DNA from: Octopus vulgaris
Taxonomy: Eukaryota
Assembly: GCA_951406725.2 (NCBI GenBank)
Contig: OX597828.1
Span: 23,932,001-23,996,000 of the forward strand
Reading direction: 5' to 3'
Length of the DNA: 64,000 bases
The position numbers and the translations under genes are program-made. The notes under the pieces are model-generated. The model worked only from the letters and a program-made list of their open reading frames with translations. It was not told where the DNA came from and searched no databases. This document shows positions 1-64,000 of this stretch, piece after piece. Position 1 is the stretch's first letter. The number at the start of each line of letters is the position of its first letter.

Positions 1-239
1 TTATATGGTCTAAATGGCAGCTGCCGTCCAAATATCTTGGACTGCGTGTTACGCTAACCAAAATGTCAAGTATGAAAGCCTGAACGGACTTTGAATATCA
101 GTGGAGTGTCGTAGTTGAGGAAATTGATATTTAGATTGGTACATTACATGCTTGAGTCACACTGTTTTGACAATACGTTGGCGCCCTTAGTATACTGATC
201 CGTCTCATGACCAGGTCTCACCTGCATATCTATAGTAAC

Positions 240-275
240 ATACACACACACACAACACACAAAAACACACACCTA

Positions 276-331
<56 letters not shown>

Positions 332-398
332 AGTCTGTCTGTCTGTCTATCTATCTATCTTTCTCTATATATATACTCACACACACACACACACACAT

Positions 399-447
<49 letters not shown>
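240..447. repeat. Compound microsatellite (CA)n/(ATCT)n/(TA)n
   Basis: Directly visible tandem repeats. Confidence 0.95.
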
Positions 448-449
<2 letters not shown>

Positions 450-1180
450 TAATCAAAATACGCAACAAGGATATGCAAGGGTGGTGTAGTACAATCGTTT
501 CATGCAACTTCATTTAATTAAACAATTTATTACATAAGTTTTAAAATGTAGAGCACTCTTCATCGACATAAGGAAGTTTTGAAAATTAAATTGACAATGT
601 TCATTTTTATATTTATTCCATTTGCAAACATTACGAAGAGGGTAGATATATGGACAGAGAGGTGAATTTCATCAATACGGACATGGTAGTAGAAGATTTT
701 TTTCTCACGGGCAGATCTTTTATCACTGAGTTCACTTTATTATTTAGATTTACCAATGGGGAGGGGTTTCTTTTTATTAAGTTCAGTGGAGACAATCAAG
801 AATTTTTCTATTTATCGGTAGAGGAAGGGGTAGTTCAAATGACAGAGCCATAAATCCAACCTTATCATGAGGAATTTAACTTTGGTACATTTGAATGTAT
901 TTTAGCTAAAGTTTGTAGACTGAAGCTAGTGGGGTAGGGAGAATAGAAATGTCTAATGTCCTTAACCATTAAACAGCCATGATTCTGCTTGTGATTTTAA
1001 ATAAATATCCTTTAGATAGTTTTTACCAAAGGATTCTAATAAATTTTAGTATCTTATATAGGGATGGGGAGTATAGAAATCACTTCATATTTATAAAAAT
1101 ATATATATCAGATTATTATTAATATAGATTTATAGTTAGTTAGAAAATACTAATTTATTTTTATTAACGAGTTAAATATA
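430..1180 (-). mobile_element. Decayed Penelope-like element 3' fragment (tentative)
   Basis: AT-rich stretch between TA microsatellites. The minus strand ends in GAAACGATTGTA (~490-501), the same HHR stem III/cleavage segment as at 5433-5444. Boundaries approximate. Confidence 0.35.
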
Positions 1181-1279
1181 TGTTTATATATACATATAAA
1201 CATATGTATAGCTATATATACATACACATATATATATTTTTTTTATATATACATACATATACATATATTTATATACATA

Positions 1280-1399
1280 TACAGGGTATCCCAAAAGACG
1301 CGCACCACCCTGGCTTTTTAAAAGAATACACCCTTACTGATTTCAATAACACGTTATTGAAATTAATCATAACAAATGCTCAACTTGAGCACCCTCTAC
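1280..1399. mobile_element. Small Tc1/mariner-type MITE relic
   Basis: Begins TA-CAGGGT and ends ACCCTC-TA: short imperfect TIRs with TA flanks. Confidence 0.4.
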
Positions 1400-1863
1400 A
1401 ATAAAACATGCCGAAAATAATATAATAAAATTAAAAAAATCCCAAATTTTATTTAATTTTCTTTGCGGGAGGGACTGTTTCAACGAAGTCGCGTATTGTC
1501 CTTGCCTTCGAAAACGAGGATTACATGAAACAGGGACAAGTGATGAAGGGGAATATTTTTTATGTTGCATGTCCCGTTCAGCGGTTTGTTTTTTTCGTTG
1601 TTCGAACAAATGTTTGTTTTCTATGTTTTTGTTTTTATGTTTTCGTTTCTCATTGTGTTCAACGTTTTTTGATGGCCTATACCCATATATGCATGTATAT
1701 ATACATATATATATTATATTTCATATAATTAATAAATATAAGGGTAGCAAAAAATTCTCCGCTACCAGCGGTCTAGTGAGAAAGAAAAGATAGTCAAAGA
1801 CTATATAATATACATTCAACAATATAAGGAATGGCCTATCAGGGCCATTCCTTATATTGTTGA

Positions 1864-1930
<67 letters not shown>

Positions 1931-2012
1931 ATCAAAATGTAAACACATGTAAATCGTCGGCGATTTTTTTCCTTCCGTCTTCTTTTTCTATTGGACTTTC
2001 CTCTGTCTCCTA

Positions 2013-2045
2013 TTTCTGAAGAAGAGCTGTGTTCGAAACGTAAAA
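2013..2045 (+). ncRNA. Minimal hammerhead-like motif (PLE pLTR type, one extra nt after A9)
   Basis: ttt-CTGAAGA-A-GAGC tgt GTTC-GAAA-C-GTA-aaa. Stem II is 4 bp, stem III is the ACGT palindrome, stem I is only 3 bp. Confidence 0.5.
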
Positions 2046-2873
2046 CCATCTTTCTTTCCAACTCTGAGCGTCTGCTAATACTTTGCATGTACAATGTCCC
2101 AGCGTTGTTTTTTTTGCGTTTTTTCTACGTTTATATATATATATATATACTTAAAACGTCAGTCAATTCCCATCTTCATTTGTGTCTCATGCTAGTTCTT
2201 ATTCGTGCATAAAGATTCCGTTGACCTGTATTCCTCATGAGGAGCAGCTAGGTTTTCTAACTTATAGGATGTAAGATTCTGTCGTCCTTACACGCATCCC
2301 TTTCGGCATTTCCCCGAAGAACGGGATCTGCTCTTTTTGTAGAGTTGTTCACTATATAGGATAGACGAGTATGACATTGAGATGGAGAAGCCCTCTACAT
2401 AAAGAACAGATGCGGTTCCCGCAATACAGACAAAATCCTTTAAGTGAACACGGAGAAATGTCCAGGTAGCATCAATACAAATTTCACAGTTTTCCCCTTC
2501 TACCAGTGCAAAGATTACTTTTTTTTTACAAAAACGTTTAAATAAAAAAAAATTTTCATCGAAAAATACAGAACACGTCTAAATATGCAGGCATAACCAA
2601 CTTTGATCTCTTTACATATTTTAATTCACGATTACATACTCATCACTGTAGATATTTCTCCCCACTAATCTAGTTTTTGAATTTTTGTCTATATATATAT
2701 ATTCCCTACCTACCGAAAGCTGAACAGTTATCTCCCCTTCCCTTAATAATAACGTTTACCAGTTACCTCCCCTTAGATTTTTTCACTTGTTGAATCATTT
2801 ACTCATCCATTTTACACATAACATCGACCAAAGTATTTCTTCTTAAGAAAATACATATTTAAATAAATTTTAA

Positions 2874-2906
2874 TGTCATGAATGGCGAATGTGAAACCGG
2901 TCGACA
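2874..2906 (+). ncRNA. Hammerhead-shaped variant (A3-U8 core)
   Basis: TGTC-ATGAATG-GC gaat GT-GAAA-CCGG-TC-GACA. Stem I TGTC/GACA and palindromic stem III ACCGGT are intact; the core is non-canonical and stem II weak. Confidence 0.4.
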
Positions 2907-3627
2907 AACAATATATTATATATTAAAAATTATATTAAAACTATGTAATGTGTGTGCGTTTATCTTCTTTAATTTCTAATATATATTACAACTTACCACG
3001 TGGAGATAATCAACATTCCTCCCTTTCTGTTACTACATATATATATATGTGTGTGTGTGTATGATCAAAACATTAATATTCTAAACGTATCAAATGGTGC
3101 CTAATCAGACTTTGTAGCTCTGAGCGCTCTGTATTTTTCAACTGAAGGTGCTTACAAATATTGCTACAGGGATAACAACCTTTTAACAGATGATCTACCG
3201 CCTCTATTTCTAAATACGTTCTTATAGGTTTAAGTGTTGTTATAATTCCTATTGTAGTGATAATTGCAGATCCGAAGAATAATATTACTTCATGGATTAC
3301 TAAGAATGGCAATACATGTAACAAGCTTGATTTCCTAAATAACATTCTAATTGAGCCAATTAAATTGAGATGATGAGAGATTCCCTTGAGACAGTTAGGA
3401 CTAGTTAGTCTTTAAGTAGATCTTCACATTAATTCATTTACCTGAGAACCCTTTAGGGAGACACTGGTTATAAAATTATGTAAATCATCATAAAATTTCA
3501 CTCAACGATCAAGACAGAAATTCATAATCTTACACTAAATTTCATAATACAAGCATTCGTCTATCTCGGTCTGTTTGTCAATCTATTATCTACTGTTCTG
3601 TCTCTCTATTCATTTACTTAACTATAT

Positions 3628-3793
3628 AGAGCAGACGAGGCTGTGTGGTAAGAAGCTTGCCTACCAACCGCACGATTCCAAGTTCGGTCACATTGAATAA
3701 AAGCCTGGGCAAGCGTCTTCTGTTATAGCCTCGGGTCGACCAAAGACTTGAGAGTGAATATGTTAGACGGAAACTGAAAGAAGCCTGTCGTAT
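3628..3793 (+). mobile_element. SINE family A, 5' half (diverged)
   Basis: tRNA-like head plus GCCTCGGGTCGACCAAAG...GACGGAAACTGAAAGAAGCC, matching the copy at 27265. Confidence 0.85.
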
Positions 3794-4147
3794 ATATTTA
3801 TATGTATTAATAGTAATGGTATCAAAACAAAAGAATGAATGTGACCTTGATATTATGTAAATAGAGGAATTTGTCTGTTATGTAATATGTGCCAATTATT
3901 CGGTTGCCATAATAAAACGGGGTGGAAATCTGCTTCGGCATCTCGTCAGTTATCAAAGCAATCAAAAAATGCTATGAAAATGGCCGTTAAACAAAGGGAA
4001 ATTACTATGTAATTGACCTTATTAAGACAAAAGAGCTCTTAGAATGACCGTTAAATAAGGGGAAAAACCGAAGGGGAGAAAGTAAAAAAAACAAAAAGGT
4101 TAGAATGCTCATAGAAATCGCGTATATATATATATAATATATATATA

Positions 4148-4185
<38 letters not shown>

Positions 4186-4272
4186 TATTAGAGACAAAAA
4201 CCACTATTTTGCAAAACAAACAAGGAAAGACTTAATCAATACATAAAATTTTAATAAATAGTCAAAAAACCG

Positions 4273-4315
4273 CCACTACAATCGTTTCTTGTCTTGATCG
4301 ATAATCTTCAGGTGG
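4273..4315 (-). ncRNA. Type I minimal hammerhead ribozyme (one stem II mismatch)
   Basis: Reverse complement CCAC-CTGAAGA-TTATC gatcaa GACAA-GAAA-C GATT GTA-GTGG. Confidence 0.7.
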
Positions 4316-5405
4316 ACTTCAATCTAAAATATCAATATTTTAAAATATACAAATAATAATTTTAAAATAATTAAAGTATGAATGAAAAAATATAAATATA
4401 TAATCCATATATAACCTATATATAATCCATATATAATCAATATATAAACAATATATAAACTAAAATAAACCTATCAACAATTAAATATAAAATATAAAAT
4501 ATAAAATATAAAACAAAACAAAAAAATAATAATAATATAATAATAAACTATATATACACCCACTAAACCCCACAGTGTGGGGTTGAGTGGGTTTTTGGAG
4601 TATATGTTGAGGTTTATATGTATGTATTGCTATGTGTAAGTGGTGTGGGTATTTGTATATGTCGTGGGTGTGTGTTTTACGTGTGTGTATTTGTGTGTGA
4701 ATGTTTAGGTTAGGGGGATTGCTATATAGGTATGTTATAGAGTTTAGTAAAGGGAGATTTTATCATTATATGTTTTTGTGAGTTTTGGTTTATCATGGTA
4801 GGTTTGTTAAGGAATTCGTAGTAATTTGTGTATATTTGCGATGTCTGTTGTTTTATTGCATTGTTTCATTCATAATTTTTAAGTAGTGTTCGTTTTACCA
4901 AGTGAATATAATTTTTAATTCCATTTATTCCATTTCTCCGTTCATAATTTTGAGTGATGTCCGTTTTCTAGAGCGTGAATGTGGGTTGTATGTGTGTGTG
5001 TGTGGGAGTATGAATAAGTATTGTGTTGAAGTATTTAGCTATTTTATTTATTTATAGTTGCCTAGACGTTTTTATGTGTATGTATAGGGATATATATATA
5101 GGTGTGTGGTTTAGTGTATGTAGTTAGATATGGTTATATATAATTAGGTATATGTGTATGGATGTATATATAGTTTATTATTATATTATTATTATTTTTT
5201 TGTTTTGTTTTATATTTTATATTTTATATTTTATATTTAATTGTTGATAGGTTTATTTTAGTTTATATATTGTTTATATATTGATTATATATGGATTATA
5301 TATAGGTTATATATGGATTATATATTTATATTTTTTCATTCATACTTTAATTATTTTAAAATTATTATTTGTATATTTTAAAATATTGATATTTTAGATT
5401 GAAGT

Positions 5406-5448
5406 CCACCTGAAGATTGTCGATCAAGACAAGAAACGATTGTAGTGG
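5406..5448 (+). ncRNA. Type I minimal hammerhead ribozyme
   Basis: CCAC-CTGAAGA-TTGTC gatcaa GACAA-GAAA-C GATT GTA-GTGG. Full core, 5-bp stem II, self-complementary stem III ACGAUUGU, GUA cleavage site. Confidence 0.85.
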
Positions 5449-5622
5449 CGGTTTTTTTGACTATTTATTAAAATTTTATGTATTGATTAAGTCTTTCCTT
5501 GTTTGTTTTGCAAAATAGTGGTTTTGTCTCTAATAATATTTTATAATATTTTACTATAAAATTGGATTTAATCCTAAATCTGATTTTTTTTCCCTGTAAT
5601 TTTGGATTTATTCCCTAATATT

Positions 5623-5695
<73 letters not shown>

Positions 5696-5848
5696 TTTAT
5701 ATATATATGCGTATATGTGTGCATGTACAAGGGAAGTATGTGAGTGTTTGTATGTGAACCAGTGTTCTTTCAGTAACAAACGATGATCGATGTCATATCT
5801 CAAAAAGACAACCACTAGATAACATTGACAAGTGTATAAACTTGATTT

Positions 5849-6141
5849 GTGGAGGTGCAATGACCCAGTGGTTAGGGCAACAGACACACGGTCGTAGGAT
5901 CGCGGTTTCGATTCCCAGACCGGGCGTTGTGAGTGTTTATTGAGCGAAAACACGTAAAGCTTCACGAGGCTTCGGCAGAGGGTGGTGGTGATTCCTGCTG
6001 TACTCTTTCGCCACAACTTTCTCTCACTCTTTCTTCTCTTGGCCTGCTCGCTTAGCTAGCGGGGTGGCGTCATTTGAAGGCTAAGTCATTTCTGACCTGT
6101 GATGTGTAGCAACATCTGATAGCCTGGTCGGTCACGGTGAT
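5849..6141 (+). mobile_element. SINE family B (tRNA-derived)
   Basis: A/B-box-like head (CCCAGTGGTTAGGGC...GGTTTCGATTCC). Body shared with the copies at 20750, 36838, 32270 and 48648. Confidence 0.9.
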
Positions 6142-7291
6142 AAATTTGATTTAACATCCATATTTATATATAAAATACTACAAGTATTTTGTCGGCACGG
6201 GACCAGCTAGTCTTATAATAATTCTACTTGCGTTTGCATTACCTAGCCCGACAGTAACGCTATCTCGTGATTAAAGAAAAAGGAGAAAGAAAGGAGGGAG
6301 AAATAGAAAAGTGGGAGGGAGAAAAAGAGAGGGAGAGAAGCGTCCATGACATGAGGTAGAAGGAATATAATTGTAACTCGTTCACGTGATTTGTTGAAGG
6401 GAAAGAAAGGGAAAAGAAACAAGAGGGTAAAAGAGGATTAAGCGAAGAGTGGGACAGAAAGAGAGAAAGAGAAAAAGAGTGAGAGAAAAACGAAAGAGAG
6501 AGAGGGAAAGAAGGAGAGTGAAAAGGTGAAAGAGAGAAGCGGCCATTACATGAGGTAGGGGGAACGTAATAAATTTAGAAGAGGGGTGATATTCTGATGA
6601 GGAAATTAAAGAAAAGCAGAGAGGGAGTAGAGAGATAGGGAGGAAGAGGAGAGGTGCAGGAGGAAGAGAAGAGGTGAGGGAATGGGAGGGTGGGAAAGAG
6701 GGGTATGAGAGAGAGAGAGAGAGAGGGGGAACGACAAGAGCGAGAGAGATGATGATGATGGTGATGCTGATGTTGTTTGAGATGGCGGTGGTGGAGGTGG
6801 TGGTGGTGATGTGGGGATAGTGAAAAGTGCATCGATGATTTACTGAACTAAGTTTTTTTTTTTTATATCACCTATCACTCAACGTATGAGCATAAATGCA
6901 ATTCCGTGAAATATTTATGCTTATTTCGTGGCGGACATATGCAATTTAACTAAAGGTTGTATCATATGCACGGGATTTTTGTTTCTGGGGGAAAATGGAA
7001 AAATAAGAGTGAATATTTAATGAGTGCTGTATATTAAGTCTATAAATCTGTGCATAAAGTATATAGAGTGTATATATAACGTGCATTAAGTAATCATCGT
7101 ATTCCAGTTCTTTCCAGTTTTCAGTGAGTAGCAGATGAGTGACTATCTTTCCATACAGACACAACACAAGCTACACTTTCAGGGTTTTGGGATAAAGTTT
7201 TCAAGAAATAACCCGATAGGTTTACCATTAATTCCTTGAAATATTGACGGGTTCCGCTAGTACATATCACTCATCCTTTTCCAAGTAAGTT

Positions 7292-7293
<2 letters not shown>

Positions 7294-7368
<75 letters not shown>

Positions 7369-7374
7369 AATCTA

Positions 7375-7445
<71 letters not shown>
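7294..7445. repeat. (ATCT)n-(CT)n-(TA)n microsatellite
   Basis: Visible tandem repeats. Confidence 0.95.
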
Positions 7446-7447
<2 letters not shown>

Positions 7448-7619
7448 TAAGACATAAAATATGATCACTTCTACAAGTAATATCGCAAAATACCGTTAAT
7501 ATCTTCAAAAGATGGATAATGTTAAGTAATACATAATGTGTAATAGTATATGTTTCATAGGCAGCAAGTAACAAGGCATAAGTTTTATATTTCACTTCTA
7601 TATTGTTGTTTGTTACTTC

Positions 7620-7895
7620 TCGAGCCATGCCTGGCTCAGAAGGGCTGGTTTCCCGATTTCATTGCCATCTAGGTTCCCCAACCTGGGCCGCAGGTGAGCT
7701 GCTAGATGTAGGAGGAAAGAGCGAGAGAAAGTTACGGTGAAAGATTCGGCAGAAGTTCACCATTACCTTCTGCTAAAGCCGCGTGGAGCTTAGGTGTTTC
7801 GCTCGTAAACACACACATCGCTCGTTCTGAGATTCGAACCAGCGATCCCTCGACCGCGTGTCCGCTTCTCTAGCTACTGGGCCATATGCCCCCAC
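7620..7895 (-). mobile_element. SINE, family B-related
   Basis: Reverse-strand tRNA-like head (GGCCCAGTAGCTAG...GGTTCGAATC) and the AAACACCTAAGCTCCACGCGGCT body. Confidence 0.75.
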
Positions 7896-8991
7896 ATTTC
7901 ATTGCAATGCAATGTAAGATGATTTAAAATGGAGCCGAGTATTTAACAAACCGAAATGTGTCGACTGTACTTAAGGAACATGCTATTCTGACACTAGGAA
8001 AGTTAAAATCATTGCCATTCAAGCCAACAAGAATGCATCATTAATCAACGTTACAAGTAAACCTCTCTCCAATTACGCCCTACTGTCTAAGACAAACAAC
8101 ATATTGAATTAATATATTTCAGTCTGTAAGAAAGGAGAAAGTAAAAAGACAAAACAATATTTTAATGTTTGGGTGACTACGGCAGGAATACGTTTTGTTC
8201 ACAGGTCTGATCCAATAAATCAAATCCAATCTGTTATGCAGCTAAATAATCAAGAGTGATAACAATTTGGTTAAGATTTCACGTTTCGGATTGCGGCCTC
8301 GATAAAATAATGGCCAGAGAAGGACTGGAGATCGATACAATCAACCTACAATTTTCTAAGTGAATTGTACTAACTTTTAGTAATCTGTATGCGATACTCG
8401 TTTGCAGGTCACAACTGATAAATAAGTCTTAGATTCGTGTCTGTCTTACTTCTGACAGTAACGTATGTCAGTGTTCCAGGTAAACCTCATTAATTATAGA
8501 TAAGTTTCGAATGTTAGAATATCATGTTATTGCTGCTGCTGTTATTTTCGTTATTGTTGATGATGATGATGATGAGGAGGAGGAGGGGGAAGAAGAGGAA
8601 AAGAATGATGATAGTGCTGCTGTTGATGTCGTTTTGATTTATGTTTCTCTACAAGAAACAGAAAATCAGTTTGTAAAAATCTCTTCATAGCATCAGGCGA
8701 CAATGTGTTTTCTTCAATGAAATATATGTTTATGCACCTGTCTCAGTTGTCTGAGAGTGGTGTATGTCTGTGTATACGTGTGTTCACGTGCGTGTCTTTG
8801 TGTATGCGAATAATTATGTATAATAATACAAAATGCGTATGTGTATGTATGTATGCGTGTGTGTGATTATTTATCTGTCTGGTGTGTGTATGTATAAGTG
8901 TATGCATGTGTATCTGTATGTTTAAGTCAATATGTCCATATATACTAAGTATGTTGGAAAATATAGGCCCATATACATACACACATATGTT

Positions 8992-9297
8992 GTGCAGCAT
9001 GGAAAATTAGATTCACTTCAAAATTTTAATTTAATTTACCAAAATATTATCGTCGCTTTGAGACCTCAACTTGTTCACTTCCAAAATTCCGTACTCGGAA
9101 TTTTGTCAGTGAACAGTCAGAGAACAGGTCGCGGTCTCAAAGCGACGATAATATTTTGGCAAATCAATTTTAAATTTTGAAGTGAATCTAATAGTTTTTG
9201 CATGTATTTAATTGGCTTATAAACACCTTCACGTTGCTATTGTTTTTGCTTCAGCACGATCTCAGATCAGGTTACTTGCTATGCAAGTACATCTCCG

Positions 9298-9300
<3 letters not shown>
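8992..9300. repeat. Palindromic head-to-head pair of a short repeat (family E) with a hammerhead-shaped G3-C8 motif
   Basis: 9006-9090 is the imperfect reverse complement of 9097-9193. The same family occurs as a monomer at 55300-55445. Confidence 0.8.
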
Positions 9301-9367
<67 letters not shown>

Positions 9368-9884
9368 ATATAATATAGTATAATATAATATAGTATAATA
9401 TAATAATATTTGAAATCTACGGACAATTTTACTCACGCTGGCCATTAGTAAACATTGATATTTAATTTTTACCCTATATTTAGATTTAAATATTTTAATT
9501 CTAAGAGTCATATAATTCACTGCTGAATGTTCATTCACTGCTGCTTTTTTCTGGTTTTAGGTGCGTTGTTTGTTGAACATTTTCAATTGAATTCCTCGAT
9601 GCATAAAGATGGATGTGTATGTTGTCTAAGGCGGTATGTATTCGAGTTTTATAATTATATGTCCATACCAATTGTCGCTGATGAGCTATAGATGGTCAAT
9701 GCATTGATTCAATCGTCAATCATTTTTGCATTCACTCAAATTGTCCTGCCTGTCTACATGCAACGTGCTAAAATAATAGTTTATTTCGTGGTTTGCCATT
9801 TAACTCCTATTTCAAGCGTGTTGGAAAACTACTTAGTGGCTTTTCTCTTTGTGTTTAAATTCTACACACACACACACACACACG

Positions 9885-9934
<50 letters not shown>

Positions 9935-11635
9935 CATACACACACATACCAAATGATTTCTTGTCATGGAAACAAGTGTTCATACAGGGACATGAGCTAA
10001 TGAAAAATGGTATACGATGTATATCACTCAGATGATGATGATGATGATGATATTACTGCCGATGTGGATACAATTTATGCCGATGATGGTCCTTATAGCA
10101 TCGTGAACTGATCGCACTCCTGTTTGATGCTATACAGTAGTAGGTCTCGGCCGTCTGCAAATTTGTGGTTTCGAAATTGGCGTTTGTTAATTAGCTCCAG
10201 AACATCCTCGATGAAACAGACATAATAAAATTAAAGGAATTTACGACCGTGCCGTTCCTAACTCTTTATAACTCACAGATTTTATTCTTTAATGAGGCCT
10301 TGTGTTTTTTGGTTTTTGTTACTTTTTGTTAAGTCAGTTTTCAGATAGCTGTCGACGCTATCTCTTTTGACGCAGTGTGTAATATATCCGTTGGGTTTCT
10401 TTATAGAAAATTTATTTTTCTTCTCTTCAAATACACTTTAAGTTAATGAAAACCAAATCACACTGGATATAGAAGTGCAGATATAAAGGCAACATATCCA
10501 CTGCAAATATAATGGCAACATTACGGTACGTTACATCCGCCTCTTGAGCGAGAATGGGAGATACTAGAACACTACCTTCAAACGTAAGACCTCAGTATCA
10601 TCTGCAACCTCTTCCGGTCAACATACATCCTTATCTTTGTAAAGTGCCTGGTTTAAAGACTGGCCTTTCTCTTCAAAGACAATACACTTCAATCACCTGC
10701 AATAACAAACAATCCATGAAGCTCCAGAAAGACACACAATGGACTACCATTGCCACATCTGTGAGGATGCTACAGATAGACATGCAGTAATTTTAATGGC
10801 CGTCCAGAGATATTTTACACGATTAATAGATTATGACGTTACGCAAAGTTACCCTTCAAGTTCTGGTTTACATATGCGCTGACTTAATATTTTTATCTGT
10901 CTTTTCTACTTCTACAATAATAACATCGGCAGTTCAAAGTTTCTCTGTGTGTCCTCACGCTGTTTGCGTCCCACCGTAGGTCACGTGTTACATGCAATTC
11001 CAAGTACTTTCTTTTAACAATGATGGCCTTCTTCTCTGCGTCTGCATTTACTGCAATATTCGATTGCCTTTCATGCTTCCAAAATAATATGCCACTTATG
11101 TAACGGGGTCGATATTATTGAAAAGCTTTCCCTTCCCATAAGCTGCTGGCATTCTACCCCAAATTAGGAACAATTATTATACGCCATGTTTAATGATTCC
11201 TTTCAATCTTCCGTGGATTGATTACCAGAAATTTAAGGCATCATTTTAACTCGTCTTCGAGGACCCAAATATGCTTTACAAACAGCCCTTACTTATAAAC
11301 TAGGCATTTTTGACCGTCACAAAATAACGTTGCCTGGAACTATATCTCAGCGATTCCAGAAATATGCTATTAGACAAAACATCAAGAGACAGACGGCTGA
11401 AGCATTAATTTAGGTTATTATAACTTTAATGATTTTAAAGGTTTTTTTTATCAGTCCTGTAGCATTAACGGTCCTTCAGGTCATGTCTAATTGATTGTTT
11501 AGAATTTGTAATGGAGTTCATTTATGGTTGATGGGGAAAAATTTTGTACTTTGAGAGCGTTGTTGTATCTCAGAACTTCGAACCTGTATTAGGCACTCCT
11601 ATATAGTATCCCGACTCAGACAATATACTGTGAAA

Positions 11636-11760
11636 GAGATCTACTTTGCCATTCATCCTTTCGGGGTCGATAAATTAAGTGCCAGTTACGTAATAGGGTT
11701 GATCTATTCGACTGACACCCTCTCCAAAAATTTCGAACATTGTGCCTAGTGCTGAAAAGA
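11636..11760 (+). mobile_element. SINE family C, 3' part
   Basis: CTTTGCCATTCATCCTTTCGGGGTCGATAAATTAAG motif and family tail. Confidence 0.8.
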
Positions 11761-12029
11761 ATATATCGTGAAGGAGTAAATATACGAAACAGCTTAAAGG
11801 AGCAAGCGCATGTCTCCATACACAAGAAATACTGATTTTCAAAATTCAAATACCAACGAATATCTCACCAATACGTTCCAAACAAGAAACAAGTGAAAAT
11901 ACTGGTCATTACATATAATTCCTTTATGAGATCAGATTTGGCTTACAGCTTTTTCCAGTAGTCATAGATACATTACTGATAGGTTACACACACACAAACA
12001 CACACATATATATATATGTATACGCATAT

Positions 12030-12195
12030 ACGACGGGCTTCTTTCAATTTCCATCTACCAAATCCACTTACAAGGCTTTGGTCGGCCCGAGACTATAGTA
12101 AAAGACACTTGCCCAAGGTGCCACGGAGCGAAACTGAACTCGGAACCATGTGGTTCGTAAGCAAGCTACTTACAACACAGCCACTCCTACGCCTA
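12030..12195 (-). mobile_element. SINE family A, 5' half
   Basis: Reverse complement of the first ~165 bp of the copy at 27265. Confidence 0.9.
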
Positions 12196-12621
12196 TCTTT
12201 ACAGTTTTTTTTTCGACCTCAAATCCCGCAGAATTTAACTTTATCACTCATCCTCTCCCTTCGGGATTGATAAAATAAAATACTACTCAAATGCTAGAAT
12301 CGATGTCGTCAGCTAACACACCATCACATCTTCCCTCGTTGATTGGTTATTGTTGGAATAATTATTATTTTGTATTGCAACAGTTGTTGTCACAAACTTC
12401 AATGTTAATGAGGTGCTTCTACTGCTGCTGCTGCTGCCTGTGTCCTCCTCTACACCATCTCCCTTGGTCTTCTTCTATTGTCTGAATGCGTGCTTTGATG
12501 ACGTGTATCACCTCTAGCTGTCTCTCTCCGCCCACCAACGTGGTCGATGCTTACATCTCTCTGTGGTCCTTCCCGCACTTTGTTGTACTTCATACAACTG
12601 TTGTCACTGTCTCTGCCATAC

Positions 12622-13060
<439 letters not shown>

Positions 13061-13064
<4 letters not shown>

Positions 13065-13354
13065 TAGTTTTATTTTTTATAGCGTGCTTTCACTTCACTA
13101 CCGAGTGCAGCTCTGTGTGCTGTGATTTGTTGTGATGCTCTGATGGTTATTGTATGGAAAGTGTTCTGCGTAGGATGTGTGCAGTGCCTAGTAGTGCAAT
13201 TTTCTGTATGTTATATGTGTTTGTAAGTCCTGGTGTTTTTGTTATGTATTTGTCTGAGTATTTTTTATCATGCCTAATGCACCTACTATGATAGGAATTG
13301 TTTCTGTTTTTAGATTCCACATTCTGGTTACCTCCATTTCCAGGTCTTTGTATT
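13061..13354 (-). mobile_element. Dong/R4-type RLE LINE, short 3' copy
   Basis: Near-identical to 13468-13774 (…IQKIALLGTAHILRRTLSIQ* plus 3'UTR), embedded in (TAA)n. Confidence 0.85.
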
Positions 13355-13383
13355 ATCATTATTATTATTACTATTATCATTAC

Positions 13384-13467
<84 letters not shown>

Positions 13468-13471
<4 letters not shown>

Positions 13472-15042
13472 TAGTTTTATTTTTATAGCGTGCTTTCACT
13501 TCACTACCGAGCACAGCTCTGTGTGCCTTGGGTATGTGCTGTGATTTGTTGTGATGCTCTGATGGTTATTGTATGGAAAGTGTTCTGCGTAGGATGTGTG
13601 CAGTGCCTAGTAGTGCAATTTTCTGTATGTTATATGTGTTTGTAAGTCCTGGTGTTTTTGTTATGTACTTATCTGAATATTTTTTTATCATGCCTAATGC
13701 ACCTACTATGATAGGAATTGTTTCTGTTTTCAGATTCCACATTCTAGTTACCTCTATTTCCAGGTCTTTGTATTTTGAGAGTTTCTCCATTTCTTTTAGA
13801 GACACGTTGTCATCTGCCGGTATTGATACATCAATTAGAAAGCATTTTTTTCTTCATGATCTCTGACAACTATATCTGGTCTGTTGGCCTTAATTTCTCT
13901 ATCTGTGTGTATCGGCATATCCCAGAGTATGGTTGCTTTCTCGTTTTCTGTGACCTTTTCTGGTGTGTGCCTATACCATCTTTTTTCTGTTGTTATTCCA
14001 TAATGTTGGCATAGCTTCCAATGTATGTAGGTTCCAACTCTGTCATGTCTGTGAATATATTCCTTCTTAGCCAGGACTGGACAGCTAGAGATAATATGAT
14101 TTATTGTTTCTTGTCCATCTCCACATATTCTGCAGTTACTTGTAATATTTCTTTTCATTACATGTTTTTGGTAATTTCTGGTGGGGAGGCTTTGGTCTTG
14201 TGCTGCAATTAAAAATCCCTCTGTTTCTACTTTGAGTCCTGAGCTTCTCAACCATTGCTGGGATTTTTCTTTGTCTATTTCTTTTGCGTTTAGTTTAGTG
14301 CAGTATTTACCATGAAGGGGCATTTCTTGCCATCGTTTTATCATGGTTCGCTGCTGTTCTATTTTTAGTTTGGATTTCATTTGTTTTATAGCTTTTGTTG
14401 TTTCTTCATCATCTTCTTCTTCTTCTTCATGTTTATTAGGTGGTATGATGTCTTGTTTGTATTTGTCAGCTTCCTTAAATACTGAGAACAGTTTTTTATT
14501 TTGCTCGTGTTTTGCTGCTATCTGGATCAGTTTTCCTTCCTTCTGAAGTAGATATTTTTGCAGTCCTATGGTGGTTATTTTATAGTAGATTTCCAGCTGT
14601 ATAAGGCCTCTACCACCTTCTATACGTTGTATATATAGTCTTTCTATGTCAGATTTTGGGTGATGCATCCTAGATCCTGTCAGTATTTTTCTTGTTTTCC
14701 TATCTATTTTGGACAGTTCATTTCGTGTCCAGTTAAGGATATTGTAGCTGTAACTTATAACTGGGACAGCTAAAGTGTTGATACCTATTATCTTGTTTTT
14801 AGCATTGAGCTCTGTTTTTAGTATTGATCTAACTCGTCTATAATATTCTTTTTTTATTTTTCTCTTTCATTTGTGTGTGTTGTGTCTTGTCTAGTTTATG
14901 GATTCCTAAGTATTTGTAAGTTTGGCTTTGGTCTAATTCTTTTATTTCATTGGTTTTATCTAGTGTGATGTTGTTACTCTTAACTAGTTTTCCTCTTTTC
15001 ATGGTTACTTTGGCGCATTTTGCTAATCCAAATTTCATATCT
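13468..15042 (-). mobile_element. 5'-truncated Dong/R4-clade non-LTR retrotransposon (end of RT, CCHC finger, RLE endonuclease), frameshifted
   Basis: ORF pieces KFGLAKCA...YKYLG, CRICGDGQETINHIISSC...YIHRHD, RPDIVV, EKLSKYKDL, PIIVGALG. Both ends abut (TAA)n, the known Dong target. Confidence 0.9.
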
Positions 15043-15055
15043 ATTATTATTATTA

Positions 15056-15086
<31 letters not shown>

Positions 15087-15884
15087 AATTACAGTTATTA
15101 CTGTTGACATTGTTGTTGCTGTCAATGTTTCTATTGTCGATATTGCGGCTGTTGTTGATTTTTTTTTTTGAGCTTCGCTTAAACACCAGCCATCGTTCAT
15201 ATCACGTCTTTGTGATCTTCATATTGCTGCTATTTCTCTTTATTCTGATTCTTGCTTTCGTTGTTGCTGTTATTATTGTTGCTACGCTACTGATGATGAT
15301 GATGATGATAATGTTGTTGTCAGCACAATTGATAGTGTAGACTTTGTTCGTTGGTTTTTGTTGTTAGTCTTCTTTCAATTTTCTTTTATTTGATCTTTCA
15401 TTTTGAAGTAATTGCTACGGCCCCCGCTGCTATTACTGCTGCTCCTGCCGATGTTGCTGCTGCTGCTGTTGTTGTCACTGCTGCTGCTGCTTTCGAGAAT
15501 GTTGTTGTTGTTGTTGTTGCTGCCACTACAGTTTTTGTTTTGTTGCCACTCCTATTGCTATTATTGCAGCATCTGCTGTTGTTTTTGCTTCTGCTCCTGC
15601 TGATGTTGTTTGTTGTTGTTGCTCATGTTGTTGTTGCTGTGTCTGCTGTTCTCGTTATTTCTGTTGTTGTTCTTAAACTTCGGATCAACCCAGAGTGGAA
15701 CTTTAACCCAACACTTTCCTCGTGTACCCAACTTTCTTCCTTATCCGAACATATTACATATCTAGAACTATATTCTGAATTGTGGTTTTGGGAATATTTG
15801 ATAACTATTTCTAGCAAGACAGCCATCCGTGTTGCAGCCATTGCTGCTGCTTATTCTGTTTATTTATTTTGTGTGTCTGTGTAT

Positions 15885-15942
15885 TCTTCTTCTTCTTCTT
15901 CTTCTTCTTCTTCTTCTTCTTCTTCTTCGTATTCTTCTTCTT

Positions 15943-16003
<61 letters not shown>

Positions 16004-16040
16004 TCTTCCTCCTCCTCCTCCTTCTTCTTCTCCTTCTTCT
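15885..16040. repeat. (TTC)n-(TTA)n-(CCT)n microsatellite
   Basis: Visible. Confidence 0.95.
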
Positions 16041-16884
16041 TTTCGTTTTATCTGCTTCCTCATCTACGTCTTTCCCCCATTGCATTCTACTCATTTTCAT
16101 TTTAAATTTTGCTCTTCTTCGTATTCAAATGATTATTATTATTATTCATATACGTTGACGAGATGAACTATTAAGAAAACATGGTTGACAAATTGGAACT
16201 AAACATATCCACTACCTATGAATAATAGTAAGTGTCACACCTTCAACTCATTAAAGCATACGTCTGGTCCAGTCATAAAAACCTCGCGCCTGTACGTAGG
16301 AAAATATTTTATTGTTTAACATTTTTGATTAGGCTGACGAATGAAATGTGTTCTTTCCACAAAATAAGAAATGCAGACACACTAGAGCAAATAAATTAAA
16401 AACTCGTGCGAAGTGCCAAAAGCCTTTACTAAAAAATGACGGATGTCCCTCCATGGTTAGGTTGTTTCTGCCTCATAAAGTCGTACAAAACACGAGCGAT
16501 TTTAGACATTTAAAAGTACGACTAATCAACGCAATACTAAGCTCCCCGTCCTAACATATATATATAATACACATGAAGAGCGGTAGGTAACTTATAGAAC
16601 TCCACTGGTGGTGAGGTCTATGATTTTATTTTGAGTGTGTACTCTTTCAAGACAAATGCAACTCTGATAGAATCAATAGAAATCAGTCCATCGATATCTA
16701 GAATGGTTACAAGGAGTTTACGCTAGGCAATCTGTCAACAGGCAAGAGATATTTTCTGCAATTCTGCATCGCTAATTTCTTTATATATACAAAAACACTA
16801 CCTAGCGGAAATTTAAGTGTCTTCCAATGGAATCCAGACACAGCGTGGTCATGACCATCCAATCACTGGAGGCCGTAGAGTGCG

Positions 16885-17225
16885 GAGTTCAAATTCCGCC
16901 GAGGTCGACTTTACCTTTCATCCTTTCGGGGTCGATAAATTAAGTACCAGTTACGCACTGGGCTCGATGTAATCGACTTAATCCCTTCGTCTGTCCTTGT
17001 TTGTCCCCTCTTAACTCCTTGTGGGCAATACTCAAATAAGAAAAGTTAGCATGCAGGGCGAAATGCTTAGCGGTATCTCGTCTGTCTTTACGTTCTGAAT
17101 TCAAATTCCGCCAAAATCGAGTTTGCCTTTCAGCCTTTCGGCTTAAGTAGCAGTTTCGTCCTGGGGTTGATCTAATTGACTGGTACCCTCCCCCAAAATT
17201 TCGGGCCTTGTGACTAGATTAGAGA
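16885..17225 (+). mobile_element. SINE family C dimer
   Basis: Two GAGTTCAAATTCCGCC...TTTCATCCTTTCGG units. Confidence 0.85.
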
Positions 17226-17606
17226 CTTATTATTAGAGTTAATGGAGATCATGTAGGAACGTTACACCATCGACACCACACAAGCACATACACGCGCACG
17301 CACACAACTCGCTCAGGCAATCACTTTCTCATTTACACAGTCATGCGTTGACCGTTTAACTCAGACGCATCTGATTATTATTTTCTTCTCTCTCCACCAT
17401 TTCTCTCTTCTCCTCTATCCTTCTTGAAGAAGAGCGTATACGCGAAACATTAAAGAATTCTTTCGTTGTTCCTAAGTCTAAACCTATTAGACCCTGTTCG
17501 TTGTTCTTTCACTCTGTCTTTGGTTTTAAAAAATTTATTTTTGGTCATATATACGGGTATATGCGTGCGTGTCTTTATGTGCGTGTGAGCACGCGTATAT
17601 AAACAT

Positions 17607-17648
<42 letters not shown>

Positions 17649-17966
17649 ATGAATGTATGCAGATGTATGTAGTATTACAAATTGTGTCAGTGCCCTACTT
17701 CGTGTTTCTCATTTGCCAGGTTATTGATTGTAAAACAAACGTAAAAACCCATTTTACAGCCAAAAAAAAAAGCTCTCACTCTACGGTTAATTATTAATTA
17801 GATTTAATTTAATTTCAACCATTTATTTTCCTTTTAGTCTTCAAGTATCTTTCCTTTAAGCTACCGAATCTATCGAAACTACCATCCATCTCTTAATTAA
17901 CAATTCTACAAGTCAATCACTACCCCCACGCCACAATCTGTACGAATGTCTCTGATTCACTTTCTC

Positions 17967-18005
<39 letters not shown>

Positions 18006-18085
18006 AAACAAAATTATACGTCTTTCTATCCTTCTATTTTACTCTCTCTTTTACTATTTATTTTGTCTAACAATTCAGTGCCTCG

Positions 18086-18178
<93 letters not shown>

Positions 18179-18634
18179 ACTCTCTCTCTCTTTCTCTCTC
18201 TCTCTCTGTATATATATATATATATATATATATCGGTTTACGTATTCGTTTTGCAAAATTCTTGATGTGAACTCGTGTGTTGAAACAGATATTGTTGTAT
18301 GTGGGGACGGTCATGTTGCCAGTTTAACCAATGAAGCACACGCACTAATGTATATATATATATATATATATATATAATGTCTTTAAATTGTTTCAGCTTC
18401 AAAGCTGCGGTCATGCTGGGGCACCACCGTTGCCTGTGCTGTAGAGTTATTTGGAACCTTCGCTGATATGTGACATTTGGTGAATGAGGGAGTGTAATGC
18501 TGCTGCTACCATCTGTGTTTTCTGCTGCGATGTAGGCTCATATGGAACCCTTGAGAAGAGGAGATACATATATATATACGTATATATGTATGTATGTGTG
18601 TGTGTATATATATATATATACATACATACGCACG

Positions 18635-18676
<42 letters not shown>

Positions 18677-18685
18677 CGCACGCAC

Positions 18686-18716
<31 letters not shown>

Positions 18717-18722
18717 CGCACG

Positions 18723-18772
<50 letters not shown>

Positions 18773-18928
18773 CGCACGCACATAAATATATTATTTTTGA
18801 TGTCTTGGCATCTGAAGCAGCTGGAGATACGATAATTTGATCAAAAGAACCGGTTATTGGGAGCAAAAATAAATATTGAAAAGGCCAAACTTGGACATAA
18901 AACAGTTTAACATAATACCAATGATACA

Positions 18929-18964
<36 letters not shown>

Positions 18965-18967
<3 letters not shown>

Positions 18968-19235
18968 ACAATGATAAATCTCAGAGCGAGTTATAAACAG
19001 TAGCGGTAACACATCGTGACGCATATTTGCCATTTGAATATGGCTAACCCCTAAGGGTGGATGCTACTGTAGTTTGTAGCCCCAGGAAGATATCTCTTCC
19101 AGCTGGCTATAGACACACTATCTGTGTCCTCTCAGTATTTGTGAAGGGGAGTCATCCTCCCCGTCTTCAACTCATGATTCACACGGACCCGAGTTTCAAG
19201 GTGTTTACCTTTCATCAGCGTGTGACAATCATATA
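18965..19235 (-). mobile_element. Short hammerhead-bearing repeat (PLE pLTR/retrozyme-like)
   Basis: Relatively GC-rich segment between TA runs containing a canonical HHR. Boundaries approximate. Confidence 0.5.
19179..19225 (-). ncRNA. Type I hammerhead ribozyme, canonical
   Basis: Reverse complement TCACACG-CTGATGA-AAGGT aaac ACCTT-GAAA-C TCGG GTC-CGTGTGA. 7-bp stem I, 5-bp stem II, self-complementary stem III, GUC site. Confidence 0.92.
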
Positions 19236-20122
19236 TATAAACAACGCTCATTCCGTCTGTCGATCTATACTAGCCCATTATATAAAGTAAACATTTTCTA
19301 TCTCTCTGTTTAGCTATTTAAAGAAACTACTCTATTTATCTGCCCATATTGACACCTACGTCTTTCCACACAACTCTCTACACGACTAAATAATAAAACT
19401 TAGCCCCAACAACTCATCAATCATTTATTGCACTGCTGTGATATTATGCAGATATCTCGGCATTTTATTCGTATTTTAATAAACTGCATATAATAGCAAC
19501 GTCTTAACACCCACCATTTTCGTTAATATCGTTATCTTCACTATTTAGCGTCTGATTAGGTATGGTAGGGAAAACAGATCGATCATCAAAGACATTCAAG
19601 CTGTGAATATCTCATCTTTTGTTTTGTGTTGTTGCCGGCATAGAGAATCTAGGAGTGTATTTGTCGCCTGCCGTCTTCGGCAAGACATGTGACGTGATCT
19701 TATCCGTTGCCAATGATCCGGTTACGATTGCCCTTCTGTTTCGTAACGCCTGAAATAAAGACGGCGGAGAAACTATTATCTTTGTAGTGGTTGCTGCCCT
19801 TATTTGACTTCCCATATGTGTGGATATAAATCTTTTATTTATAATCTTCCATTTTTTTTTCTGACATTAGGCTGCAGTCGTGCTGAAGCATTATTTAGAA
19901 AGAATTTAGAAGAACGAATCAACATCATTAATTAGGACTTTTTGCTCTAAAATCTGGTATTTAAAATCTATCGATTAATATTGTCGAACCACTACGTGCT
20001 GGCGACGTGTATGCCAAGAAACAGCAGTAGTGAAACGGTAAGTGACAGACAAACACAAAAACAAACACACTTAAATATACATACCTATATATATATATAT
20101 ATATATATATATCACCGTCTCA

Positions 20123-20249
<127 letters not shown>

Positions 20250-20259
20250 GTTGTGTGTG

Positions 20260-20520
20260 TTTGCCGCCGTTTTTCAAAAATTTTAATATTTTAAAATGTT
20301 TAATAAAAAATAACAATTAATTAATTAATAATGTATTCACCCTTGTTGTTTACAGCTTCTTTGCAACGTTCAACAGCATTTTCAATTCCTCGTTGGTAGA
20401 AATCAACTGGATGGCCAGAACGAGGTGCGTCTTCGAGGTCGAAATTTCCATTTTTGAACTTGGCATACCAATCAAGAGCGGTTCTTTTAGCTGTGGCACC
20501 CTCTGCATACACAGCACAAA
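20260..20520 (-). mobile_element. Internally deleted mariner transposase relic
   Basis: WYAKFKNGNFDLEDAPRSGHP (HTH/GRP region) joined directly to the C-terminal FYQRGIENAVERCKEAVNNKGEYI. Confidence 0.85.
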
Positions 20521-20680
20521 TGTCACGAGCACCGCCTTTAGTCGAACAAATCGATCCCAGTACTTATTCTTTGTAAACCTAACACTTATTCTATCGGCCT
20601 TCTTTTGCCGAACCGCTAAGTTACAGGACGTAAACACACCAACGTCGGTTATCAAGTGATGTTAGGGGAGGGTCAAACAC
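20521..20680 (-). mobile_element. SINE family A, 3' half
   Basis: CTTATTCTATCGG...TGCCGAACCGCTAAGTTAC. Confidence 0.8.
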
Positions 20681-20749
20681 ACACACAAATATACACACGT
20701 TCACACACACAAACACACACACGAACATACATACATATATATATATATA

Positions 20750-21042
20750 TGGCCCAATGGTTAGGGCAGCGGACTCGCGGTCGTAGGACGGCGGTTTCGA
20801 TTCCCAGACCGGGCGTTGTGAGTGCTTATTGAGTGAAAACACCTAAAGTTCCACGTGGCTCCGGCAGGGGGTGGGGTGGCGATCCCTGCAGTACTCTTTC
20901 GCCACAACTTTCATTCACACTTTCTTTTCTTGGCCTGCTTGCTGAGCCAGCGGGGTGGCGTCATTTGAAGGCTAAAACAATGCGAAACGCATTGTGACCA
21001 GCGATGTGTAGAAGCATCTGATAGCCTTGTCTGTCACGGTGA
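20750..21042 (+). mobile_element. SINE family B
   Basis: Matches 5849-6141 and 36838-37137. Confidence 0.9.
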
Positions 21043-21073
21043 TATATATGTATATACATACATACATACATAC

Positions 21074-21670
<597 letters not shown>

Positions 21671-21671
21671 C

Positions 21672-22053
21672 TCTATATATAAACGGCAGTTTGTCTGTCT
21701 GTGTTTCTGTGTGTCTGTCAGGTTGTACCCTCACCCTGACCACGGCTTTCAACCGATTCTGATGAAACTTGACACACACATAGCCCAACGTCATAATTCA
21801 AAACTAACGTAGCGAAAATTTTGAAAAGTTCCCCCACTTCTGAAAAAAATCGATCAATTCGACATGGGGTCGGGAATTAGAAACACGAACCACAAACTGT
21901 CTAGGGGACGCAACTCCACCTTTTTTAAATCTCAAAAAAAAATTTACCATCATTTTTTTCCCATTTTTTTGCTATTTTTTGGCTATAACTCTCTAAAAAT
22001 GCTTTATAGTTATTTCCCTTACAAATCTGAGCAACGCCGGGCGATACTGCTAG
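21672..22053 (+). mobile_element. Non-autonomous Helitron/HINE-like element
   Basis: Starts TCTATATATAAA followed by a (GTCT)-like tract and CAACCGATT...TGAAACTTG. Ends GCAACGCCGGGCGATACTG-CTAG|T. No TSD. Confidence 0.75.
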
Positions 22054-22061
22054 TATATATA

Positions 22062-22182
<121 letters not shown>

Positions 22183-23082
22183 GACAAGGTTCTTTCCGTT
22201 GCTGTCTACCAAATCCACTCACACGCCATGTTTGCATGTGCATCGCATGTATGTACATAATTACATGCTTTTCGTACTGAAGATGCCAACGTGAGGTTTG
22301 TATGCTTATATATTCGGCTGCTATTGCATTGAAGGTTCTTGTTCATAAAGTTATTATTATCGATATTATTGTTGTTGTTGCCGTTGTTGTTGTTGTTGTT
22401 GTTGTTGTTGTTGCTAATATTTCATTTACTGCTTCCTGCTGTTTGTCTTAATGATCTTCGTCAACGTTTCCAATGTCGTCTCCCTTGGTAACGACAATGA
22501 CGGAAGAGGCTCATGGTATCTTGTAGCTGCTGCTGCTGCTACTGCACCTCTTGCTGTTAAGCATGCTTACTGATGCCTGTCGTCATATTCATAAAGGAGT
22601 AACGCACATGTTTATCCGTTCTTTCATTCGTTGGTCAAGCCTTATAAACTCCACAACAAAACAACAACAACAAAGTGAAGATCATCGTCGTCCCCATCAT
22701 TATCATCATCATCATCAAAGTCAATAGCAGCATATGCATCATCATCACTGAGACGTAGACAAGATGTTAATAATAATGATTAAGAAGCTAAGATGGCCGT
22801 GCACTCCCCTCCAATCTTCAAAATACAATTTTCTGTTGCATTGTTCATTGTTGCTAAGCGCCAATATGTACGCATTTCTCGAATTTAATTGAAATACTTG
22901 CGCACACAGGCACACACTCACAGACTCACGTGTGCACACACACGCACATATGCATACATATATACATATTTACGTATATACACACAAACATACATATATC
23001 TATATCTCTATATGTCTATGTATCTATCTATCTGTCTGTCTGTCTGTCTACCTATCTATCCATCTATCTATATCTCTGCCTG

Positions 23083-23202
<120 letters not shown>

Positions 23203-23220
23203 ATATATATATATATATAT

Positions 23221-23269
<49 letters not shown>

Positions 23270-23691
23270 TATATAAATATATTATATATATATATCATAT
23301 ATATATATGTATGTATATATATATGTATGTATATGATAGGCTCATTCGTGGTAATGCGAAGGAAATATAAAGTGTACTCAATATGCATTTAACTATAATA
23401 GCAGCAGTAGTAGTAGTTTTTTGTTTCCACGGTACTTGTGTGGGCGTATAGAAAAAGTTCTTTCGTCTGGTAAGAGCTGTGAATTCACAATTACCATCTG
23501 AGTGTTGCCTTCTATTAGGCACCTAGTTTTCCGATTCGTTATGCCTCCCTCAGTAGAATATTCAACAGAGAAGTAACCTCGAGCAGACAGTACACACGTA
23601 TATATATTCATATATGTGTGTGTATAATATACATTACATAACACATTTCTATATATCTCTCATCTCTTTTTCTCTCTATATATATAAATAC

Positions 23692-23724
<33 letters not shown>

Positions 23725-24156
23725 GGTTGGGTGTGTGTGTGTGTGTGGGTATGTGCGTGTGTATTCATATGTGTATTCATATTATACATATATATACGTT
23801 CTCATACATGCACACGTATGTATATGTTTGCAAGTACAACTATCTAATTACTATTTACAATTTTCGTTATTTCTCTAATATTGAATTTTTAAAAAAATGA
23901 CGGAGTATTGTCTTGAAGTAGTTATAATCATGTTTAGGCTTTTATTTTTAGCATGTTTTATTTTTATTTAGAAGACAATATGGACATTTTGCCTGTCAGC
24001 AATAATGACCTGCTGAATTTTGTAGAATTATTAAGAGGACTAGACACGGTAGCAGTGCCACTTATGCGTTTGTTAGCAATGATAATACTAACATGACTAT
24101 ACTATATAATGTATAATATGGCGACAAATATACACATTTGTGTGAGTGCACGCGTA

Positions 24157-24211
<55 letters not shown>

Positions 24212-24224
24212 AAGACAGACAGAT

Positions 24225-24265
<41 letters not shown>

Positions 24266-24548
24266 GTGAGTGTTTGTACCAATTAAAATTACAACCAAGA
24301 TACAGTTTAAGCTTATGCATCAAACTTATTAGCCTGACAATGGAGCACGTCTTGCTGAGAGGTTAAATCAAATATCTGTTGTTATAACTCAGAGTGTGAG
24401 AGAGCGGATCATCATGCCTTTTCAAAAATTCATCGTGGCGATCCTTTTTCACCTTGGTGTCTGCTGACCGGTTGTAATTTATAGCTGCATGTGGGAAATA
24501 GCAGACTTAAGCCCATGCTATCACAGTATCTTGTCCTTTATTTACCGT

Positions 24549-24651
24549 ATAATAGTAGGGAAGCTAAAACTGACCTGTCCACCATGTTAATGTAAAAGAA
24601 TCTGTTACGTTAACATGGCGGACAGGTCATTTTTAGGTTCCCTACAATTAT
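24549..24651. repeat. Foldback hairpin / MITE-like element
   Basis: GTAGGGAAGCTAAAACTGACCTGTCCACCATGTTAATGTAA pairs with TTACGTTAACATGGCGGACAGGTCATTTTTAGGTTCCCTAC across a ~9-nt loop. Confidence 0.8.
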
Positions 24652-24690
24652 AATGTAAACCTTTTTGATCTCATAAAATTCTGTGCGTGT

Positions 24691-25092
24691 ATACCAATAT
24701 TCCACTGAACATTTTAATTATTCCTTCTGGAAATTATCTTGAGAATGTATAATATATTTGTTGTAATCTTCTGTGCCCAATATTTCAATGAACTTCTTAA
24801 GCTTTTTTTATGTTCTTAACATGCTCTTGTCACCAAAGAATGTATATATATGTATTGTAGTACTCTGTGTCAACCAATATTCTGTGAGTGTTTGAATATA
24901 CAGATACAATACCAATATCCCACTGAACTTTTTAATAATTCCTTCTGGAAACTATATTTAACATGTTCTTGAGAATGATTGTTTATGTTGTAATCTTTTG
25001 TGCCCAGTATTTTAAGGAACTTGTTAAAATTTTTTGTGTCCTTAATATTTCCTTGTTACTAAAGACTGTATATATGTAATGTAGCATTTTGT
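24691..25092. repeat. Diverged tandem duplication, period ~220 bp
   Basis: TACCAATAT.CCACTGAAC...ATTCCTTCTGGAAA...TGTTGTAATCTT.TGTGCCCA occurs at ~24691 and ~24910. Confidence 0.75.
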
Positions 25093-25215
25093 AACAACCC
25101 ATAATTAACGCAACCAAACTTCTAAATGTTACTTTTGACAATCTTTTTCCAAAGAGTGAAACCGGTAAAGTAAATAAACATCTTTTAAAATTGCATTTTC
25201 AAACCTTCTTTCGTA

Positions 25216-25290
25216 TATGGCACCTGCCATACGATCGCCAATAATTTGACCTCTTTGAAAATCCGATAGATCTGTCATTTTAATGAGGAA
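25216..25290 (-). mobile_element. Tc1-like transposase N-terminal relic
   Basis: MTDLSDFQRGQIIGDRMAGA resembles the start of Tc1 transposases (DLSDFERGQIVG.R.AG). Confidence 0.7.
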
Positions 25291-25489
25291 CTTGAATCGA
25301 ACGAATGCTCTGCAGTACACATATCTGTAAAGGCTAGTGCTTATTTAATCCGTCTTTTGTGCTGACCCGATGTATTATGAGAACGTAAACGCACCAACAC
25401 TCGCAACCAAGCTTTGGTGGGACGCACACACATACACACACACACGCTTTCACACACAACACATATTCACACACTCAGACATACACGAG

Positions 25490-25640
25490 TTGTGTCTTTC
25501 AGTTTCCGTCTACGAAATCCACTGACAAAGATTTGGTTCGTCCGAGGCCTTAGTACAAGGTATAACGCAGTAGAACTGATCTCAAAACCCAAACCATTGT
25601 GACTGAGAAGCAATAGTCTTACCATGCCGCTACGTCTACA
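25490..25640 (-). mobile_element. SINE family A, degraded
   Basis: TCTTTCAGTTTCCGTCTACGAAATCCACT. Confidence 0.7.
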
Positions 25641-25828
25641 CTCAGAGACAGGAGAGAATAATTGGGCAGAGAGAGGAATGAAGATAGAAGGGGTGTGTGA
25701 GTGAACAGCATCTCATATATTTAAGTGTGTTATCCACAATCATGCTGTAAACAGATTCTGTTTATCCCTTTGAAATGTAAATTTTATTTCTCTTTCAACT
25801 TCCCACTGCTTTCACCATGCTGATGAAG

Positions 25829-25879
<51 letters not shown>

Positions 25880-25916
25880 GCGACGACGACGTCGACCACC
25901 ACCACCACCACCACCA

Positions 25917-26063
25917 CGACCATGTCGACGCCCTTAATTTCGTTTAGGATGAAATGAAGGAAACTACCGGTTTCTAATACTCACAAATATTCATTAAGTT
26001 TTTTTTTTTGCACCTACCTTCATTTCATCCTAAACGAAATTGAAGGCGTTGACCTGGTCGTCC
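25917..26063. repeat. MITE-like element with ~45 bp inverted arms
   Basis: CGACCATGTCGACGCCCTTAATTTCGTTTAGGATGAAATGAAGG / CCTTCATTTCATCCTAAACGAAATTGAAGGCGTTGACCTGGTCG. Confidence 0.75.
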
Positions 26064-27128
26064 TCGTCATCGCCATCAGGATCATGCACATGATCATCAT
26101 CATCATCATCATCATCAACATCATCTTTTAACGTCCGCTATTCTACGCTGGTTTGGAAAGTTTGAAAAGAATAGCTGCAACAGCAGCAGCAGCTGCAGGA
26201 CCAGTCACGTAGGCATCTGTATCATTGCTCGTATAATCATCATCTCCATCTCTATCAACGACGTTGCAATCGCCATCATCACCATCATCACCATCACTAT
26301 CCTCTAAATTCTTTAATACTAACATTATCACCATCACCATCGTCATCGTTGCTATCATCATCATTATCCTCATCATTGTCTTCATCAACATCGTTATCGT
26401 CGTCTTCGTCACCACCCCACTACAACCACCACCACCACCACTATCATCATCATCCTCATCATCTTCCTCATCATGGACGTGTCATCATCGTCGTCGGCGT
26501 TGTCGTCAACGTTGCCTTCTTCAACCAGACCGTAATCATAACGACCACCATCTTTGGCAACGTCATCAGCAGCATCATAGACCTTCCTCTTCAAGACCAG
26601 CAACATCATCACCATCACCACCACCATCATCATCAGTAGCAGCAGCAGTAGCATCGGCAGCAACATCCTTATTAACGTCATGTTCTAGCAAACGATAACA
26701 GATCTGTAAATTCATGAGAATCCATCACTCATTCAACAGCTCTTCAACCAACGCAACCATATTCCATAGCCACTGACATACATACTCCCTCCCGCAATAA
26801 CTCCCAACCCACACCACCCACCGCCATAACACAAGCGCGCTCACACACATACACATACACGCCATATTCTCAGTACTTCTACATTGAAGAGCACCATTAA
26901 CGTGGCACTTATCGCAGATTTATGTTCGTTCTATGGGAACAGACTCCTTAGAAACGAGTTAACATAATCGTATAAGTTCCAATTGACTTTGGATGAGATG
27001 TTCTTGTTTATCGGAAAGTCGGTTATCAAATAGTGTTACGAGAGATAAATAGCATCGCAGTAGTGGAGAAAATATAACTGTCATCTGTGTATGAACATGA
27101 TGCTTATGATGAGAAGTGGAAGGATGTG

Positions 27129-27188
<60 letters not shown>

Positions 27189-27264
27189 AACTACTACTAC
27201 TAACAATAATGATGATGATGATAATAATAATAATAATAAAACTAATAATAATAATAATAATAAT

Positions 27265-27672
27265 TAGGCGCAGGAGTGGTTGTGTGGTAAGTAGTTTGTT
27301 TACCAACCACATGGTTCCGGGTTCAGTCCCACTGCGTGGCACATTGGGCAAGTGTCTTCTACTATAGCCTCGGGCCGACCAAAGCCTTGTGAGTGGATTT
27401 GGTAGACGGAAACTGAAAGAAGCCCGTCGTATATATGTATACATATATATATATAAATGCGTGTGTGTGTTTGTGTGAGTGTGTTTGTCCCCCTAGCATT
27501 GCTTGACAACCGATGCTGGTGTGTTTATGTCCCCGTTACTTAGCGGTTCGGCAAAAGAAACCGATAGAATAAGTACTGGGCTTACAAAAGAATAAGTCTC
27601 GGGGTCGAGTTGCTCGACTAAAGGCGGTGCTCCAGCATGGCTGCAGTGAAATGACTGAAACAAGTAAAAGAT
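27265..27672 (+). mobile_element. SINE family A, full length with internal TA/TG microsatellite
   Basis: tRNA-like head, conserved body, internal microsatellite, 3' tail ...CTGAAACAAGTAAAAG. Confidence 0.92.
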
Positions 27673-27679
27673 AATAAAG

Positions 27680-27895
27680 CACATGAAAAATTAGCTGGAA
27701 ATTGAAAAAAATGTGGTATCTGAAGAAGACTATAGTACCAGTGATTGTAGGAGCTCTAGGGATGATAAAAAAAAAAAGGTACTGAAACCTATTTGAAAAT
27801 GATTCCAGGCTTACCATCCCTACAGAAAGTGCAAAAAGTCGTATTAACTGGAACGGCTCATGTACTGAGAAGAGAATTATCGCTGTGAAAACAAC
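27680..27895 (+). mobile_element. Dong/R4-type LINE C-terminal relic
   Basis: MWYLKKTIVPVIVGALGMIK...VQKVVLTGTAHVLR, homologous to 13566-13805. Confidence 0.75.
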
Positions 27896-28058
27896 ATCCA
27901 TCAATGAATTTATTTATTTATTAATTTTTAAATACATATTTTATCTGTGAATTTGCGCGTGTTATCTGGGAATGCATACAATGAGTTTCTCTGCCCTAAG
28001 TGTATGGAAAACACTCGGCGAGAAACGGAAGAAAATTTGAAGAAAGAAGGAGAAAATA

Positions 28059-28120
<62 letters not shown>

Positions 28121-28124
<4 letters not shown>

Positions 28125-28678
28125 GCCCTGATGCAGTACCAGGCAGTGATTCTCGTGGCTTCTGATTTCAATCGATTGGAAGTGTTATCATGTACATTGT
28201 TTTGTCTTGGTTTAAAAGATGGGCTACGGCAAATATTCTGCTCAGTACCACAGATTTGCTTGTCAGTTGTTTGACCTTAACCAGTTGACCATGTCCCTTA
28301 GTGGCTGACGATATGTGTATCTCTGATCACGAGCAGAAATAGTGAGGGAGCATCTTAGGCATGTGTTGAGAGGGATTGTTTGGAGTTTGAATAATTCACC
28401 TCTGGAAACATGTGTGATTCGTTCAGCATCCTTAAACAACCCTTATTCAGGGACCATTTGAGCGGGATGGGTTACTCGACCAGAAGTACATTCTAATTGG
28501 GCCCCACCTGCAAGGTCATGTGCTGTTTATCTTTATATGAGATCACCATTTCGCGCACATGTGGTTGTGATGCATATGCCTAGTGTACCCTTATCAGACG
28601 AGTAGTCAAGATGGGTAAACTAGGCTTCGTATATTTTACCCCAGTGTCCCTTTGATGACATGCACTGATCTCTCACTC
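28121..28678. mobile_element. ~560 bp non-coding insertion flanked by (AAT)n on both sides
   Basis: Higher-GC non-coding block with sharp ends, sitting inside an AAT microsatellite among Dong/R4 relics. Confidence 0.55.
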
Positions 28679-28698
28679 AATAATAATAATAATAATAA

Positions 28699-29226
28699 TG
28701 AAAGTGCAGTGGAATCGTTTCTAATACATGTGAAGAAATCTGGCATCGTGAAAACTGATATTCGTGTTAGGAAAGAGAAATTTAAAGAAGGAACTCGAAT
28801 AAAGAAATGGCATGGAAAGGGGGCAAAAATATAGGGTCAGTTTCCAAAAGATACGAACTCCAAGACAGATATAGAAGGCCGGTGGTGATGAATGCGGAGG
28901 GGTGGCCTGAAGATAGAAACAGAAGCATTTATATGTGCGGCAGAAGAACAAGCTTTGACGGAAAACTATGTGAAGGGCAGAATTGATGCAACAAATGAGA
29001 GTGGAATATACAGAATGTGTGGTGAGAGGGGTGAAACAGGGTGGCACATTATTAGTGAATGCCCGAAATTGGCACAACGTGAATACAAAAAAAAACGACA
29101 AAAAGTCACCCAAAACGACATGACAATCTAACAAAAGAGCCATTGGGAGCTCTGTGGAGATTGTGGTCTAGAAAGATCAAAGACGTGGTATAACTAAATC
29201 CCAGAAGCAGTTACTCAGAATGATGA
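28699..29226 (+). mobile_element. Dong/R4-type LINE relic (zinc-finger region)
   Basis: GLKIETEAFICAAEEQAL...RMCGERGETGWHIISECPKLAQREY, with stops and frameshifts. Starts at (AAT)n. Confidence 0.85.
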
Positions 29227-29286
29227 TTGCCATATCACACCAACCCACACCACTCCACACATATATTAGATATATACATACATACA

Positions 29287-29317
<31 letters not shown>

Positions 29318-29353
29318 TGTCTAATATATTACATATATATATATATATATTGT

Positions 29354-29397
<44 letters not shown>

Positions 29398-29495
29398 GTA
29401 GTAGGCTTACAAGTAATAAGTCATGGGGTCGATTTATTCGACTTAAAGCGGTGCTCTAGCATGGCCGCTGTCAAAGGACTGAAAAAAATAAAAGA

Positions 29496-29542
<47 letters not shown>

Positions 29543-29950
29543 CTCACAGGTGAGTTGCATACTACCTATTGCGTTGTTGACAAAATGCTCAGATCTGCGG
29601 TTAGAATCTCACTTTTCCAGAAACAGCCGCAAAGTATTACCTGTACTTTCCTTGTTCGTAGCAAGAGTTATTCACCCGTGTTTGTCTTTCCACGGATCTA
29701 CTTAACAATTTACATCAAACTGACACCATAGAGTTGCCAAGTTCTTTTCTACCTCATACTGTAGTGTACACGTCAACACCGAAGCACTATAGACTCCAAC
29801 ATCCTTCCTGACCTTTTCTGGTGTCCTTCTATATAGACTTATATAGTTTTGTTTTCCCTCCCATATGTCATATAAATATCTTACGAGATCATTTGAGTTT
29901 GACATCGCCTCATCATATTTAGTTATATTGCGCTTACAAACACGCATATA

Positions 29951-29988
<38 letters not shown>

Positions 29989-30035
29989 AACACTCACGAA
30001 AAGGCAATATATGTTTATATATATATGTATATATG

Positions 30036-30093
<58 letters not shown>

Positions 30094-30320
30094 TGTATGT
30101 ATGTATGTATGTATGTATGTATGTATGAATGTAGAGATTGAAATAGACAGATAGAGCTAGAAAGAAATAATGAATATGTGTACTTCGCATACACAGTAGA
30201 GGGCGCCTAATAGCGATAGAAATGAATTTGTAATACAAGTAAAATATACCTGCAACTGGCAGGTGATAAATAATATAATAACGTTAGGAATTGTTTAGTT
30301 CAAACACAGAAGTAAATGTG

Positions 30321-30940
30321 TGCGCCAGTAGTTGTGCTAATATTCATCGGAAGCATTTTTTATGTGGCTAAAGCCCAGTGGATCTATTTTTAGTGCTAGA
30401 GTAGACCACATAGTGGTTGCTCTCTTATATTTATGTATAAAATGTATGAAAATCCGGGTTTTATATGCACTAAGCCACTTGGTTTTAAATGGATGTACTA
30501 TTAAATTAGTATACAACTTTCTCACCCTCATTAGTTGATTGTAACTATGCTACATTTAATTTTGGATGTAGTTTCTGTTTCCGTGAGTTTTGGCGGGCCA
30601 TGACAGGGGCACTTAAACTATAGCAGCGAATGCAATTGGCTGGACCACACGTGCGTTTATCGTGTTGGTGAAGTCTAGCGTGCGGTCGAGTTAATTGTAT
30701 TCTGAATGTTTTCGGCCGAGGAGCTACAAATAAAGGTATATTATGTGAGTAAAATTACATAATTTATTAATTTATTAATAGCGAAACAATTGTCCCGAAA
30801 TAATTTGGATTTTTGTTATGTTTATTTGCCCTGTCTGCGCCAGTAGTTGTGCTAATATTCATCGGAAGCATTTTTTATGTGGCTAAAGCCCAGTGGATCT
30901 ATTTTTAGTGCTAGAGTAGACCACATAGTGGTTGCTCTCT

Positions 30941-30945
<5 letters not shown>
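30321..30945. repeat. ~110 bp near-identical direct repeats (30321-30430, 30836-30945) bracketing ~405 bp
   Basis: TGCGCCAGTAGTTGTGCTAATATTCATCGG...GTTGCTCTCTTATAT occurs twice. Confidence 0.9.
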
Positions 30946-30997
<52 letters not shown>

Positions 30998-31002
<5 letters not shown>

Positions 31003-31288
31003 GAAATGAAGAAAATGCTGACAAAATAATTTAAGTAAGGGAGAGTATATTTAATTAGGTGAAAGTTCTTTTTACCGGTTGCGCATTTGTTATGCTTATC
31101 AAAAGATATATTTTTAAGAGAGATAGAGTTCCTTTCTGATAGATTTTTTTCTCTTATCTGTATAGATAAGAGAAAATATATCTTTTGATAAGCATAACAA
31201 ATGCGCAACCGGTAAAAAGAACTTTCACCTAATTAAATACACTCTCCCTTACTTAAATTATTTTGTCAGCATTTTCTTCATTTCCTTT
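30998..31288. repeat. Long hairpin (~115 bp arms) carrying a hammerhead-shaped U3-A8 motif
   Basis: 30998-31113 is the reverse complement of 31173-31288, with an inner palindrome at 31147-31176. Confidence 0.9.
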
Positions 31289-31326
31289 TTTTATATATCA
31301 CAACTCGTGTTCCACATCTCCTTTTT

Positions 31327-31374
<48 letters not shown>

Positions 31375-31819
31375 CATACACATTATCACCTGTATATACA
31401 AGCGTACATAAATACGTGAATATGTTTATATATATATAGTTTGTTCATGTTGATGAACAAACTAATTTTGTTTCTCCATTTTCTTATTTGTATCATAAAT
31501 TTACGGTAAAAATATTTCTTTACCTTCACCGGTTTAATACATAAATGAGTTAATTGCATTGCAATAAAAAACATTTATGTATTAAGAATCTGGGTCCTGT
31601 ACCAACAGTATATTGAATAAATGCTATCCCATAGTGGGTTACACCCATAACCCCTATATATATATATATATTTATATATATGTAAACCAGGGTACAAAAT
31701 AGTACCAACATTGCTAGAAACTACAGTCAAAAATGCCTCAGTCACAAAAAGCAGTGAGGTTAGTTATGTTTAACCCTAGGCGCATTAAGAGCCATTGTGG
31801 AGAACTGAGAAACAATGCT

Positions 31820-31990
31820 CACTTTTGATTAAAATTTTCAAAAAACTTTCCAAAACTTTTCAGAAAGATATTCAAAGACTTTGATGAAAATTTTCAAAAC
31901 AATTTTCAAAAATTCCGAGAAATAATTTCAAAAATATTGATGAAAATTTTCAAAAAACTTTTCAAAAATGTTGATGAAAATTTTCAATAA
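31820..31990. repeat. Degenerate minisatellite (GAAAATTTTCAAAA-like units)
   Basis: Repeated AAAATTTTCAAAA/TTGATGAAAA motifs. Confidence 0.7.
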
Positions 31991-32269
31991 ACTGGAAATT
32001 TAAGATGCAGAATCTGCAAAGGAAAGTGCGAGACTTTCAGCATTTAATCTCTAGTTGTTTAACCTGCATTGATCTGCAATTCTACAAAAAACCTTAGCTG
32101 AGAGCAAGTGTAGCAAGATGTTCAGTGAGATTTTGGGTATCAACAATAACCGACGGACTAAATGGTCTATTGTACTTTACACCTTGTTTAATTCAGTGAA
32201 TCTCTAGGCTTCTCTTGTTGAACAGTGCTAACATAGGATATTACTGACTCAGGGTAAAGTCTCAGGCAT

Positions 32270-32722
32270 TGTGCCGCTGCCATCAACCGAGTTTGCTTGA
32301 AATATGCGCACGTGATTGTTTTGTAGGCTTTTTTTTTAGTGTTGAAACAGTGGTGTTTGGCACTCCGTCGGAAGTTGGTTGGCACTCAACGGAACAGCCT
32401 GATCGTGAAATTAAAGTGCAACTGACTGAGCACTCCACAGACACGTGTACTGTTAACGTAGTTCTCGGGGAGATTCAGCGTGACACAGAGTGTGATAAGG
32501 CTGGCCCTTCGAAATACAGGTACAACAGAAACAGGAAGAAAGAGTGAGAGAAAGTTGTGGTGAAAGAGTACAGCAGGGTTCGCTACCACCCCCTGCCAGA
32601 GCCTCTTGGAGCTTTAGGTGTTTTCGCTCAATAAACACTCACAACGTCCAGTCTGGAAATCAAAACCGCGATCCTAAGACCGCGAGTCCGCTGCCCTAAC
32701 CACTGGGCTATTACGCCTCCAC
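32270..32722 (-). mobile_element. SINE with family B head and an alternative 3' tail
   Basis: 32540-32722 is the reverse complement of the family B 5' region. 32270-32520 resembles the tail at 33810-33975. Confidence 0.85.
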
Positions 32723-33064
32723 TGTAGAAACAGTATATGCGTCGTAACCTCGAACAGGCGTTGTTGCGTGTAGGATAGATCTGGTTCTCAATTAGGACCG
32801 TCATAAAAGTTAAAGACCATAGGATTGCACCTAGAAAGTTATTCTCCAAGGCACAAGTCCGGGCAAGCTTGCTTATGGATATCAACCGGTCGTTCGTGCA
32901 TACCAACCTCCCCTCTCAACACCACCGATGTTATCCAAGAGAAAGTCAAATGCCGATACAGTTTGGCACCAGTTACGTCACAACTCATTTCTAGAGCCAA
33001 GTCATCAGAAGTAACACGAACACAACACAACACACAACCGCATCACTATTACCTTTTAGCTCAA

Positions 33065-33285
33065 TGGCGGCGAGCAAGCAGAATCGTTAGCAAGCAGGAC
33101 AAAATACTGAGCGGTTATTTCGTCCGTCTTTACGTATTGGGTTCAAATTACGCCGAGATGAACTTAGCCTTTTATCCTTTCGGGACCGATAAAAATAAGT
33201 AACCGCTGGCCACTTGAGCCAGTGTAATCGACTTATCCCCTTTCCCCGAAACAGCTGCGTTTGTGCCAAAATTTGAAATCAATAT
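33065..33285 (+). mobile_element. SINE family C monomer (diverged)
   Basis: GGCGGCGAGC..GCAGAATCGTTAGC head and family body. Confidence 0.8.
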
Positions 33286-33654
33286 TATTTTTCTGTTTGG
33301 AAGTGTAAGTCGTTTCTCTCTCTGTGATGATTCTGCTGAGACACCGTAACCGGCGGGAAACGTGCAGTGTTGATGGTAGTGATTGTTGTGACGGCGATAA
33401 TGGCAGTGGTGGTAGTGGTAGTGAATGTGTTTGGGGTGTTATTACAGTAGATTATCACTGATCTCCTAGAAGTGGTGTTTGTAGTTGATGGGATTATCAT
33501 ATTTGTTACGGGCGGTTTACAATAGTATTATGACTGACGTCCCAGAAGTAGTTGGAGATGGTAATGATGGTGGCAGCAGTGATTAAGGTATTATTACAGA
33601 TGATACAAACGGTGGTAGGAAAGGGTAGCTATAATGGTATTAACACTGGTAGCG

Positions 33655-33975
33655 TGAAGGCGTGTGGCTCAGTGGTTAGGGTAATCAGATCACGATTGTA
33701 AAGTCATGGGTTCGATTCCTCGCAGCGTGTTATATTCTTGAGCAAGACACTTTATTTGTCGTTGTTCCATTCAAATAGCAAAAGAAAAAAATAGATACCA
33801 GTAATTCGAAAGGCCAGCCTTGTTACATTCTGTCTCAATGAATCTGTTTGATAATTACATTAAGGGTACTCATGTCTGCAAAATTGCTCAGCCACTTACA
33901 CGTTTATTTCACGAGCAGGCTGTTCCGTTGATTGGATCAACTGGAACAGTCATCGTCGTAAGCGACGGGGAGCCT
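33655..33975 (+). mobile_element. SINE family D-like
   Basis: tRNA head GGCGTGTGGCTCAGTGGTTAG...GGTTCGATTCC and CTTGAGCAAGACACTT. Relatives at 49315 and 61135. Confidence 0.75.
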
Positions 33976-34599
33976 GTAATTATCAGTTATCACAAGTTGC
34001 CAGGATATATTTACAAAGACCTAATTGGCTGGAGAGCTATGTCCACTGGGCAATACATCATCACTTCATTACGAGAATAGACAAAAAAGGATACAAACAT
34101 GATCCAAGCACGTTTGAACTATTGTAACTAGGTTCATCGCATAAAGGTTGATCATTTACCAGTGAGAGGACATTTGCGTCATATCCTCGCCATATTGTAT
34201 ACAGCATGTCACACATGGAAAAGTTTGACGAGACATACGCCGACATTATATCGCATGCCATTTACCATTATCCAAGTTTTTCAATTCGTATTTCTATGAA
34301 AACAATCCGATTCTATAGTGAGAAAGAACTTAAAATACCACTGAGTGAATATTTATTTATTTGTTTATAAAAATTTAGCTTTTGTGCTACCCACGTATAA
34401 TGAACGATGTTTCTTTCTCAACAATAGCGTAAAATGTTAAATAATGCAAACAATGTTTAACTGAGCACACGCAGCCCTACGCATTTATTCAGAGTCACTT
34501 TTACACCCACTCATAGTAACATAAAATACGGAAAGGAAAAGATTTTTTTTCCCATTTTTTTTTCTCTACAGTGTACATCGCAGTTTGTGATTTGTGGAA

Positions 34600-35165
34600 T
34601 CGGAAATTCGCCGGTCAAAATAATTTGCGGTATCAGCTCTCACTTTTTCGTTCTGAGTTCAAATTCCATCCAGCTCGAATTTGCCTTCCATTTTCTTGGG
34701 AGCTGATAAAATAATATCGGGGTGGGGTTATGTGTATTGCTTAGAACCCAGCGTTCAACTGGCACGTCTTTAATCGAGCCCAAAAGGATGAAAGGCAAAA
34801 ATCGACTTGGCGGAATTAGAACTCAGAACTGGAAGACGGAAGAAATACCGCGAAGAGTTTTTGTCCGGCGTAATAACGATACTGGAAGCTCGATGATAAA
34901 AAAAATTACCATTTGAATACTGGGAGACGATGTAATCGGCTTTACGCTTACCACAAAACCTTTAAACCTTGAGCTGCATGTCAGGTCATCGGCGGCATTT
35001 CTTCCGGGACTTAACGTTCCCAGTTCAAATGACGCCGAAGAAGTAGTCTTTGTCTTTCCCCTCTTTGGGGGTCGATAAAATAAATACCAGTTAAGCACTG
35101 GGGTCCATGTAGCCGAATAGCATCCTCCCAATGAATTTCAGGCATTTTGCCTATGGTAGAAAGTA
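34600..35165. mobile_element. Cluster of degraded SINE family C copies in both orientations
   Basis: Plus copy ~34600-34740, minus copy ~34745-34885, plus copy ~34990-35165. Confidence 0.7.
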
Positions 35166-35565
35166 TTATTATCGTTGTTGTTTTAGTAGTAGTAGTGGTG
35201 ATGGTAGAGCTTTTGTTTTTCGATTGTGTGAATGGTTGACATCGCTATGTCTGTGAACAAAAGATAATTTTTACGGTAGGATTAAAAAGTTTGGCTTTCA
35301 TTATATTCGCGTGATTCTTTGTATTTCAGTTATTCTGGGAGTTCAATGAAATAAGACGCAGCCAATGTTGACAAACGTAAAATTGTTAAGGAGTTGGACA
35401 ATATAAGTTCCAATCCTTCTGAAGTAATCTTTACCTATCATTACATTGACACCGATTTGGGTTAATGTTCGCAACTCTTTCTTCCTCAAACAACAGGTCG
35501 TGTTCCAGTATTTGAAGCAATTATTAAAAGTAGCAAACTGACAGTATTGACAATATATCAGACGA

Positions 35566-35971
35566 CAAGGCGGCGAGCTGGCAGAAACGTTAGCACGCCG
35601 GGCGAAATGCCTAGCGGTATTTCGTCTGCCACTACGTTCTGAGTTCAAATTCCGCCGAGGTCGACTTTGCCTTTCATCCTTTTGGAGTCGATTACATAAG
35701 TACCAGTTACGTACTGGGGTCGATATAATCGACTCAATCCGTTTGTGTGTCCTTGTTTGTCGTCTCTGTGTTTAACCCCTTGCGGGTAGTAAAGAAATAG
35801 GCATTTCGTCTGCCTTTACGTTCTGAGTTCGACTTCCGCCGAGGTCGACTTTGTCTTTTAATCCTTTCTCGGTCGATAGATTAAGTACTAGTTGCGTACT
35901 GGGATCGATGTAATCGACTGGGCCCTCCCCTAAAAATTAGAATTTCGGGCTTTGTGCCTCGGGTAGAACAG
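35566..35971 (+). mobile_element. SINE family C dimer with 14-bp TSD
   Basis: AATATATCAGACGA at 35552-35565 and 35972-35985. Confidence 0.92.
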
Positions 35972-36721
35972 AATATATCAGACGATGTGCTTATTGGAGT
36001 TTCTTCTGGCTCTTTATGTTTTGTGTTCAAATTACTCTGAGGTCGACTTTGACTTTCTTCACTCCGTGGTCGATAATGTGCATTATCAGTCTAGAAATAA
36101 GCTCGATGTTATCCATTAAACTCCTTCCGTCAAAATTACTAGTCTTGTGATTAAAACAAAAGCCATTATGGTTGTTGGGTTTGCAGAACCGTTAGAGCGT
36201 CAAAAAGAAAAACTGACTTACAGAATTCAATCCGGTTTTTAGATTGTAATTGCAACTCGCAGACATCACATGCATTCCATGTAACTACTATACCTCAAAT
36301 ACCAAACATATTCCATACACGATACATATCACGTGGATATACCCCAAACACCAAACACACTAAATAATCCACGTAAGTCACATATACTTCCTGCATCGTA
36401 TAACATACATATATATATATATATATAACACTTACTTCTCGTATATACACTAATCACATGAAATACGCCACATCTTTCACATACAACACATACAATACAT
36501 ACTCCCAAAACATAGATCATAAAGCATCAAAGAAAACTACATCTGACACCCACACGTCATACAATACACTCGTCATATTTATCATGTTTACTGCATACAC
36601 GAAATATTTCATATGTACACCGCGATAAATATCACAAATCAAAGACTTTATATTAACCACGTAAAAAAACACCAACACATCATAATCACTACATCAATCA
36701 CAAATATGCTATATACATATA

Positions 36722-37137
<416 letters not shown>

Positions 37138-37403
37138 TATATATATATACATACATACATATATATCTATATGCACAAAATATATAGTATAAAAAAATAA
37201 ATTTCAGCCTTCAATATTTCAGGAGAATAAAAAGAAATCATTAATTTTAAGGTGTTTGTCATCTCCGTTCACTCATTCCATAATCATGGGTATGTTCTAC
37301 TTGTCTAACACACTCAGGCATGCACACACGCGCATAAATGCTATACGCACTCGCGTACGCAGAATCGCATATATATATATACATTCATATATATATATAT
37401 ATG

Positions 37404-37463
<60 letters not shown>

Positions 37464-37514
37464 TACATATATATATATATATATATGCATACATATATAT
37501 ATATATATACACAT

Positions 37515-37557
<43 letters not shown>

Positions 37558-37562
37558 TAAAT

Positions 37563-37613
<51 letters not shown>

Positions 37614-37679
37614 TAAATCCTTAAAAATGTTTCAGCCCGAAGGCTGCGGCCATGCTGGGGCACCACCGCTGAATGAGCT

Positions 37680-39425
37680 ACATTAATATGTGAATCCACC
37701 TCTGATATGTGGCACTTGGTCAACAAGGGAGTTCGATGCCGCTGCCCGCATCTGTGTCTCCTGTCATGAGGTAGGTTTATCTGGGACATCCGACAAGAAG
37801 AGATCCAGTTTAGTTTTAAAGGAACCCGCATCCACACCATGCAAGTATCTCAGGCATTTAGGGAGGATGTTAAAGAGCTGTGGTCCTCTGAAACCCAAGC
37901 TGTTGCAGTATCTGGTCCTGTACTTTGATGGTGATGTTGGAATCTTTGGCATCATGCGGTTGGTGGTAACTTTGAATGCCAAAGTTTGGGACAAGACCCT
38001 CTAGGATTTTCCAGATGTATATCACCGCATATCTCTCCCGCCTTCGCTCTAGGGAGAAGAGTTTTCATACTTTCAGTCTTTCCCAGTAGCTGATATGTTG
38101 CATTGAGACGATCTTCTTTGTGTCGCTTCTTTGAATTGCTTCGAGTTTTCCTGTTAGTTTTATATTGTGTGGTGACCATACTTAGGAGCAGTAGTCCAAG
38201 CGGCTGAGGACGAAAGTTTTCCACAGGACCATCAGTGTCTCCTTCTCTCTTGTTCTGAAAGTTCGGAGAATCCATCCCATTAGCCGTCTGCATTTTATCA
38301 CCAAATTAGTAATATGCACTTGGAAAGATGCATCATTGCTCATGTCAATGTCCAGGTCACGCGCTGATTTTGACTCAGGGATTGCAATTCTTCCCGGGCC
38401 AGTGTATCCAGTCTGCATGTCGTTTACCTTTGTGTGCCGGTAGCGCAGGGCCTGGAACTTACCTGCATTAAACTGCATGTTGTTGTCCTCAGCATACTGT
38501 TTATTGTATCCAACTCCTGTTGCAGATGTGCAATATTTCCAGGGTTTTGTATTGTGTGGGAGACTTTTGTGTCATCTGCATAGCTAGCAAGGGTGGCCAT
38601 CTTAGCAACTGATGGCATGTCTTAAAGGGCCACTATGAACAGCAGTGGCCCCAAGACAGTGCCCTGTGGAACACCGCTTGTTATTTGTGTTTCCTTGGAG
38701 GTGGCTCCATTGCTCACAAGTGCCTGCCTTCTATCTTTTAGGATATTGTGCAGCCACTCTACAAGTTTTCTGCCTATGCTAAGACCACGCAGTTTGTGAC
38801 AAATCATACCGTGGTCGCATTTATCAAAGGCTTTTGAAAAGTCGAGATATATCACATCCATATTTGAGCCATTTAGTAGCTGTTTTAACACCCAGTCATA
38901 GTGTTGCAGGAGCTGTGTTAGGCAGCTTCTACCTGGTCGAAATCCATGCTGCGTGTCAGTGAGCAAGTCATTTTCTTTAAGGAACATCATTAGTTCCTTG
39001 CGGACTATTCGTTCCATGACTTTGCTGATGTGTGAGGTCAGAGAGATAGGCCTATAATTTTTAGCATCTGCTCTGCTTCCTCCCTTATGTATAGGGCATA
39101 TTTCAATTTGACCGGGAGCTTGCCACTTGCAAGAAAGCTCTGAAAAAGAAGCTGTAGCGGTTTTGCAAGGACTCGTTTGCACGATTTGAGAAGGATCGCT
39201 GGAAATCCATCAGGTCCAGCAGATGAGTTTGTGTCAATCTCATCTATGGCGGGTGTGATATCATCATCTTCGATGTTGATGTACTCAATTTTTGCCTCGT
39301 TGGCCGCAGGTAAAGTGGCAAAGAATTCTTCTGGGTTGTTTACTTGCCTGTGTCCTAGAGGTGTAGTGAACACACTTTGGAACTGTTCGTTCAGTATTTC
39401 ACTTATCCTCGTGGGATTTCCTGTG
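37680..39425 (-). mobile_element. 5'-truncated CR1-group LINE, reverse transcriptase pseudogene
   Basis: [60 protein letters not shown] and FKTKLD motifs spread over several frames. Confidence 0.92.
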
Positions 39426-39723
39426 AAATGTATATACACATATATATATATACATATATATATGTACATATATATATATGTACATATATATATATACATA
39501 TATATACATATATATATATATATATACATATATATACACATATATATATGTATATATAAATATGTATATATATACATGTATATATATGTATATATAAACA
39601 TGTTTATATATACATGTATATATAAACGTGTATATATATACATATATATATACATACATATATATATATATACACATATATATATGTATATATAAACATG
39701 TATATACATGTATATACGTATGT

Positions 39724-39779
<56 letters not shown>

Positions 39780-40039
39780 TTATATACATACATACAAACA
39801 AATGTATGGTGATGTATACGTATACTAAGACATAGTTATAATATATATGCACATGCATAATACGCATAAATCTCTGGATATGTAGGTGTATACACCATCA
39901 CACACGTAAAAAAAATATATGTGCATATATAAATATGGTGATGTCTAGATATATTGAAATACATACATATATTCATATACGTAAGTACATATTTATGCTT
40001 GTATGTAAATATATTATGTACGTGCGTAAATATATTTGA

Positions 40040-40082
<43 letters not shown>

Positions 40083-40161
40083 CAAACATACAATCACACA
40101 TATATATTTATATGTATATATAAAGATATATACATATATATATGCATACATATATTCATAG

Positions 40162-40211
<50 letters not shown>

Positions 40212-40841
40212 AGAAATCCATACATGCATACACACACACGCACAAACATACACGCGTACACACATGTGTTGTGTGTTTATAGATACATACATACATTCAT
40301 ACAAGCATGCATGCATTCATATAGACAAAAGCAAGGTAGTCTGCGCAATTCATATTACATCGAAAGACTTTCAGCAGTGCGGTTTAAATACAGTTTCCCT
40401 CTCTATTGTTCCACAGTTTTCTCTCTCCATCAATTACCAATGGAGAAACAGAATGGATTTATAGTTGCCACATAGTTTCACTTACGTCAAAGGTTTCAAT
40501 CCGTGGGACATATATTTTGTCACGTTAGAACAACATCGAATCCACCTACATCTGCCACGCTCTTCTTTCTCTTTTTTCCTCACCGTATACTTTTATTGCT
40601 TTTATTAGCATTGCCAATATCGTAGGTGTCAGAAAGAAGAATGATGTCCTAGGTATACATATGTATGTATGTATGAATGTATGTATATTTGTATGTGTGA
40701 AACTGTATGTGTGGGCGTGTGGGCACGTGCGTATGTGTGTTTGTAAGTATGAGGATCTGAGATGACATCCATGCACGAGTGACTGTATTTGTGGAGTGTT
40801 TTGATATGCAAGTAGGTAGGTTTCATATATGCATACATACT

Positions 40842-40873
<32 letters not shown>

Positions 40874-40916
40874 CATGTATGTATATGCATGTATATATAT
40901 GTATATATATGCACAT

Positions 40917-40957
<41 letters not shown>

Positions 40958-41046
40958 TACACATATCTACACGCATATACAATATGTATGTTTATAAATA
41001 TATGTATCTATACAGAAATAGAATAAATACGTCTATATACACTTAT

Positions 41047-41077
<31 letters not shown>

Positions 41078-41127
41078 TATATATATATACATATATCTAT
41101 ATCTATATACATAATACACTCATATAT

Positions 41128-41176
<49 letters not shown>

Positions 41177-41177
41177 A

Positions 41178-41229
<52 letters not shown>

Positions 41230-41534
41230 TTATATATATTTATGTACGTAGGTTTATATTGAAACATGAATTATATGCATATGTCATATGCAACACCGTG
41301 GAAGTTAATCCTGTGGGAATCTACAACATCAATATCCAATAGAATTACGATTTCCGTTCGTGGATTTCCGAAGTGATTTGCATTCCAATACATTTGACAT
41401 TCCAATACTCTTGGCTGAATCTCCTATTCTCTAATCAGCTCTGTACACCTCCCATGGAACTTGCCTATACCTCGCTGAGGGCAATCTATAAAGAACATTG
41501 TTCTATAAACTGCATTGTTATAAACGCACATATA

Positions 41535-41577
<43 letters not shown>

Positions 41578-41729
41578 CGTATTACAATTAATCTATGGAG
41601 ATCGATTTTAAAAAAAATAGTATGAGTCTAGTAATGGGGATGAGGCAATCGACTAATTCTTCTCCACTCAAAAAGTGTTCATTCCTTGTAACGATAGTGA
41701 AATGATAACCAGAGCAAGAACAACAATAA

Positions 41730-42030
<301 letters not shown>

Positions 42031-42084
42031 AAACAGAAGAAGGAAAAGAAGAACGAGGAGGAGGAAGAGGGGGAAGAAAACAAA

Positions 42085-42915
42085 CTAAGGTGGTATATAC
42101 AAAAGTGCCGTGAAACCCCTGTTGAAACACTAACACGGCCGGTCTCATCAATATTTGAAAATTGTGTGACTAAAGAAAAATTTAAACAAGAAATGAACAA
42201 CAAAAAAGTAAAAGCATGGAAGGAACAAAATTGTACGGTCAGTTTGCAAGAGATATGACCGCCAAACCAGATGCAGAGGACCAGTTACTATGGATGATGA
42301 GAAGTGACCTGAAGATAGAGACAGAAGCATTAATATGCGCAGCGTAGGATCAAGCGTTAAGGACCAATAATACGAAGTGCAGAACTGACAGCACTACCGA
42401 TAGTGACAAATGCAGAATGTGTGGTGAGAAGGGTGAAACAATATGGCGTATCTTTCTTTTACTCTTTTACTTGTTTCAGTCATTTGACTGCGGTCATGCT
42501 GGAGCACCGCCTTTAATCGAGCCACTCGACCCCGGGACTTATTCTTTTGTAAGCCCTGTACTTATTCTATCGGTCTCTTTTGCCGAACCGCTAGGTAACG
42601 GGGACATAAACACACCAGGATCGGTTGTCAAGAAATGCTAGGGGGACAAACACAAACACACACACGCATATATATATATATATATACATATATACGATGG
42701 GCTTCTTTCAGTTTCCATCTACCAAATCCACTCACAAGGCTTTGGTCGGCCCGAGGCTATAGTAGAAGACACTTGCCCAAAGTGCCACGCAGTGGGACTG
42801 AACCCGGAACCATGTGGTTGGTAAGCAAGCTACTTACCACACAGCCACTCCTGCGCCTACGTATCGTTAGCGAATGATCGAAATTGGCATAACGCGAATA
42901 CAAAAGAAACCATGG
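42085..42915 (+). mobile_element. Dong/R4-type LINE relic interrupted by a SINE
   Basis: DLKIETEALICAA*DQALRTN...CRMCGEKGETIWRI|VSE*SKLA*REY. The frame resumes after the SINE. Confidence 0.8.
42453..42859 (-). mobile_element. SINE family A, full length, TSD CGTATC
   Basis: CGTATC at 42447-42452 and 42860-42865. Confidence 0.93.
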
Positions 42916-43010
42916 CAGTGTGTTAAGAATTTGGGTACTTTGCCAACAGTATATTGGATAATTGATATCCCTTAGTGGGTTTCACCCATAACCCCTATCT
43001 TACTTTGTAC

Positions 43011-43070
<60 letters not shown>

Positions 43071-43364
43071 TATGTATGTATGTATAAGTGTGTGGTGTGT
43101 TTGGTTGTGGTTTGTAGTAGCGACCATTAGTCGCGTTTCTCTTTCAGTATCTCTCCCTCTCCCCGCTCTCTCTCTCTCTCTCTCCCTCTGTCTCTCTCTG
43201 TAATGATGCATACATGCACGTATATATATATATTTTATATATGCCAAAAATATAATTGTCACTAAACTCGACTAAGAGGGTCAAGACACCTACATTCCTA
43301 GAAATAAGAGCTAAAATGCTTCTAATTCTGTAGGAAAAGCACGTAAATTTATGCATATATGCCA

Positions 43365-43545
43365 ACAAGGGCTGTAATCGGCGGAAGCTCCGACTCGAGA
43401 ATTTCTTAGACTGATCGTCCAATTTCGGCTATTTCAGTAGCCCTCGTCAGTATATAGCCGAAACGGAAATAACTGAAACTAGACGTTCATTCTGAAGTGT
43501 TCTTGAGTCGGTGTTTTGGACGATTGCAGCCCCTGTCAGTCTATA
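43365..43545. other. Rod-like quasi-palindrome with an embedded hammerhead-like core
   Basis: Nested pairings GGGCTGTAATCG/CGATTGCAGCCC, CCGACTCGAGAAT/GTTCTTGAGTCGG and TTTCGGCTAT/ATAGCCGAAA. Minus strand has CTGACGA-G-GGCTA ctgaaa TAGCC-GAAA. Confidence 0.7.
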
Positions 43546-43740
43546 TTCTTTTATTCTTTTACATGTTTCAGTCATCTGACTGTAGCCATGTGGGAGCACC
43601 GACTTTAATCAAACACATCGACCTTTAGGACTTATTCATTGTAAGTCTAGGACTTATTGTATCGGTCTCTTTTATTGAACCGCAAGATTACGGAGACGTT
43701 AACACACCACCATCGGTGTCAAGCGATGGTGTGGGGACAA
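43546..43740 (-). mobile_element. SINE family A, 3' half
   Basis: Reverse-strand tail, diverged. Confidence 0.8.
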
Positions 43741-43796
43741 ACACACAAACATACACACATACACACATACATACGTATACAAACACACACGCACAC

Positions 43797-43833
<37 letters not shown>

Positions 43834-45646
43834 GGCAGACAGAGAGAGAGAGAGAGAAGGAGAGAACGTAGTGGGAGGATGTAAGAGAGACAAAGAGGAA
43901 ATTTGTGTTGGATGAATTCAATGTGTACAAATTATAAAAGCGTATTCTGTATCTGGATTAGAGCGTCCATATTTTTAAGCAGCTGAAGTTCTGTGAAACA
44001 GCTTTCTTTTTTTCCGTTTGCCATTTACTTTAAGAATCGGTAATTGGAAACCACATGCCATTATATATAGCAAAATATTCGTAAATATATCAAAATATGT
44101 TTAATATCCGAGCTTTCATTTGTGGATGGTGTATTGGAAAACGTGCCAAACATTCAACTATTCATTTACCATTCACAGAACAAGTGGCATATTCGACTAT
44201 TCCAAATGTAAACGCTCGTAATACCCCACATCTTCAATATGCTTTGTACCAAATACCCACAATTAAGCAAGCTTTTAATATAGTTGTGATACGGATATAA
44301 TTAAATGTTTTTTTTATGTTTTTGTTTTTGTTGGTTGATATTCTTTATATAAAATCTATGGAATTGTGGCGACCTAAAACTGAATTAATAAACTGCGGTG
44401 TTGCTGTCTAAATAAATTATAAATTCCAACCTTTTGTATGATCCAGCAAACGACTTCACTTCGCCGTAATACTTTTTTCAAAAGGTACATTTAACATATT
44501 TTATAAACACAAAAATGAATTTTTAATGTATGTTAACCAAAATTATATGTTAATAGCACATCTTTGCTTTAATAATATTGTCGAAATGATAACTGTAATA
44601 CTAATACTATTAACAATACGAAAAATATTATTATAGTTGTTGTTTTTGTTATTATTATTATTATTATTATTATTGTTATTTTCATGATTATGATGATGAT
44701 AATGAGACATGTTGATATATAGATGTATGTGTATAGATGTGTGTGTGTGTATGTGTGTGTGTGTGTGTGTGTATGTGTGTGTGTGTGTGCATGTATTTGT
44801 GTCTGTGTCTCAACGCGAGTCTGCGCGTGAGTGAGCGTGTAAACTAGTGTTACCCAAAGTTCTATGTTGAAAAGATCCATGTCATTCACTCAAACTTTTC
44901 TAGCACAGGGCTTTTTCGGAACCATAGTCGCAAGTTTAACAGTCACTAATATTTCTAAGTTACTATTTATCAGAACTGAGCAGAAAAATAATGGGGAAAA
45001 AACTGTCTGGTTTAACAAAAGACATGACTTAATCACATGTACTTTTACAAGAACATTAAAACGTTTATTATTACATTTTAGTGTTAATATAAATTATCAG
45101 CCTTTTAATAAATTTTCCGTGCGCTTCCGCGCATACGAAGAAGCAGAGTCAGTGACCAGGTCATTCTCCTGGTTGTTACTGATTACAAACGCCTGAATGA
45201 TGACAATCCCGTATTTTCACGTCAATGATTATAATTGCCGATATACATTGTATTTCTTCAACATAGAAATATATGATAGGAGTGATATTGTATGAGTCAT
45301 TCGAAGATGTTATGTGTAAAGACATTCGTTAAAGTATCTAGTGAGCAGAGGGAAAATGTTGGACTGAAGGCGTTAAGAACAAATTTTATTTGATATTATA
45401 CCGACTTATTAGTAACACAAAACTTAGTTTGTGGCTTTTATTTTGTAATATTGTTTTAATGATTTACAGAAGTTGCTCTAATAATTTAGATTATATTACC
45501 GCAGTCTTTAGCCAAAGCTCTATATTAATATAATTTTATGTGTGCTTTTAATTAGCCAATGTTAATTACACGTTATTAATCTTGTCTCAAAAAACGATTT
45601 ACGAAAATATCTCTTGGTACACTAATGTGGCTAACGAAAAGAATGA

Positions 45647-45830
45647 TTAACCCCTTACCCAACAATTATTTTGAAAATAAATGTATTTTTTCAGACATAT
45701 TTTTTAATTGTTTTATTTTTATATGTCGATTTTGGCGCGTCTATCTTTTGACGAGTTAACTCGCCAGAGATAGAAAAAAAACGATTTAGGTCAAAACGCA
45801 TATATTCGTTTCTGCCGGGTAAGGGGTTAA
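45647..45830. mobile_element. piggyBac-type MITE
   Basis: TTAA-CCCCTTACCC ... GGGTAAGGGG-TTAA: a 10-bp perfect TIR with a TTAA TSD. Confidence 0.8.
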
Positions 45831-48113
45831 GAAAATTTTAAATGAATAATGAACATACTAAACGAGAAAATTTTGCGATGTCCAATAGTAGTAATAATAG
45901 ATTTCAAGAAAATGTTTTTTAAAAAAATGAAGAATCTCTGAAAACATTGAGACTTTGTTGGAGAGAAGCTGTATTTCTGGTATTAAGTCAACACCTTCCG
46001 CATTTTAGAGATCACAGCATGTAATTTGATAATTTATAGACACTGAAAGTCAGGAAGTCAAAGTTGATTCTCGTAGGATTTCATATTAGAAGTTAAACTT
46101 CCATTTCGACATGCCCCGTCCACTGTCCGTTTCTGAAATATATTGAATACATCAATGCCTCTCCAGGCTATATATATGCTGGAGTGGGTGCGGCTTTAAG
46201 GAAAAAGATGAAAGAGTGAGATGCAGAGAAATGTATTAATTCCGTAGAGGTAACAGCTCTTTCATAATTTATTCTGAGTTACATCAGTATCTTCTCTGCA
46301 GTGGTGTAAATACAATATATACCTACACCTGTGCACACATTATATACATATATTTCTATACATGCACACACACACATACATACACACTCTCTCTCATACA
46401 CACACACACATACACATGTACAATAGAATAATGTAGTTATACTATGATGTATTCAGATGACATTCCGGATATATTTGATAGATCTGATGCCTATATCCGG
46501 AATACGATCCGAAGATTAATTTTCGCTTTTATATATATTATTGCATGACTTTATGATTGTTTGTACAACTTTGTGTATGCATGTGTGTGTGTGTGTGTGT
46601 GCGTTTGTTTGCATGCATATATATATGTATATGTTGTATGTCTGTGTAGATTCTGCATTTACATCTTTGCATGGAAGTTAATGATGCAACACGGAGTAAA
46701 TATTGAAACAGCCGTAACCTCTACGGAAATATTAAAATTCTTTCACTCTCTCATCTTCTTCTTACGCTTTTGTTCCGTCCCTTGTTTTGCTTATTATATA
46801 CTCAATAACAGGTATTTTATTATTCGTATATCCCACTGCGAAGAAAATTGTTGGTGTCATTTCGGCTGTCTTTACATCTCAGTTCAATTACTGCAGAAGT
46901 AGGCTTTACTTTTTATACCTTCGGGGTCGATAAAACAAATATCATGTACTAGGGTCGATGAAATCAACTTACTCCCTTCACTCAAAAACTGCTAGCCCAG
47001 TGCCAAAATTTGAAATCATTATTTGGATATTCCAGATTTTCAGTTGCATCCTCTCGTTGAATACATCGTAGTTGTATTATCTCCCGAACTGATATCCGGT
47101 TCATCAGCTGTTGTGCTTACTCCCTGTTCTGCTAGACGCTTACATTTTTTGAATACACTTCCCGATATTGTTAAGCAAGTATCACTTGGTAGTATAGCCA
47201 ATACATTCACTAAGTATTGCTAGTACCATTGTAACCGTAAGGGGATAGAGGAAATCTCTCTGTCCTCCAAACTGTGAACCAACAGGATAAGAAGATTGTA
47301 ACAGACGAACGACAAAAGGGTTGCAATAGAACAAACCAACAATTCATTTTCTTGTGTGAAGACTGGAATAATGTGGAATACATTGCCATACAAAAGGGCA
47401 CAAACACCATGTCCTTGAGTCCACTCATTTCTGCGAATGTAGCCTAAGATGTTAAGAATTTGGATTAATCCCATAACCACGTTGTGTCGCCTGTTTTATC
47501 TCTCTCTCTCTCTCCCTCTCTCACATACACACACACATGCACATTTATACATAGAACAGATATGTACATACCACTCACATATGTTTATGTTAGAGTGTGT
47601 GTGTATGAATATATATATAAAGCGCAGTAGACCTGTTAAAACAACATAGAAGTTATGTAGGAACAGGTATTTTACCCACTGAAGTTGGAAAAAAACGATG
47701 TCAGTTGTTGACTGCAGGAAAAGCAAACCTCATACCTCTCAGATGCCTCTCAGTAATAGATTTTAGGAATGCGGGAACAGTTTGTAAACAAACTTTGGAA
47801 GCAGCAATTGTGTTGGTATATTATAGAGCAGAAAGTAAATTTCGAACCGAGTACAGGTGTGAAACTTTTTGAGAAAGATTGGGTATTTTACCCGTCGACA
47901 GCATTCCAAAAAGCTACTGTTTGGCATTAACATTGATGGTAACAGTTGATAGTGTTTCTTAGCTTATGGGGTAAGTGCATGCAGCCGGTATTTGAGAGGT
48001 ACGCTCTTCGTTTCTCCTTAGGCGTCTACAAGCAGCATTTTTTTTTACATCTATACGATTTTTCTCGGCTGTTTCCACAGCGATACTGCGTTCGAAACTT
48101 ACTTTCCTCTCTG

Positions 48114-48199
<86 letters not shown>

Positions 48200-48647
48200 G
48201 CATATATTCACATATATATTATTATTATACATATGTATATATACAAGCATATATGCATGTAACAATGTAATGTAGATGTCTTTGCAATGTTAAGGGTTGA
48301 TAACAGCATTCAGCTCACTAATTTAACCTGCAATTGACCTTGAGGAAAATATCATTGGCAAACAATTAATCATTTGATTGATTCTTAATTCAAACTAATT
48401 AAGTGATTGGTTGTTGTCTGTGAGCAAAAATTTGCAGTAAGGCCAATTACCACGTCTATTGATGCGATATCTACCATCACCAAATCCTTCCTTAACATCG
48501 CTTTCTTCCGTTACACATTAGTTAAATTAATACGTATACTGATATTTAATGACGATTCTTAATATAAACATAATTCACACTTTACTTGTTTGTATAGACG
48601 AATCGGCCGATCTCAGTATTTCACAAGCGCTACTATCTTTTATACGG

Positions 48648-48786
48648 AGACGCCATGGCCCAGTCGCCAGGGCAGCGGACTCGCGGTCGGAGGATCGCGG
48701 TTTCGATTCCCAGACCGGGCGTTGAGTGTATTTATTGAGCGATAACACCTAAAGCTTCACGACGCTCCAGCAGGGGGTGGGGTGGC
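48648..48786 (+). mobile_element. SINE family B, 5' part
   Basis: Head matches the copy at 20750. Confidence 0.85.
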
Positions 48787-48999
48787 ACGTGTGATATATG
48801 GCACGTGTTAAGAATTATTCTGTATAGATAATCTGAGATATAATCTTAGTAGACTGAGTCCAAGAACGCTGCTAAATATGATTATTAATCTGTTCACTCC
48901 AACTTTCGAGAACCATATATTTAAAACTAGATTTCTCATTAAATTATTTCAAAATCAACGACTGAAATCTCCCAATTCATCTTTTGTCTGAGAATTACA

Positions 49000-49300
49000 A
49001 ACACTCTGCAGGACATTCCACTGGAAACGTTTCTATAAGTGCAAGAGAGATTCCCGTCTGCCAAGAGAGGTGCCAAATGTCTTGAATGCTTGGAACACAC
49101 CGGGATTCTGGAGGTTTGTCTGCAATGAGCTTTGAAGGGTTAATAAAATGTAACTTAACCTTGTGTTCCTCGGCATATAACGGACTAAGATCCCTAAGTT
49201 CTCCCCTGGAAGGTACGCTGGCCCTTTGGAGAGTTAACTCCCTAGCTATTGCTGGAACTGATTTACAGCTGATGGACTGGTACAACGCGAAATGAAATGT
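49000..49300 (+). mobile_element. Possible decayed L1/Tx1 ORF2 C-terminal fragment
   Basis: One frame reads ...FWRFVCNEL*RVN..LNLVFLG with stops. Weak resemblance only. Confidence 0.3.
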
Positions 49301-49314
49301 TTTGCTCACGTATA

Positions 49315-49615
49315 TAAGGCACGCGGCTTAGCAGCTAGGCAATTCGGTTCATGATCGTAAGTTCATGTGTTCGATTTCTGGTCATGCGTTGTGTCCTTGA
49401 GTAAGACATTTTGTTTCTCATTTCTACAGTCGACTCAACTGGAAAAACTGAGTCTTAGTTGTAAGTCAAAAAGCCAGTCTTGTCACGTTGAATTTCCCTG
49501 ACAACTACATTAATGATACACGTGTCTGTGTGGTACTCAGCCACTTGCAAGCCAATTACATAAGCTTGTGTTGATAGAATCGACTGGAATACTCGCCGTC
49601 GTAACCGACGGAAAG
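49315..49615 (+). mobile_element. SINE family D-like (diverged)
   Basis: Homologous to 33655-33975. Confidence 0.7.
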
Positions 49616-49864
49616 CGACACCGATAACAACCTGCTCGCTTGGGGAATCGAAACTACGAACTTAGCATAATGAGTAGAACAGAGACGTCACTAAGCTACG
49701 AAGACGCGCTGTAACCACTACACAAATATTCCAGTTCCATAGATCTCCGCCCCGCACACACTTTCCCAGATGCTATTATCTTCACACCAATTCACTATTT
49801 TTACTGCGAGTTATAGAAAACCTTGAAGAGTGCCACTAAATTCAATCTTCTCTACTTCTTTCTA

Positions 49865-50172
49865 TTCTTCTTCTTCTTCTTCTTCTTCTTCTTCTTCTTC
49901 TTCTTCTTCTTCTTCTTCTTCTTCTTCTTCTTCTTCTTCTTCTTCTTCTTCTTCTTCTTCTTTGTCTTCTTCTTCTTCTTCTTCTTCTTCTTCTTCTTTG
50001 TCTTCTTCCTCTTTGTCTTCTTCTTCTTCTTCTTCTTCGTCTTCTTCTTCGTCTTCTTCTTCTTCTTCTTCTTCTTCTTCTTCGTCCTCTTCTTCTTCTT
50101 CTTCTTCTTCTTCTTCTTCTTCTTCTTCTTCTTCGTCCTCTTCTTCTTCGTCTTCTTCTTCGTCTTCGTCTT
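49865..50172. repeat. (TTC)n microsatellite
   Basis: Visible. Confidence 0.95.
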
Positions 50173-51121
50173 CTTACTTTGACAGTTTGACAAAGCACTT
50201 CTGGAAGACTACACACATCTGGTGTGAATATTTCAATTAATTAATACTAACGCTAAAAATACTAATTCTAACTTTGATTTTAAACTTTAAGTAAGCCTCC
50301 TTCTCCTCCTCGTTTTATATTCTCTGCTTTATTTTTTCTCTGTCACCCACTCTCACTCTCTCTCTCAGTCATTCTCTGTCTTTCTCTTTCTCTCGCTTTC
50401 TGTCTGTTTCTCTCTCTCTTTCTCTAGTTTACTTTCTCTTTCTCCCCCCTCTCTCTCTTTCTCTTTTTCTCGCTGGTTTTCTTTCTTTCTCTCGTTTGCT
50501 TTCTCTCTTTCTCTTTCTCTAATTCTCTCTCTCCTCTCTCTCGCTTGCTTTCTCTCTCTCTCCCTCTCTCTCCCTCTCACCCACTTTCATTTGCTTTCTC
50601 TCTTTCTCTTTCTCTTTCTCGTGCTTTCTCTCTCTCTTTCTTTCTCTTTCCTTTCCAAATTTTGTCTTTTCTTTCTCCCTCATTCTTCTAAACTATTTCG
50701 CATTCTAAATAACACACAAAGCAGAATTCTAAATTATGCAACAAAAAACTGACGTAACAGAGCTTCAACTCACTTTCTTATTTCGCTCAAAAAGCAAAGA
50801 TGAGGAAAGAAAACTAATTTAATATCAAAAGAACACCCAAAAAATGAATAAGTAAGAATTAAAAAAAAATAAAATAAGAAATAAAAATAGAAAAGTAGGA
50901 ATCATAAATCAAATGCGGACACATTCCACCAATGGTAAATGCAAAAGAAAGATCTCTTTCTTAATCCATTTCTTAATCCTTAATCTAAAATTTATAATGC
51001 AATAACTGAAAATGGAAATATTTTTTAAAGATTGCCAGAATGCATTTGTTTTCACAGAGACAACGCATTTCACTTGAAACAAGCTCGGAAACACGTAAAA
51101 ATATGTTACTATACAGTAAAG

Positions 51122-51375
51122 AGTGGAGGCGCGTGGCTTAGTGGTTAGGGTGTGTGTCAGCATCATGATCGTAAGATTGTAGTTTCGATTCCTAGACCGG
51201 GCGACGCGTTGTGTTCTTGAGCAAAACACTTCATTTTACGTTGCTCCAGTCCACTGAGCTGGCAAAAATGAGTAACACTGCGATGGACTGGCGTCCCGTC
51301 CAGCTGGGGATCACATATGCCATTGAAACCGGGAAACCAAGCCCATGAGCCTGGCTAGGCTTTAAAAGGACGCAT
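51122..51375 (+). mobile_element. tRNA-derived SINE with a GCGATGGACTGGCGTCCCGTCCAG central domain
   Basis: A/B-box head plus a conserved-looking central SINE domain. Confidence 0.8.
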
Positions 51376-51486
51376 TCATTAATTATTATACTGTAAAGAG
51401 GAGAGACACTGATATAAAATATTATGTAGAAATATCTACACACACCTACACACACACACATATATAGTTATATGTATATATATATA

Positions 51487-51574
<88 letters not shown>

Positions 51575-52001
51575 CGAGCGTGAAGTGTATTTGTGAAGTG
51601 TTCTATAACTTCAGGTCCTTCCGTTTCACAACTGACGTAAATGTATAAGTTGTTTTGAAGACTGCAACTATTTGGAATTGTCTTTTATTCCTACTTTCAT
51701 TCGTGTGAAGAGAAAAAAAAAGCTGTTTTGATCTCAACCCTCACTTCTATCTCTCTTTCTCGCCCTCTTTTTATATCTCTCTATTTCTCTTCCTCAACAC
51801 ACACACAAATATGCATGTATGCTTGTATGTATATGCATTCGTTTTCTTTCTTCTTTCCAGTTGTTTTCTACCTTCATTCCCTTTATATTGAAGAGCGTCG
51901 GTATGAAACAGAAATTCGTTCATTTTCCCTGAGCGCTTTCTTTGTTGTTCGCTCACGTTTTTGTGTTTTTTCCCTTTTGTTACTGAATCAAATATATATA
52001 T

Positions 52002-52075
<74 letters not shown>

Positions 52076-52079
52076 TCAA

Positions 52080-53440
52080 TGCAAGGCTATCTTATCCTTA
52101 TAAAGGATTATTATATCCGAAATTTCACTGGTTTAATTACCAACAACGTTGAGGAATATCTCTTCAACATGTATGAGATTATTATAAGAAGGAAATGACC
52201 GATTTCCTTCTGCGCCAAGTTTGGCAGTCGTTAACCAGACAATTCTTAGTTTTACAATACTGAAGAGTTACATCATCCATTGTTCAACGAGTTCTAAGGT
52301 CATAGTTAATTTCTCAATGAAGGATATCCCCCATCTACAGCAAGGACTTATCCATAGGCCTTCTCATACTTAGAACCTATGAGTCGGAAGGCATATCACA
52401 GGGAACTTAAGCATAAAGCCAAAATTAATAACTACAGAACAAGCGAGCGCGACAGCAACTTGAATAAGGCTTTCCGTTGCTGAAGAAATTCACCACCCAG
52501 CCCAATACTAGAAGGATTTGAAAATAACATCTTCAAGATGATCTCTAATGTTAAATTTAAGAACCACCCGTTTAGAAATAACCCATACGAAAGAAAGCTC
52601 CGGGAATTTATCAAACATCTGAAAACCGAACGTAGAATGATTGTACGGGTAGTCAAAACAGGAAACGTATAGAGGATCGATTATAACACATATAGGTCCC
52701 TTATACTCCAAGAACGAAATGCTAAGTACAAAGTTACCAATGGGAGAACCCTAAAAAGGTTGAACTCTAAGGCGAAGAAAATCATGGCGTCTCTTAATCT
52801 ATTCAATATAACTGAACCCATCTCACCCTGTGAACCTCGGATTACTCTGAAAGACCACAAGGAGAGCGCTTCTACGAAATACCTTCTTTTAGACCCCTAC
52901 TAGACTGGATATCAGCCGGCTTAGTAAGTCTATCCTAGATAAGATCATACCTAAACTTACTCCAAAACTTAAACTTAATTTATGGTCTAATACTGAGGAA
53001 GTCGTACCCTGGTTGTATCGTTAGAGAATATAAGTACTCGCTCCTTGAATTCGATATAAATGCATATTATTTAAGTATATCCCCCATACTCCTAAATAAG
53101 GTCATAATGTTTGCAAGAAACTTCACATCTATTACTAAAGATACTATGAAATTGCTCTATTGGCTATAAGAACTATAAATGAATTTGAAAGTAGACTGTT
53201 GACGAGAAGCGACATCCTTGACAATTTTGATATAGCCATTGGGTCCAGCAACTCGGCCCAGGTTACCGACGTTGTAGGAATCTGCATTCTGCATTGCCTT
53301 GCGAATGAGTTCTCATCGTGCTGGCCTAATTAGGGACGACGCTCTCCTTGTCATACCCACTAATAGCAATGTTTTACTTGGAATAACACGTACAAAACTC
53401 ATGAAATACTTCCGTAACTTTAATCTAGGCTTAACATGTT
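52080..53440 (+). mobile_element. Decayed Penelope-like reverse transcriptase
   Basis: Ordered motifs VKTGNV (ADKT-like), ITLKDHK, LWSNTEEV..W, FDINAYYLSI, FDIAIGS..SAQVTDVVG and RDD, with many stops and frameshifts. Confidence 0.8.
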
Positions 53441-53469
53441 AAATGAGGGTTATTATTTTAAAGGAACAT

Positions 53470-54000
53470 TCCGCCGAGATTGACTTTGCCTTTCATACTT
53501 TCGGTGTCGATGAAATAATTACCAGTTACGCACTGGGGTCGATATAATAGACTAGCCCCCTTACCCCAATATGTTCAAGGCCTTGTGCCTAGACTAGAAA
53601 TAATTATGTTAAAGAACCCAAAAGCGGCGTGTTAGTAGAATCGTTAGTACGCCGGGGAAAACGCATAACGGTATTTCGTCTGCCGTTAAGTTGTGAGTTC
53701 AAATTCTGCCGAGGTCGACTTTGCCTTTCATCCTTTCGGGGTCGATAAATTAAGTACTAGTAACGTTCTAGGGTCGATGTAATTGACTTAATCCCTTTGT
53801 CTGTCTTTGTTTGTCCTCTCTATGTTTAGCCCCTTGTGGGTAGTAAAGATATAGGTATTTCGTCTGCTGCTACGTCCGGAGTTCAAATTCCGCCGAGGTC
53901 GATTTTTGCCTTTCATCCTTTCGGCTTCGATAAATTAAATACCAGTGAAACACTAACTAATTACCTCCCCCAAAATGGCTGCCCTTGTGGCAAAACCTAA
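53470..54000 (+). mobile_element. SINE family C cluster (truncated copy plus dimer)
   Basis: Three TTTCAT(C/A)CTTTCGG units. Confidence 0.85.
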
Positions 54001-54650
54001 AACTATTATTTTAAATGAACATTGAGAATAAGTATAGATACATACAGATATATTGACGGAGGGACGGAATACCCAGAGCACAGTGGTATAAATCGTTTTC
54101 ACTTGAAGTTTAAAATACTGTTGGCTCATCATTCACCTCATATGGTCGTGTATCTACCAATGGTGAATATACATTATTCATATATCTTTTCGTTGGAAAT
54201 GTCAACCGATCGTTTCCGTTTCAAGAAATATTTGCATTCTTATCAGAGAAAATTCGTTCGTAATTTCTTCTACTTTTCAGCAAATTGGCAATTGTTATTG
54301 TGAAACCAGTTGTGAACATAAATATTTATACAAACATACGCATATGCATATACGTACACATATAGAGAGGTAAGAAAAGGAGGAGGAGGGAGAGGAGGAG
54401 TGAGAAGGGGACAGAGGGGAGAGAGAGGGGGACAGAGAAAGAAGGATAAAGAGAGGGGAGAGGGTTAGAATAGTTATTGTACAATAGTTATAGTTATATA
54501 TATGAGTATACATATATGCATCTATGTGTGAGTGTGTGTGTGTATGCATTTGCATATGTATGTAAATATGCACACACAGGCACACAGGCAAACACACACG
54601 CGCACACACTCACACACATATGTATATTTATATGGACATGTGTATGTTTG

Positions 54651-54715
<65 letters not shown>

Positions 54716-55231
54716 CGTCCAAGTGTTCTATTATTCCTCCGTAAAATAAAAGTCAAGATATGAGAGCAAACAAAGCATTGTCCAGACAGAGTTTAATGAA
54801 TCGTTGTAGTGACCCGGAAGCGTGTTACGATCAGAAGGAAGGTCTTGACATCACCGCAATTATTTCTTGTCCCTTTACCATATTCATATAAACACTAAAC
54901 GACGTCGTCGAAGATTTCTTTGTCTTTCATTTTGACGAGAGAAGAACATCGTGGTATTCTTTCCGAAAACATTCGAGCAGCAGAGTATTTTTCCTGATAA
55001 GAATCATCCATATTTGTGAATTCTATTCGGCTTAGTAACTCACTCACTGATTGAAACTCAGTGTTCAAATGAACTTTTAACGATTTAGCACAGGTGTTTC
55101 GTTGTGAAGTGAAGAAGTTTGATGATTTCATTGCTATACAGTATGAAAATATTCATACAAAAGATTGCATATGCCCCTTACTACTTGTACACACAAACAT
55201 AAACTTATCTGTATGAATGAATGTATGTATG

Positions 55232-55298
<67 letters not shown>

Positions 55299-55299
55299 A

Positions 55300-55445
55300 A
55301 TTGCAGCATGGAAGGTGTTTATAAGCCATTTAAGAAACACACAAAAGCCGTTCGATTCACTTCAACATTTAAGTTTAATTTGTCAAAATATTTTCGTCGC
55401 TAAAATCCGCGACCTGTTCACTGACAAAAATCCGTGCTGCATCTC
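55300..55445 (-). repeat. Family E short repeat with hammerhead-shaped G3-C8 motif (55379-55428)
   Basis: Reverse complement TTTGTCA-GTGAACA-G-GTCGC ggatttta GCGAC-GAAA-ATAT-TT-TGACAAA. Flanked by TA runs. Confidence 0.7.
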
Positions 55446-55487
55446 AATATATATATATATATATATATAAACATATATATATATATA

Positions 55488-55800
55488 TACAAGGTGTCCG
55501 AAAATTCACTATACACTTTCGTTTCAGGTATCATTCGGAGAGATGTGAGGACATCATCAGCATTTGTCACCTTAGGCTTTGTAGGTTTTGTGAGTGTATC
55601 ATTCCCTTGCCCATTGCTCGCCAATTGAGGCTAGAACAGTGTTGCAAAATTGCTGCCTGGCAACAAGTTTTTCAGTCCCTTACTGCAGCTCATCGCAAGG
55701 TTGAGAAGCTCTATGGCCGTCACACTGCTCCAACGCGTAGCACAATTTATGCTATCCACAGCAAATCTCTCAAAACAGGATCTGTTCTTGGCAAACCACG
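55488..55800 (+). mobile_element. Tc1/mariner superfamily 5' relic (DUF4817-like HTH)
   Basis: TA-CAAGGTGTCC terminus. SLTAAHRK...APTRSTIYAIHSKSLKTGSVLGKPRS. Confidence 0.7.
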
Positions 55801-55804
55801 CAGT

Positions 55805-56075
55805 TGCGTATTGGGGTCGATCTTATCGACTGGCCCCCTACCCAAATATTTCAGGCCTCGTGCCTACAGTAGAAAACAAACGTTAGCATGCCGGGCGAAA
55901 TGCTTAGCAGTATTTCGTCTGACTTTTTGTTGAGTTCAAATTCCGCCGAGATCGATTTTACCTTTAAAGTTTTCGGGGTCGATAAATTGTTGTACCAGTT
56001 TCGTACAGGGGTCAGTCTAATCGACTGGACCACATCCCCCCAAAATTTCTGGACTTGTGCCTAGAAGAGAAAAGA
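55805..56075 (+). mobile_element. SINE family C (tail plus monomer)
   Basis: Family motifs. Confidence 0.85.
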
Positions 56076-56362
56076 ATAACATTTAAGGACATTGTTTAAC
56101 AAGAGGTATACTTTACTACAATATCAGGAATCTGTTTATGCTGAGATACCAAGAAAGACTCTGAAGGTCACTCTGATCTACTGGATAATTGTTGTAACAA
56201 CGTCTGCTCTGTTTTTCTATGGTTTTGGTACGTATTGTTTCTATCTTGTGCTATAATCAGCCCTCCCCAGCGAGTTACCCTGGAGTCATTTCCTGTTTAG
56301 TGAGCGAAGAGAAGGCTGGAGAACAGGTTTCACTGGATTGAATGTAGCTAGCAACAATCTGA

Positions 56363-56404
<42 letters not shown>

Positions 56405-56871
56405 TACACATGCACACACGCACACACACATGCACCCACGTGCGCGCGTGCACACACACGCACCGCTACAGACTCATACACATGCAAGCACACGCACAAA
56501 CGCGCGCAGACACACGCACACAAACACTCAGACACACGCACACGCACGCATACACACCTGCGCACATACGCGCACACACGCACTCACACCTACACACAGA
56601 CACACTCAAACGTGCACACACATACATGCATACACAGACACACACGCACTCACACGCGCACAAACAATCACACACACAAACACAAACAAACGCACTCACG
56701 CACACGCACACACACACACACACATACACACACACAAGCGCACACACCCACACACACACACGCAGACACACAGACAGACGTACAAAATGATACAAAACCA
56801 AAAAGGAAATAATTCACCGTAACGAAAATGTGACGCAGCGTGAAGCGAGTATCAGCATTATGAGAAACACA

Positions 56872-57270
56872 AGGCGGAGCTGGCAGAAACGTTAGCAGGC
56901 CGGGCGAAATGAGTTCAAATCCCGCCGAGGTTGACTTCGCCTTTTATCCTTTCAGTGTCGATAAATTAAGTACCAATCACGCACTGGGGTCGATGCAATC
57001 AATTTAATCCGTTTGTCTGTCCTTGTTTGTCCCCTCCATGTTTAGCCCCTTGTGGGCAATAAAGAAATAAGAAACGTTAGCAACGCCGGGCGCAATGCTC
57101 AGCGGTATTTCGTCTGTCTTAACGTTCTGAGTTGAAATTCCACCGAGGTCAACTTTGCCTTTCATCCTTATGGAGTCAATATATTAAGTACCATTTGCGT
57201 ACTGGGGTTGATCTAATCGACTGGCCCCACACCCCAAGAAATTTCAGGCCTTTGCCTAGAATAGAAAAGA
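56872..57270 (+). mobile_element. SINE family C dimer
   Basis: Two units, each with a head remnant. Confidence 0.85.
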
Positions 57271-58906
57271 TTATTAGAAATATGAGCCAAAGAACCACAG
57301 AAAGTATATTTTCTGTATACTAAAAGGGGAGACAACCTCCGCACCGCAATTGAGACGCTGTAGATTGGGATGTACGTTTTGCATGAAATTTTATGCAAAT
57401 CAGTAATACGCGTTCACGCTCATGCACATATATAGCTTACATGTCTGAGAAGATATACGTGCTCCCTTCGTCGAGAGAGACACGTGCACACTGTGACATT
57501 TAAATATATACAAATGAGTAGTGTCATAATTTTAAACGCTTAATTTCCACTCACTTCGCGTATTGTGCATATCCGTATAAAGTATCTAAATATATACACT
57601 CGTATATGTTTGTAAATGTATACGGATATACAAGCACATACATATAGAATTATGTCAATAAGTAGAGAGGTAGGCATATAAATGAATAGCTATATCACTA
57701 GATGAAGAAATTGGTAGATAGAATATAGGCATGTACATAGTACACACCCAGATATCTGAGGCGGATATGAAGAGCTCAAACACTAAACGCACGCACTCAC
57801 CCACGCAGCAGTAGCAATCACACCTACTTACTTACGCACACATATACAAACACATTCCTGTTCCCATACATATACATACATACACATATACATACGTTTA
57901 TCTGTATGTACGTACGTATGTATATGTATGTATGTATGTATTTATTTTTTCTATGTAGGTATGTATGTACGTACTTACGTTTGTATGTATGTATGTATGT
58001 ATGTATGTATGTATGTATGTATGTATGTATGGTATGTGCATGTGCGTATCCACGCAGGCAGTGCCGCATGATTTACTAGCAGACACGCCTAGCTTCGATA
58101 TAATAGCAATTTGTTACGATGGGATTTTAAATCGATCGATATTCTATTTTTGGAAATCTATTGATAGCCCAAATACTGCAGCACACATAGATACCATCCC
58201 TATCCTAGAGGAATCAACGCAATCTTTGCGTTGGCGTCGCTGTATGAGTAGGCGGTCTACGTGTCTCTGTGTATATATGCATGTATCTCGCTCTGCAGCA
58301 AACGTCTGCGTGCCTATGTGTGATGGTATGTGTTCACGTGACAATGCATTTTTTTGCGCATGCATGTTTGTGTGTGTGTGTATGCATGTGCATATGTTAG
58401 TGTTAGTGTGTGCGTCTAACCTTTTCTTTCCCTCTCTCTCTCAATCTTTGTTTCTATCTCTCCGTTCCTTTGTATGTGTCTCAAGGAGTTTACTAAGGTG
58501 TTACGAAATTGTGTCCTTGGCATTCCTAACACCCGTGTTCGATCCTACATCTTTGCATTTCCCTGAGTCTCTTTTCTCCTATTCTACTTTATGAAATGAA
58601 TAAAACTGCTAAGTCCTGAAGGTTTATTCACAAAATTTAAATCAGAAACCTTTTCACATAGTGTGTCAAGCTATTTCGCCCTGATGGGTTAATCAAAATT
58701 ACCCCTGACCACACAATACTCAGCCATTTAAATATAGGTTTCAAATTTTGGCACAAGGCCAGCAATTTCGTGGGGGATGTGGATTAATCGATTAATTTGA
58801 ACCAGTGTGTAAATTAGTAGTTACTTTATCGATTCGGAAAAGACGAAAGGTACTATCGACCTTGCGCCAATGTCGACCTTGGCACATTCTTTGAAACTTA
58901 AATATT

Positions 58907-59493
58907 CTTTTCTACACTAGGCACAAAGCCCGAAATGTTTGGCGAGGGTCCATTCGATTAGATCGACCCCAGTGCATAACTGGTACTTAATTTATCGACC
59001 CAGAAAGGATGAAAGACAAAGTCGACCTCGGCGGAATTTGAGCTCAGAATCTAACGACAGACAAAATACCTATTTCTTTACTACCCACAAGGGGCTAAAC
59101 ACAGAGAGGACAAACAAGGACAGACAAACGGATTCAGTAGATTATATCAAACCCAGTGCGTAACTCGTACTTATTTAATCGACCCGAAAGGATAAAAAGC
59201 AAAGTCGACCTCTCGGTGGAGTTTGAACTCAGAACGTAGCGGCAGACGCAATACCTATTTCTATTTCTTTACTATTCAGAAGGGGCTAAACACAGGGGAG
59301 ACAAACAAGGACAGACAAACGGATTAAGTCGATTACATCGACCCAAGTGCGTAACTGGTACTTTATTTATCGACCCCGAAAGGATGAAAGGCAAAGTCGA
59401 CCTCGGCGGAATTTGAACTCAGAACGTAAAGACAGACGAAATACTGCTAAGCGTTTAGCCCGGCGTGCTAACGTTTCTGCCAGCATACTGCCT
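58907..59493 (-). mobile_element. SINE family C trimer with 17-bp TSD
   Basis: TTTGAAACTTA(A/G)ATATT at 58890-58906 and 59494-59510. Three body units and one head. Confidence 0.9.
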
Positions 59494-59607
59494 TTTGAAA
59501 CTTAGATATTATGATATAAATATATCGTATGTAGTTCAATTGACCAAACAATTAAATGACCATTGATGAAAGTGACGAAGTACCTGAAAAGCGTGTTTGA
59601 GTGTACG

Positions 59608-59847
59608 TATAGTAATCCCTTGCCATATCGCGATTCACTTATCGCGGTTTATTATTTAAGCTTACGTAGATTCCTCAGTGGTGTTGTTATGCATTTATAA
59701 TAAAATAAATATACAAAAATTAGGAAAATAATTTTTAAAGATATATATATATATTACAATACTGTTTTACTTCGCGGATTTTCACCTATCGCGGGGTGTG
59801 TCTGTGTGTTGGAACGTAACACACGTGATAATCGAAGCATTGCTGTA
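59608..59847. mobile_element. Tigger/pogo-like MITE
   Basis: TA-TAGTAATCCCTTGCCATATCGCG ... CGTGATAATCGAAGCATTGCTG-TA: degenerate TIRs with TA flanks. Confidence 0.65.
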
Positions 59848-59931
59848 TTTAATTTTGTATACAATTATATATAATCATATGCGTACATGTGCTTTTCCCA
59901 TCAATACCTTTATGATTTTTTTTTCAGTATA

Positions 59932-60350
59932 TAGGAGTAGGAGTGGTTGTGTGGTAAGTAGCTTCTTTACGAACCACATGGTTCCGAGTTCATTCCCACT
60001 GCATGGATACTTGGGCAAGTGTCTTCTACTACAGACTCGGGCCGACTAAAGCCTTGTGAGTGTATTTGGTAGACGGGAACTGAAAGAAGCCCGTTCTATA
60101 TATGTATATATATATGTACGTGTGTGTATACGTTTGAGTGTCTGTGTTTGTCCTCCCCTCCCCACCAACATCACTTGACAACGGATGCTGGTGTGTTTAC
60201 GTCCCCGTAACTTAGCGGTTCGGCAAAAGAGACCGATAGAATAAGTACTAGGCTTACAAAGTCCTGGAGTTGATTTGCTCGACTAAAGGCGGTGCTCCAG
60301 CATAGCCGCAGTCACATGACTGAAACAAGTAAAAGAGTAAAAAGAGTAGA
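59932..60350 (+). mobile_element. SINE family A, full length
   Basis: Matches 27265-27672. Confidence 0.92.
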
Positions 60351-60505
60351 GTATATGTACTTGTGTGTGTGTGTGTGTGTGTGCGTGTGTGGTGTGTGCA
60401 TATCTTTGTATGTGTTTATGTGAAGATGTGCATGCATGTGGTACTTTGTCTCATGGTGTGTTTTTGAATTTGTTGGTGTGTATATGTGAGAATGTGTGTA
60501 TGTGT

Positions 60506-60560
<55 letters not shown>

Positions 60561-60744
60561 TGTGTGCTCCTGACGATATATATTCGTGATTATATGTGCA
60601 TCCTGCACAGGTACTTCTGTGTATCTGTTTGTGCATATTTATCTCTATGAATATGCGTACCCCTGTTTACTGATGTGTCTCTGTCTTCATGCCCCTCTTT
60701 CTCTCTGTCTCATTGTGTGTGTGAGTGTGTTTGTGTGTGTGTGC

Positions 60745-60778
<34 letters not shown>

Positions 60779-61134
60779 TTGTGTGTATGTGTGTGTGTGT
60801 GTGCCAGTGTGCATAGTGTTTATTCTTTGTTATTTTGATTTCTCTTCCTTGTGCAATTTTTTCTAACGGAAGAGATCTAATTAAAAGATTATTTCCATTG
60901 TTAATGTGTTTAATAATGATTTCTAATAATAGAACGACGCACGGCTGCCGGTGCGCTTGTGACAATCGTCAAACCGTCAAAACAAAATACCTCACAGTAT
61001 TTTAGTCACGATGGAAAATAATACCTATGTTCCTTCACAAGGACTCCGACGTCTAATGGGTAGAAGAGAGCTAAATACAATCCAGAAACCATCAACGATT
61101 GCTTTCGACAGTCTAGATTCTGCAAAATGAAAAC

Positions 61135-61405
61135 CCTTGGTTTAGTGGTTCGGCTCATAATCATAAGGTCATGAGTTCGATACCCGACGCTACATTATAT
61201 CCTTGACGCTGTATTTCACATTGCTCTAGTTCACTCTGGATCATAAATTGAAGAGTTCTTTTATATCAAAGCGCCAGCCTTGTCACATTCAATGTCAAGC
61301 CGAACCTCCTTTAGAACAATGTTAAGAACTGCGTATCTATGGAGTACTCTGCCACTTGCATGTTATTTCACGAGAAGGCTTTTCTGTTCATCGGAGCATC
61401 TGGGA
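61135..61405 (+). mobile_element. SINE family D-like (degraded)
   Basis: Head plus GCCAGCCTTGTCACATTC body, as at ~33813. Confidence 0.6.
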
Positions 61406-61949
61406 CATTTTTCACTTTTTTTTTTTTGTAACATTCTGCAAAATGCATCCAAGATGTTAAACGGTACTTACTGTTCTTCACCTTTACAGTTCATATCCCG
61501 CTAGGACTAACCCTACCTTACTTATTCCCGGAACCGATAAAATAAAATACTTTGGACGATAAAATCCATTACGCCAGTTCACCAAACTTTGGGTTCTTGT
61601 CCTTAAAGAAGATAATAACTTTAAGTGAGGACAACATAATTAAAGTCAGTATGATTCATTGGATTTTCAGAAAACATACCACCCGTGACTCACGTAACGC
61701 TTCGATTGCGTACTGTATGATTGATGCCATCTAATAAAGAGAGACAAAGACAATATTACAAAAATTCGACCCCAGAGAAGCGAAGAAAGGAGCATCGGCA
61801 TAATCTCGTAATTTATGTTCAGTGCATAGAAAAGATTACCTGGGTTAGAGAGTACTTCACAAGTATTCGTTGTTTCGATAACCCACGAATGACGACAACG
61901 ACGACGATGATGATGCCTATGACTGTGATGATGATTCAGAGGCCATTTG

Positions 61950-62208
61950 AGTAAGAACGTAACGGCAGATGAAATACCTATTTCTTTACTACCCACAAGG
62001 GGCTAAACGCAGAGAGGACAAACAAGGACAGACAAACGGATTAAGATGATTATATCCACCCCAGTGCGTAATTGGTACTTTATTTATCGACCCCGAAAGG
62101 ATGAAAGGCAAAGTCGATGTCGGGGAAATTGAACTCAGAACGTAACGGCAGATGAAATACCGCTAAGCAAATTGCCCGGTGTGCTAATAATTCTGCCAGC
62201 TCACCGTC
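61950..62208 (-). mobile_element. SINE family C
   Basis: Homologous to 59230-59490. Confidence 0.85.
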
Positions 62209-62224
62209 TTAGTAGTATTAGTAT

Positions 62225-62257
<33 letters not shown>

Positions 62258-62264
62258 CAGTAGC

Positions 62265-62322
<58 letters not shown>

Positions 62323-63559
62323 ATAATAATAATAATAATAATTGCTGTTTTGTTGATACTGCTATTTCTGCTCTTGCTTCTTGACTCCAGGTACGCCCTA
62401 ATCGATCAAGCTTTCCTTTAGCTAAATCGTTTGTAGTGGAGATCATCTCAGGTATATTTCCTCCTTTTTCCACCCATTGTTTCTCATAATACATCGCACA
62501 ATGATGCCTTGCTTGTTTCAAGAGAAGAATTTGGTTTTATTGACAGTTGTTTGGTTGCTCTTGAAGATCGAACAACCATGCATAGGTTCCGAGTTCAGTT
62601 GTCTGCGAACACACCCATTATCTAGGACGTTCTAACCATGACTAACCCGTGTAATTTGAAACTCAATCGTCATTGTGCGTCTATGTATTTCCTCTTTTTA
62701 AAGAGTATTGTGTGCTATTCGACAGAAATTTAGCTGAGAATACTCCCAGGTCAGATTAATGACTAGCAATTTCTTCATTGAATAGTCAACTCAAGGTCTT
62801 ATTTCTGGTGGTTCTTGTAATGGATAAATTCATTATATTGATTATATTGATCACGGTGCTTTAATGGCATATTTTTATTGATACCAAACGCAAGAAAATC
62901 AATCAAGATTTCCTATAATTTGAGAAGTCGGCAAATGACTATGAAAGCATGAGATCAAATCATCCAATTTAGAAATCATTAGCAGATTAGTGAAAATAAA
63001 GTTACAAATAACTGACGGTGCTGGGTGGATTTTTCACGATCGGTAGGCTATCCGATATAAAAACTTGTCGATATTTTCCGTTTAGAGTTTAAATGCATCT
63101 TTGAAGCTTTTGAGATTGAGGAATTAAAAAAAAATAGCGATGTAATCGACTCCACAATTTTGTGGTCATGTAGCTATGCTGGATGCACCCTGGTGTATTA
63201 TTTTATTGTCACGATATATCTTCGAATGTTACGCTTTTACCAAGCCTAAAGTGTGTTGGAGCAATCGTTGGAGCATATGCCAAAACATCTTGCGTGAATT
63301 CTTCCGGTTCTTTACGTTGTGAGTTTAAACTCTACCGAGGTGAAATTTACAGTTCAGCATTCCCTTCGGCTAATTAAATTCAGCCGATATTAAAATTTCT
63401 CGACCAAAGAAATCCATCAGTCAATGATTGAGTGCGATGTGATGTGACTAATTTCCTCCCCTCAAATTTACTTGTATCCAAATTCATAGTTTCAAATTTT
63501 GCCACTAGGGCAGCAATTCTGGGCTGGGGAGTGGATGAGTCAATGACATCGACCCCAGT

Positions 63560-64000
63560 GTTCTGCCGTTACGTTCTGAGTTCAAATTACCCCGAGGTCG
63601 ACTTTGCCTTTCATCCTTTCGGGGTCGATAAATAAAGTAACAGTTACGCACTGGGGTCGATATAATCGACTTAATCCGTATGTTTGTCCTTGTTTGTCTC
63701 CCCTGTGTTTAGCCCCTTGTGAGTAGTAAAGAAATAGAAATAGGTATTGCGTCTGCCGCTAGGTTCTGAGTTCATATTCCGCCGAGGTCGACCTCACCTT
63801 TCATCCTTTCGGGGTCGATTAAATAAGTACGAGTTACGCACTGGAGTCGATATAATCGACTTAATCCGTTTGTCTGTCCTTGTTTGTCCCCCTCTGTGTG
63901 TAGCCCCCTTGTGGGTAGTAAAGAAATAGAAATAGGTATTTCATCTGTCTTTACGTTCTGAGTTCAAATTCCGCCGAGGTTGACATTGTCTTTCATTCTT
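63560..64000 (+). mobile_element. SINE family C tandem array (at least 3 units, ~185 bp period; runs off the window)
   Basis: GTTCTGAGTTCA.ATT.C.CCGAGGT.GAC at ~63574, ~63763 and ~63955. Confidence 0.9.

Follow-up and report, generated by a model that had tools for sequence, protein, structure and literature searches.

The stretch of Octopus vulgaris DNA analysed here (64,000 nucleotides of contig OX597828.1; hereafter the window) carries on its minus strand a solo pLTR copy of a Penelope-like element (PLE), and within this copy, at 55379-55428, lies a motif of type I minimal hammerhead shape whose core reads GUGAACA (Table 1). The copy is 98.7% identical to a natural full-length copy (L010:1502-1709), and 39 further copies stand among its best matches at 97-99% identity.

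Table 1. Features of the GUGAACA motif, of the copy that carries it and of the older copy near 9 kb (window positions).
Feature	Position	Strand	Remarks
Solo pLTR copy of Penelope-like element	55295..55445	-	element 1-151; ends at the short 3' end; TA microsatellites on both sides
Inferred transcription start A (55444) and likely cap-derived extra G (55445)	55444..55445	-	
Stem I, 5' strand	55428-55422	-	letters and predicted fold
Core box G3-U4-G5-A6-A7-C8-A9	55421-55415	-	G3 = 55421, C8 = 55416; homologous to C3-G8 of sister families
Extra G between A9 and G10.1	55414	-	an extra base is typical of metazoan PLE hammerheads (PMC4209133)
Stem II (5 bp, first pair G10.1-C11.1) and 8-nt loop II	55413-55396	-	strands 55413-55409 / 55400-55396
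G12-A13-A14	55395-55393	-	
Palindromic stem III, AAUAUU	55392-55387	-	
U17	55386	-	predicted cut 55386/55385, inferred from hammerhead numbering
Stem I, 3' strand	55385-55379	-	5' end of the predicted 3' product
First codons of retrotransposon ORF	55295..55329	-	ATG at element position 117; truncated by the 3' end of the copy
Decayed inverted arm of older copy	9007..9095	-	element 8-95, 79%; G3 and C8 kept, A14 to U, stems I and II broken
Direct arm of this older insertion, likewise decayed	9096..9300	+	up to element 208, 83%; 11-nt core duplication, A14 to U

The minimum-energy fold of the 59-nt stretch around the motif consists of stems I and II, which flank the core and leave the structure open at stem I (-15.4 kcal/mol, z -3.36, equalled by 1 of 200 shuffles), and stem II has a predicted pair probability of 1.00 and is paired in 100% of its cells across 15 family representatives; the whole 208-nt element is without unusual structure (z -0.96). 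The letters U4, G5, A6, A9, G12, A13, A14, A15.1, U16.1 and H17 and the pair G10.1-C11.1 match the hammerhead consensus. C3 and G8 are absent, with G3 and C8 in their place and every other conserved core letter canonical, and the motif is for this reason filed as a hammerhead variant rather than as a canonical member. The 3-8 pair of hammerheads serves to position residue 8's catalytic 2'-OH. When a covariance model was built from 12 canonical C3-G8 relatives alone, the motif was nonetheless its best match in the window (E 1.5e-5), so that letters, fold and model all bear out the minus-strand type I geometry with a GUGAACA core that an earlier note on this DNA had described. The palindromic stem III of that note needs trimming: a palindrome is present, but stem III proper is its central 6 nt and not the 10 nt quoted, which take in A13, A14, U17 and U1.1 and whose pairing there would compete with the active core.

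GTGAACA is also found at 9072-9078 (-) and 9109-9115 (+), in the two arms of an older insertion, and the canonical-relative model ranks a 9-kb arm second in the window. The earlier note was right to read this recurrence as a family trait, but the arms are not intact hammerheads (A14 is changed to U twice, with broken stems or an 11-nt duplication), and since they lie head-to-head on opposite strands they cannot form a dimer. Elsewhere in the window, 9670-9701 (+) is a partial match to the hammerhead model that covers the first core box only (E 0.048), and 18237-18340 (-) is a 3' fragment of a sister-family pLTR with its ORF start (76% over 29 aa) and no hammerhead. At 13835-15218 (-) lie disrupted frames of a non-LTR retrotransposon, presumably R4/Dong-like, in which a zinc knuckle and a restriction-like endonuclease motif can be recognised, and at 38182-39209 (-) what are presumably LINE-type reverse transcriptase fragments.

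An exact 18-mer spanning the G3-C8 core occurs 6,616 times genome-wide (counted as arms, not insertions), against 0 for the reversed control, so the motif is not a product of chance; with C3-G8 in identical flanks the 18-mer occurs 8 times, always in other families. A looser pattern gave 7,086 G3-C8 and 1,890 C3-G8 matches genome-wide (controls 14 each). The multicopy natural G3-C8 family that had been proposed from this one stretch is thus real, and so is its predicted invisibility to CUGANGA filters. A metagenome scan for relatives returned 59 stretches, none of them confirmed.

Copy shapes were read from 59 loci with 99 arms, a sample in which 30 loci are top matches of a query beginning at element positions 1-10 and in which 75 of the 99 arms start at those positions; the arms end mainly at 144-153 (45/99) or at 200-208 (52/99). 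Head-to-head pairs occupy 35 loci, single copies 23, and one locus (L008) has six copies in tandem with TA runs between them. A short unit in thousands of copies with a type I hammerhead, tandem at one locus, is what would be expected of a non-autonomous retrozyme, whose short RNA is cut by its ribozyme into monomers, circularised and reinserted, and retrozymes have been proposed to derive from PLE pLTRs (bioRxiv 10.64898/2026.07.22.740005). Tandem order, however, is confined to 1 of the 59 loci, where TA runs split the copies; the copies end at 1-10 and near 149 or 208 and not as circular permutations at the cut; and the identical sequence is the pLTR of ORF-bearing copies. A non-LTR retrozyme is defined by tandem monomers that lack an ORF and are delimited by the ribozyme cut; the repeat is not built in this way, and a retrozyme origin is very improbable.

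The motif is part of the pLTR of a Penelope-like retrotransposon and not a free-standing ribozyme repeat. A 5' extension common to loose ends in three runs has 531 occurrences, and the 5'-extended copies share more than 1.5 kb upstream, reaching a C-terminal GIY-YIG domain. Upstream of the pLTR the element has a single ORF with a reverse transcriptase (RT) and, at its C-terminal end, a GIY-YIG endonuclease (CCHH), which has at least 150 matches at 81-100% and open frames of up to 1,025 aa (L145, in which the first ~27 aa come from an inversion). The RT of the L145 ORF was recognised by eye from its YVDD motif, a Pfam search of this ORF giving GIY-YIG at 25.5 bits (cut-off 22.6) and no RT match. 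Among loci with a 96-100% ORF match, 17 of 18 have the G3-C8 motif ~1 kb downstream of the stop; the motif region is present in 8 of 14 older loci (81-89%), as G3-C8 in six, as G3.G8 in one and with a deletion in one. The G3-C8 element has been recently active. Two other leads to the parent were set aside: the tandem loci L129 and L130 are local duplications without an ORF, and a search with the GIY-YIG family yielded a Neptune-like family and not the parent element.

The last 90 nt of the pLTR (30 codons) encode the start of the ORF, 10 of 25 residues being identical to the N-terminus of the sister ORF (E 6e-4). The element has a pLTR, an optional tail, an inverted 5'-truncated partner and TA targets, the last three of which are a signature of Penelope-like elements (PMC8557442). 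It is like the Nematis-clade PLEs of that source in its C-terminal GIY-YIG with CCHH, short linker, tail, inverted arms and TA targets, and the linker before the endonuclease, a short CX2-5CxxC, is by eye like two Nematis rows of the supplement (PMC8557442); the likeness is one of linker and features. Among the octopus entries in the table of PMC8557442 are Naiads. At the 5' end, the letter before AGATG is G in 11 of 17 short copies and C in 30 of 30 parent-type copies (p 3e-5 for the excess of G, against an assumed 18% G). The extra G is likely a copied cap, with transcription starting ~23 nt before the core, although some of the G's could reflect microhomology with the inverted arm. A spliced junction at this start was rejected: the upstream sequence resembles a 3' splice site, but the short copies keep the AG, and no matching exon end was seen by eye.

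One copy (L018:1504-1711) has A>G and T>C changes at several places in contigs of runs X4 and X9 (at 1598, for example, 20% and 12%), and runs X1 and X17 are nearly without them. These changes resemble A-to-I editing of hairpins of inverted copies, in runs that are only guessed to be RNA and have no DNA from the same individual. At G3 and C8 no alternative letter reaches 3% in four runs (organisms labelled A, A, B and E).

In the octopus genome a sister lineage, whose protein is 55% identical to that of the G3-C8 family, groups with it at SH-aLRT 100 (a quick tree of 29 proteins, which took in 26 of 120 homologues and in which the U3-A8 row is a long branch), and its pLTR has a motif at the corresponding place with C3-G8. 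When the hammerhead structure is laid over 15 representatives, 91.8% of cells are paired, as against 25-47% when it is slid along the alignment, and 6 pairs change on both sides, a count that left out two U3-A8 rows lacking the extra base and lying in another register; the stem covariation for which the earlier note had proposed a test is present. Positions 3 and 8 are Watson-Crick in all 15 (C-G in 10, G-C in 5), and since the representatives are related, the change at 3-8 counts as one evolutionary event between two lineages.

Could two hairpins in an unrelated repeat have come by chance to look like a hammerhead? An Rfam search of the 106-base stretch with the motif gave no hammerhead match, and in one of the entire window the matches listed, 150 out of 238, amounted to microsatellite miRNA noise. 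Yet the canonical relative L171, run as a control, is missed by Rfam as well, the model of canonical relatives finds the motif, and the motif sits at the same pLTR place as the sister's canonical one. Positional homology together with covariation refutes a chance origin, to which we assign next to no credence. The motif is almost certainly homologous, family-wide, to the minimal hammerhead of PLEs.

C3-G8 is the general hammerhead consensus, and G3-C8 is for that reason most simply regarded as the derived state. With C3-G8 at the homologous place in the sister lineage, covarying stems and a distant U3-A8 family in the same genome, the swap is fixed, and G3-C8 is a natural variant that likely arose by a compensatory change. 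The U3-A8 hammerhead belongs to the Neptune-like family (L076-L098, e.g. L080:2660-2713 (+)), which has a 781-aa open frame and a long linker before the endonuclease; its hammerhead is without the extra base and lies several hundred bases downstream of the endonuclease. In the youngest sister family, which has an ORF of ~1,312 aa with at least 150 matches at 99-100%, the motif (L195:5717-5767 (+), L196-L198) has C3-G8, A9 changed to C, and U17 in 8 of 8 pLTRs examined, and older copies of its pLTR have A9 and C17. The idea that U17 changed in step with G3 found no support, since canonical relatives (L169, L174, L189, L193, L195) also have U17.

Within the G3-C8 family, variants common to at least 10% of 148 arms affect none of 14 core columns, none of 10 in stem II, 1 of 14 in stem I (which keeps a wobble) and 5 of the 8 in loop II; overall such variants fall in 1 of 42 columns of core and stems as against 21 of 165 elsewhere, a borderline difference (p 0.053) in a sample chosen in part by the core 18-mer. 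Among 42 arms picked independently of the core, 37 of the 39 that cover the site keep G3, and the same number keep C8. Genome-wide, 400 copies have a letter other than C at position 8 and 194 a letter other than G at position 3. No subfamily with a single swap (G3.G8 or C3.C8) was found among these variant copies, and G3.G8 was rejected as an ancestral intermediate, its copies being scattered over all subfamilies and, in 11 of 14 pairs, confined to one arm. C8 to G (L199-L237) was seen in 39 of the first 100 of the 400 non-C8 copies, ~2.2% of arms and about five-fold over background (C to G elsewhere 0.42%), scattered over subfamilies and often in one arm only; G3 to C, in 10 of the first 100 of the 194 non-G3 copies, is at background level.

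In much of its architecture the motif is like the minimal type I hammerheads of metazoan PLEs described by Cervera and de la Pena (2014, PMC4209133), which also lie in the pLTR, have an extra base between 9 and 10.1, G10.1-C11.1 and a short palindromic stem III implying a dimer, and occur mostly in solo copies with some opposite-strand pairs. It is unlike them in having G3-C8 and not C3-G8 and an extra G where their consensus has H, and in the far greater uniformity of its copies. Natural covariation of the core is known as U3-A8, in Schistosoma (~1,300 hits; PMC4209133) and as a compensatory 3-8 change in the survey of Perreault (2011, PMC3088659), which discarded core changes in repeats unless tested (section 13). 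U3-A8, which the Neptune-like family of the octopus genome also has, keeps the pyrimidine-purine geometry and takes two transitions, whereas G3-C8 inverts it and takes two transversions. The same swap as in the octopus family has been engineered (C3G/G8C; reviewed in PMC8495972): in the hammerhead of the Poseidon PLE of Anolis, whose cleavage depends on the protein of the element, the double mutant recovers part of the activity (PMC11167929), and G3-C8 is less favourable when combined with C17 than with G17 (PMC3884650). The Anolis element also has two priming sites for reverse transcription close to the start of its ORF (PMC11167929), and the octopus family, with its tail set by two such sites, appears to be alike in this. 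Engineered G3-C8 hammerheads are laboratory mutants, while in the octopus G3-C8, with U17, is what a family with long open ORFs carries naturally. Our literature search, of incomplete coverage and from excerpts, found G3-C8 only as an engineered change and U3-A8 as the natural one in print, so that, within this coverage, the purine-pyrimidine inversion at 3-8 had been known only as a laboratory rescue; priority is not secure.

Whether the motif cleaves is a harder matter. Stem III pairing in the monomer is predicted at 0.0002, a G3-U17 wobble that lengthens stem I at 0.60-0.67, and an all-A-U dimer (-28.8) as no more stable than two monomers (-30.8); with stem III unformed, a G3-U17 trap and no gain from the dimer, low activity is to be expected, needing a partner or a protein. 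Other PLE hammerheads are likewise of low activity and need one or the other (PMC4209133). The G3-C8 motif probably retains weak self-cleavage, likely assisted by a dimer or a protein. The partial rescue by the engineered swap speaks for this, and there is good evidence that elements of this kind put up with weak or altered cores.

Copies that begin at the predicted cut bear on this question. A pattern for a break before element position 61 gave 62 matches, and the 61 loci examined contained 60 insertions: by eye, 25 begin at 61 and are linked there to an inverted arm or to flank (13 of these share 1-3 letters at the joint), 7 re-start at this position, 16 reflect stem I microhomology, 5 are point mutants and 7 are deletions or unclear. 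In 2 of the 60 both arms start at 61. Starts at the predicted cut, 32 of these 60 selected insertions, compare with a rough expectation of 3-8, a crude estimate that has no matched control at neighbouring positions and that was derived from the 26 internal 5' truncations in 227 arms outside the pattern, none of which begins at 61 itself and 3 of which begin no more than 2 nt from it. These starts are a hint in favour of cleavage. The 11 nt after the predicted cut re-start repeatedly at two loci (L256, L296), and both arms start there at two (L256, L299); similar re-starts are seen at the 5' start of the element (L043, L019).

We propose the following course of events. The pLTR promoter would start a capped RNA ~23 nt upstream of the core, and a cut after U17 would fall between the cap and the start codon, the ORF beginning ~57 nt downstream of this cut. 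Within the first 30 codons the element protein would use two priming sites for reverse transcription, giving 3' ends near 149 and 208, and priming inside the upstream pLTR would yield the thousands of solo copies of ~150-208 bp, which often have an inverted arm as partner. The majority of template RNAs would stay uncut, while a minority, cut after U17, would lose the mRNA cap, and the slower swapped core would keep the cut fraction small. That G3-C8 is a naturally active hammerhead tuned down in this way, so as to decap a minority of the mRNA, with the cut-site copies as a fossil record of cleavage in vivo, is a tentative reading that we would place somewhat short of even.

Alternatively, the motif may be a hammerhead descendant with no meaningful rate of cleavage, its fold and sequence kept near the transcription start for another job, such as that of a promoter element or a protein platform, and the swap fixed under relaxed catalytic selection. 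Most G3-C8 copies are indeed uncut (the predicted cut site is spanned in 129 of 148 arms of a largely core-selected sample), a G3-U17 trap is predicted, the inserted base is the G that departs from the published consensus, and a highly active sister family has changed A9 to C. Cleavage is also dispensable for insertion in vitro, on which hammerhead mutants have no effect (PMC11167929), and Naiad elements are prolific without canonical hammerheads (PMC8557442). However, the changed core positions are the only two known to pair, and they have changed into a Watson-Crick pair; the remaining core letters and the stems are retained in subfamilies with ORF differences of up to ~19%; no G3.G8 or C3.C8 subfamily was found; and copies starting at the predicted cut exist. 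Such a loss of cleavage is unlikely, though it deserves serious consideration, and weak, assisted self-cleavage is the reading that we prefer.

A natural inversion of the 3-8 pair in an amplifying family broadens the functional core consensus of the hammerhead, and it means that whole families escape CUGANGA filters. What hammerheads do in Penelope-like elements, a question still debated in print (PMC8557442, PMC11167929), becomes directly testable in the octopus, where active families that are related differ in their cores, have long open ORFs and have left insertion junctions by the thousand. If the reading of a tuned-down, naturally active hammerhead is true, the recently active Penelope-like families of one genome would between them have C3-G8, U3-A8, G3-C8 and A9C cores, an allelic series provided by nature in which to ask what part the ribozyme plays in transposition.
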